Assembly (NCBI GenBank): GCA_963813715.1
Contig: CAWFAK010000005.1
Span: 608,001-672,000, forward strand
Length of the DNA: 64,000 nucleotides
Direction of reading: 5' to 3'
DNA from: an uncultured Planctomycetaceae bacterium
Lineage (GTDB): Bacteria; Planctomycetota; Planctomycetia; Planctomycetales; Planctomycetaceae
In this document: positions 1 through 64,000 of the stretch, in pieces
Numbering within the stretch: the stretch's first letter is position 1
How the letters are laid out: each line of letters opens with the position of its first letter
Program-made: the position numbers and the translations under genes
Notes under the pieces: generated by a model
Told to the model about the DNA's origin: nothing
What the model saw: only the letters and a program-made list of their open reading frames with translations
Database searches by the model: none

Positions 1-461
1 CGGGTTGGGCGGCCAGCCTTTTCGGGGTGCTGGCGCTTCAATATCTGCCGGACCGGTTCTTCGGCGAGCACAGCGTTTGCGGTCCTTGGGGCTGCGGGGC
101 GCCCCTGCCGGCGCTCTTGGCTTGTCACGGATTTTGGCTCGTGCTCTTTGCGCCGGCGACGATCTTCGCCGCGCGGCGGCTGGGACCGCGGGCCGTTTGG
201 CGAATCGGCGCGACGCTCGTCACGCTGGCGGGCGTCGGCCTGGTGAGCGTCGGCGTGTGGCAAGCGCTGACCTGGTGGTCGGCCGTTGACAACTCACTGC
301 ACCGGTTTGCCGGCCAGCGCTACCTGTTCGTGCTGGCGACGCTCGTCGACGTGCCCGTGCTCGAGACGTTGCTGGCGGGAGTGACGCTCTGGTGGGCCGG
401 CATTTGGCGCGAGCGGCCGGCCGTGGTCGCTCAGCGTTTGGAATCGCAGGCGGGCAATTGA
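1..461 (+). CDS. Multi-pass membrane protein, 5' end outside the window
   Basis: Open frame from the window edge with several hydrophobic segments; stop at 459-461. Confidence 0.6.
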   Translation, partial: GWAASLFGVLALQYLPDRFFGEHSVCGPWGCGAPLPALLACHGFWLVLFAPATIFAARRLGPRAVWRIGATLVTLAGVGLVSVGVWQALTWWSAVDNSLHRFAGQRYLFVLATLVDVPVLETLLAGVTLWWAGIWRERPAVVAQRLESQAGN

Positions 462-553
462 CGAGACTGGCACTGACGCTTCCACAGTCGACGCCTGTTT
501 GACAGCCGAACTTTAGACTCCTGAAGAAATTCCTGAAGCAACTCCCGACGCGA

Positions 554-1604
554 ATGTGCCGAACCATGAATACACGCGGACAGCTGAACCCGGCGGTGGC
601 AACGATTGTCGTGTTGATGGTTGTCGCCGTGGCAGGAAGGCCAGAGCTATCGGCTGGTGAGCCGGCGGCCGTCGAGCAGTTGCGGATCAACGAGTTGCAA
701 TTCCTCGGCACGCACAACAGTTATCACGTTCGCGACCCGGCCAAGCCGAACAAGAATTTCCCCGACTGGAGCTACAGTCACGCGCCGCTCGACGTGCAAC
801 TCGAGCGTGGCGTCCGCAGCTTCGAGCTCGATTTGCAGTATCGCAACGGGGAGTTTCAGGTCTTTCACGTGGCCATGCTCGACGAAGGCTCGACGTGCCG
901 CACGCTCAAGGAGGGGCTGGAAACGGTCCGCCGCTGGGCGGACGCGCACTCGCGGCACTTGCCGATTTCGATTCTCTTCGAACTCAAGCAGGAGGGGCCG
1001 ATGCTCGACCCGACGGTGAAGATTCCGGACGCCGCCGCCCTCGACCAGCTCGACCGGCTGTTGCTCTCGGTCTTTCCCCGCGATCGCACCATCACCCCCG
1101 ACGACGTGCGGGGCCGCGCGGCCACGCTGCGCGATGCCGTGCAAAACTCGGGCTGGCCCACGCTCGAATCGGCCCGGGGCAAAGTGTTCTACATCCTGCA
1201 CGACGAACGGAAGGAGCGAGAGCTCTACACACACGATCATCCTTCGCTCAAAGGGCGGGTGATGTTCGTGCCGCTCCGACGAGAGTCGCGATGATGCCGC
1301 CACACTGGTGATGGATGACCCGCGGGACGCGAACATTCCGCGGCTGGTGAAGGCCGGCTATTTCATCCGCACGCGGGCCGACTCGGGCCTCAGGACGAAG
1401 GGGCCGCGGCCAGCGGCGCGGCGCACGGCGGCCTTCGCCAGCGGCGCCCAGATCGTCAGCACCGATTTCCCGCCGGGCGAAGCACAGGCCCAGACGGGAT
1501 TTGTCGTTGAGTTCGAGGGGGCGCCGCCGAGTCAGGTTAATCCGGGGCGTGTGAATCCGGTGAACGGGCCCGAAACACTGCGCGGGCAGGCGCTCGACCG
1601 CTGA
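554..1604 (+). CDS. Secreted phosphoinositide-specific phospholipase C-like phosphodiesterase (frameshift near 1270)
   Basis: Signal peptide, QFLGTHNSYH and GVRSFELD motifs; C-terminal RTRAD and GAQIVSTDFP in the second frame (1308-1604). Confidence 0.8.
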
Positions 1605-1704
1605 ACGAAAGTCCAAATATCCCCCACCCTCACTCGAACCCAGACAGGCCGAAGTCGTCGCCACCTACTATCATTCTGCTTCTGACGTTCGACTGTTCTG
1701 ACGA

Positions 1705-3022
1705 TTGACCGCGGACCCTGGATCGTCGACTGTGAGTGAAACCGGTGCGTGGGCCCCGTTCCGCTGGGCCGACTTTCGCAGCCTGTTCGCGGCCGCCTTT
1801 TGTTCGACCCTGGCGAGCCGCGCGCTCGCCGTTGTGCTGGGCTACGAAGTCTACGAGCTGACGGGCAATCCGCTGGCGCTGGGCCTGTTGGGACTCATCG
1901 AGGCGATTCCTTCGCTTTCGCTCGCGCTTTATGGCGGACACATCGCCGACCGGCACGACCGCCGCTCGATTCTGCGAATCACGCTGGGAGCGCTAATCTT
2001 CTGCGCGGGCGCTTTCGCTGTTGGGCGCGAGCGACGTGGGCGGGCTCAAGCTGACGCTGCTCTACAGCGTGGTCTTTATCGCCGGCATCGCCCGCGGGTT
2101 CGCCGAGCCGGCCGCGTCGGCCCTCGAAGCCCAGGTGGTGCCATGGGAGGTTCTGGTCAATTCGTCCACGCTGATGGCCAGCTGCTGGACGACGGCCGCC
2201 GTTATCGGACCACTCGCGGGCGGTTTCGCCTATCAACAACTGGGGCCGGCCAAGACCTATCTGGGGATCGGCATCCTCTACGCGCTGGGCTGGGTGAACA
2301 TCACGCGGATCGCCCGCCGGCCGCGGCCGCCGGCCCCCGAGGGAGAATCGGTGTGGCAAAGCGTGGCCGAGGGGGTGCGTTACGTCCTTTCCAACCAGGT
2401 GCTTTTAGGCTCGATGTCGCTCGATTTGTTCGCCGTGCTTTTCGGCGGGGCCATCGCGCTCTTGCCGATTTTCGCCCGCGACATTCTGCACGTCGGTCCC
2501 AGCGGCCTGGGCATGCTCAACGCGGCCCCGACGGCCGGCGCGCTCCTCACGACACTGGTCGCCAGCCGCCATCCGCCCGTGCGTCACGCCGGCCGCAATC
2601 TGATCCTGGCCGTCGCCGGCTTCGGCGTGTCGATGATCGTCTTTGCCTTCTCGCGCTCGTTCTGGCTGTCGCTCGTGGCGCTCGCCTTTAGCGGCGTTTT
2701 CGACGGCGTGAGCGTCGTGATTCGCCGGGCGATCATCCGTCTCTTCTCGCCCGATCGGCTCCGCGGGCGCATCGCCTCGGTGAGCATGATCTTTATCGGC
2801 TCCTCGAACGAGCTGGGCGCATTCGAGAGCGGCGTCACGGCGGCCTGGCTAGGGACGGTCCGCTCGGTCTGGGCGGGAGGCATTCTGACGCTGCTCGTGG
2901 TGGCCATCGCCTCCGGAGCCACGCCCGAGCTCAGGCGCTTGAGCCTCGACCCGGGCCAGGTCGTCCGCCGCGACGAAGAAGTCGACCGCGAGCTGGACAA
3001 GGAAGCAGTCGAGAACCTCTAA
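1705..3022 (+). CDS. MFS transporter (frameshift near 2020)
   Basis: GGHIADRHDRR motif A; ORFs 1705 and 2021 join into a multi-TM protein. Confidence 0.85.
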
Positions 3023-3107
3023 GCCGCGGCGCAAAGCACCGACGCATCCCAGTGGCCGGCCCGCCTCCGAGAAAACGGTCGTTTGATGGCAACATGGGGC
3101 GACTTTC

Positions 3108-3857
3108 TCAGAGTTCGAGCGCAAGTGTCTCGTCAAAGAGTCTAAACAAAGCTGCCCAGTGGCGCTCGGCGGCGGCCTGGTCGAACGAGGGAAGGTCCGG
3201 AACTGCGAAGCCATGACGCGCGGGATAAGTCTCGACCAAATGGTCCACCCCCGCCTCGGTCAACGCCCTTTCGAGGCGGTTCCTCTGTTCTTCGGGGAAT
3301 GACGCGTCCTCGACTGCACCGGCAACATAGACGCGGCCCGTTATTCTTCCCACGAAGAGATGAGGGCTATCAGGCTTGTCCGTGGCCAAATTGCCGCCGT
3401 GGAACGACGCGATCGCCGCAAATCGATCCGGGAACGCGCCGGCAGCAGTCAAGGAAGCGTTACCACCCATGCAATACCCCGTGGCACCGAATCGATTGCC
3501 TTTCACCTCGGGGCGTGATGACAGAAATTCGATGAAGGCGGCCGCGTCGGAAATTTTCCGGTCACGATCCAGGCTACTGGCGCATTTCAATAACTCTTCG
3601 CGTAAATTTGGGTCGGCCAACACCTGAGAGGGAACCTTCGGCGGATAACTCCCCAGGCGGTAATAGAGATCGGGCAGCAGCACGAGATAGCCACGATCAG
3701 CCAAACGCTGGCCCATCTCCCACATCACTGGGCGGATCCCGAGACCGTCCATGAAGAAGATCACGCCAGGCCAGGGACCCACGACGTCGCCAGGGGTAAG
3801 GACTGAAGCCGGGCAGATTCCGTCGCGAGTCTTGATGGTGGCGTCAAGGCGGGGCAC
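3108..3857 (-). CDS. Dienelactone hydrolase family protein
   Basis: GYCMGG nucleophile elbow, PDLYYR, HGFAVPD. Confidence 0.9.
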   Translation of the reverse strand: MPRLDATIKTRDGICPASVLTPGDVVGPWPGVIFFMDGLGIRPVMWEMGQRLADRGYLVLLPDLYYRLGSYPPKVPSQVLADPNLREELLKCASSLDRDRKISDAAAFIEFLSSRPEVKGNRFGATGYCMGGNASLTAAGAFPDRFAAIASFHGGNLATDKPDSPHLFVGRITGRVYVAGAVEDASFPEEQRNRLERALTEAGVDHLVETYPARHGFAVPDLPSFDQAAAERHWAALFRLFDETLALEL

Positions 3858-3960
3858 GGGCGCGTTCCTCCAAGAATTACGTCAGGACGCACATCAAGTC
3901 TGACAACAGAGCAATTCCGTGATCGCCTCTTCCTCTCTGCATTCAGTATTCTCACGACCG

Positions 3961-4575
3961 TTAACGGGAGAGTTTTTTCTCGAGGTAGAGGCGGTTCATC
4001 TCGCGGAGTTCCGACAGCGCACCGGGTCTGAAGAACGAGTCCGGTTCGATCGTCCACGTCTTCATCGTTTTCATGTTGTTCATGAGGACGGCGGCAATGC
4101 CCGCAGCCGTCCCCGCGGGCAGCTGCGGCGCGCGAAGCCTCAAAAGCCCCGCGATCCGCGAGAGCACGGTGTCGCACAGCTCCTCGCGTTTCGCCGACAA
4201 TTCCCTGCGCGCTTCGAGCAAGGCCACGATCGCCTGCGACTCGGGTTGCAGTTCGACGAAAAATCCGATCAGCGCATCTGCCAGCTCGCCAATCGACACC
4301 GTGCTGACCCGGTGTTCGATCTTGGCGAACGCGGCATCGAGGATTTCCCCGTACCGACGGAGCAGTGCGTCCGCCAAAACCTCTTTGTTGGGAAAGAAGT
4401 GGTACAGCGATCCGATGTGCGCGCTGCCGTGCGCGGCGATCTCGGCCATCGTTGCCGCCTCGTAACCCCGCTCGGCGATTACTTCAGTCGCTGCCGCGAG
4501 CAGTGATGCGACGCGGAGTTCCCCGGGTCTGCGACTCGGGTTGAGCGCCACGCGTCGACGTTTCAATTTCGGCAT
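3961..4575 (-). CDS. TetR/AcrR family regulator
   Basis: N-terminal HTH (GYEAATMAEIA...GSLYHFFPNKE); ATG at 4575. Confidence 0.9.
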   Translation of the reverse strand: MPKLKRRRVALNPSRRPGELRVASLLAAATEVIAERGYEAATMAEIAAHGSAHIGSLYHFFPNKEVLADALLRRYGEILDAAFAKIEHRVSTVSIGELADALIGFFVELQPESQAIVALLEARRELSAKREELCDTVLSRIAGLLRLRAPQLPAGTAAGIAAVLMNNMKTMKTWTIEPDSFFRPGALSELREMNRLYLEKKLSR

Positions 4576-4577
4576 TT

Positions 4578-4658
4578 TTGAGCCCACCCTCAAATTAGTT
4601 TTGACATCTTTGAGCCCATCCTCAATTATTACCACTAGATACTTGAGTGTTAACTCAA
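4578..4658. promoter_or_regulatory. Three TTGAG-N6-CTCAA palindromes (candidate TetR operators) in a divergent promoter
   Basis: Sites at 4578-4593, 4610-4625 and 4643-4658; TTGACA at 4601. Confidence 0.75.
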
Positions 4659-4728
4659 ATAAATCAGGAGCATGGGTCGGTTGTCAAGAGCCAAATGCCT
4701 CCTGCCACTTTCCGAGAGACGTGCAAAC

Positions 4729-5046
4729 ATGAATCCCACCCTGATCGGTCGCCATCCGCGAATGCCTCTCGTCTGGTCGGCCGTTGGCCGGACTGCTCGA
4801 TTGTCGATCTTCGGGTTCGTCGGCTGGTTCTGGTTCATCAGCGGAAACGACTCCACCGGCAGAGCTGTGTCAATTGTCGCGGCCCTGGTTCTTGCCGCCC
4901 TCGCCGGCGTCACGTGGTATGCGTCCCGAGCCCGCACCGACAGGCGGTGGCGGGCTGTATTGGATCGTTACGCCACACGAGAACTCATGAAAAGGACCGG
5001 CTCCGGAAGGGGCCCTCGTTCGCGTCCTAACTCGATAGTGGGTTAA
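4729..5046 (+). CDS. Small two-TM hypothetical protein
   Basis: Two hydrophobic helices; first gene downstream of the operators. Confidence 0.55.
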   Translation: MNPTLIGRHPRMPLVWSAVGRTARLSIFGFVGWFWFISGNDSTGRAVSIVAALVLAALAGVTWYASRARTDRRWRAVLDRYATRELMKRTGSGRGPRSRPNSIVG

Positions 5047-5099
5047 CCAACTCGTGGTCCGGAATTGTGCGTCGTAGTCACCAACTTTGGATCAAGAAT

Positions 5100-5384
5100 A
5101 TGAGCAACAACGATCAAGGTCGGACTTGTGGACAAGTCGTCCGGGCCGAGAATCTCGCGGCCGAACTCACCCATGCTGTCTATCCTCTGCTGCTTCGGCG
5201 CGGGTTGAAGGATTCGTGGCTCAAGACGGAACTGATTGTCTGGAAGCGTTTGACAAGAACGATCACGCGATGGATCGCAGAGCGGCCGCGAGCAACGACA
5301 GCGCGTGAACTTGAGGTCCTGCGGGCACGCCTACTCGCGGGCGATTCCGATGAGCTTGCTCCGTCGCTTTGCAGCGGCAGCTGA
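5100..5384 (+). CDS. Hypothetical protein
   Basis: ORF co-oriented within the putative operon; start uncertain. Confidence 0.45.
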   Translation: MSNNDQGRTCGQVVRAENLAAELTHAVYPLLLRRGLKDSWLKTELIVWKRLTRTITRWIAERPRATTARELEVLRARLLAGDSDELAPSLCSGS

Positions 5385-5458
5385 GCAACTCAGCGCCCGA
5401 ACTTCGTGATGCCCGCGGCTGGGCCTTTATCCGAGTTCGTCGATAGGAAGCGGTTCTT

Positions 5459-7267
5459 ATGACAACGCGATCACATGCTCGTGCTCTGATGTTGGTCCTT
5501 GGACTGTCCGTCGGCGCGACCGGATGCGCTCGGGCGCCGTCGGCCCTGCCACCCGCGCCGCCGGTCGCGGTCACTGTCAGTCATCCCGTCGAGCGATACG
5601 TCACCGACTACGCGGATTTCACTGCTCGGATCGCCGCCGTCGATTCCGTCGAGGTGTGCGCGCACGTCTGGGGATACCTGCAGAAGGTCAACTTCCGCGA
5701 AGGGGACCTTGTCGAAAAAGGGCGAGTGCTCTTTGAGCTGGATCCACGTCCCTACCAAGCGCTCCTGAACCAGGCGAAGGCAAAGGTCACTCAGGACAAA
5801 ACGCAACTCGCATTCGATGAGGCGGAATACCAGCGGAACCTTCAGCTTTACCAAAGGACGGCGGTCACCCGTTCGCAACTGGACAAGGCTGCCGCGACGC
5901 GCGACATCGATCTGGCCAACATCGAGGCTGACAACGCGGCCGTCGCGACCAACGCGCTCAACCTGGAATACACGAAAATCACCGCCCCGGTCAGTGGGCG
6001 CGTCAGCCGCTACGACGTGACCGTGGGCAATCTCATTCTTTCGGGGGACCAGGGAGGCAGCGGCGGCACGCTCCTGACCATGATCGTCTCGGTGGATCCG
6101 ATGTATGCCTACTTCGACGTCGACGAACTCACCGTCCAGCGCGCCCGACAGTTGGTCCGCGCCGGCAAGCTGAAATCGCACGACGAAGCCACGCTCTCCG
6201 TGTCCCTCGGTTTGGCCGCGGAAGAGGGGTTTCCCCGTGCGGGCACGGTCAATTTCGTAGACAACCAGGTCAATCCGAAGATGGGCACGCTGCGCACCCG
6301 AGGCGTGTTTCCCAACACAGATGGAGCGCTCACCCCCGGCTTCTTCGCCCGCGTGCGGATTCCCGTGAGCCCACCGCACCAAGCCATGCTGGTGAGCGAA
6401 CGTGCTCTCGACAGCGACCAGGGGCAGAAGGTCGTTTACGTCGTCGACAAAGACATGTTTCCGGCGGCACCGATCGCCGGTGCCTTCCTGCCCGAGATGA
6501 GCACGGGTGACGTCCTGGCGACCATGGAGCGTCTCGCCGACCAGGAACTGCCGAAAAACATGGCTTACGAGTGGACCGAACTGAGCTATCTGCAGAAGCT
6601 GGCGAGCAAGGTCGTCGAGTTTCGAGACCTGCGGCAGAACCCGTTGAGCGCCTACGTGCTGGGGGCCGTGCTGGTCTTCTTCGTTCTCGCTGGCCTCTAC
6701 GAGGGATGGTCGCTGCCTCTGGCGGTGATCCTGGTCGTGCCGATGTGCGTGCTCTGCGCCCTGGCCGGTGTCTTCTTCCGCAGCCTGGACAACAACTTGT
6801 TCACTCAGATCGGGTTCGTGGTGCTCATCGGCCTGGCGTGTAAGAACGCGATTTTGATCGTCGAGTTCGCCCGCGATCGCCAGCTCGAGGGCAAGTCCGC
6901 GTTCGAAGCCGCGGTGGAAGCAGCGCGGGTGCGGCTGCGGCCGATCGTGATGACAACGTTTTGCTTCATTCACATGGTGCCGCCGTACTTCGCCTCGGGC
7001 GCCGGCGCGGAGATGCGCCGCTCGGTGGGCACCGCGATGTTGTGGGGGGCCTTTGGCGTGACGCTCTTCGGGATCTTCCTGACGCCGATGTTCTTCTACG
7101 TCATCCGAAGGCATGTCCGAGTGCGACCGCCAGCCCTCGAGCCAGCCACTGACGCGGTCGACGGCTGGCGCCGGCCGTACGGGTTGTCGACGGTTGTCTC
7201 GATGTCCGGAAATGAGGAGCCTGGTCACGGGAACGGCCTGGGAGGCCGGTTGCCGCATCGCTCCTAA
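5459..7267 (+). CDS. RND efflux periplasmic adaptor fused in frame to the C-terminal part of an AcrB-type permease
   Basis: Lipoprotein signal and MFP motifs (ITAPVSGRV, FVDNQVNPKMGT), then YEWTELSY, IGLACKNAILIVEFA and RLRPIVMT of RND TM7-12. Confidence 0.8.
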   Translation: MTTRSHARALMLVLGLSVGATGCARAPSALPPAPPVAVTVSHPVERYVTDYADFTARIAAVDSVEVCAHVWGYLQKVNFREGDLVEKGRVLFELDPRPYQALLNQAKAKVTQDKTQLAFDEAEYQRNLQLYQRTAVTRSQLDKAAATRDIDLANIEADNAAVATNALNLEYTKITAPVSGRVSRYDVTVGNLILSGDQGGSGGTLLTMIVSVDPMYAYFDVDELTVQRARQLVRAGKLKSHDEATLSVSLGLAAEEGFPRAGTVNFVDNQVNPKMGTLRTRGVFPNTDGALTPGFFARVRIPVSPPHQAMLVSERALDSDQGQKVVYVVDKDMFPAAPIAGAFLPEMSTGDVLATMERLADQELPKNMAYEWTELSYLQKLASKVVEFRDLRQNPLSAYVLGAVLVFFVLAGLYEGWSLPLAVILVVPMCVLCALAGVFFRSLDNNLFTQIGFVVLIGLACKNAILIVEFARDRQLEGKSAFEAAVEAARVRLRPIVMTTFCFIHMVPPYFASGAGAEMRRSVGTAMLWGAFGVTLFGIFLTPMFFYVIRRHVRVRPPALEPATDAVDGWRRPYGLSTVVSMSGNEEPGHGNGLGGRLPHRS

Positions 7268-7283
7268 TCAGGAGGGGGGTCCG

Positions 7284-7992
7284 ATGACTATTAGTCATAT
7301 GCAGCACCCGCCCGCACCTCTGCTAACACAAGAGGCGCTGGCGACCGTCGCACACGAGTTGCGTGATCCACTCGCTGCCGTTCTTTTCGCGCTGGAAGCG
7401 CTCCCCGGGAATGCGGATCCGGACATCCGACGAGCACGCTCGATTGCGCAGCATCAGGCGCGGCGGGCCGTGCAGATTGTGGACGACCTCTTCGAGCTCT
7501 GCGCCGCGTCTCAGGATCGGCTGCACCTTCACAAGGAAGTTGTGGAACTGGCCGTCATCGTGGCGGGCGCGACGGACGTGACCTGCGCACCTGCTCGCCG
7601 CTCGGGGGCACCGGCTAATGGTTTCGCTGCCAACCTCGCCGGTGTTTCTTTCCGCCGACCCCTTGCGGCTCGAGCAGGTGCTGACGAACCTGCTCGCTAA
7701 CGCAGCTAAGTATACCGACCCCGGAGGCGATCTCCGGCTAACCGCGGAGGCCGAACCGGGGGAAATCGTGCTGCGAGTCCGAGACAACGGAAGAGGGATC
7801 GCTCCGGAGTTTCAGTCGCGATTGTTCGAACGATTCTGGCAAGGCTCGGAGGAAAACGCTGCGGGAGGCATCGGACTCGGGCTGGCCCTGGTCAAGTCCC
7901 TGGTCGAGCTGCATGGGGGCAGCGTCGCCGCCTACAGCGATGGCCTCGGCGCGGGGGCCGAGTTCATCGTTCATCTACCAACCCTAATGTAG
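7284..7992 (+). CDS. Sensor-less histidine kinase, HisKA plus HATPase (frameshift near 7580)
   Basis: RBS GGAGG; H-box AHELRDP; N-box NLLANAAKY; G1 DNGRGI; G2 GIGLGL. Confidence 0.8.
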
Positions 7993-8342
7993 CGGCCGTT
8001 GCGCCTTGCTGCCGTGCTCACTGGGCTCTCCCTGAGCGTGTACGCAGCAGCGCCGCGCAGGCGTCGGGCAGGTCGACGAGACTCCGAATCGGACCGGCAA
8101 GCTAAACAGAAAACGTTCCTCAGATGGAACGTCCTGGATTCGACGAGTTTCTGGGACTCCGCCGCTGCCCTGGTGCATTCATTGCCGTTCGGAATCGGAC
8201 AAGCTGCCGCGACGGCGAGCGCCGCGTTCCGCAATAGGGTCGTTTGACCGACTTGTGAACCCCGGTCATCGGCAATGGGATTCGGCTGCACCAAAGCTTG
8301 GGCCATTCCAAGTTAGCCCCATCGCGCACCGCCTACCCTGAG

Positions 8343-9274
8343 TCATTCAACAATTTTCGCGTTCGGCAGCGATTTACGGAGTTCCGCCAGGCCGGCGTCG
8401 GTGATCCTGGTGTCATTGAGCCAGAGCTTCGCCAGTTTCTTGAGCTGTCCGATCTCTTTGACGCCGACGTCCGTGATCCGGGTTTTGATAAGGCAGAGTG
8501 TCGTCAGGTTCTTAAGTTCCCGGAGCTCCTTCAGTCCGGCATCCGCGATCGCCGTGTTTCTGAGGTCGAGCTCGGTGAGGTTCTTGAGTCCGCGTAGCTC
8601 CTTGAGTGCGCCGTCGGTAATTCGGGTATCGCCGAGGTTGAGGTCTGTCAGAATCTTGTGCTCGCCCAGTTCCTTCAGACCCGCGTTTGTGATCCCCGTA
8701 TGGTCAACGGCCAGGTTCGTTACATTTGTCAGCCCTCGGAGCTCCCGTAAGCCAGCGTCCGTGATGTGCGCGAAACCGAGCTCGAGCCTTGTCAGGTTCT
8801 TGAGGGGCCTGAGCTCTTTCAGGCCGGCATCGGTGATGGCGCTACGGGGACTGCTGAGGAAGAGTGTCGTCAGGTTCTTGAGTGCTTTGAACTCCGCCAA
8901 ATCGGCGTCTGTGACAACAGGCCCGAGGACAACAAGCTCCTTGAGGTTCTTGAGCTTCCCGAGCCCTTTCAGGCCGGTTTTGGGCACCTCGGCCCCAAAT
9001 AAGCCCAGCGACCAGAGAGTGTTGCATTCGCTCAGCTCCCTCATGCCGGCATCCGAGACGCCGATATAGAGGTTGAATTCATTCAGTTTCTGTTCGCGCA
9101 GACCCTTCAGGTCAGTCACGCTGTTGGGAAATTTCCGCTTGCTTTCCCGGATCTTCGAGATGTCGTCGAGATCGCCTTGGGCGATTAGGGAATTGTTGAG
9201 TGCTATCACTGCGGCAACAACCAGCGCGCGTGGAAGCGGAGCCTTCGGAGGTGGCGACTAAAGCAGTCGCTCAT
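8343..9274 (-). CDS. Leucine-rich repeat protein with 24-aa repeats (probable frameshift near the signal peptide)
   Basis: Repeats of the form LKELxxLKNLTxLxLxxTxITDAG; ORF 8343-9209; start at 9274 inferred. Confidence 0.85.
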
Positions 9275-9876
9275 CAGCACTGCCTTTGGCTGTCGATCAA
9301 TTGTGGTCTGAGAATTTGACGTCTCGCGGCCCCGCGCGACAAAACGGTGCCTTGCCGTGGGGCCGACATCGGCTTCAGGAACCCTTGCGCTTTTGATCAC
9401 GCGAAGCTGAGGGATGAGCGCTTTTGGGTGCATCCTCCACGGGCGCGATTGCAACCTTAAGTCCCCGGGGCAACTGGCAGGCGTGAACATTGAGGGAAGC
9501 AACTCTCGCAGTTGTCCGGCGAGCCGCTGGTAGTACGGTGCACCTTGAGCTTCCGCGGAATTGACCGGTGGATCTCCAGCGCCTGCCAGTAGCCCGCAGC
9601 GGAATCCCCCTTGGAACGACAGGGCATACGCACACATCTCGTATCTAACAGCCCCGCGCGTTGAACGCAAAAGGAATCTCGTGTGGCGATCTTCAGAAAA
9701 CCTTCCTCAAGTGGAACTTCCCGGAAACCAAGAGTTTTTGAAACTCGATTGATGGAAGACCGATCGCGCGGGCGTTCGAAATCGGACGAAGGGCGCGATA
9801 GCGATGCCGCCCCCGCAAATGGGTTGTTTTTGGCGATCCCAGCAAAAGGATTGAGTTTTTGCGGACTGCGGCGTTC

Positions 9877-11437
9877 TCAGAACGTGCTGATGACCGCCGT
9901 TTCCGCGTCGCCATCCGTGTCGCCATCGTGTGATGGTGATAGTGCACGGCACACTTCACCGCGTAGGAGAATAGAACCGACGGATCACGACGCGATCTCA
10001 ATAATCTGGCGATTCGGCGGCGATACTCCGCTCGCAGCCGATCGTCGGACACCTGACGCATCAGTGCGAGTAAATCCCCAAGAATCGCACGAGATTGGTG
10101 GCTTGCGATCTCAGCCCCTGCGAGGGATGCCTGCGCCGAAGCGCTCGATCGGGCCATCGCAAATCGGAAGCGGTCCTTCAGGAATAAGTCGTCAACACGA
10201 TCGAAATACTCCGCGGGTGCATAAACTTCCCGCATCAACTCGAGGTACCCGTCCGCAGCTCCTCTCGGCTCATTAAGAGCGGAATCACATTGGTGCCATA
10301 AGGCGTCTCGTCATCGAGATCGAGACGATTCGCGGCGGCCAGTCGGTCGTAGAGGGGTGTTTTCGGAATCGCGTGCAGCATGCCGATCATGGCGTGGGCA
10401 ATCCGCGCCTCCTGGAGAAACTGCCTGTGCGCTTCAAAGATCGAGGCGTCATCGTGATCGAAACCGAGAATCATCCCGCACCAGACGTCCAGGCCGGCTC
10501 TCTGAATCGTTCGGACCTTGTCGATCATCGAGCCCCCTTTGCGGACGTTCTGAAACTTCTTAGTTTCGCGGAGGGAGGCTTCATTCGGACTCTCGATTCC
10601 GACAAACACGCTCACGAAGTTCGCTTGGACCATCAGGCGCATCAACTCTTCGTCTTCCGCCAGATCCAGTGATGCCTCGGTGAAAAACATCAGCGGATAG
10701 CCGTTCCGGCGCTGCCACTCGGCCAGATCCCGCAACACGGCCTTGATCGCCGTTTTGTTGCCGATCAAGTTGTCATCCACGACGAAGACGATCTCCATCC
10801 TCTGCGCGAGCAGGGCTTCCAGCTCGGAAATCACTTGGGCGGACGTTTTCAGACGCGGCCGTCGACCGAACGTGACGATGATGTCGAGAACCGCATTGAA
10901 ACGGGCAGCCTCGGGAAAACTGCGTGCTGCCGAACATGTAGTGACGCATCATCAGCCGATCCCAGCGCGGAACCGGTACCTTGGTCATGTCGGACTGGCT
11001 CGTCTGCTCGTAACGCCGCTGTGGTACACCCTGCTGCCAGTCGCGCAAAAAACGGGGCCACGTCTCTTCTGCCTCTCCCACAAAAATCACGTCCGCGAGG
11101 CCGGCGAAATAGTCTTCCTGGACGGTCACCCAGGGTCCGCCGACCACAAGGAATCCGCCGCGCCGCTTAACCTCCTGCGCGATCTCTCGCATCCGAGAGC
11201 GCTGCACACGCTCATTCCGGTGATGCCCACGATGTCCGCTCGAGCGAGACGCTCGAAATCGAGCGTCTCGACGCTCTCGTCCACGAGCGTCACGCCGTGC
11301 TCCGGGGGAGTCAGTGCCGCCAGCAAGGGCAAACTTGCCGGAGGCACATTGGCTCGCTTGCCGAACAGCGGCAATGCGTGCTCCAGCCCCCAATACGACG
11401 TCTCGAACGCCGGGTTGACGAGCACGACGTCTGCCAT
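9877..11437 (-). CDS. B12-binding radical SAM protein (several frameshifts)
   Basis: MADVVLVNP...LPLLAALTP B12-binding domain, QFSRGCPFQC, VDDNLIGN, VGIES; stop position inferred. Confidence 0.8.
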
Positions 11438-12077
11438 GATCGGCCTCAACGGGACTGTAAGAGTTCGCTCAAACGATTGCGACCCTCGTTGAGGATGAAA
11501 TCGCGCCAGGTCGGCCAGCCAAGTTTCTCGGCGGGCAACGCGTCCGCCACCCCGCCAGAGCATTCTCGATGTCGGATTGGGTCACCGGATGCGGCGGTCC
11601 CAATGGTACCAGGATCAATCCGCCAACGCGCGCCTTAGCACAAATCTCAGTCAATCGGGACGGGGCCACTGCGTCTGCAACTACCGTCGATTCTCGGTTC
11701 GGCCGTGAAAACGGACGAGTTGATGCGGTACACGGAACAGTGTGCTGAAAAACGAATTGAGTTTCCGCTGTCCGTCGGAGCGGCACTTATCGGTCGTCAA
11801 GCGATTTCTGATTGCTCCTCCCGCTGATGTCCGTCGCGCTCCAAGACTTGAGTCGCACGTCGAGGCGGAAGATTCAGTTCTGCCTTAGCCTGGGCCAGTC
11901 TATTGTCAGCCACATTCCCGGCGTTACCGACGTAGCCGCGGCGCTCCGGAGCTTGATCGCGTGACAGTCGTTGAAGCGCGCCTCCGCAAGAATGCGGTGT
12001 CCGTCAGTTTTTGCGTGGTAGCAGATCACCATTTCGTTAAACGTCCGGCAGCGGGGCTAAACCAAATCGTCCATGCC

Positions 12078-12386
12078 TCATTCCGGGCCAATAAGGTCAG
12101 CATATGCTGATTCGCCAACCGGCGCGAAAGCAGTCCCGTCGCTCCTTGCGAGAGATCGCTGGGTTACCCGATTCGAGGCATGGCTCGGTTTGAATACAAC
12201 CCAGATCGCCGCCTCGGGACCATCTGGCGGATTCGGGTGAATGCCGGCGTCCGAGGACTTTAGTGCAGCCGGCAAAAACCCGGGAAAGCTGATGCCCGTT
12301 TTGAACTTCGACACGATCTTGTCTGCCTGCTGCCGCGGCACTCGAAACGCCGCCCTTACTTCAAACGGTAGAGGGAGCTGTGTCAT
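12078..12386 (-). CDS. Hypothetical protein
   Basis: GGGGA RBS upstream of ATG; 102 aa. Confidence 0.45.
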   Translation of the reverse strand: MTQLPLPFEVRAAFRVPRQQADKIVSKFKTGISFPGFLPAALKSSDAGIHPNPPDGPEAAIWVVFKPSHASNRVTQRSLARSDGTAFAPVGESAYADLIGPE

Positions 12387-12999
12387 TGGTTAGTCCCCGT
12401 GCCTGCTAGTAGATCTGGGATCAGCAATTCAACCGCGAACTAGGGCGCGGTGCTCATCTTGTCGCCGAGGTCCTTCAGCATTGCCGTTCGTGATTTGGGA
12501 GTTGCCATCCGAGCGCCCTGCAAATTCTAGGCGCAATGAAATGCCGGGCGAGTGGATGAAAAATGTCTGGCGATCGCTTCGGAAGCAGATTGGCTGCGCC
12601 GAAATCAATCTGCCCTTCGCTCGACCGTAGGGCTTGCGCCGCCCGTAAGTGACATGCGGGCCTTCCACGAGCAGCGGCCGCGCGATTGTCCATTCGGTCG
12701 TCGTCCGGGGCCCTGCGACGTTTTCGTGGGTTTTCGCGCGTTCCTTGTGGAGTGCTCAACGTGCGACGTACAGTGACGGGCGTTCAAACCGACGCTTTGT
12801 GGTTCCTGGACTGTCCCTGGCACAAACTGCAGCCCACCGGCACGCCAGGTTGACTCTCGGGAAATTCCGGTCTCGACGTCGTCTCTTGATCCGCCGCAAT
12901 CAAGCCGCGAGAGATGCAGCTGTCTCGATGGCAAGCGGTCGGATCCAATCGGTTAGTGGTCGGTCTGCCTTCCACGCCAGCGATTAAAAGGTCTGAAAG

Positions 13000-13296
13000 A
13001 TGGCTGAGCACCGCATTATCTGCACCCGTCACGAATCGTTCGATATGCCTCACCTCCACGCCCACGTAACCATCGTGGGAACGGAGAAATCCGCGGGTTA
13101 CTCGAAACTCTGGACGGTCACGCAGGTCTACAACGCGATGGATCAGGGAGATACTTTCTACACTCGCGGCGATGCGAGTGGGAAGAATGCCTCAGTACAA
13201 AAATACAAATGTCCGCATTGCGAGCAGGAGACCCTTCGGTCCGCCCCGGATGCCATGGCGGATAACAATTTGGAAAATCTGCCGACGCGCCAATGA
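13000..13296 (+). CDS. DUF3892-like protein
   Basis: C-terminal LRSxPDxxxDNNLENLP signature and FYT motif. Confidence 0.7.
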   Translation: MAEHRIICTRHESFDMPHLHAHVTIVGTEKSAGYSKLWTVTQVYNAMDQGDTFYTRGDASGKNASVQKYKCPHCEQETLRSAPDAMADNNLENLPTRQ

Positions 13297-13382
13297 GGGC
13301 GTGAGCGAGCGATCCTCGAGAAAGTCTCGGGACATGCCCCTCGCGGCGAAACTGAATACTGCAACGGCTAGGGAGGATATCG

Positions 13383-13670
13383 ATGCCAACGAAACAGCAA
13401 CGCGAGCAAGACAGAGACTTGGAACAGCACAGGAATGAGACCTTGCAAGCCCTCATCGAAGAGCAGGTCATCCACAGACTCGGTAAGCAAGTCGGCCTGC
13501 GCAACGTGCAAGTGCGAAGGCTCTGGGAGAATCGCTACCGTGTGAATGTCCTCGTCGGTGGGAATGCGGTGACTGCCAAGATTGCCAACAGCTATTTCGT
13601 TAAGGCAAACAGCGACGGCAACATCGTTGATTCAGACCCGGAGATGACGAAACTGTGTCCAATTCGTTGA
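13383..13670 (+). CDS. Hypothetical protein
   Basis: Strong RBS GGAGG; 95 aa. Confidence 0.65.
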   Translation: MPTKQQREQDRDLEQHRNETLQALIEEQVIHRLGKQVGLRNVQVRRLWENRYRVNVLVGGNAVTAKIANSYFVKANSDGNIVDSDPEMTKLCPIR

Positions 13671-13917
13671 GCGGCTTCCGCACCGCAAACCGTTTCGGAA
13701 GCGAGAGCACGCAGGCATTTGGACACGAGCCCCAGTGGATGCAAGATCGTGACTGAGCGGACTGCCGAGATCGCCCTCAGTTGACCGCTTCGGTCCAGGA
13801 CTTCACCCAGCGGAATCACGCCGTCGATGTGACGTTCAAAGACGAGCGCCTCGGCAAGAGTGGTCGTGCGACGCCCGCCGAATCCGTCCTCGACATCACA
13901 TTCGCGAGGCGCGAACG

Positions 13918-15654
13918 ATGCTCACACGTCGACGGGCACTGGCAATCCTCGGGGCGGCAGGGATCGGTACGGGGGTCTTTCAGCGGGCATTGGCCGCCAC
14001 GGCCGGGGACGGACCGGTTTCGCCGGAAATGGTCGCGGACGCCGAGTGGATCGCAGGGATCAAGCTCACTGGGGCCCAGCGCGAGGCAGCCGTCAAGAGC
14101 CTCAACAAGTATCGAGCATCGACGAAGCGGATTCGCGCCATCGACCTCGATAATTCGCAGCGGACCGGGCTGACCTTCCGGCCGCTGACCGGCCCGGATT
14201 CACTCCCCGACCCGCGCGGCTATCAAGCTGTCAAATCGCCGAAAGCGGTTTCGCACGTGGCGGCCGCCCCAAGCTCCGACGAGGACCTGGCGTTTGCTTC
14301 GATCCGACAAATCGGTGCCTTGTTGCGCAGTCGAAAGATTTCCTCGGTTGAACTGACGAAGCTCTATCTTGCCCGTCTGCGCCGCTACGACCCCTTGCTC
14401 AAATGCGTCGTCACGTTGATGGACGAGCTGGCGCTGCGACAGGCGAAGCAAGCGGACCGGGAGCTGGCTGCGGGGAAGGAACGCGGGCCGCTCCACGGGA
14501 TTCCGTGGGGGGTCAAGGACATCATCGCCTATCCCGGCTATCCGACCACCTGGTGCGCCCCGCAGTATCGCCACCGCGTTATCAACGTGAAGGCGGCAGT
14601 CGCCGAGCGGCTGGAAAATGCGGGGGCCGTGCTCATCGCCAAGCTGGCGAGCAACCCCTTCGCGGGGGGCGGCGTGCAGTGGTACCGCGGCCTGACCCGC
14701 AGTCCCTGGAACCCACACATGGATGCAGCGGGATCGTCGTCGGGGTCCGGCTCCGCGACCGCCGCCGGACTCGTTGGCTTCTCGATCGGGACGGATACAG
14801 CGGGCAGCATTATCAACCCGTCGATGCGCTGCGGGGCCGTCGGGCTGCGTCCCACCTTCGGGCGCGTGAGCCGACACGGATGCATGCAACTCTGCTGGTC
14901 GCTCGATACCGTCGGGCCGATCTGCCGCAGCGCCGACGACTGCGGATTAGTCTTTGCGGCAATCCACGGCGCCGATCCCCGCGACGCAGTTTCCGTCGAT
15001 CGGAATTATGCGTGGCCGTCGTCTCGCGACATTTCCACGATCCGCGTCGGCTATGCTCCGGAAAACGGCAAAGACGAACATCGCGATGAACTGCGGGTCC
15101 TGCGCGACCTTGGCGCCAAACTCGTTCCCGTTCAACACACGAAACTCTTGGAGGATTACGGCCTGACCTTCGATTTGATTGAAGCGACGGTCGCGATGGA
15201 GGGGGCCGCATCGTTTGACGAGCTGACTCGTCGCGGCGAACCGAAGGGAGTCCACGGTTGGCCGAGGTACTGGGCCTACGGCCACCTGTTGTCAGCCGTC
15301 GATTACCTGAAAATCAGCCGATTGCGGGCGATCTTGATGGAGCGACTCGAGAAGCTGATGCAGACCATCGACGTCTATCTCGGCGACGAGTTGGCGCTGT
15401 ACACAAACCTCGCGGGGCATCCGCAAGTTGCGTTCCCCAAGAAGCTCGAGCAAGAGCAGGGCTTCCTGATCCCTCGACCGCAGTTGACGGCGGGTCGCGC
15501 TTACGACGAGAGCACGCTGCTTGCTCTGGCGGACGCCTATCAGCGGGCGATTGGCCTCAAGGAGCGGCCGCCGCTCGAGAAATTCCTCGCCGAAAAGGAC
15601 CAGTTTCTCAAGGACGAAAAACTCCCCGACGAGAACAAGCTTTACACCGACTAG
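13918..15654 (+). CDS. Tat-exported amidase-signature family enzyme
   Basis: TRRRAL twin-arginine signal; GVKD, GSSSGS and GTDTAGS catalytic motifs. Confidence 0.9.
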   Translation: MLTRRRALAILGAAGIGTGVFQRALAATAGDGPVSPEMVADAEWIAGIKLTGAQREAAVKSLNKYRASTKRIRAIDLDNSQRTGLTFRPLTGPDSLPDPRGYQAVKSPKAVSHVAAAPSSDEDLAFASIRQIGALLRSRKISSVELTKLYLARLRRYDPLLKCVVTLMDELALRQAKQADRELAAGKERGPLHGIPWGVKDIIAYPGYPTTWCAPQYRHRVINVKAAVAERLENAGAVLIAKLASNPFAGGGVQWYRGLTRSPWNPHMDAAGSSSGSGSATAAGLVGFSIGTDTAGSIINPSMRCGAVGLRPTFGRVSRHGCMQLCWSLDTVGPICRSADDCGLVFAAIHGADPRDAVSVDRNYAWPSSRDISTIRVGYAPENGKDEHRDELRVLRDLGAKLVPVQHTKLLEDYGLTFDLIEATVAMEGAASFDELTRRGEPKGVHGWPRYWAYGHLLSAVDYLKISRLRAILMERLEKLMQTIDVYLGDELALYTNLAGHPQVAFPKKLEQEQGFLIPRPQLTAGRAYDESTLLALADAYQRAIGLKERPPLEKFLAEKDQFLKDEKLPDENKLYTD

Positions 15655-15715
15655 TCGCGCCGCGGCGCAAAGCGCCGACGCACAATCGGCCTCGAGAGGG
15701 GAATGACGCGTGTCG

Positions 15716-18382
<2,667 letters not shown>

Positions 18383-18400
18383 TCAGCGTGATTTGTTTGG

Positions 18401-18745
18401 TCAGCGTGACGAGAGATTTCCTCGGATCACGAATTTGAGGTCGCGAATTTTCAATTCCGGATGGTCCCGGGTGAAGGCTGCCAGCAACGTCGTTTTGTGA
18501 TAAGAAGCCAGTTCGCTCAAGAGCGGGGAGTTGCCCACCGCTACCTGCAAAACGCCCCGGCGAATCCCGACGACTTTCGTCCCGCTGGCCACCGAGTCCC
18601 CGGCGATGTTTTTCCAGGCTTCGGCCAGTTGTGCGTTCCCGCGAACGCGAGCCCAGCCTCGCAGTGCAATCAAGTCCGTGACAGCCTGCGAAAGGCGGTC
18701 GGGTAGTCGGCCCCGTCCGTGAGTCATCGATCCCTCATGCCGCAA
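18401..18745 (-). CDS. dciA: DUF721/DciA family protein
   Basis: W..IAG and G.LQVAV motif; lies between dnaN and gyrB. Confidence 0.75.
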   Translation of the reverse strand: MRHEGSMTHGRGRLPDRLSQAVTDLIALRGWARVRGNAQLAEAWKNIAGDSVASGTKVVGIRRGVLQVAVGNSPLLSELASYHKTTLLAAFTRDHPELKIRDLKFVIRGNLSSR

Positions 18746-18751
18746 TCCGTC

Positions 18752-19861
18752 TTATCGATCCCTCGACAGCGGCATCACAACGTAGGTGTAGGCGTCGTCC
18801 GTGCGGAACACGGCCGCGCTCTCCGCGTCGATCAGCTCCAGGCGCATCGTTTTCTCCGGCTCGAGCACGCGGAGGAAGTCGGCGATGAACCGCGGATCGA
18901 ACAGGATCGCCAGCTCGCCCCCCTCGTAACTGATCGGCAATTGGATCACCGACTGCCCGACGTCGGCCGACTTGCTCGTCAGCGTGAGTAGGCCGGTCGA
19001 AAACTTGAAATCGACGCCGCGGCTGTCCTCTTCGGTGACGATCTGGGCCTGGCGGATCGCCGAGTAGAACGGGCCCACCAACAGGTCGATCGATTTCTCG
19101 GCCCTGGCGGGAATCACGTCCCGGTATTTCGGAAAGCGGCCTTCCACCAGCCGGCTGTAAATCGTCGAGCTGCCGACTTTCACCAGTGCCTCGTTCGCAT
19201 GCACAGCCAGCAGGGCTTCGCTTTCCGCGTCCGGAATGCTCCGCTCGATCAGTGAGAGGGCCTTGGTCGGAATGACCGGAGCCTGGTTCTCCGCGCGGGC
19301 TCCCTGGCTGCGACACGTCGCCTCGAAGACGGCCAAGCGGCGCGTGTCAGTGGCGGCGAAGGTGATCTTGTCCCCGGTCAGCTCGAGCTGCACGCCCCCC
19401 AAGGCGTAACGCGAGCTTTCCGCGTCGGTGGCGAACGTCGTCCGCTTGATCGCGTCTTTGAGCGCCTTGGTGCCGATGGCGACGTAGTGCTCGTCGTCGA
19501 ACTCGGCGACGGGCGGAAATTCGCTCGGGTCTTGCGCGGAGAGACGGAACTCGCTTTTTTCGCTTTTGATCCAGACGGCATCATCGGCGAGCGACAGATC
19601 GACGGTGTCTTCGCTCAACTCGCGGACAATGGCCGTGACTCGCGCGGCGGGCAACAACGTCTCACCCTCTCGCTCGATCTCGACGCCCGGGATCTCGTAG
19701 CGAATGCCTACCTCGGAGTCGGTTCCCAGCAGAGTGGCCTTGCCGCCGGCGACCTCCAGCTTGATGTTCTTGAGGACTTCTTTGGGAGTTCGCGACGGCA
19801 CTACGCCGCTGACAACTTGCAGGGCGGCCGCCAACGCCGGACGGTGACAATGCAGTTTCAT
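18752..19861 (-). CDS. dnaN: DNA polymerase III beta clamp
   Basis: ATDTRRL, SRLVEGRFPKY, YVVMPL; 369 aa. Confidence 0.96.
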   Translation of the reverse strand: MKLHCHRPALAAALQVVSGVVPSRTPKEVLKNIKLEVAGGKATLLGTDSEVGIRYEIPGVEIEREGETLLPAARVTAIVRELSEDTVDLSLADDAVWIKSEKSEFRLSAQDPSEFPPVAEFDDEHYVAIGTKALKDAIKRTTFATDAESSRYALGGVQLELTGDKITFAATDTRRLAVFEATCRSQGARAENQAPVIPTKALSLIERSIPDAESEALLAVHANEALVKVGSSTIYSRLVEGRFPKYRDVIPARAEKSIDLLVGPFYSAIRQAQIVTEEDSRGVDFKFSTGLLTLTSKSADVGQSVIQLPISYEGGELAILFDPRFIADFLRVLEPEKTMRLELIDAESAAVFRTDDAYTYVVMPLSRDR

Positions 19862-20263
19862 GTCCGTGAGACCATCCTAAAATGTTCGCGCAGCGGGAAC
19901 CCGAAAGGGGACGACTCGAGGTGCATGTTCGCCGCGTGAAACAGGCAATCCGTTCTCGGGAATTCGAATAGGGAATTATAGAATTTCGTAGTCGTAGCAG
20001 CAACGAACAATGCGGTGGAAAACGTCCGGAATCAATAATCGCAAGTGATTATTTGGCAATAACTTGCGAATGGTCCTTTTCGGCTGCATGAGCGTGAGCT
20101 GGGTGTCGAAAAATGGTTCGCGGCACGGCGAGAAATTGTCGGCTGTTTTTGGTTAATTCTCGACCAGGCTGCCGCGTTCCCATCCAGCAAAATTGACCAG
20201 CCGAAGACAATCCAAGTTTCAGCAGCCAATTCACCGGGCGGGACTGGTCAGCAAAAAATTGCG
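19862..20263. promoter_or_regulatory. Candidate replication origin (oriC) between dnaA and dnaN
   Basis: DnaA-box-like TTTTCCACC (minus, 20014-20022) and TTTTCGACA (minus, 20104-20112); trio-like run 19986-20003; AT-rich 19961-19986. Confidence 0.6.
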
Positions 20264-21302
20264 TCAGGCGCGACGCAGCGCGCGGTGCAAGCGTTCGATG
20301 TCCCGCGCGAGTGCCGGGTCTCCGGCCAGCAGGGCTCGCGTGCGGCTGCAGGCGTGCACGACCGTCGTATGGTTCTTGCGGCCGAAGTAGCGCGCGATCT
20401 GCACGGCCGATTGACCGCTCAGCTCGCGGGCTAACAGCATGGCGACCTGCCGCGGCAGGATCGAGCGTTTCGGTCGACCGAGCGAGCGCAGCTCGGCCAC
20501 GGGCACTTTGAAGAACTCGGCCACCGCGGCGGCGATCTTGGTTAGCGTGACATCGCGTGCCGACGAAGACGATCGCAAATGGGCCCGCAACAGGCCCTCG
20601 TCAGCTTCGGGGCGGCCGTTCCGCGACCGCAGCTCCAAGTTCACCAGCGCGGCCAACAATTCGCGCGGCGTCCCCGGGCCCTCGTCCGCCAACACGGCTG
20701 CTGCTGGCGCCGAAAGGGGAATCTGACGCGAGGCGGCCATCTTCGTCGCGAAACCGAGCCGGCCTGTCCGCCCCAGGAGCTCGATCGGCACGCACAGACC
20801 GCCGCGCAACCGGTTGATGAGCCGCGGGGCCATTTTTTCGAGTCCGCCGGGCCGCGTGGCCGAGGTGACCAGCGCTCGCCGACCGGACTGCTTCAAATCG
20901 TCGAGGATGGCAATCAGCATCCGCTGGGCGGGAATGCGATCTCCGAGCGACGCCAAATCCTCCAGCACGAAGAGATCGGCCGCGGCGTACCGCTCCTGAA
21001 ACTCGACCCGATCCTGCCGGGCGAAAGCCTGGCGTAAGAGCCGCGAGAAATTCGACCGCCGTCTCGCAGATAATGCGTCGCCGCGGGTTTTTGCGGCGGG
21101 CCTCGCGGACGAAGTGCCGCACCAGGTGCGACTTGCCGACGCCGGCCGGACCGTACAAATAGACGAGCCAGATCGCGTCGTCGGTCGACGGGGAGAGCAG
21201 CCGCTGCGCGGCCGAATGCGCGAGCTGATTCTCCTTGAGCAGCACGAGCGGCTCGCTGGGAGACGGCGACGCGTTCGAGGAATCTTGTTGATATCGGGCC
21301 AT
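20264..21302 (-). CDS. dnaA: Short DnaA-family initiator, AAA+ and DNA-binding domains only (frameshift near 21040)
   Basis: Walker A GPAGVGKS, Walker B LFVLED, C-terminal [12 protein letters not shown]. Confidence 0.85.
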
Positions 21303-21336
21303 GCGAGCCTCGTGCTCCGGCGGCCGCGGAACGGGA

Positions 21337-22547
21337 CTAGTTGTTGGCGATCGGCTCCGGTTGGCGATTCGCGGTCCGCGTCGGCGGGCGCGATTCCCCG
21401 CTGCTCGGCGCGGAGCCGGCTGACGACTCGCGCGATCCGCTCAACGGCCTCGTCGATCTCCTCGACCGTATTCTCGAACGACAAACTGAAACGCACCGAC
21501 GAGGCGACGACCTCCGGCGGGCAACCCATCGCCACCAGGGCGGGCGACGGCTCCGTCGATCCGCTCGCGCACGTGCTGCCGAGCGAACAGGCGATGCCGG
21601 CCAGATCGAGGGCAACGAACAGGGCGTCTCCCTCAACTCCGGGAAGGCGATGTTGAGCGTATTGGTCAGCCGCTGTGCCTGCGATCCGTTGACCGACGGC
21701 CGGCGCAGGCGGACAAGAGGCCCTGCTCGAGGCGATCGCGAAGGCCGCGAACGTGCGGCGTCGCGCGGTGCTTGCTCCGCCTGCCACCGCTCCAAGGCGA
21801 CGGCCATGCCGACGGCCAGCGCCACTGGCTCGGTCCCCGCGCGGCGATCGGCTTCTTGGTGGCCGCCCAGTTGCCGGGGCCGCAGCCTGGCATCTTCTTG
21901 CAGCAAGAGCGCGCCGATGCCCCGCGGGCCGTGGAATTTGTGCGCGCCCAGCGAAAGGGCCGTCGCCCCCAGCGCATGAAAATCGACGGGCATTTTGCCG
22001 ACCGCCTGCACGCCGTCCAGGTGCAGCGGAATTCCTCGCGCCGGCACCGTTCGGCCAGCGGCGCGACGTCCTGCACCACGCCCGTCTCGTTGTGGGCCAG
22101 GATCACCGTCGCCAGGCCGATTTCGTCCCAGGAAATTTCGTCGAGCTGCTCGGCGAAGCAGGCGCCCTTCGCGATCGACGTCGAGAAACTGCAGCTGGGC
22201 CCCCTCTTCCTGCAGACGCCGGCAGGCTTGCCGCACGGCCGGATGCTCGCCGGCCGTGGTCAGCACGGTGTTGTTCAGAACCGTGGCCGGTCGGCGCGGG
22301 CGAGCCCCAGGATGGCCAGATTGATCGCTTCGGTGCCGCCGCTCGTAAAGATGACTTCAGACGGCCGGGCGTGCAGAATGGCGGCGATTTTTTCCCGCGC
22401 GTCCTCGAGCGCCCGCCGCGCGATGCGACCCTCCGCGTGGCGGCTGCCGGGATTGGCATAACTCTCGCGCGCGTGGCGGGCGACCGCCTCGACCACTTCC
22501 GGCAATGGCCGGGTCGTCGAGTTGTGGTCGAGGAAGATGCGCGACAT
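21337..22547 (-). CDS. iscS: Cysteine desulfurase, IscS/NifS family (frameshifted)
   Basis: [36 protein letters not shown]; 3' end approximate. Confidence 0.85.
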
Positions 22548-22568
22548 GCGGACTTCTATCGAGCGACT

Positions 22569-23652
22569 TCACTTGCGCGAGACGCCCGCTTGAATGCGTT
22601 CGACGATTGCCGTGCCGACTTCCACCGTGGTCGCGGTGCCACCGAGATCGGCCGTGCGCGGTCCGGACTCGGCGAGCAGATGGGCGACCGCCGAGCGAAT
22701 GGCGGCCGCAGCGTCGGCGAGTTCGAGGTGTTCCAGCATCATACCGGCCGAGAGGATGGCGGCAAGCGGATTCGCGATGCCGCGGCCGGCGATGTCGGGA
22801 GCCGATCCGTGTACCGGCTCGAACATGCTGGGATGGCGCCCGGTCGGATCGAGATTGGCGCTCGCGGCCAGGCCCATGCTGCCGACGAGAATCGCGGCCA
22901 GATCCGTGAGAATGTCGCCGAACAGATTGCTGGCAACGACGACGTCGAACGACTCGGGCCGCCGCACGAAGTCCATCACCGCGCGATCGACGAGCAGCGA
23001 TTCGGTCGCGATTTCGGGAAAGTCCCGGGCGACGGCGGCGAAAACTTCGTCCCACAACACCATGCCGTAGCCCTGCGCGTTGCTCTTAGTGATCGAAGCG
23101 ACCCGTTTGCGCGGCCGCGCGCGGGCCTTCTCGAACGCCGCGCGGATGATTCGCTCGCAGCCGCGGCGCGTGAAGACGGCAGTTTGAATTGCCACTTCCT
23201 CGGCGCGCCCCTGGTAAAGCCGGCCGCCGACGTTGGCATATTCGCCCTCCGTGTTCTCGCGAAAGACGACGATGTCGATCGAGCCGGGCGCCTTGTTCGC
23301 CAGCGGACTCTCGACTCCCGGATAGAGATAGGCAGGCCGCACGCAGACGCACTGGTCGAACCGCCGGCGGATCGGCAGCAACAGACCGTTGAGCGTGACA
23401 TGGTCCTGCACCCGCGGGTGGCCCACTGCGCCCAGCAAGATGGCGTCGTGCCGGGCGAGCTGGTCGAGGAAGTCGGCCGGCGCCATGCGGTTATGGGCGA
23501 AGTAGTAGTCGGTGCCCCAGGGATAGTTCGGTCCAGGTGAAAGCCGCGTCGCCGTTCGGGACGGCCGCCTCGACGGCCCGGATGGCTTCCCGGGTGACTT
23601 CCGGACCGATCCCGTCCCCGGCAATGACGGCAATATCGAAGTTCTGTGCCAT
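22569..23652 (-). CDS. Tartrate/isopropylmalate dehydrogenase family protein (frameshift near 23530)
   Basis: IAGDGIGPEV, RENTEGEY, SNLFGDILTD, EPVHGSAPDIAG. Confidence 0.88.
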
Positions 23653-23677
23653 AGCCAGTTTCCGATTCGAATCGATG

Positions 23678-23710
23678 AAAAAACCCACCGGCGACGAACC
23701 GGTGGGTTTT
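23678..23710 (-). terminator. Rho-independent terminator after hppA
   Basis: AAAAAACCCACCGG-loop-CCGGTGGGTTTT. Confidence 0.8.
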
Positions 23711-23736
23711 GAGAAACTCGACTGATCAGCAGCCGG

Positions 23737-26311
<2,575 letters not shown>

Positions 26312-26523
26312 TCTGTCCGATCTACAAGGGGTCCAAATTACGGGGACCCGGTTTCGTTACCCATTATTTTTAAGGCCCGGATCATAGCCGAGTTGACACG
26401 TGTTAACTACCAATCTGCCCCATCCGAGGCAACCGTCCGAAAAGAAAATCTGACCCGGTGGCGGCGGCCGACTTATAATCGATTTTCCCCCGGTTTCGGC
26501 CTCGATTTCCCCCCTAAAAACTC

Positions 26524-27660
26524 ATGATCGACGGCATCCTCGACCGCGAAGAATATATCGAGCAGGCGTACTGCTTTCGCGCCTTTCGCGAGCGGCTCCA
26601 GGACAACGTTCCATCTCAGGAGATTCTGGCCGGACTATCGGAGGAGCTGCTCAACACGTCTAACCTCCCCAAAGCCATCGACTTCCTCCGCGGGGAGATC
26701 CTGCACACCGGCCGCATCAGCCCGGGAATGGCCCGGTTGGGCCATTACTTTACGGCGTTCCAGACCTTCGTCATGTCGCGGGCCGAGGAGGAACGCTCCC
26801 GCTTCGACCAGAAGACGGCCCTGCAGGCCCTCGAACGCCTGGCCGAGTACCTGTCGGGCAACCCGGTGCCGGCCGGCCTCTTCATCTATCAATTCGAGTG
26901 CATCGCCCGCAACCGCCTGGGCTACGACCGCGGCATGAAGGCCATCGCCGACGATCCCTCCTACGACGAGGCCTGGCGCGACTGGATTATGAAAGTCCGC
27001 CTGCGGCTCGGCTCGACCGACTTCGGCCAGCTCATTTATTACCGCTCGGAGCAATTCGTCGAAGAGAAGCGCAAACGCAACGCCAAGTACAAGCCCTCCT
27101 ACCCGATCCTCTTCGGACAAAAGGAAGGGCGGATCGCCAAAGCCAATCGCGGCAAAGACCCGCTCTACATGTTCGCCGCCCTGCAGCGACAACTGGGCCA
27201 CCCGGCCGTCCCCCGCGTCCGCGCCGTCGACCCGGGCCCGATCATTCACCCGGCCCTCGAGCAACGGCTGCAGCGGATCGAAACGCGGTTGAAGATTCTC
27301 GACGCCGAAGTCAAAGGCGACTTCAACATCAGCGAGTATTTCGTCAAGCCCGAAGCGGCCATCGAACCTCCGCCGAACTCGCGCGTTCCCGCACGCATCC
27401 TCCGAGCCGGGGGCGTCAGTCCCCGGAGGACTCTCGGCAAGCTGACGCTTGTCGCTCAGGAGTACCAAGCGTTGCCAACCGGCACCTGGGCCGGTAAGAA
27501 AGAATGCGCACCGGGGTTTTGCAACGATCGTCCGCCACTGATCGGAGTTGGCCATGCTCAAAGGCATTCCCGCCGTCATCTCGCCCGACCTGATGCACGT
27601 GTTGATGAAAATGGGGCACGGCGACGAGCTCGTGATCGCCGACGGGAACTTTCCGGCTGA
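26524..27660 (+). CDS. Hypothetical protein; the true 3' end is probably near 27400 and the ORF runs through a REP doublet
   Basis: High GC3 coding pattern to about 27370; TATAAT at 26475. Confidence 0.7.
   Translation: MIDGILDREEYIEQAYCFRAFRERLQDNVPSQEILAGLSEELLNTSNLPKAIDFLRGEILHTGRISPGMARLGHYFTAFQTFVMSRAEEERSRFDQKTALQALERLAEYLSGNPVPAGLFIYQFECIARNRLGYDRGMKAIADDPSYDEAWRDWIMKVRLRLGSTDFGQLIYYRSEQFVEEKRKRNAKYKPSYPILFGQKEGRIAKANRGKDPLYMFAALQRQLGHPAVPRVRAVDPGPIIHPALEQRLQRIETRLKILDAEVKGDFNISEYFVKPEAAIEPPPNSRVPARILRAGGVSPRRTLGKLTLVAQEYQALPTGTWAGKKECAPGFCNDRPPLIGVGHAQRHSRRHLARPDARVDENGARRRARDRRRELSG
27404..27457. repeat. REP-like inverted doublet
   Basis: GAGCCGGGGGCGTCAGTCCCCGGAGG followed by an inverted relative, CTCTCGGCAAGCTGACGCTTGTCGCTC. 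Confidence 0.5.
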
Positions 27661-27991
27661 CTCCAAGGCGCAGCAGATCGCGCGGGCGGACGGGTTGGGC
27701 GTCGTCGAGATTCTCGAAGCCGTCCTCAAGTTCCTGCCGATCGACAAATTCGTCGACGACCCGGTGGCGGTGATGAAGCCGGTCAACGCCAAGGAACCCG
27801 AGCCGCCGATTTGGAAGGACTTCCGCCGCCTGCTCCAAATGAGCCAAGGACGGCAGATCGAGCTGACGCAGGTCGAGCGGTTCGAGTTCTACGAAAAGGC
27901 CGAGGCGGCGTACGCGATCGTGGCGACCAGCGACTCGGCCCTCTACGCCAATATCATCCTCAAAAAAGGCGTGGTCTCGCCACAGGCGTGA
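27554..27991 (+). CDS. fucU: RbsD/FucU family mutarotase
   Basis: MLKGI, MGHGDELVIADGNFP, YANIILKKGV. Confidence 0.9.
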   Translation: MLKGIPAVISPDLMHVLMKMGHGDELVIADGNFPADSKAQQIARADGLGVVEILEAVLKFLPIDKFVDDPVAVMKPVNAKEPEPPIWKDFRRLLQMSQGRQIELTQVERFEFYEKAEAAYAIVATSDSALYANIILKKGVVSPQA

Positions 27992-28164
27992 ACGCGCAGT
28001 CGGCCGCTCGGTCCCTCTCAAGCAACGCAGGGGGCGCGGGGGTTATTGACCGCGGTCGCCTCCGGCCGAGAATCTGTCTAATGGACCTTCCGCAAATGGT
28101 CTGTTGCTACGCCGGGCAACGCTCCTCAGGCCTGATCGCGGTCCCGCGTTTGGAGGACGGTTGC

Positions 28165-28677
28165 ATGTCAAAACTCTTGGACTTCTATCGGGGACAAGAC
28201 ACGGATACCGAAGGGCGATCGCTCGACGAATTGTGGGAATGGAACGACGACGAGCTGGAAGAGGTCCACGACTTCATTCAGTGGATGTTCCCGCTGCCCG
28301 AGCCGAGCCGCTTCAACCCCGATGCCCCCCTGTTGACCGCCGACGACATGGCCGCTTTCCGGAGCGACGTGTTGCTGCAGTCCCGGCTCCGCAAGTCGTT
28401 CGAGAGAATTCTGCGGTTTCTTGGGTTTTCGCGGGCCGAGGACGGAAGCGTTGTTGAGGGACCAACCTTCGCCGACCGCGTCCCCGAAGTCTGGGCATAC
28501 CCGAATCACAACTGGTTGCGGATCACCCGCATCCTGCGGAGCCTTTGCCGGCTTGGGCTCAACAGCGAAGCCCAATCGTTGTTCACGCGGCTCGAGGGCC
28601 TGTACAGCCAACGCAAGTTTCCGATCACGGCGGACACCTTTCAGTATTGGACGGAAGCGGTGCACTGCGCCGATTGA
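28165..28677 (+). CDS. Opioid growth factor receptor (OGFr)-like domain protein
   Basis: HDFIQWMFP and NHNWLRITRILRSL; RBS GGAGG. Confidence 0.85.
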   Translation: MSKLLDFYRGQDTDTEGRSLDELWEWNDDELEEVHDFIQWMFPLPEPSRFNPDAPLLTADDMAAFRSDVLLQSRLRKSFERILRFLGFSRAEDGSVVEGPTFADRVPEVWAYPNHNWLRITRILRSLCRLGLNSEAQSLFTRLEGLYSQRKFPITADTFQYWTEAVHCAD

Positions 28678-28926
28678 GCAGCCGGAGACGATCCCGTGTC
28701 CTCTACATTGGATGAACGGGGCAGCGACGGCATCGAAACGACAGGCGGCTGGCCGGACGGGCTGCAGTTCCGTTTTCCGCGTCGCGATCTCGGCTCCGCG
28801 CTGGCTCCTGCTCGGTGTCCTGTTGGTGCTGCTTGCTCTGCTCGGCGTGATGATCGGGCGGCCCATCGCCGGAATGATTCAGAATGGCGTAGCCGTCCTT
28901 GCTCACCTGCCGCAACACGGGTGATC

Positions 28927-30066
28927 TCAGCCGTCGAGCGCCTGTCGCAAGTCGGCGATCAAATCCTCCGGATGCTCGATGCCGATCGACAGCCGGATCG
29001 TCTTCTCCGTGATGCCGGCCGCCTGGCGGGCCTCCGGTGACATGGAGGCGTGGCTCATCGTGACGGGGTAGGCCACCAGCGATTCGATGCCGCCCAAGGA
29101 TTCGGCCAGCGCGAAGAGTTTTGTGCGATAGAGAAAACGTTCGGCCGTGCTGCGATCGCCGCGGATGTCGAAGCTGACCATGCCGCCGAAGCCTTTTTGC
29201 TGGCGGCGGGCGAGCTCGTGCTGTGGATGGCTGGGAAGGCCCGGATAATACACGCGCTCGACGGCCGGGTGTTCGCTGAGCATTTTGGCGACAGCCGTCG
29301 CGCCGCGTTCGTGGGCCTGCATCCGCGGAGCCAGCGTTTTCACGCCGCGGAGGACGAGCCACGCGTCGAATGGCGAGCAGGCGACGCCCAGCGCATTGAC
29401 GATGTATGCGATCCGCTGGGCATGCTCGGGCTTGCGGGTGACGACGCAGCCGCCGACCACGTCGGAATGGCCGTTCAAGTATTTCGTCGTCGAGTGCATG
29501 ACGACGTCCACCCCCAGCTCCAGCGGCCGCTGCAGGTAGGGCGACAAGAAGGTGTTGTCGGCGATCGTGATTGCGCCGGCCTCGCGGGCGATCGCGGTCA
29601 CGGCGGCGATATCGACCACGTTCAAGAGCGGATTGCTCGGCGTCTCGATCCAGATGCCTTTCGTCGCCGGCGTGAGGGCCTGACGGATATTCGCCGGGTC
29701 CCGCATGTCGACGAACGAGAAGCGAAAACCCCACGCGGCGTAGACATCGGCGAACAGCCGATACGTGCCGCCATAAATGTCGTGGCCGGCAATGATGTGG
29801 TCGCCCGGCTGAAAGAGGTGGATGGCCGCCGTGATGGCCGACATCCCCGTGGAGGTGGCTCGGCAATCGATGCCCCCTTCGAGGGAAGCCAGGTTCTCCT
29901 CGAGCGCCGTCCGCGTCGGGTTGCCGCTGCGGGTGTAGTCGTAGCCGCGATTGGTGGTGAGGTTGTCCCAGGCAAAGGTCGACGTGGGATAGATGGGCGT
30001 GATCACGCCTTTATAAGCGGGATCTTTGTCGACGCCGACGTGGACGCAGCGGGTTTCAAAGTGCAT
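28927..30066 (-). CDS. metB: Cystathionine gamma-synthase/lyase family PLP enzyme
   Basis: YTRSGNPT, ETPSNP, STTKYLNGHSD, AESLGG. Confidence 0.9.
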   Translation of the reverse strand: MHFETRCVHVGVDKDPAYKGVITPIYPTSTFAWDNLTTNRGYDYTRSGNPTRTALEENLASLEGGIDCRATSTGMSAITAAIHLFQPGDHIIAGHDIYGGTYRLFADVYAAWGFRFSFVDMRDPANIRQALTPATKGIWIETPSNPLLNVVDIAAVTAIAREAGAITIADNTFLSPYLQRPLELGVDVVMHSTTKYLNGHSDVVGGCVVTRKPEHAQRIAYIVNALGVACSPFDAWLVLRGVKTLAPRMQAHERGATAVAKMLSEHPAVERVYYPGLPSHPQHELARRQQKGFGGMVSFDIRGDRSTAERFLYRTKLFALAESLGGIESLVAYPVTMSHASMSPEARQAAGITEKTIRLSIGIEHPEDLIADLRQALDG

Positions 30067-30161
30067 GGGAAAGAACCAGGGGATGCTTAAAAGGGGAAAG
30101 AGGAGGAATGAACCGCGAAGACCCCAGGAGACCAAGAAGTGAACAGTTGAAGTTTTTCTTC

Positions 30162-30243
30162 CTCTGTTAACTCTGTTGCCTCCTGTTCAAAACCTGTCTT
30201 AATTCAAGTTTTGTCTTAACAGGAGGTAACGGAGGAAACGGAG
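30162..30243. repeat. Inverted repeat with 9-nt periodic arms
   Basis: CTCTGTTAACTCTGTTGCCTCCTGTT ... AACAGGAGGTAACGGAGGAAACGGAG. Confidence 0.7.
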
Positions 30244-30259
30244 ACGACTCGAGGCTAAC

Positions 30260-30288
30260 AAAAAAACCGGCGGCAGGGCGCCGCCGGT
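30260..30288 (-). terminator. Rho-independent terminator after cysK
   Basis: ACCGGCGGC/GCCGCCGGT stem with a T-tract on the minus strand. Confidence 0.8.
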
Positions 30289-30333
30289 GCGTGTCGATCA
30301 ATTCTGAGGACGCGGATTGAATTGTTAACGCGA

Positions 30334-31266
30334 TCAAGCGCGGGCGTATTCGAACAACGGCGTCGACAGGTAGCGTTCGCCCGAGTCAGGCAGAATCACG
30401 ACCAGCGTTTTGCCTTCCGATTCCGGACGAGCGGCGACCTTGAGGGCCGCGGCCATCGCGGCTCCGCAGCTGATGCCCGAGATGATGCCCTCTTCCTTCG
30501 CCAGGCGCGGGGCCATCTCGAAGGCCTCTTCGTCGCTCACCTTGACGACCTCGTCCACGAGCTTCATGTCGAGGACCTTGGGAATGAAGCCGGCGCCGAT
30601 CCCCTGGATGCGGTGCTTGCCCGGGCGTCCCCCCGACAGCACGGGGCTGTTGACTGGCTCGACGGCGATCGATTTCAGCGGATGCTTTTTCTCTTCTTTG
30701 ATGTAACGGCTGACGCCGGTGATCGTGCCGCCGGTGCCGACGCCCGAGATCAGGATGTCGACCTTGCCGTCGGTGTCGTTCCAGATTTCGGGGCCCGTCG
30801 TGCGAAAGTGGATTTCGGGATTGGCCGGGTTGTTGAATTGCTGCGGAATGTAGAAGGACGGATCCTTGGCCAGCTCTTCAGCCTTGGCGATGGCCCCTTT
30901 CATTCCTTCGGCGCCCGGCGTGAGCACGAGCGTGGCGCCAAACGCCTTGAGCATCATCCGCCGCTCCATCGACATCGTGTCGGGCATCGTCAACGTCAGC
31001 GGGTAGCCTTTCGCCGCGCAGACGTAGGCCAGTGCGATACCCGTGTTGCCGCTGGTCGGCTCGACCACCTGCATGCCCGGCTTCAACTTGCCGGTCTTTT
31101 CGGCGTCCCAGATCATCGCGGCCCCGATGCGGTCCTTGACGCTGTAGCCCGGACCTCGTCCCTCGATTTTGGCGAGAATGGTGGCCTTGAGGCCTTTGGA
31201 GATTCGATTGATCTTCACGAGCGGCGTGCGACCGATCGAGTCGGGATTATCCTTGAAGGTGGGCAT
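30334..31266 (-). CDS. cysK: Cysteine synthase A
   Basis: [31 protein letters not shown]. Confidence 0.95.
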
Positions 31267-31604
31267 GGTCGGCGTTTCCTTCCGGAACAGGAACTGGGAA
31301 CAGAAGCAGGCGGCAGCAGAGCCGGTGAGGAACAACGGCCCGACTCTCAGGTGATCGACGGCTCAAGGAGCGGCAGCCGACCCGCGCGCCGGCAATTATC
31401 GAAGATCGCCAACGCGACTGCAACGCCGCTGCGGCGCAGCGCGGCCGAAACCCCGCAGCGCCGCGGTCGTGATTTCGCAACGGGCCTGGATTAAAGAGCC
31501 GCGCACGCCAGTAAGCGGTGTCTTTTGATCGTTCTTCGCGCTAAAGGCATCCGCCTCCATCGACTGCGATGTGCGCACGAATGCTGTGTCCCCCGCTCAG
31601 AGTC

Positions 31605-31786
31605 GGGTGCCATGCCCACCGGCTTCGGTGGGCATTCGCGATTCGTAGCGGAAGACATGTCCACGCCGAGCCGTGAGACCGTCCGCGAATTTCGGGTGCC
31701 ACGGCTGAGACGCTTCGGCTCAGCCGTGCTCTTTACGGCTGCTCACGGCGGCTGCTGAACTGTTAAGAGCACGGTTGAGCAAGCTC
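31605..31786. repeat. Cluster of GGGTG-footed REP-like hairpins
   Basis: 31605-31635, 31694-31733, and an inverted copy 31764-31786 that continues at 32980-32992 beyond the IS. Confidence 0.75.
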
Positions 31787-32969
31787 GAGGGGATCCGGGA
31801 ATTAGGCGCTCTAAGAGAAAGGGTCTCCGTGGGTTAATGTTTTTTTGTCACAAAGAACATTGGCCCCACGGGAGACCCAAGGATGGGACATTCTACCCGC
31901 GCCTCAGCAAGCCTGCATGCGTTGGTGAAGTTGATGATTCCTGTGTGCCAGCGTGCTGAGAGAGAGCACCCGCGTCGCGGTCCGGGACGACCACCGGAGA
32001 TTGCTGATTGGGTCATGCTCGTGCTCGTAACCGTCGCGATTCTCAAATACCGTCGGAACAAATCCGCCCAATACCGATTTCTCAGTCAAAACCGAGCCAA
32101 GCTTTTGGAATGGATCGGGACCACCCGGTTCCCGTCACGCAGCACGTACTGTGAGCGTTATCGAAGGGCCCATCGCCTGTTTCAGGTTGCCGTTCGTCTT
32201 CAAGGCAGGTGTCTGTTGAAGCATCAAGTCGGCGACGCACGTTGTGTGGCTGTCGACAAAAGCCTGATTCGGTCGTTGGGTCCGAAGTGGCCAAAACGGC
32301 TGCGCATCCAAGGAAAGCTTTTGCGGGGTGTGGACCGTGAGAGCACGTGGGGCTATTGCAAGCACCATGGTTGGGTCCAGGGCTACTCCTACGAAGTCCT
32401 ACTTTCTGCGGGGAAAAAGGGACTTGTTGTGCCCCTCTTGGCGTCGGTGAATCAGGCTCACTGGAGTGAGCACCGGTCATTCCCCGAAAAGATTCCACAC
32501 TTGCCTCGACCCACCAAGTACGTCTTGGCGGATAGCGGCTACGACGGCAATGACCACGCTGACGCCATCGAGCGAGATTCGCGTGGCAACCCGACAGGCC
32601 GGCGGTTTTTATGCCCTCAAATCTACCGAGGAGGACATCGTCGCCAGCCGGGACCATTTCACGACGCACATCGTGCTCGAAGAGAAGTCCGCACTCGCCG
32701 GGAGGCGCGATATCAGTACTTCCAGACGAAGACAGCCCGGCTTCACTATTCGCGGCGAGGCAGAACCGCCGAGCCGTTCCACGAATGGTTCAAATCCACA
32801 TTCCAACTTCACGAGCGAGCCTGGCACCGTGGCTTGGACAACAACCGCACCCAAGTTCTCGGCGCCCTGTTCGCCTACCAGCTACTCGTTCGCTACAACC
32901 GCCGAAAACACAAACACAACGGCTCAGTTCGCTGGATCCTCGACGGCCTCTGAATTCCCGGATCCCCTC
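31787..32969 (+). mobile_element. Insertion sequence with a DDE transposase (IS4/IS5-like)
   Basis: Perfect 17-bp TIRs GAGGGGATCCGGGAATT; flanking direct repeat GAGCAAGCTC. Confidence 0.9.
31883..32953 (+). CDS. DDE transposase
   Basis: GRP motif; VAVD, LADSGYD and AEPF catalytic motifs; lies within TIRs. Confidence 0.85.
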   Translation: MGHSTRASASLHALVKLMIPVCQRAEREHPRRGPGRPPEIADWVMLVLVTVAILKYRRNKSAQYRFLSQNRAKLLEWIGTTRFPSRSTYCERYRRAHRLFQVAVRLQGRCLLKHQVGDARCVAVDKSLIRSLGPKWPKRLRIQGKLLRGVDRESTWGYCKHHGWVQGYSYEVLLSAGKKGLVVPLLASVNQAHWSEHRSFPEKIPHLPRPTKYVLADSGYDGNDHADAIERDSRGNPTGRRFLCPQIYRGGHRRQPGPFHDAHRARREVRTRREARYQYFQTKTARLHYSRRGRTAEPFHEWFKSTFQLHERAWHRGLDNNRTQVLGALFAYQLLVRYNRRKHKHNGSVRWILDGL

Positions 32970-33617
32970 GAGCAAGCTCAACCGTGGCACCCCAGGCAAA
33001 TCTTCGCTCGGAAGGCACCCCTTACTGGCGTGGGCGTCTTTCGACGGCCTCGCCCGCCGCGTAGAAAACTGATCTTGGACGAATCGCATTTTTGTGGCTG
33101 AATGGAAGAAGCGACTCTGTGCGCCGACGGCTGAGCTTGTGCGCGGAGTGCTCAGCTGCGTGACCGTGCGGCGACGTTGCCGAAGCGTCATCGATTCGGG
33201 ACGGGCTACCGGTCAGTTTTCGATCCAGGCGAGTTGAAGTCCGGTCCGGACACATTCTCAGAGGGACAGGATTGGGGGACGGGACTGGGACGGGACCGGA
33301 TCGGAATGGGAGGGGCGGGACGCGGGACGGGACACGTTGTTTCATCGAGAGAATCCCGGCGAATTTGCCCTCGACCGGCTCGGTCCGGACACGCGAGCGG
33401 GGGACGGGACCAGTCAAAAAAGGTCCGGTCCGGACACATTCCGTCACAGCCAAACGGACCAGACCGGGAACATTTTCACCACAAAGGCACCAAGGCACAA
33501 AGAAATCCGACTTGCTGGGTAATGTTTGCTTTGTGTGTGACCTCCGGCGGGACGAATTGAAGTTGGGACGGGACACAAACACCGGGACGGGACTGATTTC
33601 CGGTAGGGCAGGCTCTG

Positions 33618-34969
33618 TGTTGAGACCGGACACATGGGTGACAAGTGTTCGGACACATGGGTAACAGGTTTGGCGGGGAAGGCAAAGGCTGCGTGAGCGT
33701 AGCGAATGCAGCCTTTGCCTTCCTCGCGTCGGAAAATCACGTCCCCTCCGCGTTCCGGTCTCGCAGATCAATGCGGGCAATCTTCTGCGAGCAATAAAAC
33801 ACCTGCCAGACTCCCTCGGTCGTCGTCGGCCGAAGAGCGACGGCTTCGCCCGAGAACGCCTCGCTGATCTTGATCACTTGTCCTCGAAAACTCAGTTGCC
33901 CCACGGGATTCACCTTGCGGACTTCGTCTCCCTCGTCGTATTCGATCGGCGGAAGATGCTCCGGAAACTCACGTCGGCTGACCACGTAACGACTACCAGG
34001 CACTCTCAGCCCCAAGGCCTCGTGAGGACGCTCGTGGTTATACGTCTGACGCCAACGATCGAACTCCCGCTGCACCTCCCCAGAGTTCGCGAAGGCCCGG
34101 CCGCGCAACACTTCCGCCTGCAGCGTGCGGTGAAATCGCTCTTCCTTCCCTTGCGTCTCGGGGTGGTAAGGGCGGCCATGGATCACGCGAATGTTGTGTC
34201 GCAACAACCAGACCGACAGCTTCGTGTAACCTCCGCGACGGTGGGTGACCGCCCAGGGCGTCCCGTTGTCCATCAACATCGACCAGGGAAGGCCGTAACG
34301 TCGAAAGACGCCCTGCAGACTCTCCCGAACGGTCTCGGATCGCTGGTTCAAACAGGCCCGCAGCCCCAAGGAGTAGCGAGAGTGATCGTCTGTGATCGTC
34401 AACGGGTGGCAGCGACGACCGTCGACCATGCGGAAATCGCCCTTGAAATCCATCTGCCACAACTCGTTGGGCGCCTCCCGCTCAAACCGCTGCACGGGGG
34501 CACGCCGGAGTGACTCCTCCTGCTCGATGCGGCCATGACGACGCAAAATCGCCGTGATCGTGCTGGCGGCCGGGACCGCTTGACGCCCCAGGGCCAACAG
34601 ACGGGCCCGCAGCTTGCGACCTCCCCAGACCGGGTGCCGATCCCGCAGCTCCAGCACCTCCGCTTCAATGGCCGCGCTCGTCGGCTCGCGAAAATGCCGA
34701 GGACGACGCGAACGATCCACGCACGGTTCGCCCAATCGAACCCGGCCTAACCACTTGTAGCCGGTCTTCCGCGAAATCCCAAACCGCCTGCACAGCACAG
34801 CGACCTTCGAATTTGGCGACGACGCCAAACGGCAAAACTCTTCCCGCATCGACACAACGTCACACTCCTGCCACGGCATCCGTCTCCCTCCTGGAAAGGA
34901 AGACCTCAGCCTACAAAAAGTGTTACCTATGTGTCCGAACGACTGTTACCTATGTGTCCGGTCTATACA
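33618..34969 (-). mobile_element. IS481 family element
   Basis: TGT...ACA ends with repeated GGACACAT(G/A)GGT(A/G)ACA motifs; 5-bp TSD CTCTG. Confidence 0.92.
33737..34879 (-). CDS. IS481 transposase
   Basis: MPW start, ISRKTGYKW, WQMDFKG, MDNG, GKEERFHRT, YNHERPHEAL. Confidence 0.95.
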   Translation of the reverse strand: MPWQECDVVSMREEFCRLASSPNSKVAVLCRRFGISRKTGYKWLGRVRLGEPCVDRSRRPRHFREPTSAAIEAEVLELRDRHPVWGGRKLRARLLALGRQAVPAASTITAILRRHGRIEQEESLRRAPVQRFEREAPNELWQMDFKGDFRMVDGRRCHPLTITDDHSRYSLGLRACLNQRSETVRESLQGVFRRYGLPWSMLMDNGTPWAVTHRRGGYTKLSVWLLRHNIRVIHGRPYHPETQGKEERFHRTLQAEVLRGRAFANSGEVQREFDRWRQTYNHERPHEALGLRVPGSRYVVSRREFPEHLPPIEYDEGDEVRKVNPVGQLSFRGQVIKISEAFSGEAVALRPTTTEGVWQVFYCSQKIARIDLRDRNAEGT

Positions 34970-35388
34970 CTCTGCCTGCCGCCGACATGGGGAGCGGGAC
35001 GGGACACATTGTTTCACCGGGAAACAAGCGGCATTTGTGCGGAGCGAAACGGGACGGGATCGAATTGAGACAGGCGCGACGGCGAGCGCAGCCTGCCCCA
35101 CAAAATTCAGACGCAGACTTCACCTTTCCAATTTAGCGGGACGGGACACGTTGTTTCACCGAGCCGATCCCGGCGAATTTGCTCCTTCGCTCAGCCCGCC
35201 AAGCTCGATCGAGCGCGGCGGGACCGCGAGCCCGCGGGGACCGCAATTGGATCGCCCGCCGCCCGCGAGCCGGTCTGCTGGTGGTGGGGATCCGTTTTCA
35301 CATAAGGGAGAAAAGGATCCCCAGCAGCGCGATGCGGCAACTGTCCCGCGGTGACAAGAAATTCATCCCCGGCGGGGTGGGGACGCTT

Positions 35389-35680
35389 TTATTTGATAGG
35401 GGACTCCGAAGTTGGCGCCACCGACTGGCTTTGCCTAGAAAACCGCGTTAGCGCGCCTGGATCAGCGTCCGTTCCAGAAAATATATCGCTCAACCCACGG
35501 AGAGACGGGCTTCCCATTGATTGTGTGCCAGGGCATTGGCAGACAGCCAACGCGCAGCATGTCGGCAGTCGCTGAGGCAGCGATCCGCTGGGCACTTAAC
35601 AGCGCGGACGCGACGATGAACAAAATCGCGACCCAGTTGCGAGAGGATCTTCGGTAGGAGTGGAGTAGATCGTCACTCAT
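35389..35680 (-). CDS. Small leaderless hypothetical membrane or secreted protein (cassette cargo; stop at 35462, or 35389 if frameshifted)
   Basis: TACAAT-N6-ATG start; hydrophobic segment WVAILFIVASALL. Confidence 0.5.
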
Positions 35681-35743
35681 GCCGCGATTGTACCGGCAGC
35701 GAGTCACCGGAGTGACCAGATTCTGCACAGCACCGACTCGGAC

Positions 35744-35851
35744 GGGTGGCGGGGGCGCTCCGCTTCGCGGAAGCCCCTGTCTTGTCGTGATCCTTGCCCG
35801 CTGAGGTAGGCCGATGTTCCGGGGCTTCCGCTCCGCGGAGCGCCCCGGCCA
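35744..35851. repeat. GGGTG-footed REP inverted doublet; second copy split by IS110
   Basis: 35744-35779 is close to the reverse complement of 35819-35851 plus 37252-37254. Confidence 0.8.
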
Positions 35852-35859
35852 TCTATGAG

Positions 35860-36126
35860 AAGGGTAGCGTCAAGGGTTGGTTTTTGCGTTTGAAGTGGTG
35901 ATCTGGGCGATGCGGTACGCTCAACCATCTATTCGGGATCACCAACGGTCTGGAACAGGTCCGTCGATGTCGCCAGGAAGCCGACTTTCGAGAGACGCCC
36001 CATTCACCCTTCGAAGGTCGCTCTTTTGAGGGAACGCCTTCATGGCCGGGGGCGGGGTCGTCTGTGGGTCGTCGCAGCGCTTTCGATCGATGTTTTGTTT
36101 TGTGCTCTCCTGCCAAGGTCAGGGAT
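35860..36126 (-). ncRNA. Candidate bridge/seek RNA region of the IS1111-like element
   Basis: Position in the long non-coding end; inferred from family behaviour only. Confidence 0.45.
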
Positions 36127-37146
36127 TTAAGTCGGTTGCTGGCTGAGCGAGTAGGGTTGGCCCGTCTTCAAGATCGCTGTCATCAGGCACAACAACCGGC
36201 GGGCCACGGCGACGATCGCCTTCTTGGCACGCACGCGCAACTTCAATCGTTCATAAATCCGACGCCAACGTAACGAGTGCTGAACCAGCCGCCAGGCGGC
36301 TTCGACCAGCGTCGAGCGCAGCAGCGTCGAACCGTTCTTCTCCAGGTGCAGCTCCCGACTCTTGCCCGCACTCTCGCGTTGACCCGGTGAGAGCCCTGCG
36401 TAAGCGACGACCCGCTTTTGCGAACCGAAGCGATCAATGTCTGCCAACTCGGCCAGCACAACTTCGGTGGTCACGAAGCCCACTCCGGGGATCGTCCGCA
36501 ACAGCGTCCGCGCTTCCTGCTCGCAAAGCGGCGCCGCCTCGGCGAACTCCTTCAGCCGGGCGTTGACGGCCAGCAGCTGACGCCTCCCGAAGTGCAACTC
36601 TTCGACCATTTGATCCACGGCGAACCGATCCGCTCCCAAGAGAGGCACTTGGGCGAGATACGCCAACCCGTCCACGGTGAACAGACTGGGACGATCCGCG
36701 TTGTAGTCGCAGAGAATGCGGCGCAGACGGTTCTTGACGGAGGTCAATCGCCGTTGAACGCCGCCCCGCTGACGCACCAGTCGTCGATGCTCATGCTGCC
36801 GCGGAGTCGCCCGGTAAGACGTCGGAATCATGTCCAAGGCCAGGAACTCCGCGAGGATTTGCGCGTCGAGCCGATCGCTTTTACGCGTGCTCTCGGCAAT
36901 CACACGCAGCTTCTTGGGGTGGGCCAACAACACGCGATGGGCCACGGGCTCGATCAATCGCACGAACCATTCGTAGCTGGCGGTCGCTTCCACGACAGCC
37001 TCGAACTCCCCGAGCCTCTCGAAAAATGCGAGGATGCTCCGCTCTTCGCCACAACGCACGGTCCGACGCTCCAAGACCCGCCGCAATTGGTCGACGACGC
37101 AAATCGTGATAGTCTGCTTGTGTAGGTCGCAGCCGGCAAATTTCAT
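36127..37146 (-). CDS. IS110 recombinase/transposase
   Basis: GCDLHK, VEAT, KSDRLDA, TIPGVG, AYAGLSP..RESAG. Confidence 0.95.
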   Translation of the reverse strand: MKFAGCDLHKQTITICVVDQLRRVLERRTVRCGEERSILAFFERLGEFEAVVEATASYEWFVRLIEPVAHRVLLAHPKKLRVIAESTRKSDRLDAQILAEFLALDMIPTSYRATPRQHEHRRLVRQRGGVQRRLTSVKNRLRRILCDYNADRPSLFTVDGLAYLAQVPLLGADRFAVDQMVEELHFGRRQLLAVNARLKEFAEAAPLCEQEARTLLRTIPGVGFVTTEVVLAELADIDRFGSQKRVVAYAGLSPGQRESAGKSRELHLEKNGSTLLRSTLVEAAWRLVQHSLRWRRIYERLKLRVRAKKAIVAVARRLLCLMTAILKTGQPYSLSQQPT

Positions 37147-37400
37147 GGCGGTGTCCTTTTGTGGAAACGGTTTGCAACAAACTCCGTTTACCACGTTCAA
37201 GCACAACCACCAACCGGCTCGGCCTACCTCTTACCGCTCCTCATAGCTTCACCCCTGACGCGCCGCCGGATCCAAAAGCCGCAGCGTGTCAGGGGCATGC
37301 CCCTGGGTTTTGAGGGGTGACGCCGATACACTGCGCGAAGATTGCACGGGTCCTGGGATGATTGGCGCGAACAGCCTTTTTGCCTACGGAGAATGTCGAG

Positions 37401-38149
37401 ATGGCGTCCGACGCGGAACCACGAAAGCCGGCCTATAAACGGGTGCTGCTCAAGCTGAGCGGCGAGAGTTTTTGCCGGCGGGGCGAGTCGGGCATCAGCA
37501 TGACCGAGGTGGCCGCCATTTCGGCCGAGATCGCCGGCGTGCATCGGATGGGCGTGCAGTTGGCGATCGTCTGCGGCGGCGGGAACATTCTCCGCGGGCG
37601 GGAGTTCGCCGCCGTGAGCGCGGCCATCAATCCGCCCACCGCGCACTATATGGGGATGCTGGCCACGGTGATCAACGGACTGGCCCTGCAGGACGCGCTG
37701 GAGAAGATCGGCGTGCCGACGCGGTTGCAGACGGCCATTCGGATGGAAGGCGTGGCCGAGCCGTTCATTCGTCGCCGCTGCGTGCGACATCTCGAGAAGG
37801 GGCGGGTCGTGATCCTGGCGGCCGGGACCGGCAGCCCGTTCGTGACGACCGACACGGCAGCCGCCCTCCGGCGCGGGAGATCGAGGCGGACGTGTTGCTC
37901 AAGGCGACGAAGGTCGACGGAATCTATTCAGCCGACCCGGAAAAGAATCCGCACGCCGTCCGCTACTCTGAGATCACGTTTCAGGACGTGCTGCGGCAGA
38001 ACCTGCAGGTGATGGATGCGCAGGCCATTCATCACTGCATGGAGCACGGCATTCCGATTCTGGTGTTCAACTTCCAGCAGAAGGGCAACATCGAACGGGT
38101 GATCGCCGGCGAGCGGATCGGCACCCGCGTGATCCCCTCGCCCGCCTGA
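37401..38149 (+). CDS. pyrH: UMP kinase (frameshift near 37870)
   Basis: [36 protein letters not shown]. Confidence 0.95.
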
Positions 38150-38315
38150 GGTTCGTCGCTCGGGTTTGCCGCCCGCGCACGGCGTGGCGCGTTGTCCGCA
38201 CGGGTCGTCCAACTGCTTTGCAACCCGCTGCCGATTCGGTAATTTGAAGCGCAGCCGGAGCCGCCAGACGAAAAGCGCGGCCGCGGCGGGACGATTTCTT
38301 TAAGGGAACGCGATC

Positions 38316-38876
38316 ATGGACCAGGACGAAATCTTGCTGGACGCCGAAGAGCGGATGGAGAAGGCCGTTGCCATGCTGCAGGGGCAGATGCAAGGTCTTC
38401 GCACGGGGCGTGCGACGGCCGGCCTGGTCGATTCGATTCGTGTCGACTATTACGGCTCGCCGACTCCACTGAAGCAGATCGCCAACATCAGCATTCCGGA
38501 GCCGCAGCAGATTTTGATTCGTCCGTTCGACGCGTCGTCGCTGAGCAACATCGCCAAGGCGATCCAGTCGAGCGACACGGGATTGTCGCCCAATTCGGAC
38601 GGCCGCGTGATTCGCCTCAACGTTCCCGCCCTGTCGACCGAGCGGCGGCGGCAATTGACGTCGCGTGTGAAGGAATTGGCGGAAGAGGCCCGCATTTCGA
38701 TCCGCAACGTCCGTCGCGACGCGAACAAACACGCCGACCAGGGTCAGAAGGATAAGAATCTGACCGAGGACGAGTGCGATCAGACGAAGGAGCAGGTGCA
38801 GGAGTTGACCAAGAAGTTCGAGGGCAAGGTCAACGACATGGCCGCCGCCAAAGAAAAAGAAGTGATGAACGACTAA
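38316..38876 (+). CDS. frr: Ribosome recycling factor
   Basis: LRTGRA, YYGS, IRNVRRD; follows pyrH. Confidence 0.96.
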   Translation: MDQDEILLDAEERMEKAVAMLQGQMQGLRTGRATAGLVDSIRVDYYGSPTPLKQIANISIPEPQQILIRPFDASSLSNIAKAIQSSDTGLSPNSDGRVIRLNVPALSTERRRQLTSRVKELAEEARISIRNVRRDANKHADQGQKDKNLTEDECDQTKEQVQELTKKFEGKVNDMAAAKEKEVMND

Positions 38877-39292
38877 GGCGGCCGAACGGCCGTCCACTGG
38901 CCCGGCGACTTGAACCGGTGACCCGGCCCTACGACCGGAGCTGCGATCTGGCCCGGTAGCCTGGAGCGTTGGCAGGCCGGCCGGCCGCAAATCTTTCCCA
39001 TCTTCGCTAGCGATCAGAGGCCGAACAACCGCCATTGCCGCGAACCGCAGCCCGCGGGACTCAGCTTCTTATGTTGAGCGCCGATTGAGCGCCGCCAAAC
39101 TTTCGCGCGACCGGACGGGTGTTAGAAACGGAACCGTCCCTCGCGACGATCGGGGCGATTCGGTTCCATCGGGTGAGCCCCGTCCTTTCAGGCAGCCGAT
39201 CATGGTCAATGCGACGGATTGCGCTTTGCGTAACACTTTCTCCGCGCATCACGAACTAGCCGAACGGTTCGCGGGCGCGAGATGGACGGAAC

Positions 39293-41089
39293 ATGGATCG
39301 TTCCAAGCCGCTGCGGCGGCTGCTCCCGGTGGGAGTGCTATCAGCTGCCGGACTCGCAGGCTGCGCGAGTTCGCCGGCCTATCGCCCGGTGACGACGTCT
39401 CCGACACCGCCGAACCCGGTGGTCGTGAGTCCGTCCGCCGCGGCGCCCGGCCCGGTCGGCCCCGCACCGACCGCTCCCCCGAGTGCGCCCGTCAATTCGA
39501 GCCCTGCTCCAAACGCCGAACCGATCGTGGCACCGCCGGCCCTTCCCGCGCCTCCTCAGGCCGTCGATGCGCCCCTCGTTCCGCCGCCTCCTCCAACCGG
39601 CATGCCGGCGCCACCCGTGAGTGAAACAGCGCCGCCGAGCAGTCCTGCGGGGATAGGGCCGGGCGCGGCCGTCACCGAGCCCTTGTTGAGCGCGCCGATG
39701 GGCGTGCTGCAGACGCCGCTGCCGTCCCCGCCTGTCGTCGTGCAGCCGAGCGAGCCGGCGCGACTGACTGCTCCCGGACCGACTGAGTCGATCGCCCCCA
39801 GCGTTCCTGCAGCCACTGACGCGACGCCCGCACCGGCGACGAAGAAGGCAGCCGCGAAGCCGGCCGATCCGCCGCTGAGTCCGCTCGCTCGTCTCCGGAA
39901 AAAGTTCCACTCGCTGACGCATCCGGCGAAGCCAACTAAGAAGGACGCGGACGCGCTGGCGGCCGGCGATGCGAAGGCTGGCGTGACCGTCGCGAGCGGC
40001 CCGCGCATGCCCATTCCGACGGCGAGCGTTGGCGTGGCCGCCCGAGTGGAAAGGCCGCCGCTACATCCGCTCTACGCGTCGGATGAAGGTGAGAGCCTGC
40101 CGCCGATCGCCACGAGCACGCAAACGGCGCAGGTCGAAGCGACCGCGCGGCCGATCGAGCCGCTGGTCCCGCCCGCGCAGCTCGCGGTTCCGGCCAGTTC
40201 ATCGAGCAACAAGATCGAGCAATGGCCTAACGGCGGCGATGCCCCGCCCAGCGAGCAGCCGGCAACGGTCAAGGTCGAGGGCGTCGAAGACTTCACGGCC
40301 ATCTCGCCCGAGGAGTATCGCGCGACCGTCGCCAAGATCAACGCTCCGGACAGCGGGCCGACGATCATCGACATGTCCAAAACACCGGCCGAAGTTCCAC
40401 CTGCCGCGCAGCAGCAAGTGCAAACGGCGCAGCCGAAGACACCCGAGCCCCCCGCCGTCCCCGCGGCAGCTCAGTCGTCGACCCGTGAGACGAGCCCGCC
40501 GATGGTCGTGATTCCGCAAGCCGCTCACCGAGTGACCACTCCGGCCAATCCGGTTGAGCCGAGCAGCCCGGCGACTCCCAGCGCATCGCTGGTTGCGCGG
40601 AACGTCGAGTCGCCAACGGATCCGTCTGCCGCTCCGCCGACGTCAGCTGCTTGGTCGGCGCCTTCCGTGCCCGGGCAGACGATTCAGACGATCTCGAACA
40701 AAAATCCCAGCGAGCCGACACCGGTTGCCGCGAATTCGGGCGGCCCCGCGCCAATCAGCGTGAATTCAAATGCCAGTGTGAACCCGAATGCCGGCTTCGC
40801 GTATCAGCCGGGTTGGACTCCGGTCCCGGCTCCCGTCGAGCTGCCGGCTTCTCCGCCGAGCCCGACGGCATCCGCGGTTGTCCCGCGAGCGACGAGCGCA
40901 CTGCGCCCGGTCGCATCGACCGCGCCGCTAAATTATCCCTCGGCGACGGCTTCCCAGCCGATCGTCGGCGGCCGTTACGGACAACCCGTGTGGATGCAAT
41001 CTCGGGGCAATTCGCCGTCGACCGGCAGCAGCCCCATTTCTAATCCGCCGGCGCAGCCCAGCGCGTTGCGCGATCTGGCGACGCCCTGA
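39293..41089 (+). CDS. Pro/Ala-rich, probably disordered lipoprotein
   Basis: LAGC lipobox; 598-aa low-complexity ORF. Confidence 0.65.
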   Translation: MDRSKPLRRLLPVGVLSAAGLAGCASSPAYRPVTTSPTPPNPVVVSPSAAAPGPVGPAPTAPPSAPVNSSPAPNAEPIVAPPALPAPPQAVDAPLVPPPPPTGMPAPPVSETAPPSSPAGIGPGAAVTEPLLSAPMGVLQTPLPSPPVVVQPSEPARLTAPGPTESIAPSVPAATDATPAPATKKAAAKPADPPLSPLARLRKKFHSLTHPAKPTKKDADALAAGDAKAGVTVASGPRMPIPTASVGVAARVERPPLHPLYASDEGESLPPIATSTQTAQVEATARPIEPLVPPAQLAVPASSSSNKIEQWPNGGDAPPSEQPATVKVEGVEDFTAISPEEYRATVAKINAPDSGPTIIDMSKTPAEVPPAAQQQVQTAQPKTPEPPAVPAAAQSSTRETSPPMVVIPQAAHRVTTPANPVEPSSPATPSASLVARNVESPTDPSAAPPTSAAWSAPSVPGQTIQTISNKNPSEPTPVAANSGGPAPISVNSNASVNPNAGFAYQPGWTPVPAPVELPASPPSPTASAVVPRATSALRPVASTAPLNYPSATASQPIVGGRYGQPVWMQSRGNSPSTGSSPISNPPAQPSALRDLATP

Positions 41090-41110
41090 CGCGCAGTTGA
41101 GAAGCACAGT

Positions 41111-41350
41111 TTAGGGCGGATCGTAGCCACCCGGATGGAAGGGGTGGCAACGCATGATTCGCCAGACGCCTCGCGCACTTCCCGAGAACACGCCGTACTT
41201 CCGCACGGCTCCGATAAAGTACTCGCTGCACGACGGGTGAAAGCGACAGCGCGGGCCGAGCAGCGGACGGATCAGCAGTTGATAGACCCGAATCGCGCCG
41301 ACAATCAGCATCTCGGGGACGAGCGTCAGAAAGCGGACGGCCGAATTCAT
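41111..41350 (-). CDS. yidD: Membrane protein insertion efficiency factor
   Basis: CRFHPSCSEY, RCHPFHPGGYDP. Confidence 0.95.
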   Translation of the reverse strand: MNSAVRFLTLVPEMLIVGAIRVYQLLIRPLLGPRCRFHPSCSEYFIGAVRKYGVFSGSARGVWRIMRCHPFHPGGYDPP

Positions 41351-41724
41351 GTCGCGGGCCCGTTCTGCTGGCCGAGCTGCCGGGCCAGCCGCATCGCCAG
41401 TTTCACCAACGATCGCTGGTAGTCGGCCAGTTCAGCCGTCGCGGCGGTCGAGCGCTGCGGAATAAGAATCAAGTCCAGGTCGTTGGGCAATTCGTGCTGC
41501 GAGAGGCGAAACGCCTCCCGCAATAGACGCTTGAGGGCCGAGCGGCGGACTGATGGGCCGAGCTTGCGCGAAACGCTCACACCGAAGCGCGTGCGGTGCA
41601 GGACATTCGGGGCGGCCCAGACGAGCAAGTGTCCGTCGGCCGCGCGGATGCGGCGGTCGTAGATGCTCGCAAACTCGCGCGAGTTCTTGATCCGCCGATT
41701 TCGAGGCAGCGCGAAGGACTTCAC
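41347..41724 (-). CDS. rnpA: RNase P protein component
   Basis: RFGVSVSRK and a variant RNR motif KRLLREAFR; overlaps yidD. Confidence 0.9.
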   Translation of the reverse strand: MKSFALPRNRRIKNSREFASIYDRRIRAADGHLLVWAAPNVLHRTRFGVSVSRKLGPSVRRSALKRLLREAFRLSQHELPNDLDLILIPQRSTAATAELADYQRSLVKLAMRLARQLGQQNGPAT

Positions 41725-41739
41725 AGGGTCGTCCGGAAG

Positions 41740-42181
41740 TTAGATGGGCGTGTGGCTTGAAGCGTCCGAGCCGGGCTCTCCGTTATCGGCGCCGCTTTCG
41801 GTCGAAGCCGATGCAGCGGGGGCCGCAGGCTTCGGCCTTAAATACCAAAGGGGATCGGGAGCGGTCGGCGGCCGCGGCTTGCCTCGGGCCAGGTTGCGGA
41901 CCGAGCGTCCCCAGCTCACGATCATCGCCAGCAGTGACAGTCCGATCACCAGCACGCCGACCCAGAGCGACAGCGCCAGCAGGAATTCGTTGTTTTTGAG
42001 GTGTCGCCGGGCGGCGGGATCGGGGGCCGGCACTGCGGGCTTCTGTGCCTGGTCCGGAGCGACGGCGGGCTTGGGTTCTTCAGCTGCCACTCGGGGCGGC
42101 GCCGAATGGGCCAAGAATCCCACTGAATGCCACTAGAAAGGGCACGGCGACGTGCATGAGCCAGACAGTGCGACGTCGCAT
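41740..42181 (-). CDS. Small membrane protein (probable frameshift near 42125)
   Basis: Signal-like N-terminus plus one TM helix; upstream of rnpA. Confidence 0.5.
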
Positions 42182-42400
42182 GAGCAGTCCGCGACTGGAT
42201 GTGAGAACCCGTTCCGCGACAGAATGACATCAACGAAACAATCCTAGGCAGGTCCCCGACCGTCGACAATGCCGGCGTTCTGGGCCGTCCGCGGGTCAGC
42301 TTTCGTAATGGTTTTCGCCCCCCGATTGGTAACTCTCGTTGCCAAAATCCCGTATTTTTCGTAGATGACCGCCCGGGCATTGAATGCAGGAGGGCGGTCG

Positions 42401-45400
42401 ATGAACGGATCTCGCATTCCCCGGTCGGTCGTGGCGTTGGTTGGGGCGATGGTCGGTTGGGCGTGGCTTTACTCGCGCCTGAGCGATCCGCCACACGTCG
42501 ACCGGCCTCGGGCGGCCCTCGTCGCGACGATTCCCGCGCAGCCGACGGCTCCGGCTACGCACACCATCTGCGGTCGCGCGCTCGACGCCCATGGAGCGCC
42601 GACGGCGGGCGCGACCATTTGGCTCACACGGCACGAGAAGTCGGACTTCGACCTCGCGGGCTCCACAATCTTCGCGCAGACGCAGGCAGGGGCCGACGGA
42701 CGGTTCACCTTGGCTCCGCTACCGTCTGCGCTCGAGCAAAGCTCCGAGGATCCTGCGGAGTTCGAGGTCTGGATCTGGAAGCCGGGCTTGGCAGTTGCGC
42801 GCACGAGCTTTTTCGGCACTGCACCCGCCGAGCCGTTGACCGTCTCGCTGCTCGACGAAAGCCCGCTGACCATTCACTTGCGGCGGCCCGACGGATCTCC
42901 CTGCAGCGACGCGACAGGGACCCCCATGCTCGTCTGGTCCGCGGCCGATCACAAGCTCAAGCTGCCCCTGCCGATCTGCGAGCGACTTAAGGCGAGCAGC
43001 GCGGGAGACGGCCGTCTCCAAGTTTCCGGGTGGCACCGTGGCCGCGTCGCGGTTGCCCTTGAGACAAAAGAATTCGGCGTGCAGACCGCTGAATTTGATA
43101 TCAGGCCACACGACGACACGCCGATCGTCGTGACGCTCCGGTCGACGCAGCCGTTCGAAGGTCGTGTCGTGCCGCCCGAGGGCGCGAAGGCTGACCTGTC
43201 GACCTTGCAGGTCGTCCTGCGGCAGTCGTCCCTCTCTCCCGCGCAAGCAGCGGGCAAAAACGCTTCGCAGGATCAACCGGCGTCGTGGGTGGTCTGGCTC
43301 GATGAATATGTGGTGCGGCCCGATCGAGACGGACGTTTTAGGATCCCGCACTTCCCGAGAGCGACGCGTGGTTCCCTCCGTCTTCACATCCAGGGCCTGC
43401 ACGCTCTGGGCTTCGCCGACGATCGCGATTCGTCCTGCGAAGTGAGCGACCTGCCGGCGGGCAAGACCTTGCAGATCGACCTGCCCGCGCGCAAAGGTGT
43501 CTGGACGACCTGGGTCGCCCGCGACGCTTACACGAAGCGGCCGCTGACGGGCGTGCGGGTCAGCCTTTTGGCGTCGAACGAATTCCGCTGCAGCGGCCGG
43601 ACCGACGCGAACGGCTGCCTGCGGGTGTGCCTGGCTGCGGGCGAGACGTACGCCATCGAGTGCGAGCTGCCCGATGGCTATCTGCGGACGCTGTTTGGCC
43701 CCGAGGCTTATGTCGAGATTCCCGGCGGAGTCACGCATTGCGAGCCGCCGCCGATCGAGCTGGTCCGCGGCTGCCCGATCGTAGGTCGAGCCGTTGACGC
43801 GGCGGGGCGTCCACTGGCCGATATTCGCATTCGAGCCGACTGGCGGACTCGCGAAACGAAGGCGGGGAAGAAGCCGGCCGACGTCAGCCAATGGGTCAGC
43901 ACCGATGAAGACGGACGTTTCCGCTTCGAGCAGGTGGAAGCTGGCGCGGATGTCCGACTGACAGCAAGCTGTGCGGGAGCCTTGCTCACGCAGCCTGTCA
44001 CGATCGTCGCCGGCGATGAGAAAGCGATCCTCTTACAAGAACCACGGCGCGAACTCGTCGCGCTCAGCGGCCGTTTCTTAGGGAGCGATGGGAAACCGCT
44101 GGTCGGCGCTCAGGTCGTCGTCGAGGTGGCCGATTCGCCCGATGCGCTCGGACAATTCCGCACGACGGTCGAGACCGACGGGTCGATTCGTACGCCGCCG
44201 CAATTTCCGCGGCAGCTCAAGTATCGGCTGACGGTTCGTTCCTTGCTCACCAACGTCGCCTCGTCGGTCTGGTTGTGCCCGGCCAGCTCCGGGAACCGCT
44301 TCCCTGATCTCGCGGTTGATGCGTCGAAGATTTCGGCAGCGTCCAAGCTCTTGGGTCCGGAAGTCGTCGCGCGAGTCAATGGCCAGCCGATCTTCGCCTC
44401 GGAACTGTTGGAGCGAGCGGCCGTCGAATCGCTCAACGCCGATGGGCTTAACCTGCTGTCCGCCGGCAAAAGCCTGGCAAACGGCGGCATTAAAGAAGAA
44501 GAATTTCGAGTCCTGCAAGAGACGGCGATCAAAAAGTTCCTTTCCGGTTTCGTGCGGACGCGATTGCAATCGCAGGGCTACCGCAGCCTGCTGGACGCCG
44601 AGCAAATGCGGAAGTCGGAACAGGCCATCGACCGGGAATTCGACAAATATGTGGAGAGGCTCGAGCGGGACTTTGAGGTCAAGTCGCCTCAAGGGGTGGA
44701 TGAAAAGCTTCGGCAACCAGGGTACGTCGCTGGCGAGCCTCAAGGCCGAATTCCGTTACCGTTGTGTGCCGACGAATACTTGCGGGGGATCGCCCAACAC
44801 ATGAGTCCCGTGGACCGTCCGCAAATGCTCGCCTACTACCAGGCGCATCACGATCGTACGCCATTCCCGAAAAGGTCACTTGGCAGTTATTGGAAATCAA
44901 TTTCGACCACCAGCGATTTACGACTTCCAAAACGACAAGTCAAAACGCGATCCAGCGATTCTTCGGATGGCCGTCTATCGAAACGAATTGGCCACGAAGC
45001 TGGGGCAAGGATTGCGGACGAAAAGGTCCGGCCAGCCTGCGTTGTCGCACGATAACTTGCCCGGTTCACTGTTCGAGGACGGCCAGTCGAAAGCCGCGGA
45101 AAACAAGCGGACGGCCACAGCAACGCAGTTCGCGGAGGCCGATTCCAGTCAGCGATTCCACGGATCCGGAAGCTCATCGAGACGGCTTCGTATGGTCCGA
45201 CGACATGAAAGAGTTCTACGGCCGAAAGAACGGCCTGAAGGTCTTGGACGACGCCTTGGCCTGCTTGCGCAAGGGCGAGTCGTTTGCCGCCGTCGCGACA
45301 AAATTCTCCGACGGCCCCCGCGCCGAACAGGGAGGATGGCAGCGACCGACGCGGCCGGAAAGCATCGTCGACGACAAAACCGCCGCGATCCTCCACCAAT

Positions 45401-45669
45401 TGGCTGAGGGCGAAACGAGCTCGGTGATCGAGACCGACCACGCCTTCCGCGTAATTCGCCTGGTCACCCGCCTGCCGGCCGGCTGGGTCCCCTTCGAGGA
45501 CGTCGAAAAAACGATCCGCCAGGATCTCGACCAGGAACGGGCCCAGCAAGCGCTCGACGTGCTGGCGTCGCGAGCGACGATTGAGTCGGCCTTTCCGCTA
45601 GAGGCCTCTTGGAAAAAAGTGCCGTCCCCTGCCAGTCCGTCCCCTGCCCCCGAGTCGGGCGTTCCGTGA
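42401..45669 (+). CDS. Large exported protein: carboxypeptidase-regulatory-like beta domains plus a SurA/parvulin PPIase module (frameshifts about 44.7-45.1 kb)
   Basis: Repeated GRxxDxxGxP / TDxDGRF motifs; VVARVNGQPI; GESFAAVATKFSDGPRAEQGG. Confidence 0.7.
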
Positions 45670-45687
45670 TTGAGCCGGGAGGCCGCG

Positions 45688-46659
45688 TCACCAGAGTCCG
45701 TTGCGCGGAGATTGCGGCTCGATTCCAGCCAATTCGCTGTAGAGTTTCTGGGCGGCTTCGCTCGTTTCGTGCGGGATGACGATCTTGACCACCACGTATT
45801 GGTCGCCGCGCTCGTGCGTTTTGGGATTGAGCACGCCTTTGCCGCGGAGCCGCAGCCGCGTGCCGCTGGAGGTGCCCGGCGGCACTTTCACGTTCACGTG
45901 TCCTTCTGAGAGCGTGGGCACTTCGATCTTGGTGCCGAGCGCGGCTTCGGACGGCGTGATCGGCACGTCGACGAGCAGGTTACTCCCCTCGCGGTGGAAG
46001 TAGGGGTGCGGCGAGACGTGGACGGTCAGCAGCAGGTCGCCCGCCGCGCCGCCGCCAGGGCCTGGCTGCCCTTGGCCGGCCAGCCGAATCGTGCCGCCGT
46101 CCTGCACGCCGGGCGGAATCTTGACGGTGATCCGTTCGGTTTGATCGCCCCGGCGAATCTGCAGGCCGTGATTGCCCCCCTCGGCGGCGACGTTGAAGGG
46201 AACGGTGACATCGAAGTTGATGTCCTCGCCCTTCCGCGGTTCGGCTGGCCCCTCCGAATGGCGGAAGGACTCTTGGCGAAATCCCCCGGGGAACGGGCCT
46301 TGTTCGAACTGGCCGCTGCCGCCGTGATGCGCGTCGCCGCCGAAGATGTGGCTGAAGAGGTCGCTCAAGTCGACCGCATGGGTGCCGTCCGGGCCGCTGG
46401 CCCAGGCCGTGCGGTAAGGTCCGCCGCCGCGGCCACCGTTGAAGGCATGGCCATAGCGGTCGTATTGAAGCCGTTTCTCCGCGTCGCCCAGGATGGAGTA
46501 GGCCTGCTGTACGCGTTTGAACTGGTCGGCCGCGTCTTTATCACCGGGACGGACGTCGGGGTGATACTTGCGCGCGAGCTTTTTGTAGGCTTTGCGGATT
46601 TCCTCGGCCGAGGCGGTGCGGGAGATGCCGAGCGTTTTGTAGTAATCGATTTCTGCCAT
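45688..46659 (-). CDS. DnaJ-class co-chaperone without zinc finger (CbpA-like)
   Basis: J-domain with HPD, G/F-rich region, C-terminal domains; no CxxCxGxG. Confidence 0.92.
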   Translation of the reverse strand: MAEIDYYKTLGISRTASAEEIRKAYKKLARKYHPDVRPGDKDAADQFKRVQQAYSILGDAEKRLQYDRYGHAFNGGRGGGPYRTAWASGPDGTHAVDLSDLFSHIFGGDAHHGGSGQFEQGPFPGGFRQESFRHSEGPAEPRKGEDINFDVTVPFNVAAEGGNHGLQIRRGDQTERITVKIPPGVQDGGTIRLAGQGQPGPGGGAAGDLLLTVHVSPHPYFHREGSNLLVDVPITPSEAALGTKIEVPTLSEGHVNVKVPPGTSSGTRLRLRGKGVLNPKTHERGDQYVVVKIVIPHETSEAAQKLYSELAGIEPQSPRNGLW

Positions 46660-46820
46660 GGATAAAACCGCGCCTGGCAGCGCGGCAGATCATTCTAGGG
46701 AGCGCCTGCGCGGGCGATTCAAGAGCCGGCGCTCGCACAAGCATCCTTTCGCTTGCTCAGCACGGCCCCTATGCTAAGGATTCGCCGTTCACGTGCCGAT
46801 GAGCGGCCGAATGCAACGCC

Positions 46821-48225
46821 TTGCGGACGTTGCCCGTCTCTCCCCTCGAGCCCGTTCCCGTGCTGAAATTCGCGATTCGCAACCTGATGACGCGGCCCAT
46901 GCGCAGCGTGTTGTCGCTGGTGGGGCTCACCGTGGCCATCATGGGGATGATCGGACTCTTTTCAGTCGCCAAGGGACTGGACGAGATGGTCGGCAAGACC
47001 TTCGGCCAGATCGAGGGGCTGGTGGCCATGCAGCCCGGGGCCCCGATCCCGATTTTTTCGCGACTGCCCGCGTCTTGGGGCCCGGAGATTGCCAAGGTCC
47101 CCGGCGTGAAACTGGTCAGCCCGGAAGTTTGGGTGCGGGCCAACGTCATCGACGGCAAGATGATCATCAGCCCGCCCCGCTTTTTGTTCGGAATTGAAAT
47201 TCCCACGCGACTGCAACTGAAAAACCGCGTCTATCGCAAGGACATGATCTCCGGCCGCTATCTCACGGAGGCGGACAAGGGAACGCTCAACACGGTCGTC
47301 AGCAAGTCGATTGCCGACGAGTTTCACAAAACGATCGGCGACACGCTGAACGTCGCCGGCAGTGATCTCAAGATTGTCGGAATTTACAATTGCGGGTCGC
47401 TGTTGTTGGATATCGCACTCATCGTCGATATCGACGAAGTCCGCAAGATCACTCGGTTCGGCAACGACTCGGTCTGCGCGTTCTACATCGAACAAACGGG
47501 CGACGTTCCCGATAGCGAGCTGGCGCCGCGGATTCAGCAAGTTTTCAAAGGGCGGGAAGTCGAAGCCTGGCAGCCCTCGACCAGCCGCGAACCGTTGGAA
47601 AGCGGCAACATGCTGTTCGACCTGTTCGTGCGACTGCTTTCGCGAGTGACGCTGCCGACCGCCGCTCTGGGGAATGCCTCGCTGGGTTCCGGCGACGGTC
47701 ACGCGGCCGGCAAGTCGGGTGACGCAGCGGCAGCCCGCACGACCGCGTCAATCAAAGGGAGTCCACCGTTGTTGCCGGTGGAAGTTCGCAGTCCCACCGA
47801 CTGGGCGAGTCGCTTCCAGGACTTCAGCGCGGACCTCGATTTGTTTCTGGCGATCATGAGCGGGATCGGCGTGACGATTGCCGTCTTGAGCATCGTCAAC
47901 ACGATGCTGATGAGCGTCACCGAACGGATCATCGAGTTCGGCATCCTCAAGGCCAACGGCTGGTCCCGCTACGACGTGTTGCGGTTGATTACCTCGGAGA
48001 GCGCGGTGCTGGGATTTCTTCGGCGGAATCTTTGGCTGCATCGTCGGTTGGTTGGCGACGCGCGGCATCAATTCGATCTGGCCCGACCGCATCTACCTCG
48101 TGGCCACGCCCGGCCTGCTGTTGTTTGGCCTGGCGTTTAGCACGGTCTTGGGCATCTTCGGCGGTCTCTATCCGGCGGTGTGGGCGATGCGAATGATGCC
48201 CATGGACGCGATTCGCCGCGGGTGA
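46821..48225 (+). CDS. MacB/FtsX-type ABC transporter permease (frameshift near 48020)
   Basis: RNL...RS.L start, NTMLMSVTER.EFGILKA.G, C-terminal P.DAIR. Confidence 0.88.
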
Positions 48226-48251
48226 GTTTTCGTTTCGGTTGCAGCGCGACG

Positions 48252-48968
48252 TCAGACTGAGACGAGTTCCTTCATTTCGCGGACGGCCCGTTCGAAGCCG
48301 ACCATCACCGCGCGGGCCACGATGCTGTGACCGATGTTGAGTTCGCTGACGCCGGGGATGCGGGCGACTGGAACCACGTTGCGGTAGGTCAGGCCGTGGC
48401 CCATGTGTAGAAGCAGTCCCCGTTCCCGGGCCCAGTGTCCAGCGTCGATGAGCTGCGTCAGTTCGGCCTCTCGATCGGCCGGATTCGTGGCGTCCGCGTA
48501 TCGGCCCGTGTGCAGTTCGACCGCGTGGGCGCCCAGTTGCTCGGCCGCGTCGATCTGGGCCCGATCGGCGTCGATAAACAGGCTCACCTCGATGCCCGCC
48601 TCCAGCAGACGGTCAATGCAGCGAGCGACGCGCTCCCGATTGCCGACGACGTCGAGGCCGCCTTCGGTCGTCACTTCCTCGCGCCGTTCGGGAACGAGAG
48701 TCGCCTGGTCCGGATGCACGTCGATCGCAATCTCGGTGATGCTCGGCTCGGCCGCCATCTCCAGGTTGAGCTTCACCTGCACCGTTTGCTTCATCACGCG
48801 CAGATCGCGGTCTTGAATGTGCCGACGATCCTCGCGGAGGTGCAGTGTGATGCTGTCCGCCCCGGCCAGCTCGGCGAGAGCGGCGGCCCACACCGGGTCG
48901 GGCTCGATCGTCCGGCGGGCCTGTCGGATCGTGGCGACGTGGTCGATATTGACGCCCAGTCGTGGCAT
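48252..48968 (-). CDS. pdxJ: Pyridoxine 5'-phosphate synthase
   Basis: [32 protein letters not shown]. Confidence 0.97.
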
Positions 48969-49308
48969 CGGCTCTCCTCGCTACCTCAAAACTGCTGCCT
49001 GATTCTGCACAGTTTACCCGCCTTTGTGCTTACCCGCCGTTGTGCCCACCTCGACACGCCGGGAGCGCGGCCAGGCTCACGCGACTGGATCGTCCATCGC
49101 AATTTGGCACCTCCCAGCGCATCGCTTGGATGGGCCTGTCCTGCAATGCATGGCCACGCAAAGCCATGGGCCATGGCACTCCACCGGCCACTTAGGCAGT
49201 AGGCGACGGGGTGACTGGGGTCCATGTGTTAGCCGCGCGCCCAGGTCCACACCGCCGGTCTCCTTGTTCAAATGAAAGTGTCCGGACCGGGTAGTGGGGG
49301 CGTTTGAA

Positions 49309-49701
49309 TTACGGTTTTTCGCGATTGGCACGGGAATTTGTGGAGCGAGGGCGCATCGCCTTGTCGACGTTCCAGCCAGAGAGATGGTCTCGGAACTGGC
49401 CTGCATGCTGGTCCCAGATAAGGTCGAAGTGAAGGCGGAGCGCTTCGCCTCGCGCGTCGTCAATCCAGAATTCGACGCGGTTAGTCAGTGTTGAGCCTCC
49501 GGTTTGAGGCCATCCAATCTTCATCGCATCGCAGGACTCGCTAAAAGACATTCCCGTCTTCAGCCGTTGCTCGGCAATGCGGAGAGGGCTTTCGGCAAGT
49601 GGATTGCCACCGATGCTCGCGATGAAGAGCGCCGCGAGGACCATGATACCGAGACATTGGGGAACGGCCTTGATCCAGGCCGTCGGTACTTCGTCGCTCA
49701 T
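49309..49701 (-). CDS. Hypothetical membrane-anchored protein, 130 aa (cassette cargo B)
   Basis: ATG at 49701; N-terminal TM segment; TAA next to the cassette end. Confidence 0.6.
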   Translation of the reverse strand: MSDEVPTAWIKAVPQCLGIMVLAALFIASIGGNPLAESPLRIAEQRLKTGMSFSESCDAMKIGWPQTGGSTLTNRVEFWIDDARGEALRLHFDLIWDQHAGQFRDHLSGWNVDKAMRPRSTNSRANREKP

Positions 49702-49705
49702 GCCG

Positions 49706-49849
49706 TCATTCCGCGCGACCTTCGTAGTCGAGGATCCCCCGAACCCGATAAGACCCATATTGGGCGTATGATGCGAGCAAAGCGAACGCGAAGGCGAGCA
49801 CTGTGAGCACGACAACCGCAATGAATACGTATCGCTTGCTTCGGCTCAT
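49706..49849 (-). CDS. 47-aa single-TM peptide (cassette cargo A)
   Basis: TAGAAT-N6-ATG leaderless start; MSRSKRYVFIAVVVLTVLAFAFALLAS... Confidence 0.5.
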   Translation of the reverse strand: MSRSKRYVFIAVVVLTVLAFAFALLASYAQYGSYRVRGILDYEGRAE

Positions 49850-49879
49850 GCCGTCATTCTAGCGGCGGCCACCCCCCGG

Positions 49880-50504
49880 ATTCAGACTTCGCCCTAAAAG
49901 CTATCCGCTGCGCCTCTTAGCACCGGTCTAAATCCGAATTGTGAAGATCAGACCGGACCTGACTCGATTGGCAGTGACGCTATCTAAGCCAATCACGCCT
50001 GAGCCAATCAGGGGGGTGGCTGCGTCGAGGGGTCAGGCTCGCCCCCAGGTCACAACCGCCGGTCTCCTTGTTCAAATGAAAGTGTCCGGACCGGATTCAG
50101 ACTTCGTCCTAAACTGCAGCCATTGCACCTCTTAACCCCGGTCTGAATCGGAATTGTGAAGATTAGACCGGACCGGACCTGACTCGACTGGCTGCGACGA
50201 TATCCGGGCCAAGCGGGAGAGTAGCTTGGTCGAGCCGTCAGGCTCGCCCCGCGGTCCCGGACCGCCGGTCCCTGTCTGTAAATGAAAGAGTCCGGACCGG
50301 ATTCAGACTTCGCCCTAAACCGCAGCTGCTGCGACGCTTAACTCCGGTCTAAATCCGAATTGTGAAGAGGAGACCGGACTGGACCTGACTCCGATGTTGT
50401 GCTCGCAGTCGAGCCCAGCTCGGGTGGCTGGGGTCGAGCCGTCAGGCTCGCCCCCAGGTCCGCAACCGCCGGACTCGTTGTTCAAACGAAAGTGTCCGGA
50501 CCGG
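49880..50504. repeat. Tandem array of three 204-215-bp units, plus a partial unit at 49241-49290
   Basis: Units begin ATTCAGACTTCG at 49880, 50095 and 50301 and end AAAG(T/A)GTCCGGACCGG; 49251-49290 is identical to 50055-50094. Confidence 0.92.
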
Positions 50505-50705
50505 ACCTGACGTCATCCGGCTACCGACCACGCCGTCGATGCCCATCAATGTTGCGGCCATTTCATCCCCGGCGCAAGCCGATCTCGGCCGTCACGACGG
50601 GGCCAAACTCCATTCTGCCACAAATTGCCAACCAACCAAGATCGGTTTTCTACGCCGCTCAGTTTCTCGGTCGCTCGGCCGGAATGCAGACGGGAGATTT
50701 ACCGG

Positions 50706-50743
50706 GGGTGCCAGGGTTGAGCTTGCTCGAGCGTGCTCTTAAC
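50706..50743. repeat. GGGTG-footed REP hairpin; uninterrupted relative of the IS target at 31764/32992
   Basis: GGGTGCCAGGGTTGAGCTTGCTCGAGCGTGCTCTTAAC. Confidence 0.75.
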
Positions 50744-50796
50744 GGGTTCAGCAACCGTCGTCATCAGGCGGAAGGAGCAAAGGGGCAGACGCACGG

Positions 50797-52790
50797 TCAA
50801 TCGCCGTTCGGGCCGTCGATCACCAGCGTGCAATCTGGCAGGCTCTCGAGGAACTGTCGGCCGTACGGTTTGCTGCGAATCCGCGGATCGAGAATCGCGA
50901 CCTGCCCGGTGTCCGCCTTGCGGCGAATCAGGCGTCCGAAGCCCTGCTTGAGTTTGATCACGGCCTCGGGCACCTGGTATTCGATGAAGGGATTGCCCCC
51001 TCGCTCACGAATCGCCTCCAGCCGCGCCTCGAGCAGCGGATGATCGGGCACGCTGAACGGGAGCTTGGTGATGATCACGTTCTGCAGCGCGTCGCCGGGC
51101 ACGTCGACTCCCTGCCAGAAGCTGTCGGTGCCGAACAACACGCCGGCGGCGTCCTTGCGGAAGCGTTCCAACATCAGCGAATTCGGCAGCCCGTCGGACT
51201 GGCAGTAAAGCGTGTATTGATGCCGGGCGAACCATTGAGCGAGTCGCTCGGCACAGCTCTTGAGCATTTTGTAACTGGTAAACAGCACAAACGCGCGGCC
51301 GTGCGTTTCCGTCACATGGTGTTGGATGCGTTCGCAGACCGCCTGCTCATACTCACGGGGATGGGCGGCCGGGTCGGGCATGCCGTCGGAGAGGATCAAT
51401 CGCGCCTGACGCTTGAAGTCGAACGGGCTGCCGAGCCGGCACTCGTCGGCGGCGCCAGCCCCCAGGCGGTCCTTAATGAAGTCGAAGCTGCGCTTGCCGA
51501 CGGCGAGCGTGGCGCTGGTGAGGATCACCGTCTTCACCCGGTCGAAGAGTTCGCTCTTGAGCACCGGGCCAACTTCGATCGGTGCACAGTGCAGCTCGGT
51601 GCGCGGCCGTTTTCCCTGTCGGACCTCGATCCAGTAGACGCAACCGGGCAACGACTGCTTGAGCCAGGCCGCCAGCGATTGGCCCAGCTCGATACAGCGC
51701 TGGGCGGCGGCCGTCAGCTCGATCGACTGTTCTTCGTTCACGATCTCCTTCGCGGCAGAGTTCATCGTCGCTGCCAGCTCGGTGAGCGCGGGGGTGACTT
51801 TGTTCACGACGTCGAGCGGTTGTCGGAGGCGGCCATTTTCGCTTCCGTGAACCTCGTGCCAGTCGCGGAGATCCTCGAGCAAGTCCCGCACACCGTGGCG
51901 GATGCGGTCGACCAGCCGCTGCGCGTCGAGAGTTTGTGGTGCACCAGCAGGCCGCGCTGCGTGTAGTCGTTGTAGAGCTTGTTGAGCAGGTAATCGAACT
52001 GTCCGCTGGTGAGCGTCAGTCCCATCCGGTCGCCGGCGACCGCTTCGACGGTGTGAGCTTCGTCGAGCACGACGACTTCATAATCGGGCAGCAAGCTCAC
52101 CCCTTCCCGCCGCAACGCCAGGTCAGAGAAGAAGAGGGCGTGATTGACCACCAGGACGTCGGCGTCCCAAATCCGCCGCCGCGCCTGGTAATAGAAGCAG
52201 TCGTTGTACGTGGGGCATTTTTTCCCCAGGCAATTGCCACGATCGCTAGCGACTTCGTCCCAGACGTTGGGGAACGGCCGCAGCGACAAATCGCTGCGCG
52301 TGCCGTCGGTCGTCCGCCGCGACCAGTCGAGGATCGTCTGCAGCTGCTCGAATTCCTGCTCCTGAAAGAAAATCGATTTGGCCCGTTCGACGGCGGCGTT
52401 CATCCGCCGCAGACTGATGTAGTTCCCGCGCCCTTTCGCCAGCACGCACGAGAACTCAACCGGCAGCACTGAACGCAGAAAGGGGATGTCCCGCGTGACG
52501 AGCTGTTCCTGCAGGCTGATCGTGTGGGTCGAAATGACGAGGGGCTTGCGGGGGCGTTCCGTGGTGCCCGTCGGATCGTGTTCCGCGGTGACTGCCAGAA
52601 TGGCCGGGACGAGGTAGGCGAAACTCTTGCCCACGCCAGTTCCCGCTTCGACCAGCAAATGCCTCGACTCCGCGATGGCCCGCTCGACCGCTTCGGCCAT
52701 TTCCAGCTGCTGTGGCCGGTGTTCGTAACTGTCGAGGCGCCGGGCGATTCGGCCGTCACTGCCGAGCACGGAGGTGGCATTGAGCGTCAA
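50797..52790 (-). CDS. dinG: DinG/YoaA family ATP-dependent helicase (frameshift near 51900)
   Basis: EAGTGVGKS, DEAH, TSATL, FWQGVD, QGFGRLIR. Confidence 0.92.
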
Positions 52791-53009
52791 AGCGAGCAGA
52801 CTCCCTCCGCGGACCCAATTCCGATTCGGAAGGAATTCTAAGTCTTACCGTGCGCCCGGGGGAGGGCTGGGCCAGCCAATCAGCGGAATGAAAGTTGCTT
52901 TTGAGTGCTTTCGGACGAAGAATAAAGGCGTGTCGAAGCGAATTCGTCTGATCGACCTTACTAAAAGACTCGTTTCCACAACGCCACTCTTAGCGCTAAG
53001 GAGCCAGGC

Positions 53010-53535
53010 ATGTCGAAGGTCTTTGCAATCGGACTGGCTGCTGCGGTGATCGGTTTCGCAGCCAGTCAGCCAGCCAACGCCGGTCATCGTCGTTGCTGGG
53101 GATACGGCTGGTATTCGTATCCGTCTTACTCGGGCTACACCTACTCGAATTACGGCACGTACTCCAACTATGGCGCAGTACTATGCGCCGTCGGCACCGG
53201 TGGCCACGAATATTCCGCCGGCCCCGAGCGGGCAGGTGGCTCGCACGGATAACGGAGTGTATCGCAGCTTCTCGGATGAACCGGGGCAGACGGCTCCGAC
53301 TCCGACCTATCAACCGGCGCCCGCGCCGATCGCCGTCGCGCCAGCCGGCTCGTCCGATTACGGGACAGACGGCAACCCGTACGGTGGCAGCGGAGTGACG
53401 ATCGGCGGCGTGCCGAGCCCGGCTTCGAACTATGGCACCGCCAACAACCCGTCCGGAACGGGAGGAATGACGACGTTCGGTGGCGGGACGTATTCTGGCA
53501 ACACCACCGGTGGCACGGCCGGTCACCCATATTGA
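53010..53535 (+). CDS. Secreted Tyr/Gly/Pro-rich protein (frameshift near 53170)
   Basis: RBS AAGGAG, signal peptide ending in ANA; two adjoining frames. Confidence 0.6.
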
Positions 53536-53713
53536 TCGGCTGAGATCGATCGGGTGGCGAAGCCCGAAATCAATGGTGCGGCTGCCTGGGCAACGCACTG
53601 TGGATAAAAAAACGGCCCGGTGGGAAGATTTCTGTCCCGCCGGCCGTTCGTTTTCAATCGCTAGGCTATTTTCGGACTGCTCTGCGGGAGTCTGCGCAAA
53701 ATTCGTCCAGCGC

Positions 53714-54769
53714 TTATTGTCTCGTGCGCGGCGCACTGTCCGCTGCCACCTGAGCGGAGGCTGGAGTCGGACTTGTCATGGAGCGAGCCCAGCGTGCGGC
53801 GTGTTCGGTCCAAATGGAGTCGTTCAGGCTCCGTTCCAGTTCAAGCGATCGCTCGCCGTAGACATCGCGGAGCGCGGCCTGCCAATCCTTCTGCTGGCTC
53901 GCGGCGACGAAATCGAGACATTGCGCCGGGGTACCCCAATCGAGGAGCAGGCCTACGAGGGCCACGCTCTGTCCGTTGAACGCGTCGCGATATGCGAGCT
54001 GGGGGCGCGAGCGAACATTGACGAGATCGCTCAGCGAATAAATCGCGCCGTGGCTGGCCGCTCGACGCAATTCGGTCAATCGCCGTTTCAGTTTCTCCGG
54101 CGATTCCGCGAGCATCGCAATGCCTTCGTCAGCCCAGGGTGAAATTCGTTGTTGCGAGAAACGATCCGCCAGGACGACGTGCATCAGTTCGTGCGGCAGG
54201 CTTTCCGTATTCCAATCGAGGGCGTCTGCTCGGAAGTCGATCCGTCGCAGGACGACCCGTCCTTGATCGAGGCCGATCGACGAACAGCCTGAAGTCGTTT
54301 GACTCCCGGGACCCACGCAGGCCACGTAGGCGTTCGTGTCGGGATGGACCACCACCTCGCAGAAGGGCGTCCATGCGGCGGGGTGCGCGTCACCGAGCCA
54401 ACGCTCTCGAGCGCCGAGGGCCAGCCGTTCGCAGGAGGCGGCCAGCTCTCGAATGTTCGCCTCGGACGTGCACCAGTAAATCCGAAAATTGGCCGTGCGG
54501 GCGACCCAACTGTTCGGGCACGGGCACGAGGACGGGCAGAGCATGATCGCCGGATCGGGACTTGTGGCCTCCGGTCGAGGTCGGGCGGCGGCGACCGGTG
54601 AATCGTCGGCCCGTGTTACCGAGCCAGACAACGCAGCGAGAATCGTGGAGGCGAAAATCAGCGAAAGGGGAGTCGGCGAAAGGAAACGGGGCGGGACGCA
54701 AACCCAAGCAGCCAAGCGCATCGAGACTCCCTTTTCCGGAGCCAAGCGCTTGCCCAAGGTCTGCGCCAA
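53714..54769 (-). CDS. Secreted zinc metallopeptidase-like protein (gluzincin type); start uncertain
   Basis: HELMH plus downstream WADEGIA. Confidence 0.75.
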   Translation of the reverse strand: MAQTLGKRLAPEKGVSMRLAAWVCVPPRFLSPTPLSLIFASTILAALSGSVTRADDSPVAAARPRPEATSPDPAIMLCPSSCPCPNSWVARTANFRIYWCTSEANIRELAASCERLALGARERWLGDAHPAAWTPFCEVVVHPDTNAYVACVGPGSQTTSGCSSIGLDQGRVVLRRIDFRADALDWNTESLPHELMHVVLADRFSQQRISPWADEGIAMLAESPEKLKRRLTELRRAASHGAIYSLSDLVNVRSRPQLAYRDAFNGQSVALVGLLLDWGTPAQCLDFVAASQQKDWQAALRDVYGERSLELERSLNDSIWTEHAARWARSMTSPTPASAQVAADSAPRTRQ

Positions 54770-55015
54770 GTTTTCCGGGTCGGGATCGCTTTAGGAATCT
54801 TCATGCCGGGCTTTTTGATTTGCGATAAGTGATTGCCTTGTAATTGTTTATGGAAATGATAGATGGCGATGTGTGCGCTCGAGTTGCGCAGTGCCGCCAA
54901 TTCTTCATGCACGTTTGGCAATCGGCAAAAAATTAACTGGGCCAGGGATTTAGGGCGAGGCGGGCCCAGCGCGGCGCGAAGGGGAGGATCTGGCAAGCGG
55001 TGGCCGAAAGCGGTC

Positions 55016-55091
<76 letters not shown>

Positions 55092-55376
55092 GAAGTCATT
55101 TTGGGCCGCAAGGTTGCGATCGCATGAGGGAAGTCCAGCGGCCGAGGCGTTGTCTCGCTCACTCTAGGCCGGGCCAGATATACTGTCAATAAGCCGCTTC
55201 GGCGGCAGAAGATCGGTCGACGTGCGGCGAAATGCTTTGTCGCCCGCCTGCGGTGCCGGCCGCTTGTCCGCGCGTCTCCCGGGTTCGATGGCGACTCGCA
55301 CGAGGTTCCTGCGATCACAGAGCCAATCACCGTTTCTCCCGTTCACGCGGCCACGGCCGACCCTGCGGGTGTCCGA

Positions 55377-57293
55377 GTGGCGCGGCCGACGCCCGACCAG
55401 GGTCTGTCGAGTGAGGCACTGCGCGAGTGCGGCGCCAGCGTGCGGGACATTCAGACGGCTGCCGCGGACTTGGCTTCCGCGGTCGGACTACTGGGTTTGC
55501 CGTCGCTCGAGGCGCGGGAGTGGTATCGACTGCTGCGCGAAAAACTCGTGCCGCAGCTCGGAGCGGATGCTTACCTGATCGTGGCCGTGGTGGGCGGCAC
55601 GAACATCGGCAAGAGCGTCATTTTCAATCACATCGCCGCCAGCCCGCTTAGCGCCAGCAGCCCGCTGGCGTCGGGCACGCGAAATCCGGTGTGCGTCGTC
55701 CCCGCGGGCTTCGAGCATTCGCACGAGCTGTCCGCGATTTTCCCGGAGTTCAGCCTGCGGCCGTGGGCGAGCGTCAGCGACGCGCTCGCCGACACTCCGG
55801 ACGACCGCATTTATTGGCGGTCGGTTTCCGGGACGCCGCCAAATTTGTTGATTCTCGACACGCCCGACATCGACAGCGACGTGCAGGTGAACTGGAAACG
55901 GGCGGACGGCATCCGCCGCGTGGCCGACGTGTTGATCGCCGTTCTCACGCAGCAAAAGTACAACGACGCGGCGGTGAAGCAGTACTTCCGCAAAGCGGCG
56001 GAGGAAGGCAAGCTGGTCCTGGTCGTGTTCAACCAGTGCCAGCTTCCCGACGACGAGGCCTATTGGCCCCTTTGGCTGGGGACGTTTTGCCGCGAGACGG
56101 GCGTTTCGCCGCGGCTCGTTTATATCGCCCCCAACGATCGCCGGGCGGCCGAGCAAGGCGGCCTGCCCTTCTTCGAGAAGCCGCCGAACGCGTGGCAGGG
56201 CAACGGCTCTGCGAGCCAGCCCGCCGCAACGGCAACGCCCGCCGACCTGGCCCACGACTTGTCGCAGCTGAAATTCGCCGAGATCAAGCTGACCACGCTG
56301 TCGGGCGCGCTCGAGCATTTGATGTCGCAGGAAACAGGACTGCCTGCGTTTCTGCGGGAGGTGCAAGCCCGCAGCGCCGAGTTCGAATCGGCGGCCAAAT
56401 GGCTTTCATCGGAGAGCGTGATCAAGGTCAGCGATTGGCCGTCGGTGTCGAGTTCGCTCTTGGTCGCGGAAATTCGCGCGTGGTGGCGACAACGCCAGCA
56501 CGGCGTCGCCCGTAGCGTCCACGAGTTTTATGACACGGTCGGCCGCGGCATGATGTATCCCTTCCGGCTGGCCAGCGACAAACTGCGCGGCCCCTCGATC
56601 AGTCGAATCGACCAGTATCGGCAGAACGAATGGGGAGCGATCCTGAAAGTCATCGAGGATCTCTACGACCGCCTCAGCTGGCTGTCCGAATCGGCCAATC
56701 CGCTGCTCAAGCCGTTCCTCGGGCAGATGCTGGCGGGCAAGTCGCGTCAGCAACTGTTGGAACAACTCCGCGTTGACCATCAGCGCGTCGACATCGCCGC
56801 CGAGCTGGCGCAGACTGTCAACTCGGAAATGCAGGCCTTCAAGGAAGGTAACCCGGATCTCTACAACATTTATCGACAGCTGACCAACTTCTCCGCCGCC
56901 ATTCGTCCGCTGACCAGCGTGGCGTTCTTCACCATCGGCTTGGGGCCCGCGCATGAATTGGTGGTGCACGGCCTCACACCGATCGCGGCCGACCTGGCAA
57001 CGGGCACGGTCGCAGTGGCGGGAGGCGATGCGATGCTGGCCGGCGGCGCGAGCCTGCTCGAAACGCGGTTTCGCCGGCTGCAAGCGGCCTTCACGAAGCG
57101 CCGCGTCGATTGGCTGCTGAAACGTCTCAATGAACAAGTCTTTGGAGCAGTCCCCGGCGATCTGCAAACTGCCGCAACCGTTCCTCAGTCTGCGACCTAT
57201 CGCAGGCTGGCCGAGGCCGTCGGCCGCTTGGACAATCAGCTCGCCGATATCACGAAGCCTTCGCCCGCGGTCGGCGTGGCGGCGACACGCTAG
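55377..57293 (+). CDS. P-loop GTPase, dynamin-like architecture
   Basis: G1 GGTNIGKS, G3 DTPD, long helical C-terminus. Confidence 0.8.
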   Translation: MARPTPDQGLSSEALRECGASVRDIQTAAADLASAVGLLGLPSLEAREWYRLLREKLVPQLGADAYLIVAVVGGTNIGKSVIFNHIAASPLSASSPLASGTRNPVCVVPAGFEHSHELSAIFPEFSLRPWASVSDALADTPDDRIYWRSVSGTPPNLLILDTPDIDSDVQVNWKRADGIRRVADVLIAVLTQQKYNDAAVKQYFRKAAEEGKLVLVVFNQCQLPDDEAYWPLWLGTFCRETGVSPRLVYIAPNDRRAAEQGGLPFFEKPPNAWQGNGSASQPAATATPADLAHDLSQLKFAEIKLTTLSGALEHLMSQETGLPAFLREVQARSAEFESAAKWLSSESVIKVSDWPSVSSSLLVAEIRAWWRQRQHGVARSVHEFYDTVGRGMMYPFRLASDKLRGPSISRIDQYRQNEWGAILKVIEDLYDRLSWLSESANPLLKPFLGQMLAGKSRQQLLEQLRVDHQRVDIAAELAQTVNSEMQAFKEGNPDLYNIYRQLTNFSAAIRPLTSVAFFTIGLGPAHELVVHGLTPIAADLATGTVAVAGGDAMLAGGASLLETRFRRLQAAFTKRRVDWLLKRLNEQVFGAVPGDLQTAATVPQSATYRRLAEAVGRLDNQLADITKPSPAVGVAATR

Positions 57294-57305
57294 AATCTCG
57301 TCAGC

Positions 57306-59117
57306 ATGACCACTCCCGAACTCGCCCAACTGGAAGCCCTGTCGCAAGTCGACGAGATTGTCGAGCGGCTCACGCGGTGGACGGCCGAAGAAACATCCTG
57401 GGAGCCCCTCCGCTCGTGCCGCGCTCTTTTGAAGCGGGTGCTCTCGCGGGTCGATTCGCTCCGCATCCGGCTCGAGGCCCCACTGGTCGTTGCCACGTTC
57501 GGAGGCACCGGCACCGGCAAGAGCACACTGGTCAACGCGATCATCGGCCGGGAGTGTGCCCGCACCGGCCGGCAGCGACCGACGACGACGCGCCCGCTGC
57601 TCCTCGTTCATCCCAACACCGATCTGAGCACGTTGGGGTTTTCGACGGAGGAATTCGATGTCAGCCGCGTCGACGCGCCCCTCTTGCAGGACATTGTTCT
57701 GATCGATTGTCCGGATCCGGACACGTCGGAGAGCGACGCCAAAGGCAGCAATCTCCAACGGCTGCACGATCTGCTGCCGCACTGCGACGTATTGATCTAT
57801 ACCTCCACGCAGCAGAAATACCGTTCGGGCCGCGTCACGGACGAGCTGGGACTGGCCTCCAATGGCTGCCGATTGATTTTCGTGCAGACGCACGCCGAGC
57901 TCGACCAGGACATTCGCGATGATTGGCGACGGCACCTGGGCGCGCACTATGACGTGCCGGAGGTCTTCTTTATCGACTCGCTGCAAGGTTTGAAGGAACA
58001 GCTCGCCGGCGGGCGGCCCTCCGGCGATCTCGGCCGATTGCAGCAGGTGCTGACCACCCAACTGTCGGCCGCCCATCGAGTCCAGGTCCGCCGTTCGAAC
58101 CTGATCGATTTGCTGCATTCGGCCGTCGAACATTGCCGGAGCACGCTCCGCGAATACGATCCGTCGCTCGCCCAGCTCGAAGGGGCCCTCGAAAACCAGC
58201 ACGCGCGGCTGGTGCGGTCGTTGGCCGACAACCTGACGAGCGAGCTGAAGCGCAGTAGCGCCCTCTGGGAGCGGCGGTTGCTCGCCTCCGTCACGCAGCT
58301 GTGGGGGTTCAGCCCGTTCTCTTCGCTGTTGCGGCTCTATAACGCGATGGGCGGTCTGGTGGCCTCGCTGACTCTGTTACGGGCCCGCTCGTCGGCCCAG
58401 ATCGCGCTGATCGGCGCGGTGCAGGGGTTCCGCTGGCTGCGGGCCCGTCAGCAGGAACAGCAGGCGGAGGGGCGGCTCGAGCGACTCTCGGCCACGAGTG
58501 CCGACGACAGCATCCTGCGCGAGGCCCAGGTGCTGATCGCCGGCTACGCCGGCTCCGGCGGCTTCGATTCGGGTCTCGTCCAATCGGACTCACTGCAAAC
58601 GCTGCGTAAGCAGGCGCTGCAGCTCGAGGAAGAATTCCTGGCCGACGCCAGCCGGCGGATCGATCAAATCATCGACGGCCTCGTCGCCCGCGATTCGGGC
58701 TGGCTGCCCCGGCTCTGCTACGAGACGCTGTTCGCAATTTATCCGCTGTTCGTCCTGATTCGCGTCGGCAAGAACTTCTTTTATGACTCGATGTTCGGCA
58801 ACATGCCGCTCTTCGCGACGAGCTTCTACGTCTCGGCCGGACTGTTCTTCTTGCTGTGGTCGTGGCTGTTCGTGATGTCCTTCTGCCGCCGGCTGCGACG
58901 ACACCTCTCCGGCGAGATCGAAGAGCTGGCTCAGTCGCTGGCCGAACAGAGAATCACCGGCGAAATGTTCCCACCGCTCGCCGAGGCTTGCCGCCAGGCT
59001 CGCCTGCAGCGCACTCGCCTCGATGCAATCGCCGTCACGATCGGTGGTCTGCGCCCGGAACGGAGCGGCACGCTCGGCGCACCTCGCGCGGCGGCCCGGC
59101 GGCTTGTTACCGCGTAG
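57306..59117 (+). CDS. P-loop GTPase with C-terminal TM hairpin, dynamin-like architecture
   Basis: G1 GGTGTGKS, G2 RPTT, G3 DCPD, two hydrophobic helices. Confidence 0.8.
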   Translation: MTTPELAQLEALSQVDEIVERLTRWTAEETSWEPLRSCRALLKRVLSRVDSLRIRLEAPLVVATFGGTGTGKSTLVNAIIGRECARTGRQRPTTTRPLLLVHPNTDLSTLGFSTEEFDVSRVDAPLLQDIVLIDCPDPDTSESDAKGSNLQRLHDLLPHCDVLIYTSTQQKYRSGRVTDELGLASNGCRLIFVQTHAELDQDIRDDWRRHLGAHYDVPEVFFIDSLQGLKEQLAGGRPSGDLGRLQQVLTTQLSAAHRVQVRRSNLIDLLHSAVEHCRSTLREYDPSLAQLEGALENQHARLVRSLADNLTSELKRSSALWERRLLASVTQLWGFSPFSSLLRLYNAMGGLVASLTLLRARSSAQIALIGAVQGFRWLRARQQEQQAEGRLERLSATSADDSILREAQVLIAGYAGSGGFDSGLVQSDSLQTLRKQALQLEEEFLADASRRIDQIIDGLVARDSGWLPRLCYETLFAIYPLFVLIRVGKNFFYDSMFGNMPLFATSFYVSAGLFFLLWSWLFVMSFCRRLRRHLSGEIEELAQSLAEQRITGEMFPPLAEACRQARLQRTRLDAIAVTIGGLRPERSGTLGAPRAAARRLVTA

Positions 59118-59240
59118 CGGTTCGCTAAGCTTGGCTGAGGGTCCGCGGATCAGACTGCGGGATTTGCCGACTCGCTCAGAATTGCGACCAGAGCGGCATG
59201 GGCCAGTTAGGCTCGGCACGCACCACGCAACGCCGGCTCG

Positions 59241-60092
59241 TTACGGCATAGCGCGGGGTGCCGGTGCTAGCTTGAAGCGTGTCGGAGCACCGGATGCGTC
59301 GGGCACTGCCGGCGTTTGGGGTGTCGGTGTTTCGGATGAGGCCGGTGGTGCCGGTGCTGGCTCAGCTGGAGGACCAGATTGGTGGGGCGTTACCGGTCCA
59401 GTGGGTGTAATCGAATTGGATGCCCAGGGCGAGCACGGGCAACCGCTCTGGAACTGCTGCGCAAGATTCACGTACTCGGGAGCGGGAACGGCATAGATTT
59501 CCGGCGGGATCACGCGGTAGTGCACCCACAGGGTCCAGTCGACTCGAGATTGTCCCGGCTCGCCCGGAAGGGCGTTGCCCATCTCGGCAGCTTTTTGGGT
59601 ATCCAAATTCCCCCAGACAGTTTGCCCAAACTGGGTTTCGACCAGAGCCAAGCTCTGAAGGGCAAATGCGTTCATCGGATCTGCAACGAGTTGGGCTCTG
59701 AAATAGGTGGCGGCGCCATCCAGAAGGACAAAGCGTTTGCCGAGGTCGTCTTTGGCGAATTCAGGCGAGTTGCGTTGCCCATCCGAGAGCTCGATGGATT
59801 TGGCATTCGCAGACTCGCTGGTAACCGTAAAGGCGCGTGGCGTCGAATTCGCGGTCTCCGAGTCAGCTGGCTTCTCTGTTAGAAACACGGTTGCACCTTT
59901 CCAGGTGCCCGTTTGCGCCTCGGCGACGGAAGAAAGAGTGAGCGGCAGAAAGACGGCGATGCAGATCTGCGCACTTTGCCATAGCAGGGTCCCTGGGAAC
60001 GGGAGATCATGATGTCCGTATCCCAGATTACCAACGCCTGAGCCCAGTCGGCTAGAGGGTATCCTCGCTCTTTCGGACTGTCTTACATCCAC
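59241..60092 (-). CDS. Hypothetical secreted protein; start uncertain
   Basis: Signal-like segment ending in AEA; Pro-rich tail. Confidence 0.55.
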   Translation of the reverse strand: MDVRQSERARIPSSRLGSGVGNLGYGHHDLPFPGTLLWQSAQICIAVFLPLTLSSVAEAQTGTWKGATVFLTEKPADSETANSTPRAFTVTSESANAKSIELSDGQRNSPEFAKDDLGKRFVLLDGAATYFRAQLVADPMNAFALQSLALVETQFGQTVWGNLDTQKAAEMGNALPGEPGQSRVDWTLWVHYRVIPPEIYAVPAPEYVNLAQQFQSGCPCSPWASNSITPTGPVTPHQSGPPAEPAPAPPASSETPTPQTPAVPDASGAPTRFKLAPAPRAMP

Positions 60093-60105
60093 ACGGCCTA
60101 CTGTT

Positions 60106-63100
60106 CTAAGGGCTTGTAGCCGCGGGCGTCGTGGTCGTGCCCGGCGCAGTCGTTCCAGGCGTTGCGGTTGCCGCCTTCGCGGCCGCGGAAACGAGCGTCA
60201 CCGTCAGCTGATTGACAATCGTGAGCTTCGGTTGCCCTGTCCCAGAAACGGTGGCGTTCATGGTGAAGGACGTGTTCGAGGGGCCGATCGGTTTGACGGC
60301 GCCGAACTCGTACTGAATGACGTTGAACACATTGTTTGCCAGATTCGTGAGATCCTGGCCGGTGATTGTCAGCACGTGCGTGGTGGTGTTGTAATTTGTC
60401 GGCGCTGTCGAACCCGTCCCGGGAACAATTGTGATTTTCTGCGGGGAGACTGACCGACTGGCTGCCCCGCCGAGCGTCAACGTCAGTGTCACAGTGCTGT
60501 CGGAGGGAACCTGATATTGGGTTCCCATGTTGAGCGTCAGCGAGCTGGTGCGTAGAGGGGAGGATCGGCCGCAGCAATCCCGAGCCCCTTGGCGACGTAT
60601 CCCAGCGACAGTTGAGTACTCGTCCACTGAGGCTGCGAGACGACTGGCGGAGTTTGGGTGGCTCCCGAGGAATCTGATCCCCCGCCAGCAGTGCCGCCCG
60701 ACGCCGGAGCGAGGTTGCCCGAGCCAGTCTTCCCAAGGTGCCAGGCTGGAATTAGCAGATGGGACGTCGCCCCGTAAGGTGTGGGAAAGGTGCACGTCGA
60801 CAAACGTGAAAGCTGGCCAACTGTAGACGGCGATCGCAACGCTAACTGTGCACGGAGCGACACCGGAACCTTGTAACAGCATTGAAAGCGTGTCGGTACC
60901 GTTGTAGGCGGCTTTCGGCTTATAGGTCAGGCCATTGACTGCCGTGTTAAGCCGGTCAATGGTGCCGGTCACCGTCATTGAGCCCGTGCCATTAGCCCCC
61001 GTGGTGAAGCAAAGTCCATCGGTAGAACCCAATGCGAGCGTCCCGTTGTTTACTTTAAGCGTCAACTGCTGGAGCGTGCCAGGCAATCCGGGATCTTTTA
61101 ACTGGATTGCGTCGTTTCCAAACCGGAGGATCCCTCGATTGCTGATGGACTGTGTGGGACGCGTGTAGATCGAAGTCACCGCGGCCGGCGGTGGAGGCGA
61201 GGAAGAAGCGTCTGGCGATCTGGCGTCGCTTGTTTCACTCGTTGGGTCCTGCCAACCGCCGTAGACTTCTCCCGTATCCTCGACGATCGAAATCGCATTC
61301 GCTGGAATCGTGACCTTCATCACCTGCCTGCTGAGGAGTTCGGAGTTCGCCGCGATCTCCTGGCCACCGGCGATGACGCGAGTTTGATGGACGCTGAAGT
61401 GGTTTCCGATCAGGAAGATCGTCGTAGAGCCGTCGAGATTGATCGCGGGGGCGCCGTACCAACCCAGCAACTCCGGAGCCAGGTCCGTGACGCCGGTGTT
61501 GAACATGGCGAATCCGCCCAGAGTGTTTTCATAGGGCACTTGAACTGACATCGATTGCAGCGGCAATTTCGCAGCCAATTGGTGAGCGCTGCTGCTGCAG
61601 GCGATCCACCTCTCCATTCAGATAGCAGTGTGGATCGCTGACCATCTGGGCCCCGTCCTGGATCCACTTGGCCTGCTCGCTCAATCGGACGGCGGTGGTG
61701 GAATTCAAGAGTTTGCGATGCGGATTGTCCAAAGCGAACCAGTTGCTGCTGGCACTCATGTCGGCATACGGAACAAACGAAGGCATGATCACGATAGCCA
61801 CGCACTCGCGGATCCCCGGCTCGAGCATCCGTTCGCGCAAGAAGTTGCTTGCGGTTTGGTCCACCGCAAAGCAGATCCTGGAAGAAGACTTTGACGTTGC
61901 TGTCGGTGTCCGGCGTCTGAAAGCGGGGATAGAAGCGCCATCCAAAGGTCTCCGACCCGTGGGAAAAACCAACCGTCGTGTTGTTGATCGCGATCGTCTC
62001 CATGTCCATCTCGAGGCGGCGGGCAAATTGAAACATGTTGTTGGCGCTTAGGTTTCCGCTCACGAACGCCATGGACATCGCCAACTGCATTTCGCGCCGC
62101 ATACTGTAGCTGTCGGCGATGTTCTGCTGGTCGTCCTCGGGGTCCAAGGCAAAGACATGGATCGGCCAGCGACACTGCACGTATTGGTTGAAGTTCTGTG
62201 CGCGCTTGTGGCGACGGCTCGGGTGAGAAATAGTCGAGCCATTCCCCTTGCAGTTGAAATCCACCGCGCGCCGCGGCGGCTTCGGTCATGTCCTGCGTCA
62301 GTTGTTGATTGAGCAAAGCCGAATCGACAAGGATCGCCCACGCCAACGCCGGTGTCACTTGCGACTTTAGTGTCGCCCCAGTCGCGGACGTCGGCCTCGA
62401 AGGCATTCCGCATCGCGTCAATCTCAGCCGTGCGCAGGCCTCGAATAGCGCTGACCAGCGGCGGGCTGCAAAAACGCCACAGATCGATTCGTGTCTGGCC
62501 GGTCGCAAAGTTGTGGGCGGCGTCTCTCAAAAAGGCATACGACCCGTTCAGTTCTTCGCGGATATAGGATTGCACGTCGGGGTAGTGCACGACACCCTTA
62601 TTCGGCACCGCAAAGGTGAGCTGATAGGTTCCTGATAAAATTTCATTCACGTACGCCTTTCCATAGATATCGACCATCTGGGACGGTGGAAACGGTCGTT
62701 GTGCAACCTTCAGCCGAGTGGCAGAGCCGAGTTGGCGATTCAAGAGAAGCCCTACCTTATCGCTCACTGGGACTGAGATCCGTATGGCCGCCGTTAGTTG
62801 TCCGAGTTGTGTCTCTGGAAGGGCAGTGGAGATTCGGCGGGGTTGTGCCGCACTTGTGGAGGACGGCTGGGGCTTCTTCGTCGCTTCGTAAAGCACGCTC
62901 CTCAGGTCCCAGTCATTCAGGAGCTGAGTCATCGGAACGGCAATCTGATCGAGCAGATCGTTAACGACCAGATTGCGAAACGTCATCGGCAGCAGTTCTT
63001 CGTGCAAGTGCGGCGTAATCGAAAACGTGATCTCCGCCCCATAGCGCTGTTGCGTCTGACGACCGGGCAAAACGGACACGGGAATCCGGACAAGGTTGAG

Positions 63101-63838
63101 CGAATACCCCGGTGAGTCGGCCGTGTCGTCACCGTCGTTGATCCGGCGCAGTTCCTGCAAATGGTTGATGTATCGAGCCATTTGTTCGATTTGGACAGTC
63201 GGTTCCAGGCTAAGCCCCTTCTGACCGAACACTGCAAAGCCGGGCATCGGCTGCATGAAGGCCGGAGTGCGGGTGACGTTGTTGAAGGCGTCAAACGTGC
63301 CGGTGAAGTTTCCGTAGGGATTGGACGTCGACGGCGTCGAGGTGCCCGACCCACCGCCGCCTGAGCTGGAAGAGCTCGACGAGCTGCTCGAGCCTTTCGA
63401 CGTGCTCCCGGTCGGCGATCCGCTTGACGCGGCCTGCGCGGTGTACGAGAGCGCGAGGGCATCGGCCGCATAGGCCTGGTCGCTGCGCGAGACCGCTCCC
63501 TGCAGTGTGGGCTGGAAAGTCGTCAGCTGCGTGAGCATCTGAGTCTCGAATTCCTCCCGGTACATCGTGAGGCGAGCCTGGCCCCAAACGGAAGGCTGGT
63601 CGGCGACGATGCTCCCGTCGAGTTCGACGTGCCGGTCGAGCGCGTCGCACTCGCGGGCGAGATCGTGCAGGGTGGGCGGCCCGCAGAATTGCAAATTGTC
63701 GGCGGGTTCGCCTTCCGAGAAACCAATCGGCGAATCGATTAGGCCGATTGGCTCACAGGAGCTCGTCACCAGCGCAGTAACGATCAAAGCAACTACGACG
63801 AGCGACGAGCGTACGCTCCAACGTTGCACAGATTGCAT
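60106..63838 (-). CDS. Very large lipoprotein-like hypothetical protein, about 1200 aa (several frameshifts)
   Basis: Overlapping minus-strand ORFs 62060, 61789, 61410, 61529, 60106 and 60537 appear to tile one gene; TSSC lipobox; Ig/cadherin-like segment. Confidence 0.65.
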
Positions 63839-64000
63839 GGCAATCCCATTTCCGGCCAAAGTGCGAAGTGGATTTGAAGGAAGAATGACGTGGTGCAATT
63901 TGGGGAGGCGGATCCGGTGAGATGGGAATGAAACCGGAAGCTGCACGCCCGATTAGTCGTTTATTAGATCGACTGACGGATCTTGGAAAATTAGGATGGT

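Follow-up and report, generated by a model that had tools for sequence, protein, structure and literature searches.

A short promoter-and-start module appears to link a 72-aa open reading frame (ORF) of an uncultured Planctomycetaceae bacterium from soil to a family of small-gene cassettes that is largely confined to one genus. This gene, here called cassette 1, is probably a solitary member of that family, and the module at its head would act both as a leaderless expression adaptor and as an exchange patch. Cassette 1 lies in a window of 64,000 nt (the whole stretch of DNA that was analyzed; contig CAWFAK010000005.1 of assembly GCA_963813715.1), as does a second cassette at 49.3–49.9 kb, the comparison cassette, with which it had been paired in an original prediction made from the bare sequence. 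The features of both are collected in table 1.

Table 1. Features of cassette 1, of the comparison cassette, and of their surroundings, with positions in the window
Feature	Position	Strand	Evidence
REP-like palindrome (GGGGATCC...GGATCCCC), dispersed family with dozens of copies	35271..35339		Repeat searches
Segment peculiar to this strain, with cassette 1, palindromes, and IS110	35331..37292		Comparison with closest relative, G002
Terminator-like hairpin ~75 nt past the stop, the 3′ signature of the original prediction	35364..35385	both	Terminator scan: 2 sites versus 0.5 expected in shuffles
Cargo ORF of cassette 1, 72 aa plus TGA stop	35462..35680	minus	ORF reading, homolog search, clustering
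B-type 5′ module GCTGCCGG-TACAAT-CGCGGC-ATGAG	35676..35700	minus	Direct reading, family counts
Palindromic repeat pair (GGGGCGCTCCGC...GCGGAGCGCCCC), dispersed family, between cassette promoter and IS110 end	35739..35851		Reading, repeat searches
IS110-family insertion sequence, transposase at 36127–37206	35806..37292	minus	PF01548, PF02371; absent in G002
Canonical 3′ element ATTCCCGTGCCAATCGC...TTCAAACGCCCCCACTACC	49290..49337	minus	Element and inverted-repeat searches
Comparison cassette ORF2, 130 aa, MSDEV...	49309..49701	minus	ORF reading, comparisons
Comparison cassette ORF1, 47 aa, TGA stop inside next module (GAA TGA cggc ATG)	49706..49849	minus	ORF reading, homologs
A-type 5′ module GCCGCCGC-TAGAAT-GACGGC-ATGAG of comparison cassette	49845..49869	minus	Direct reading, family count
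Three units of the ~205-nt tandem repeat	49876..50504	minus	Repeat comparison

The 5′ Module and Its Family

On the minus strand, cassette 1 reads CCGG (35710–35707), TGACTC, and GCTGCCGGTACAATCGCGGCATGAG (35700–35676), within which a −10-like TACAAT at 35692–35687 is followed by six bases and the ATG at 35680–35678. The corresponding stretch of the comparison cassette, GCCGCCGCTAGAATGACGGCATGAG (49869–49845), is identical at 20 of 25 positions with equal spacing; together with genome-wide copies far above chance, this bears out the shared 5′ signature that had been claimed for the two cassettes. The module consists of a GC-rich stretch, TA[GC]AAT, [GC][AG]CGGC, and ATG AGC GAC. It comes in a variant A, which adds GAA CCG AAG AA and closes each of the three reading frames with a stop codon at the ATG or immediately 5′ of it, and a variant B, whose exact 15-mer and 17-mer are present in cassette 1.

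In the 7.5-Mb Planctomycetaceae genome, the variant A 15-mer TAGAATGACGGCATG has 26 exact copies and 40 copies with at most one mismatch, and variant B, TACAATCGCGGCATG, has 8 and 13, respectively; by our own estimate, about 0.01 copies of a module 15-mer are expected at random in 15 Mb of two-strand sequence, and a reversed-pattern control gave 0 copies in all 41 genomes searched. The total of approximately 57–72 module copies in this genome supports the predicted family of mini-cassettes that express themselves from a leaderless-type −10 and ATG. All 11 other genomes of the genus contain variant A, none of 13 other genera of the family does, and the 16 genomes from other families that were searched yielded one copy in total. 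Variant B is present in 5 of the same 11 and in one genus besides. These genomes are kin, and the counts are not independent. A 21-mer scan of 185,579 species recovered 80 loci, all but five of which are titled Planctomycetaceae or Planctomycetota MAG. The module family is largely confined to one genus, and a literature search on Planctomycetes leaderless promoters and integron attC sites found no published description of it.

The module is conserved as DNA. Among 29 ORFs starting with MSDEP, 24 use exactly AGC GAC GAA CCG, a combination for which the codon usage of the genome predicts 3.75%. The original prediction had cautioned that the 5′ motif may partly be a generic leaderless promoter, and this holds for the architecture, as TANNNT-N6-ATG is over-represented genome-wide (357 occurrences vs. 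~260 at neighboring spacings), but not for the identity over 25–40 nt, which is specific to the family: among ORFs with TANNNT-N6-ATG, CGGCATG occurs in 43 of 217 small ones versus 6 of 84 long ones.

Proposed Promoter and Coupler Functions of the Module

Because the TACAAT box of cassette 1 sits six bases 5′ of the ATG, we place the transcription start most likely at or adjoining the A of the start codon. The leaderless mRNA would encode a 72-aa single-pass membrane protein and would terminate at the hairpin at 35364–35385. A simple sigma-70 scan, whose −35 preference and consensus may not be those of this lineage, found no full −35/−10 promoter at either cassette.

Across the family, TA[GC]AAT is kept at 50 of the 78 junctions with a gap of more than 40 nt versus 9 of the 54 with a gap of 40 nt or less (odds ratio 8.9, p = 5e-8). 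The TAGAAT/TACAAT box is, in other words, retained at spaced junctions and decayed at stop/start-coupled ORFs; 14 junctions have the form TGAcggcATG, and 6 overlap by 4 nt. The module would accordingly work as a portable expression adaptor, acting as a promoter when the preceding gene is distant and as a stop/restart coupler (TGAcggcATG) when genes abut. An adaptor that combines promoter, three-frame stops, start, and first codons in 25–40 nt would make any short ORF expressible, alone or coupled. A hairpin with a T-run lies 13–38 nt upstream (mostly 19–22) of 14 of the 84 TAGAAT modules, versus 75 of 3,000 random sites (2.5%). Logan contigs from four soil or rhizosphere metatranscriptome runs (shares of 0.06–0.12) cover modules and 3′ elements, a coverage that assembled contigs would show for transcripts and for carried-over DNA alike, whatever the strand or start; in three of the four runs, the ORF2 cargo of the comparison cassette is uncovered by the assembled contigs.

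Cargo and 3′ End of Cassette 1

The 72-aa product begins with MSDD, contains a single hydrophobic segment (WVAILFIVASALL), and carries the conserved motif HTINGKPVSPWVERYIFWNG at its C-terminus; no Pfam family was found for it. A search among 5.8 billion proteins yielded five homologs, with two paralogs in its own genome, and the alignment has 13 invariant columns. The cargo clusters with five module-led array ORFs (C9 and C12 in genome G000, L082 and L092 in G009, and L086 in G007), and alignment and clustering both place its family elsewhere behind A-type modules within arrays. No DNA-level relative of cassette 1 was found in 11 genus genomes. The cargoes of the two cassettes are unrelated, as had been predicted. 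We would guess that the cargo proteins are accessory envelope or conflict-related small membrane proteins.

The two cassettes had also been paired by their 3′ ends. The letters concerned are literally present at 35369–35389 (CCGG at 35369–35372, then CGGG, and GTGGGGACGCTTT at 35377–35389), but they are not homologous to those of the comparison cassette: they belong to the hairpin of an unrelated REP-like repeat rather than to the canonical 3′ element. On the gene strand, the pattern AAAG?CG[CT]CCCCAC-N3-4-CCGG has just four copies genome-wide. In three of them, the canonical 3′ element (...ACTCCCGTGCCAA...TTCAAACGCCCCCACTACC) runs directly into a 205-nt repeat; cassette 1 is the odd copy, without either. 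The sole relatives of its hairpin are three REP-like repeat copies, none of which adjoins a cassette. The family 3′ element, T(G/A)A-ACTCCCGTGCCAA...TTTCAAACG.CCCCACTACC, is absent after the TGA at 35464–35462 and present at 49290–49337. The two ends do not lie beside equivalent minus-strand TAA codons either, as the TAA at 49309–49311 is a real stop, whereas that beside the hairpin is not the stop of the cassette 1 ORF, the true one being the TGA approximately 75 nt upstream. The CCGGs at the 49-kb cassette are not part of that cassette; they come from the 205-nt repeat on its flanks and from the target duplication of this repeat. With no family 3′ element, inverted repeat, or target duplication at cassette 1, the claim of paired end signatures is not supported; the resemblance of the two tails appears to be chance, and the 5′ module alone links the cassettes.

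Cassette 1 is strain specific with respect to the closest relative, G002, in which it is absent from the syntenic site and approximately 77 nt stand in for 35331..37292; this is one empty-site comparison with a complex replacement and could equally reflect a deletion in G002. No terminal inverted repeats or target duplication were found around cassette 1, and no copy of the IS1-like inverted repeats described below was found near 35.3–35.8 kb, which leaves the cassette outside such elements. Cassette 1 (35345–35710) would retain just the 5′ module and the cargo, in a strain-specific repeat patch by an IS110 copy, the end of which matches six other copies at 94.5–99.3% identity. The window as a whole is chromosomal, with dnaA, dnaN, gyrB, and rnpA; a search of its full length with Rfam at the gathering threshold returned tRNA-Val only.

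Cargo Diversity and Shuffling in Arrays

The 160 module-led ORFs fall into 106 clusters including 81 singletons, which confirms the highly diverse cargo that had been predicted. The largest cluster (MSDEPKKR..W..LYPLSxGP) comprises 19 of the 160. Cargo ORFs range in length from 11 to 280 aa, many being short and predicted only, and they often stand in same-strand arrays of up to 23 small, mostly orphan ORFs. Pfam searches with 137 cargo ORFs (44 + 93) gave at most two matches over the cut-off, one to DUF3303 and one to DUF3553; a reading of the cargo as immunity genes of the rAID kind was rejected, as nothing immunity-like was found among these ORFs.

Comparison of 134 module copies revealed 17 pairs that share the downstream side only, 8 that share the upstream side only, and 1 that shares both. 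Similarity ends inside the module in 25 of the 26 informative pairs, with breakpoints from −42 to +23 of the ATG. In one genome, copies of an identical upstream ORF are each followed by a different downstream ORF at three loci (L034, L042, and L047); conversely, one downstream ORF is joined to differing upstream ORFs (L008 and L023), and the same cargo can follow an A module in one place and a B module in another. The arrays adjacent to dnaG in G000 and G003 have flanks that are 77–87% identical and no cargo DNA in common. Because dozens of unrelated ORFs have the same sequence at their head, we propose that the module is also a homology patch, which would serve for cassette exchange. The breakpoints within the module are observed and homologous recombination as the mechanism is inferred; as judged from the junctions, breakpoints inside an identical module would fit homologous and site-specific recombination alike and cannot distinguish between them.

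The 3′ Element and IS1-Like Transposons

The comparison cassette differs from cassette 1 in its surroundings. Its ORF1 has homologs in G006, G009 (two), and G002 with 84–95% identity; three of the matches span the first to the second module (query 233–235 to 411), and the match in G002 extends from the ATG (query 252) to 407. ORF2 has lost the usual TGA, so that its frame runs on into the 3′ element, which supplies the last nine codons. The distal half of the canonical 3′ element is the right inverted repeat (IRR) of an IS1-like transposon family. In addition to the three units listed in table 1, a partial unit of the ~205-nt repeat lies at 49220–49289, on the opposite side of the cassette. 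The ~205-nt repeat is the target of the insertion, and the 49.3–49.9-kb cassette appears to be a right-end remnant of an IS1-like transposon. Of 31 copies of the canonical 3′ element, 22 have a module on the same strand within 1 kb upstream and 1 has a module on the opposite strand. The element is not obligatory, however, with only 12 of the 145 module ORFs ending right where it lies.

The order left inverted repeat (IRL), IS1-like transposase, cassettes, IRR is found at C8 and C15 of G000 and at loci L082 and L085, and C7 has the order IRL, cassettes, IRR without a transposase. The C8 and C7 copies have a 9-bp repeat, CGGTCCGGA, on both sides. Taken alone, the three IS1-like copies at C15, which have no common termini, speak against the 3′ element as the inverted repeat of an adjoining IS1-like gene; the pairs of IRL and IRR and the target duplications at C8 and C7 speak for it. 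The transposase matches the Pfam model DDE_Tnp_IS1 with 36.6 bits (cut-off 24.1) and the NCBIfam IS1 model with 61 bits (cut-off 100), so that its assignment to IS1 is weak. By the standard of a DDE transposase within inverted repeats together with a target duplication, C8, C15, L082, and L085 qualify as IS1-family transporter IS and cassette 1 does not; the transposon architecture was seen in only approximately 5 of the 17 arrays examined.

Inverted repeats and 9-bp target duplications thus support transposon-borne arrays, transposition itself being what we infer from them. IS1-like transposons would carry the arrays along as passenger genes and spread them in this way; the right inverted repeat of these transposons lies within the family 3′ element. 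The predicted mobility of the cassettes is therefore upheld in part, by the reshuffling at the 5′ module, the arrays in IS1-like transposons, and the lack of cassette 1 in G002, but not with regard to a mechanism by which cassette 1 itself would move.

Alternative Explanations

Cassette 1 could be nothing more than a small gene behind a common leaderless promoter, its likeness to the 49.8-kb site reflecting the constraints of −10, spacing, and start codon. The genome-wide excess of TANNNT-N6/7-ATG, which makes leaderless-type starts general, would agree with this, as would the spurious 3′ likeness and the lack of DNA relatives of cassette 1 in the genus. Long ORFs, however, have no consensus beyond TANNNT and ATG, as the CGGCATG counts illustrate, and an ordinary promoter accounts neither for dozens of exact copies of 15- to 25-mers with frozen synonymous sites and a genus-limited distribution nor for a cargo family that elsewhere sits behind A-type modules in arrays. 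We regard this explanation as improbable. Slightly less credit still is due to a single paralogous family grown by tandem duplication, in which promoter and N-terminus were kept and the rest diverged with no cassette exchange. The largest cluster does resemble an ordinary expanded family, and 47 pairs have a short N-terminal similarity that extends beyond the module, but the number of clusters and singletons, the spread of lengths from 11 to 280 aa, the exchanged neighbors at L034, L042, and L047 and at L008 and L023, and the occurrence of the same cargo behind A or B modules all argue against divergence of one family.

Integrons have been reported in Planctomycetes, and same-strand arrays of small orphan ORFs with conserved junctions and with cargo turnover at a conserved chromosomal site would suit arrays of the CALIN type, in which the junctions are attC sites moved by an integron integrase. 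An attC site needs about 55 nt or more, for which junctions of 40 nt or less are too short; 54 of 132 junctions are of that size, 20 of them not exceeding 4 nt. The best match to the integron integrase model TIGR02249 in this genome, which is 82.6% complete, reaches 78 bits against a cut-off of 265, Pfam revealed no recombinase in 47 flanking ORFs of 10 array loci, and the conserved part takes in the start codon and first codons, which together make integron arrays very improbable. A dedicated site-specific recombinase or nuclease, with the module as its site in a new cassette-capture system and promoter activity secondary, is unlikely, yet it deserves more attention: breakpoints do not stray from the module, the nucleotide sequence itself is conserved down to synonymous sites, the system is largely limited to one genus, and a partial inverted symmetry around the −10 (GCCG...CGGC) can be seen. 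Against it, neither the integrase search nor the flanks of the 10 array loci yielded a candidate enzyme, the −10 decays where a promoter is unneeded, as is expected of a promoter and not of a recombination site, and homology of 25–40 nt is near, not below, the lower limit for RecA-type exchange.

We therefore favor, with some reserve, the reading of cassette 1 as a solitary member of the cassette family with a module that is both leaderless expression adaptor and exchange patch. More tentatively, and with more doubt than confidence, we suggest that the module is a new gene-cassette adaptor and crossover site by which hundreds of orphan mini-genes are traded throughout an entire genus of planctomycetes, free of an integrase and with IS1-like carriers, a cellular counterpart of the promoter-early stem-loops (PeSLs) of phages. 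If true, a bacterial chromosome would rely on a repeated regulatory module rather than an integron to express a large stock of genes for orphan small proteins and to reshuffle them, and the PeSL principle would extend to cellular genomes, linked to leaderless translation and passenger-carrying insertion sequences. It would also provide Planctomycetes, in which promoters are poorly known, with a promoter and translation-start element that lends itself to direct testing, and research with a tractable system for the origin and spread of new small membrane proteins, for which the arrays would be a possible cradle.

Comparison with Known Systems

Leaderless genes of Actinobacteria and Deinococcus have a −10 TANNNT 6–7 nt before the start codon and no Shine–Dalgarno sequence. 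The planctomycete module is like them in the spacing of TANNNT to the start codon; however, those genes have only the −10 and ATG in common, whereas the module comprises 25–40 nt, including synonymous sites, that are identical across unrelated genes.

PeSLs of T4-type phages are short regulatory cassettes, conserved and repeated, that lie between small and mostly orphan genes of hypervariable regions, and recombination between them reshuffles genes among close relatives (PMC2839356). The planctomycete arrays are similar in that repeated regulatory cassettes lie between small, mostly orphan genes and that reshuffling occurs at the repeats, with breakpoints at repeats between close relatives. 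The terminator-plus-promoter composite may be matched in part, at the 14 of 84 TAGAAT modules with a predicted hairpin. Unlike PeSLs, the modules reside in a planctomycete chromosome rather than in a hyperplastic region of a T4-type phage, the repeat holds the start codon and first codons with a predicted leaderless start that has no ribosome-binding site, the module doubles as a stop/restart coupler, and the family partly rides in IS1-like transposons.

Transporter IS (tIS) are insertion sequences with passenger genes (PMC9330008). The planctomycete elements resemble them, with inverted repeats that enclose a DDE transposase and passengers and a 9-bp direct repeat that flanks two copies; they differ in that the passengers are arrays of mini-genes, predicted to be self-expressed, with an exchange module of their own, that many cassettes are followed by an internal copy of the right inverted repeat, and that cassette 1 lies outside such an element.

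The rAID-1 arrays of Bacteroidales contain up to ~30 small genes, separated by repetitive sequences that are “reminiscent of integrons” (10.1101/471110), and the planctomycete arrays share the small genes and repeated intergenic sequence. rAID-1 has a conserved XerD-family recombinase and recognizable homologs of immunity genes, neither of which was found among the 47 flanking and 137 cargo ORFs searched in the planctomycete arrays. Integron arrays and CALINs, finally, are likewise composed of same-strand small orphan genes with lineage-specific junctions and rapid cargo turnover at a fixed site. In contrast to integrons, the planctomycete system has no integrase over the cut-off and junctions often too short for attC, and its conserved unit lies at the 5′ end with its own promoter and ATG, whereas integron cassettes rely on Pc.

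Shared and Unshared Ends of the Two Cassettes

The original prediction that cassette 1 (a 5′ module followed by a 72-aa ORF) and the 49-kb cassette (ORF1 and ORF2 at 49.3–49.9 kb) match at both ends is partly confirmed: the 5′ likeness is real and highly significant, whereas the 3′ likeness is coincidental. Both signatures are literally present in the sequence. On the minus strand, cassette 1 opens with CCGG (35710–35707), TGACTC, and GCTGCCGGTACAATCGCGGCATGAG (35700–35676), and this 25-mer is identical at 20 of 25 positions, with equal spacing, to the module of the 49-kb cassette, GCCGCCGCTAGAATGACGGCATGAG (49869–49845). On the plus strand, positions 35369–35389 read CCGG-CGGG-GTGGGGACGCTTT.

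The window is chromosomal, carrying dnaA, dnaN, gyrB, rnpA, and dnaJ, and belongs to an assembly of 7.49 Mb (63% GC, 18 contigs, 82.6% complete). Mobile and repeated DNA surrounds cassette 1 (see table). Copies of a DDE_Tnp_1 IS (31883–32953) and an rve/IS481-like IS (33737–34879) are absent from the syntenic region of the closest relative, G002, and insertions have recently piled up over ~5 kb by cassette 1. The IS110-family copy has its end inside or adjoining the palindromic repeat pair, which may be its preferred target.

Features of cassette 1, its surroundings, and related transposons (window positions unless a contig or locus is named)
Feature	Location	Strand	Remarks
−10-like TACAAT of cassette 1	35692–35687	−	six bases before ATG
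Cassette 1 ATG	35680–35678	−	opens 72-aa ORF
Cassette 1 stop TGA	35464–35462	−	ends 72-aa ORF
rve-type IS	ends at 34971		near cassette 1; four further copies at 100% identity
GGACAC repeat (GCGGGACGGGACACGTTGTTTCA...)	33322–33368, 34994–35040, 35136–35182		two copies near cassette 1
REP-like palindrome	35271–35339		near cassette 1
Palindromic repeat pair (GGGGCGCTCCGC...GCGGAGCGCCCC)	35739–35851		dozens of copies
IS110-family element	about 35806 to 37292		near cassette 1
Transposon architecture	contig C8, 490741–493672		
Transposon architecture	contig C15		reverse orientation
Transposon architecture	loci L082 and L085		
0.8-kb transposon copy	contig C7		one cassette, without transposase

G002, in which the flanking MacB-like and helicase proteins are 97% and 95% identical, is syntenic at both cassette loci. 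In place of 35331–37292 (cassette 1, palindromes, and IS110) it has ~77 nt, and in place of ~49080–50790 (the 49-kb cassette and 205-nt repeats) ~50 nt. Neither replacement shows clean duplications, so gain here and loss in G002 are both compatible with the data. Beside the second region, a DinG-like helicase (50797–52790, minus strand) consists of two overlapping ORFs (Helicase_C_2, 50797–51891; DEAD/DEAD_2, 51804–52790); its open frame is 426 aa here versus 660–793 aa in nine of ten full-length-matched relatives (465 aa in G008), which points to a frameshift or to an error in the assembly.

A 5′ Module Family Found Chiefly in a Single Genus

The 5′ signature belongs to a family of modules that hardly occurs outside one genus. 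Variant A, TAGAATGACGGCATG, has 26 exact copies in the genome and 40 with at most one mismatch; variant B, TACAATCGCGGCATG, the form at 35.7 kb, has 8 and 13, respectively. A profile built from 78 copies gave 109 matches at E ≤ 10, and 57 matches at E ≤ 0.01 were placeable in register. Conservation of variant A runs from ~10 nt 5′ of the −10 box (aATCCGCCGC) to ~20 nt inside the ORF (ATG AGC GAC GAA CCG AAG AA), ends abruptly on either side, and, as read from the sequence, places TAG, TGA, and TGA in the three frames directly before or at the ATG. Variant A occurs in all 11 other genomes of the genus (3–54 exact copies each), in none of 13 other genera of the family, and once among 16 genomes of other families; a reversed-pattern control had zero matches in the genomes searched. 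Of the 11 other genomes of the genus, 5 carry variant B, which also occurs in one further genus. Of 80 loci found by a 21-mer scan of GTDB with one genome per species, all except 5 lie in records for Planctomycetaceae or Planctomycetota MAGs. We found no description of the module in the literature searched on leaderless promoters and on integrons and attC in Planctomycetes.

The caveat that the 5′ motif may partly be a generic leaderless promoter holds for part of the signature. TANNNT-N6-ATG occurs at 357 sites genome-wide versus ~260 at adjacent spacings, and before 162 ORFs of at least 80 codons versus ~85; leaderless-type starts are thus a modest general feature of this genome. However, among ORFs of at least 150 codons with this pattern the consensus is limited to TANNNT and ATG, and CGGCATG accompanies the pattern in 6 of 84 such ORFs versus 43 of 217 ORFs of 18–149 codons. 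Moreover, AGC GAC GAA CCG is exact in 24 of the 29 MSDEP-starting ORFs of the genome, where codon usage predicts 3.75%; these frozen codons indicate that the module is conserved, or homogenized, as nucleic acid and not as peptide alone.

To compare module contexts we used 132 consecutive module pairs in arrays (runs of same-strand, module-led small ORFs) from this genome and 11 loci of four other genomes. Where the preceding ORF ends more than 40 nt away, 50 of 78 junctions have a perfect TA[GC]AAT box; where the gap is at most 40 nt, 9 of 54 do (odds ratio 8.9, p = 5e-8, the genomes being kin). Fourteen junctions are TGAcggcATG and six are 4-nt overlaps. A hairpin with a T-run lies 13–38 nt (mostly 19–22) upstream of the box in 14 of 84 TAGAAT copies versus 75 of 3,000 random positions. 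Judged from sequence, the junctions fit a module that would act as a promoter where transcription has to start anew and as a stop/restart coupler between abutting genes.

Cargo Proteins

Clustering of 160 module-led ORFs of at least 40 aa, leaving out the first nine residues, gave 106 clusters, 81 of them singletons and the largest with 19 members. In two sets of 44 and 93 cargo ORFs, one ORF each matched a Pfam model above cut-off. Array ORFs have a median length of 70 aa, and by a crude test 75 of 129 have a transmembrane-like segment. The cassette 1 protein has five homologs among 5.8 billion clustered proteins, all hypothetical and 53–77% identical, three of which start with MSDEP. It also has two paralogs in the genome, both behind A-type modules, and clusters with three further array ORFs from two other genomes. 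Because 13 alignment columns are invariant, including a C-terminal H.I.G..V..W...Y.FW motif, the ORF is a real protein-coding gene.

The 3′ Element and the IS1-like Carrier

From the stop codon, the family 3′ element reads T(G/A)A-ACTCCCGTGCCAAYCGC, ~20 variable bases, and TTTCAAACG-N-CCCCACTACC. Its core (at most one mismatch) has 92 copies in this genome and 11 array loci. Of the 31 copies in this genome, 22 have a module on their own strand no more than 1 kb upstream and one has its module on the opposite strand; of 145 module-led ORFs, 12 have their stop directly at the element, versus 8 of 20,000 random ORFs. The 49-kb cassette terminates in it (49290–49337); with the usual TGA lost, ORF2 of this cassette runs on into the element for nine codons.

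Cassette 1 lacks the family 3′ element. The 3′ pattern of the original prediction occurs four times in the genome, in three canonical elements and in cassette 1, where positions 35364–35385 form a terminator-like hairpin on both strands. The only relatives of this hairpin are single copies in G003, G006, and contig C16; the two that were inspected are embedded in DNA rich in repeats but free of cassettes, and the one in G003 has a REP-like GGGGATC...GATCCCC context. The shared CG[CT]CCCCAC...CCGG is therefore a resemblance of two different G/C-rich repeats, and the supposed common 3′ signature falls away.

Several arrays have an inverted-repeat pair in which one member is the distal half of the 3′ element (...TTCAAACGCCCCCACTACC) and the other is GGTA[AG]TGGGGTAC.TTTGAAAT. 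These repeats enclose an IS1-like transposase gene followed by cassettes, all oriented to the right repeat. The transposase scores above cut-off with Pfam DDE_Tnp_IS1 and below it with the NCBIfam IS1 model. In C8 and C7 the copy sits where two units of a 205-nt tandem repeat join, flanked in both cases by the nine bases CGGTCCGGA. The right junction of the 49-kb cassette, CCCCCACTACC/CGGTCCGGACAC, is as in these copies; the left, GAATCCGG/GGGGTGGCCGCCGC, misses most of the left repeat. These junctions in the 205-nt repeat account for the CCGGs noted there originally. The architecture was seen in only ~5 of 17 arrays examined, and cassette 1 has no feature of it.

The 205-nt repeat (window 49876–50504 and 49220–49289, ~80 further starts genome-wide) has units starting (G)GTCCGG-TCCGGACACTTTC.. 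and ending ..GAAGTCTGAATCCGG; it flanks several arrays and is the target of the IS1-like transposon at two other sites, with 9-bp duplication. In the large C15 array (105949–107184, minus strand), the IS1-like transposase gene is separated from the cassettes by a PIN-domain-like ORF and, upstream of it, a helix-turn-helix ORF, by eye a toxin–antitoxin-like pair.

The proposed enrichment of modules near GGACAC repeats was borne out: 24 of 215 repeat cores have a module no farther than 1.5 kb away, versus 3.7 expected (6.5-fold). For 205-nt-repeat cores the count is 9 of 46 versus 0.8. The 215 genomic copies of the GGACAC core, GGGACGGGACA, look like a REP- or MITE-like intergenic family.

Reshuffling at the Module

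In an all-against-all blastn of 134 module copies with 300 nt on either side, counting pairs similar beyond the module, 17 pairs were similar downstream only (onset between −42 and −6 of the ATG), 8 upstream only (end between +4 and +23), and one on both sides. At three loci of one genome (L034, L042, and L047), ~200 nt of similar upstream sequence, with no difference in the 80 nt displayed, lead into three different ORFs; L008 and L023 have the downstream ORF in common and differ upstream. ORF1 of the 49-kb cassette (47 aa, 49706–49849) has relatives in G006 (95%), G009 (87% and 85%), and G002 (84%); similarity extends from the first module to the second in G006 and G009, whereas in G002 it begins at the ATG and ends close to where the second module does. 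ORF2 was found in this genome only, bar one weak match. Arrays adjacent to dnaG in this genome and G003 have a common right flank (77–87% identity), and inside them only modules, 3′ elements, and IS1-like genes match. This site (C15 ~99.8–109.0 kb; G003 C1 ~768.9–775.0 kb, L083) is a conserved hot spot with entirely different cargo in two species.

The reading of a mobile, self-expressing mini-cassette family is partly supported: a reshuffled and, by prediction from sequence, self-expressing family exists, and cassette 1 is a solitary member by module and cargo, but it has neither the 3′ element nor a trace of the way in which it moved.

Comparison with Known Systems

That the arrays are integron cassette arrays is not supported: no integrase in the genome reaches cut-off, no recombinase is among 47 flanking ORFs of 10 arrays, and many junctions are shorter than attC allows. 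Like module arrays, rAID-1 arrays have repetitive intergenic sequences; however, they have a XerD-type recombinase and recognizable immunity genes (10.1101/471110), neither of which was found in module arrays. As a working analog, the PeSLs of T4-type phages come nearest; they are described as conserved promoter and stem-loop cassettes between small orphan genes, with recombination between PeSLs shuffling genes (PMC2839356). Unlike PeSLs, the module family is chromosomal and predicted to be leaderless, its repeat contains the start codon and first codons, the module would also serve as a translational coupler, and part of the family is carried in IS elements with passenger genes, in keeping with the tIS concept (PMC9330008).

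Follow-up and report, generated by a model that had tools for sequence, protein, structure and literature searches.

In integrons, gene cassettes are mostly promoterless and are read from a common promoter, an IntI-type tyrosine recombinase adjoins the array, and the cassettes are bounded by attC sites with an inverse core and a core (GTTRRRY). Mobile insertion cassettes consist of the inverted repeats of an insertion sequence (IS) around passenger genes; they hold no transposase and are presumably moved in trans, examples being MIC231 (IS231/IS4 family) and the qnr-carrying mic elements. The target-site duplication made by IS1 is about 9 bp long.

Insertion into REP or BIME sequences is described for IS1397 and ISKpn1 of the IS3 family and for IS621, ISPa11 and ISPpu9 of the IS110 family (Tobes and Pareja 2006, PMC1525189), and the families listed in that source as targeting REPs are IS3, IS110, IS4, IS256 and IS5, IS1 being absent from the list. 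In large REP clusters, the units and the DNA that flanks them are repeated in tandem (Di Nocera et al. 2013, PMC3733652). Insertion sequences that target repeats are already known, as are mobile insertion cassettes, and a literature search returned no IS1-family lineage combining a site preference for palindromic repeats, gene-carrying non-autonomous copies and tandem stacking.

The window considered here is a stretch of 64,000 nucleotides from an uncultured Planctomycetaceae bacterium (genome G000), in which a 589-bp insert lies at the edge of a tandem array of repeats. In our reading, to which we give a probability of roughly 70%, the insert is what remains of a non-autonomous IS1-family element that has decayed, i.e. 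inverted repeats around passenger genes without a transposase. As far as REP-targeting insertion sequences are described in the first source cited above, such elements resemble them in repeatedly picking one position in a dispersed, mosaic-clustered palindromic intergenic repeat, but differ in the enzyme (here of the IS1 family), in the 9 bp duplicated, in the target, which is found where a palindromic module of ~35 nt has its 3′ edge, and in that most copies are non-autonomous and carry genes. With mobile insertion cassettes they share the inverted repeats around passenger genes and a graded range of sizes, 0.44 to 0.86 kb, next to autonomous copies of 2.9-3.2 kb, whereas the IS family is another one, the genes carried are tiny, look leaderless, code for membrane proteins and have a start box in common, and the elements appear to show site preference and tandem stacking. 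Like integron arrays and attC clusters without integrase, they combine short units, conserved boundaries and variable small ORFs with a recurrent precise junction and rapid cargo turnover between relatives; unlike integrons, they have no IntI, no GTTRRRY core at the junctions and apparently no common upstream promoter, the cassettes carrying a promoter-like box of their own and being bounded by transposon inverted repeats and variable 9-bp duplications. Finally, the ~206-nt repeat unit is, like the BIMEs and REP clusters of the second source, a tandem-reiterated mosaic of palindromic modules, whereas, compared with what is described there, the units are much longer than REP dimers, a conserved tail of ~230 nt follows each array, the copy number is modest, and no association with a RAYT (Y1 HUH transposase) was found, none of the 8 genome matches to PF01797 lying within 20 kb of an array.

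The repeat array and its modules

Table 1. Features of the locus (positions in the window) and complete copies of related elements elsewhere.
Feature	Position	Strand	Remarks
Whole mosaic block	49081-50790	.	left piece, solo end, remnant, three units, tail; boundaries approximate
Solo 3′ part of unit (profile positions 121-206)	49206-49290	+	nhmmer E = 6e-11
Left terminal inverted repeat and subterminal region (end1)	49290-49344	+	tip GGTAGTGGGG; putative IS1-family mobile insertion cassette
ORF2	49309-49701	-	130 aa; MSDE start, then hydrophobic stretch; orphan
ORF1	49706-49849	-	47 aa; small hydrophobic protein
Start box and promoter-like box	49844-49870	-	TAGAAT (49856-49861) 6 nt before ORF1 ATG
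Right junction of cassette	49870-49879	+	without right inverted repeat; only CCG of the 9-bp duplication, then G-ATTCAG
Unit 1	49880-50094	+	215 nt; nhmmer E = 2e-51
Unit 2	50095-50300	+	206 nt; nhmmer E = 5e-54
Unit 3	50301-50504	+	204 nt; nhmmer E = 4e-57
Conserved array tail	50505-50780	+	follows unit 3
Complete copy	G000 C8:490741-493662		2,922 bp; carries transposase; duplication TCCGGACCG
Complete copy	G000 C7:437078-437868		791 bp; duplication TCCGGACCG
Complete copy	G000 C15:105527-108717		3,191 bp; carries a transposase; duplication CGCCCCGCA
Complete copy	G007:C202		738 bp; duplication TCCGGACCT; diverged unit start flanks
Complete copy	G010:C401		438 bp; duplication TCCGGTCCC; within a tandem of such elements

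Three units of ~206 nt, 74-78% identical in pairwise comparison, stand in tandem at 49880-50504 and are separated by 589 bp from a solo unit end (49206-49290), which closes with a palindromic ‘B-core’ and the 9-bp target TCCGGACCG (49281-49289). CCGG is found at 49287-49290, 49876-49879, 50091-50094, 50297-50300 and 50501-50504. Over its last 40 nt, up to 49290, the solo end has the same sequence as unit 1 has up to 50094, the identical run being of only 11 nt with the end of unit 2 and of 17 nt with that of unit 3. A first-pass annotation of the same DNA had reported the first four of these CCGG, an insert of 585 bp (i.e. between the two CCGG; 589 bp when one CCGG is counted), the 40-nt identity and two small ORFs, all of which were confirmed, as was its hairpin in each unit: the inverted repeat CCGGTCT...AGACCGG is present in 3/3 window units, and the palindrome GTCCGGAC, previously ascribed to most units, in all four unit ends of the window. 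Both motifs are (nearly) invariant across an alignment of 18 units.

The array was not reported by Tandem Repeats Finder, presumably because its copies are only about 75% alike, and was found by a separate repeat search. With an nhmmer profile built from 16 full units, 38 matches at E ≤ 0.01 were obtained genome-wide, and the repeat is far beyond chance. Arrays at other loci likewise open with a truncated unit of variable length, and both solo 5′ parts (profile positions 1-81 to 1-90) and solo 3′ parts are detected by nhmmer. Unit boundaries are sharp and the same 9-mer flanks each unit, a sharing that is indistinguishable from plain tandem repetition; at least 17 nt of unit end precede every unit start except the first of the window. 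The 16-mer ending the B-core occurs in 39 copies and the 14-mer in 52, at least four different repeat families being closed in this way, and such a count (about 40-50) is modest and lower than for classical REPs. The ~38-nt hairpin module of the unit is abundant by itself in other species of the genus.

Searching Rfam with 48900-50800 gave no match at E ≤ 1, and RNAalifold, applied to the plus strand of 18 units, predicted 17 pairs, none of which (0/17) has a compensatory change, the stems being invariant; with neither an Rfam match nor covariation in the folded plus strand, the reading of the unit as a structured RNA was dropped. That of the unit as a MITE was left as unsupported, the unit ends not being, by inspection, mutual inverted repeats, and treating its first 82 nt as a separate mini-element between near-copies of the 9-mer proved to be unsupported numerology. 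The units are BIME-like tandem mosaics of palindromic DNA modules, and neither RNA genes nor attC sites. As to the tail, 50533-50780 shares 85-91% identity with what follows the final unit in six other arrays, and the closing ~99 nt (50681-50779) form a generic repeat in their own right, with many copies in G009 and G003.

The insert and its complete relatives

On its left side the insert matches a 6-copy end1 profile over positions 1-55 (nhmmer, E = 1.9e-12), with the tip beginning exactly after TCCGGACCG, and over 49 nt it shares 94% identity with the end of the C8 copy, which carries the transposase. On the right side, the end2 profile (nhmmer, E ≤ 10) gave 7 matches, none of them in the window, and, unlike in the window, intact right junctions exist in the C8 and C7 copies. 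Having lost its right inverted repeat and the greater part of the duplication on that side, the window cassette is an immobile remnant and not a functional member, the two CCGG around it being leftovers of the duplicated 9-mer. Its right junction is not derivable from the canonical right end by a single simple deletion, and, since a single inverted repeat remains and no duplication is intact, it is from the relatives that transposition at this locus is deduced.

Five complete relatives were found (table 1), each bounded by an inverted repeat at either end (tips GGTARTGGGG) and by a perfect target duplication of 9 bp. Two, at C8 and C7, sit exactly at the window's type of unit junction in other arrays of G000, and a complete copy from another species occupies the homologous junction. 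Four different duplications (TCCGGACCG, TCCGGACCT, TCCGGTCCC and CGCCCCGCA) occur among the five, and inverted repeats with site-variable 9-bp duplications are, judged from sequence, the signature of DDE transposition. The C8 copy, which is autonomous, encodes small ORFs of the window type in addition to a transposase of 313 aa; this protein matches PF03400 with 38.8 bits (cut-off 24.1) over residues 207-239 only, reaches 59.8 bits with the NCBIfam IS1 model NF033558, below the cut-off of 100, and is, by tblastn, 36-38% identical over 87% of its length to genes annotated as ‘IS1 family transposase’. We assign it to the IS1 family, as a DDE transposase. Three uninterrupted copies of the transposase are present in the genome, and it is the only recombinase found physically inside such an element. 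A GTAG-tagged REP/RAYT reading of the GGTAG tip was ruled out by the inverted repeats, the 9-bp duplications and the internal transposase.

The first-pass annotation had instead proposed an integron-like crossover at CCGG, with the units as empty attachment sites. The crossover is not supported, the left end being an IS1-family inverted repeat with relatives bounded by variable 9-bp duplications; as to dedicated attachment sites, no support was found for them, the units carrying at their boundary what appears to be a preferred target. Several cassettes, namely those at C5:557553-558107 of G000, in G002:C2 and in G007:C327, also lack the right inverted repeat and end in a spacer and B-core instead. 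Head-to-tail arrays of these ‘one-ended’ cassettes exist, and plain transposition does not explain them.

Target choice and competing explanations

The same junction is filled in four places in G000 (the window and three others), in two in G002 and in three or four in G007; the earlier idea of a discrete cassette at a precise, recurrent junction is thus upheld, and inserts at the same CCGG do occur in other arrays. Among the end1 copies of G000 reaching the tip (profile start ≤ 5, E < 0.01), 4/12 abut the unit 9-mer, and end1 abuts 4 of the 39 occurrences of the 9-mer preceded by GAAAGTG as against 0 of the 197 others. The four junction-abutting copies fall in three subtypes, which are also found at other sites in the genus. 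Occupation of this junction in at least three species by three element subtypes points to a real target preference.

In the mechanism that we propose, the cassette would have entered the 9-mer of the first unit boundary by means of a transposase supplied in trans, target choice being guided by the palindromic B-core (GAAAGTG, then the 9-mer). As the 9-bp duplication regenerates the target on both sides, such cassettes could stack, giving the head-to-tail arrangement of relatives, e.g. in G007:C327, where four cassettes with conserved ends and variable ORFs follow one another. Later on, the right inverted repeat would have been deleted along with 6 nt of the duplication next to it, so that a CCGG stayed at either side and the cassette was frozen. 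Only tentatively do we extend this to a transposase-driven counterpart of the integron, in which the B-core would be the landing pad, self-promoted membrane-protein cassettes would stack by target regeneration, ORFs would be reshuffled at the start box and 3′ module, and the arrays would supply pads. If true, this would be a second, transposase-based route to integron-like cassette arrays, and would offer a handle on the gain and loss of very small membrane-protein families in planctomycete genomes.

It is unlikely, in our view, that there is no target preference and that a single ancestral insertion spread with its flanks by block duplication or repeat recombination, the window junction being inherited already filled. 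Such a history would fit the 94% identity of end1 and a stretch of 25 nt, some 100 nt to the left of the solo unit end, that is identical in the window and at C8, because of which the two loci may be copies of one ancestral composite and not independent insertions; it would also fit the absence from the orthologous G002 sites of both the 1.7-kb block of the window and a 4.6-kb composite at C7, which implies that blocks come and go as wholes. It does not fit the three end1 subtypes at the junction, the occupants (791, 2,922 and 738 bp long), whose inverted repeats are intact and whose duplications are perfect, or the reuse of a variant 9-mer in the G010 tandem; moreover, the cassette repeats and duplication in G007 are intact beside a flanking unit whose identity has fallen to roughly 60% (by eye), which suggests that this cassette was inserted recently.

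The identical junction in all these places of G000, G002 and G007, the G007:C327 array, the cargo turnover at an orthologous locus and the several cassettes that lie between B-core copies without a right inverted repeat could also be produced by a site-specific, mechanistically integron-like system, in which circular cassettes would recombine within GTCCGGACCGG by means of a tyrosine, serine or HUH enzyme encoded elsewhere and the units would be empty sites. Inverted repeats and varying 9-bp duplications, however, fit a staggered DDE cut and not a fixed core, an IS1-family transposase is the only recombinase found inside such an element, and 10/17 end1 copies in the genus have unrelated flanks, which makes this system quite improbable. 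In agreement with the earlier statement that no integrase is nearby, none of the 11 genome matches to PF00589, and none of those to PF00239 (8) or PF01797 (8), lies within 20 kb of any array; the nearest PF00589 match is 22 kb away (C15:30892, with the array at C15:53010), and the window holds none. GTTRRRY occurs only twice in 49206-50504 (49490, 50336) and never at a junction, so that the lack of GTTRRRY attC sites noted before holds as well, and it is not enriched in the window (81 observed, 71.8 expected).

About equally improbable is that mobility belongs to the units, as MITE-like or RNA-coding elements inserting beside pre-existing small-gene modules, and that the ‘insert’ is the DNA between, which would suit the sharp boundaries, the common 9-mer, the solo 5′ and 3′ parts and the G002 orthologous sites without arrays, but is opposed by unit ends that are not inverted repeats of one another, by unit ends preceding all starts but one as in tandem repeats, by the missing compensatory pairs and Rfam match, by the cargo's own inverted-repeat end exactly at the junction, and by the C8, C7 and G007:C202 copies, which already indicate complete cassettes entering uninterrupted junctions.

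Passenger genes and the surrounding block

ORF2 starts 4 nt past the ORF1 stop. DNA homologues of ORF1 (84-87%), with an in-frame length difference, are found in G002:C3 and G009:C27; in G009 a different second ORF follows, and the homologue is inside another bounded cassette array and not in the ordinary unbounded context that would have spoken against a cassette. Pfam and NCBIfam, each searched with four small ORFs, returned nothing. In particular, ORF2 has no Pfam or NCBIfam family, a single protein at E ≤ 0.001 among 33 candidates (98% identical) and a GC3 of 0.67, below that of the flanking genes; being without homologues, it may perhaps be no real gene. Other copies hold like cargo, i.e. 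small ORFs that have the conserved start box and share the 3′ module, and in close relatives orthologous loci carry different cargo.

Allowing ≤ 2 mismatches, there are 46 genomic occurrences of the 18-nt start box, and a second copy in the window, at 49696-49711, precedes ORF2 as part of a 16-nt exact direct repeat (D6). The TAGAAT box is conserved among cassettes at 6 nt upstream of the first ATG and is a putative promoter, from which ORF1 and ORF2 would probably be expressed as a leaderless message. The cassette had earlier been called promoter-bearing, which is probable, whereas a strict sigma-70 scan gave 0 promoter sites. The minus strand has one weak terminator-like hairpin (50506-50494).

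The closest relative lacks the whole 1.7-kb block at its orthologous site (G002:C6), where the flanking genes are 123 nt apart as against 1,817 nt in the window. Of these genes, the one that we take, by eye, to be pdxJ is 91% identical between the two genomes and the DinG-like one 94%, and the proposed mechanism would account, in annotation, for hypervariable intergenic islands that differ even where flanking genes are 91-94% identical. Comparison of the ends of this block and of the C7 composite with the empty G002 sites gave fuzzy boundaries and no duplication.

Metagenome data were taken from Logan contigs of soil, peat and rhizosphere, with ≤ 0.21 of the sampled words per run. Joints that ‘go back’ (e.g. 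49869 to 49269, with 36 letters between) match the order of cassette and then B-core that other loci and relatives show, and are no evidence of excised circles. In metagenome contigs that stem from relatives the block is likewise missing, about 48977 being joined to about 50816.

The insert and the array that it interrupts

The 589-bp insert of the window is read, with a probability of about 0.7, as the remnant of an IS1-family mobile insertion cassette lying at a preferred 9-bp target, where a BIME-like repeat unit ends. Every coordinate of the first-pass annotation, including those of the 40-nt identity to the left of the insert, proved correct on direct reading of 48600-51200 and in a scripted check, which give the CCGG positions and boundaries listed in the table. 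A profile of 16 full units (~206-nt tandem intergenic repeats) recovers the three window units (E = 2e-51 to 4e-57) as well as the solo unit end (6e-11); the array is also recovered by a general repeat search, and it is not reported by Tandem Repeats Finder.

Table. Features of the window and complete IS1-family elements in three genomes (G000, source genome; G007 and G010, other genomes; bare positions refer to the window)
Feature	Position	Size	Description
CCGG	49287-90, 49876-79, 50091-94, 50297-300, 50501-04
Solo unit 3' end	49206-49290		last 40 nt identical to end of unit 1
Insert	between solo end and unit 1	589 bp	two minus-strand ORFs
ORF1	49706-49849	47 aa	minus strand
ORF2	49309-49701	130 aa	minus strand
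Three head-to-tail units	49880-50504	215, 206, 204 nt	pairwise identity 74-78%
Inverted repeat	49865-49882 / 50006-50023	18 nt	89% complementary
Tandem duplication	49014-49045	16 nt	TTACCCGCC[T/G]TTGTGC, twice
Permease-like gene	46821-48140, 48052-48225		overlapping ORFs
DinG-like helicase gene	50797-51891, 51804-52790		overlapping ORFs
Last part of tail	50681-50779	~99 nt	generic repeat
IS110-family element	35856-37237 (G000:C5:643856-645237)	1.38 kb	minus strand
Complete element	G000 C8:490741-493662	2,922 bp	transposase; TCCGGACCG; unit junction of another array
Complete element	G000 C7:437078-437868	791 bp	no transposase; TCCGGACCG; unit junction of another array
Complete element	G000 C15:105527-108717	3,191 bp	transposase; CGCCCCGCA; small-gene island
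Complete element	G007:C202	738 bp	no transposase; TCCGGACCT; GAAAGTG at one flank, start of a diverged unit at the other
Complete element	G010:C401	438 bp	no transposase; TCCGGTCCC; tandem of such elements, TCCGGTCCC between

The left boundary of the insert is a terminal inverted repeat, end1 (E = 1.9e-12), whose tip stands directly after the 9-mer TCCGGACCG (49281-49289). The opposite repeat, end2, was not detectable in the window by profile search, and only CACCCCCCGG separates the promoter-like box from the start of unit 1; the window copy is thus one-ended. Loss of the right inverted repeat and of 6 nt of the right duplication would be due to a deletion, the two CCGG flanking the insert probably being remnants of the duplicated 9-mer. 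The right junction could not be derived by a single deletion from the canonical right end. The 18-nt inverted repeat, which links the right junction of the cassette to a 15-nt segment that unit 1 has and the other units lack, may bear on how this end was rearranged. The 16-nt duplication is intergenic, just outside the block (~49081-50790), and both genes adjoining the block, named by eye, appear split into ORFs in different frames, which could be frameshifts or assembly errors.

An IS1-family element and its target

End1, the GGTAGTGGGG end, is paired with an inverted end2 whose tip reads GGTAATGGGG or GGTAGTGGGG, and in the five complete elements the flank is duplicated as perfect 9-bp direct repeats. 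Since the duplicated 9-mer varies by site while the inverted repeats are constant, it is a target-site duplication and lies outside the element. Judged from its sequence, the 313-aa protein of the C8 copy is an IS1 family member: it matches Pfam DDE_Tnp_IS1 above the cut-off, over 33 residues only, and the NCBIfam IS1 model below the cut-off, and plasmid genes annotated as 'IS1 family transposase' match 87% of its length at 36-38% identity (tblastn). Three copies of its gene in the genome are uninterrupted; one more is broken, and two are fragments. Both ends, the duplications and the transposase of the C8 copy, taken together, identify the short copies as mobile insertion cassettes of this element.

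After the final CCGG of a unit, three recurrent sequences are found, namely the next unit, a tail or a conserved ~50-nt sequence starting with GGTAGTGGGG, the last of which opens the cargo in the window and at C8:493662, C5:559595 and C7:437078. The 9-mer TCCGGACCG occurs 236 times genome-wide, followed by the unit start GATTCAG in 22 cases, by GGTAGTGGGG in 4 and by GACCTG in 6. The unit 9-mer is adjoined by 4 of the 12 tip-reaching end1 copies in the source genome. In each of these cases GAAAGTG precedes the 9-mer, as it does at 39 of the 236 sites, and the remaining 197 sites adjoin no such copy; the four copies represent three end1 subtypes that are found at unrelated sites in the genus as well. 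Inserts at the junction of other arrays, which the first-pass reading called for, were found at the three further sites in the source genome, at two junctions in its closest relative (G002) and at three or four in G007. The cassette at G007:C202 has intact repeats and duplication beside a unit only ~60% like those of G000 (judged by eye), which favours an insertion that was both recent and independent. Independence is put in doubt by the window and C8 loci: 25 nt to the left of the solo unit end are identical in both, and their end1 sequences match at 94% identity, so that this pair may descend from one composite. Against strict specificity, the flanks are unique in 10 of the 17 end1 copies that were sampled from seven genomes; five adjoin the end of another copy with 8-10 nt between (e.g. 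loci L078 in G010:C401, L081 in G003, L088 in G004 and L089 in G000:C15), an arrangement reminiscent of IS dimers in tandem or of successive insertions at a target that regenerates. We conclude that the 9-mer is a preferred, not exclusive, target.

The window cassette belongs to known kinds, repeat-targeting ISs and mobile insertion cassettes. REP-targeting ISs are known in five families, IS3, IS110, IS4, IS256 and IS5, in the portion of Tobes and Pareja (PMC1525189) considered here, which does not count IS1, the family of the present element, among them; the portion of Di Nocera et al. (PMC3733652) considered describes REP clusters that reiterate units together with flanking DNA. The literature searched, which did not include ISfinder, yielded no account of a cassette of the IS1 family that targets repeats. 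The IS110-family element of the window, assigned through Pfam DEDD_Tnp_IS110 and Transposase_20 matches in its C7 copy, appears to be another IS in this genome that targets repeats: it has 8 copies (97-99% identity), the right flank of six or seven being a GC-rich hairpin that belongs to a different family of repeats, and the copy at C7:435612-436992 interrupts a ~206-nt unit beside its 38-nt hairpin.

Turnover of the junctions and alternative readings

The intergenic region of the window measures 1,817 nt versus 123 nt at the orthologous site in G002, between genes read by eye as pdxJ and DinG-like; the whole block (~49081-50790) is absent there, and metagenome contigs of relatives have the same empty form. 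Also absent from G002 is the 4.6-kb composite C7:434983-439598, whose flanks are there 11 bp apart. At C5:556.8-559.6 kb, orthologous to contig C2 of G002 (flanks 93-94% identical), the same junction is filled in both genomes, the common cargo being 220 nt only (96% identical). In L028, a locus on this G002 contig, the right part of the cassette just left of the first unit has a stretch resembling a tRNA T-arm and 3' acceptor end, on the opposite strand.

Four cassettes stand head to tail in G007:C327, each with a ~110-nt conserved 5' region starting with the reverse complement of the B-core (the palindromic module that closes each unit), 1-3 variable ORFs and a 3' module. They are without end2, and plain transposition does not explain them; it is mainly because of them that a bolder reading, in which B-core arrays are a landing-pad platform for cassettes, is entertained as a tentative and rather unlikely one. 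The integron-like cassette proposed in the first-pass annotation is supported as a cassette at a precise, recurrent junction, filled at other arrays, in G002 and in G007, and is not supported as a mechanism in view of the IS1 inverted repeats and 9-bp duplications. Conserved boundaries, variable small genes, stacking and turnover are like those of integrons; mechanism and membership are not. GTTRRRY is not enriched and does not occur at the junctions, and the search for a co-occurring recombinase gave 11 matches to tyrosine recombinases, 8 to serine recombinases and 8 to Y1 transposases genome-wide, none within 20 kb of any array. As the cassettes, moreover, have an apparent promoter of their own, the resemblance to integrons is of logic only.

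Modules of the unit and cargo genes

The genome has 38 unit matches at E <= 0.01 (nhmmer), with ~11 solid loci on contigs C5, C7, C8, C12, C15 and C17; arrays hold one to three units and open with a truncated unit of variable length, and a conserved ~230-nt tail closes seven of them, that of the window being 85-91% identical to the other six. The last part of the window tail is repeated many times in the genome, and further copies, in G009 and G003, are 82-88% identical. Among the invariant blocks of 18 aligned units are two inverted repeats with the half-site CCGGTCT/AGACCGG, a loop and the end GAAAGTGTCCGGACCGG. None of the 17 pairs predicted by RNAalifold in these units has compensatory changes, and Rfam gave no match for the unit, which is therefore read as a DNA-level, BIME-like mosaic of palindromic modules. 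Full units were found in G000 and G002 only among 41 genomes searched; two modules, the ~38-nt hairpin, abundant alone in other species of the genus, and the B-core, are also present outside the unit. The B-core, ending in GAAAGTG plus TCCGGACCG, closes at least 4 different repeat families in the genome (16-mer 39 times, 14-mer 52 times). Repeats ending in GAAAGTGTCCGGACCG and then diverging occur at G000:C8:291005-291566, in a ~190-nt tandem array, and at ~12 other sites, one family continuing with GTCCGCCGTAAGTC; with such different continuations, the B-core is a module common to several mosaic repeats.

Small ORFs, oriented against the unit, are found in autonomous as well as in short copies. 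A strongly conserved start box (46 genome occurrences at <= 2 mismatches) lies ahead of every one of them, TAGAAT stands 6 nt before the ATG of the first ORF in a cassette, and a conserved 3' module runs from the last ORF into end1; cassettes thus appear, from these motifs, to carry their own putative promoter. Many cargo ORFs start with MSDEPKKR, followed by a hydrophobic helix, and one 87-aa protein of this type has 35 relatives at E <= 0.001, hypothetical wherever named, three being from Planctomycetaceae MAGs. ORF1 of the window has DNA homologues in G009 and G002; the former, when checked for context, was found inside a further bounded array of cassettes, where the second ORF that comes after it differs from ORF2, which points to reshuffling of modules at the boxes. 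ORF2 is an orphan (one match among 33 candidates) of weaker codon bias, and is a candidate gene only. Co-oriented small ORFs, many with MSDEPKKR starts and each with a start box, also form islands at G000:C15:100300-109300, C5:1499000-1504000 and C5:441000-446800. Interspersed among these ORFs are tips of IS1-family inverted repeats as well as transposase genes, and the cassette family has its main reservoirs here.

Follow-up and report, generated by a model that had tools for sequence, protein, structure and literature searches.

The window analysed here is the whole 64,000-nucleotide stretch of DNA from an uncultured Planctomycetaceae bacterium, and the locus under study lies within it between a DinG-like helicase gene (Helicase_C_2 match; minus strand, 3' end at 50797) and pdxJ (48968-48252, minus strand), the latter downstream of a module that we refer to as P. 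The 135 bases flagged initially (50609-50743) consist of a decayed REP hairpin, module A, and one copy of module P, with a short linker between them, both on the minus strand. Read along that strand, the features between the two genes were as follows.

50695-50766, minus strand: module A, the decayed REP hairpin (profile search)
50597-50656, minus strand: core of module P (profile search, with analysis of conservation and spacing)
50506-50596, minus strand: leader between P and the first unit, part of it conserved, with indels (alignments among array loci)
49884-50505, minus strand: tandem array of three X-V-Y units of ~205 nt (repeat families and profile matches)
50505-50434, 50302-50230 and 50096-50025, minus strand: X copies of the array
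50433-50391, 50229-50185 and 50024-49968, minus strand: V copies of the array
50390-50305, 50184-50099 and 49967-49884, minus strand: Y copies of the array
49709-49861, minus strand: small-ORF cassette K1, with a 5' block CCGCCGCTAGAATGACGGCATG and then a 47-aa hydrophobic ORF (49849-49709)
49312-49711, minus strand: small-ORF cassette K2, with a 5' block GGAATGACGGCATGAGCGACGAA and then a 130-aa ORF (49701-49312)
49083-49302, minus strand: block end, made up of a terminal X, a cassette tail, a REP-like hairpin and a 24-nt piece (profile search and sequence comparison)

At the block end, the terminal copy of X (49292-49223, minus strand) was fused directly to the cassette tail and was followed by the REP-like hairpin GTGCCATGGCC..GGCCATGC. 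The 24-nt piece, GGTGCCAAATTGCGATGGACGATC (49111-49088), was considered as a common right end and rejected, since it has two real copies, shared with one other field only, and is therefore not a family terminus. At the opposite end, the flagged stretch itself is best explained, from its matches elsewhere in the genome, as the junction of two dispersed repeat modules, namely the worn REP hairpin and the promoter-type module P.

The field at 49.9-50.5k proved to be a regular tandem array of X-V-Y units. X starts with a small hairpin (GTCCG-GTC-CGGAC) and a T-rich run, which were flagged as terminator-like, and continues with a 12-bp REP-like hairpin. V spans 22-57 nt, is mostly a hairpin with changing stem letters and is poorly alignable. 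Y is 86 nt long and comprises a hairpin, GGTCCGGTCTAA..TTAGACCGG, and two invariant single-stranded stretches. The conserved cores of the unit, the GGTCCGGTCTAATCTTCACAATTCGGATTTAGACCGG hairpin and GAAGTCTGAATCCGGTCCGGACAC, occur once per unit. At nine loci P has X and Y behind it in the same orientation, these loci holding between 1.5 and 3 X-V-Y units, and at five more it has one or two partial matches; at all nine array loci every X and Y match lies downstream of P on the strand of P. Five loci show the succession P, X/Y units, K and terminal X, and a terminal X behind the cassettes was counted at four. The 20 full copies of Y at the nine loci were 80-97% identical, and the fold of Y shows one conserved hairpin in a sequence too invariant for a covariation test. 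Among the V segments, 15 of 16 matched only themselves at E values up to 0.001. They have a common degenerate consensus and are therefore taken to be fast-evolving homologues and not captured spacers. Searches of phage and plasmid collections returned no match for the V segments or for the 931-nt head plus array. Arrays have so far been found in two species of the genus only, and several of the fields contain insertion sequences. A survey of the 5 kb around 10 loci for a shared partner gene yielded no common protein family except an IS110 transposase, which recurs as plain insertions.

Iterated nhmmer searches raised the number of P matches in this genome from 12 to 41 and then to 67, and most of these copies stand alone. 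Aligning further genomic copies, which the initial annotation had proposed as a check, thus uncovered a family with a common core: in 65 anchored copies the conserved stretch covers ~60 bases, roughly aGAAAACTGATCTTGGaCGAATcGc..TTTTGTGGCTGAATGGAGAGAGcgg, and the information drops to nothing on both sides. The conserved region has sharp limits, ~47 bases upstream and ~12 bases downstream of the presumed start, and the flanks are unrelated between P subfamilies. In the copy studied here the core is made up of an A-rich block with GATC, a -35-like TTGGTT (50639-50634), TG (50620-50619) and a -10-like CAGAAT (50617-50612), after which GGAGTTTGG is conserved around the predicted start. The blocks are spaced 33 nt apart in 49 of the 62 copies measured and 32 nt apart in the other 13. 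In one subfamily of the majority type, the region ~10-35 nt ahead of P is conserved too and contains a TTC-N3/4-GAA half-palindrome (for example TTCCGCGGAA), which may be a regulator site. At four loci of other clade genomes (L102, L098, L105 and L114), long runs of GTCCAAG/GTCCAAA heptamers begin less than 20 nt from the presumed transcript start of P.

The distribution of P was then assessed with patterns of different stringency. A strict 42-base two-block pattern occurred seven times in this genome, three times in one congener and not at all in the other 199 of the 201 genomes of the family that were searched, and the same pattern read backwards gave no match; the resemblance between the two loci first noticed in the window is far beyond chance. 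The exact two-block pattern was found 30 times in this genome and 16 times in the sister species, G193. Copies were present in six of the 11 other genomes of the genus (G193 and five with 1-5 each), the remaining five having none, and neither the pattern nor its reversed control matched in 49 genomes of other genera or families. A scan of one genome per species placed P in 35 positions, every one in a metagenome-assembled genome from soil; the genomes carry the label Planctomycetaceae, apart from one that is labelled Tepidisphaeraceae. Judged by these searches, P is a module family of its own, specific to one genus of uncultured soil planctomycetes. Its high copy number in two species only fits selfish amplification as well as function.

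The initial annotation drew on a second locus in the window, in which the following features were recognised.

31680-31786, plus strand: REP doublet (REPIN) of module A, left part (sequence and profile search)
31787-32969, plus strand: insertion sequence in the loop of the REP hairpin (inverted ends, target duplication, transposase ORF)
33058-33117, plus strand: partner module P, of the majority type with CTGAAT (profile score 54)

The similarities claimed between the two loci were reproduced exactly. The first block, GCGTAGAAAACCGATCTTGG, matches at 19 of 20 positions (50655-50636, minus strand, against 33059-33078, plus strand) and the second, TTTGTGGCAGAATGGA, at 15 of 16 (50624-50609, minus strand, against 33091-33106, plus strand). 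The REP hairpin is common to both loci as two inverted repeat pairs, both 92%. The element that splits the partner hairpin measures 1183 bp, with perfect 17-bp terminal inverted repeats, a 10-bp target duplication, GAGCAAGCTC, in the hairpin loop and a 356-aa ORF (31883-32953) with a DDE_Tnp_1 match (E 6e-10). The report of co-oriented GGTCCGGTCCGGACAC-type motifs behind both leaders likewise held, with five matches (at most two mismatches) against 0.17 expected, the plus-strand ones past 33.1k and the minus-strand ones past 50.6k. P points into a repeat field at both places, and X-head motifs occur in each, but the fields differ in make-up. The partner P faces a field from 33.2k to ~35.5k with X-head motifs, GGGAC repeats and two more insertion sequences, and no X or Y profile match was obtained after 33.1k. 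The two insertion sequences (33607-34980 and 36130-37206) are an IS481-like element with an rve match, a 380-aa minus-strand ORF and 65-nt inverted ends, and an IS110-family element, copies of which lie elsewhere at the same CCCTCACCCCGRCCC-type repeat module.

Module A could be assigned to a known class. In its intact form it reads CACGGTTGAGC-AA-GCTCAACCGTG, with GTTGCTGAAC..GTTAAGAG ahead of the hairpin. An iterated profile search of this genome (G000) gave 45 matches counting both strands of the palindrome, with paired plus and minus matches at ~20 sites, inverted doublets among them. Intact doublets lie on both sides of a Y1_Tnp gene at C3:72.2-73.1k (72459-72668; 29.5 bits against a cut-off of 23). 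With many copies of a short G+C-rich palindrome and a flanked Y1 (HUH) transposase gene, as known from REPIN/RAYT pairs, module A is a REP/REPIN of a family with its own RAYT-type transposase. The possibility raised at the outset, that the stretch might be a remnant of a known mobile element, is therefore correct for its hairpin part, and at the partner locus the hairpin acts as an IS target, as known for REPs. Module A is plentiful in a congener that has no X-V-Y arrays and is missing at three array-heading copies of P; we therefore regard it as an independent neighbour and no part of a leader. X also holds a REP-like 12-bp hairpin, common in congeners. In contrast to a REP, module P is not palindromic, and unlike the arrangement of REPINs with their RAYT, none of the eight Y1 genes of the genome has X or Y at its flanks, the nearest link being X-head motifs in a field beside one of them. 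BIMEs of enterobacteria have repeats that are alternately inverted, whereas the X-V-Y units are all co-oriented. The eight Y1_Tnp matches include one at C7:398.3-398.9k and six further places, and at least four of the eight are flanked by repeated hairpins of their own, which points to several separate REPIN/RAYT-like systems in one genome. REPs are reported for Planctomycetes generally (PMC3733652).

The sister species G193 allowed the history of the locus to be assessed. There, 123 nt separate the helicase gene from pdxJ, compared with ~1.7 kb (49083-50766) here; the missing part begins at module A and homology resumes at ~49082. A contig from one soil RNA library joins 48977 to 50783 with ~99 other letters between, and thus has the same short form. 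No target duplication was recognised at the 1.7-kb block and no inverted ends were seen. The block is best explained as an accessory mosaic, which would have been acquired or lost in one piece after this species and its sister diverged. Two other arrays are syntenic in G193. The third codon positions of flanking genes are 83-87.5% identical between the two genomes. For the array at C5:556.8k the identities were 92-93% for the P core, 91-94% for Y, 77-93% for X, 60-85% for V and 56% for module A. The array at C7:792k has kept its P and Y cores with 74% identity overall against 91-92% in the flanks, and its first, leader-proximal X is present here and missing in G193. Uniform decay of homology, which had been named as a sign against a functional leader, is not what we found; the decay clearly differs between parts. 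The high identity of P and Y among paralogues could reflect selection or concerted evolution, gene conversion being possible.

The small-ORF cassettes form a further component of such fields. The genome holds ~61 of these K cassettes, mostly in co-oriented clusters, which include the two of the window (49312-49861, minus strand) and those at C15:99.8-109.0k, C5:1499.3-1504.0k, C5:441.8-446.9k and C9:13.7-18.5k. They share a 5' block, ..CCGCCGCTAGAATGACGGCATGAGCGACGAA, a leaderless-type start and an N-terminus MSDE.., and in K1 and K2 a TAGAAT or GGAAT block lies 6 nt before the ATG of the 47-aa and 130-aa ORFs. Their 3' ends form a conserved imperfect palindrome of ~55-60 nt, represented by ..TTCCCGTGCCAATCGC.. 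at the 3' end of K2; the outer arms of the tails may resemble integron core sites. The encoded proteins are diverse (40-146 aa) and mostly single-helix membrane proteins, the 130-aa product of K2 having one predicted hydrophobic helix. None of 25 exceeded a Pfam cut-off and none had a PADLOC match, K1 and K2 likewise being without a match. Cassette content is species-specific, and the largest cluster is almost without counterpart in G193. At three loci the transition from cassette tail to X head falls on the identical base. P is not always at the upstream edge of the cassette clusters.

We then asked how far P resembles a promoter. Its conservation is confined to a stretch the size of a polymerase footprint, with fixed spacing and with unrelated flanks on either side, as expected of a sigma-70-type promoter. 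Read by eye, the hexamers are TTGGTT (3/6) and CAGAAT (4/6, its second base being A and its sixth T), separated by a 16-nt spacer and with TG-n ahead of the second, so that P agrees with the two sigma-70 hexamers at only ~7-8 of 12 positions. The tRNA genes of this genome have TTGAC(A/C), 17 nt and TA-n-AAT upstream, and P has the same geometry with, in addition, a TG one base before the hexamer. Every -10 that we read upstream of tRNA genes and cassettes in this genome has A as its second base. In P the second base of the -10-like hexamer is T and not A in 46 of 64 parsed copies; it is A in the flagged copy and T in the partner at 33.1k, and all nine copies that head X/Y arrays are of the CAGAAT type. 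Sigma-54 and ECF-type readings of P were dropped, as the spacing or the conserved positions did not fit when compared by eye with the consensus spacings. The same assembly carries 87 tRNA genes, ~40 of them head to tail on one strand within 5 kb at C7:914.7-919.4k (ARAGORN).

The orientation of P and the sequence behind it gave further evidence. In 50 of 65 copies the longer ORF-free side is the one towards which P points (binomial p 1.6e-5), with a median ORF-free gap of 881 nt downstream against 432 nt upstream, and the first confident ORF downstream is on the opposite strand in 43 of the 65 and on the same strand in 22. Within 230 nt of P, 15 copies passed a terminator pattern; ~10 of these (four in this genome, six in other clade genomes) have a compact form in which P is followed, after ~95-100 nt, by a strong GGATCCCC..GGGGATCC hairpin and a T run. 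When metagenome contigs were scanned with a 21-nt piece of the predicted RNA body alone, 28 places were obtained, of which five are unrelated coding DNA; all of the other 23 have P upstream at the same distance, and nine have a terminator 86-92 nt after the seed. None of the 28 contigs starts at the predicted start of P, all the matches being inside longer contigs. Contigs over the locus from four runs showed an even, low depth across genes and repeats alike, and contig breaks at P were attributed to repeats because they were also seen in a DNA run. The fold of the leader (50506-50596) had no covariation support, with one of nine predicted pairs compensatory and a consensus energy of -0.96 kcal/mol. 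Rfam searches of window positions 28000-56000 returned only one tRNA and rows at chance level, and no family exceeded its gathering score at twenty P loci of other genomes. An Acido-Lenti-1 match (35.4 bits against a gathering score of 37) lies at L117:1182-1236 on the plus strand, 550 nt downstream of a copy of P on the same strand. The initial description of the stretch as a promoter-like leader is supported by comparison as regards the ~60-nt limits of conservation, the fixed spacing, the position of P upstream on the same strand at nine of nine array loci and the terminator in a subfamily, but a sigma-70 consensus scan of 49000-51000 and 32900-36200 recovered no promoter-like site.

Taken with about even confidence, our preferred reading is that P is the promoter-bearing head module of a genus-specific mosaic repeat system, from which a structured noncoding transcript is fired into the array, and that the block as a whole is accessory. 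A weak -35 (TTGG..) together with an extended -10 (TG-n-CAGAAT) would allow P to recruit RNA polymerase, and a noncoding transcript would start near 50605 on the minus strand. It would cross the short leader into the tandem, hairpin-rich X-V-Y units, here as at eight other loci. Since the head of X combines a small G+C hairpin with a T-rich run, many transcripts probably stop ~100-150 nt downstream, and read-through would extend across the array and both small ORF cassettes of leaderless type that follow it.

The comparison drawn in the initial annotation, with a CRISPR leader or an integron Pc, did not withstand this analysis. CRISPR arrays and integrons share with the present fields an oriented promoter-like head followed by co-oriented repeated units, and integrons resemble them further in that small-ORF cassettes with a palindromic 3' end occur in the same fields. 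However, a CRISPR array with a leader was rejected on its repeats, as the units are ~205 nt long, V (22-57 nt) has a degenerate consensus in place of spacers and no phage or plasmid match was found, and also on its genes, as the survey of protein families within 5 kb of 10 loci found nothing in common but the IS110 transposase and hence no shared cas-like gene. An integron was rejected for want of an integrase: the best TIGR02249 score in this genome, which is 82.6% complete, was 78 bits against a cut-off of 265, none of 12 genomes of the genus had a match over the cut-off, and the cassettes, unlike those of integrons, have start signals of their own. With their defining parts missing the two analogies fail, though the logic of an oriented head with co-oriented units holds.

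Other dispersed repeats were compared as well. The Correia elements of Neisseria are short dispersed repeats that carry promoter hexamers to new places, and P is likewise a short dispersed repeat bearing promoter-like hexamers; Correia elements differ in having inverted repeats as their ends, together with target duplications, whereas P lacks both of these features and stands at the head of long fields. In its architecture the P-led system seems to work most like the BOX-type composite repeats (boxA-boxB(n)-boxC), its closest counterpart. Both consist of a head, a variable tandem internal module and a tail, represented here by P with its leader, the X-V-Y units and the terminal X; both are predicted to be rich in hairpins if transcribed, are clustered with other repeats with insertions into one another and show a bias to convergent genes, P facing a convergent gene in 43 of 65 copies. 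According to one account of BOX in S. pneumoniae (PMC3049150), the head and tail modules can stimulate the expression of neighbours, and the elements are over-represented between convergent genes. The differences are that the present units are larger (~205 nt) and belong to a different phylum, that no terminal inverted repeats were seen, that small-ORF cassettes are included and that the head is a full promoter-shaped module which stands alone in most of its 67 copies; the two are taken as unrelated in sequence and are compared by architecture. No description of a module or array like the P-led one in Planctomycetes was found in open-access papers and preprints.

We also considered that P might act on the level of DNA, as a site recognised by a recombinase, a transposase or a nucleoid protein, at the head of fields to which X/Y units, small-ORF cassettes and other repeats are added with one polarity, and thus like a CRISPR leader or attI in its logic. 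Such a role would agree with the placing of X, Y and K cassettes all on the strand of P at array loci, with the homologous heads and tails but different middles of this locus and that at C8:490-493.8k, and with the constant joint between cassette tail and X head at three loci. The leader-proximal X of C7:792k that G193 lacks, and the majority of P copies without the A expected in a sigma-70 -10 hexamer, are in keeping with it as well. However, no candidate enzyme gene was common within 5 kb of the 10 loci, where the IS110 transposase recurs as plain insertions, no integron integrase was found in the 12 genomes of the genus, and X or Y flanks none of the eight Y1 transposase genes. Furthermore, cassette clusters do not always have P at their upstream edge, and units of P plus terminator resemble ordinary small RNA genes. 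We therefore regard a recognition site as unlikely.

A role in trans was judged to be just as unlikely. Here the P-led arrays would be host genes for structured RNAs, a selected paralogous family serving for example as sponges or scaffolds that offer an RNA-binding protein many copies of the conserved Y hairpin and of the Y/X junction. The strong identity of Y across its nine loci, its 91-94% identity between orthologous arrays, which is above that of third codon positions, the synteny of two arrays in the sister species and the presence of the conserved cores once in every unit would all suit a selected RNA. Against this, the flagged array is absent from the sister species, arrays are known so far from two species of the genus only, and one of the syntenic arrays has fallen to 74% overall between flanks of 91-92%; in addition the Rfam searches gave no matching family, no candidate for a partner protein emerged, and insertion sequences have entered several fields.

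More doubtful still is a combination in which the P-headed fields are a new kind of polar accretion locus, operating in the manner of an integron or CRISPR array but without the enzymes of either, with P as both promoter and entry point. Behind P, co-oriented modules, namely structured X-V-Y RNA units and small leaderless-type ORF cassettes with their conserved 5' block and palindromic 3' block, would enter or replace one another where junctions are conserved, as at the joint between tail and X head. Finally, it is very improbable that P simply serves an mRNA in which a long 5' untranslated region precedes the two small ORFs (49849-49709 and 49701-49312) and pdxJ (48968-48252), which all lie downstream of it on the minus strand, since pdxJ of G193 manages without the block, the small ORFs have their own TAGAAT-type block 6 nt before the ATG, and for 43 of 65 copies the nearest confident ORF downstream lies on the other strand, the downstream genes being unrelated to each other.

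Even if P should prove inert, the fields described here would represent a new mosaic repeat family, and would caution against a CRISPR-like label for arrays of this kind. If instead P works as a promoter, as in our preferred reading, the clade would carry dozens of near-identical, movable starts into gene-free DNA, two thirds of them directed towards convergent genes. Soil planctomycetes, abundant but uncultured, would then have extensive noncoding and antisense transcription that is missing from their annotation, and for genetic work in a phylum with few known promoters P would offer a strong candidate ready for use. Should the fields grow by polar accretion, small membrane proteins and noncoding RNAs would form a separate set in each species. 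The fields show composite repeats, REP families, insertion sequences and small-ORF cassettes piling up in co-oriented zones, and they mark species-specific hot spots of genome change.
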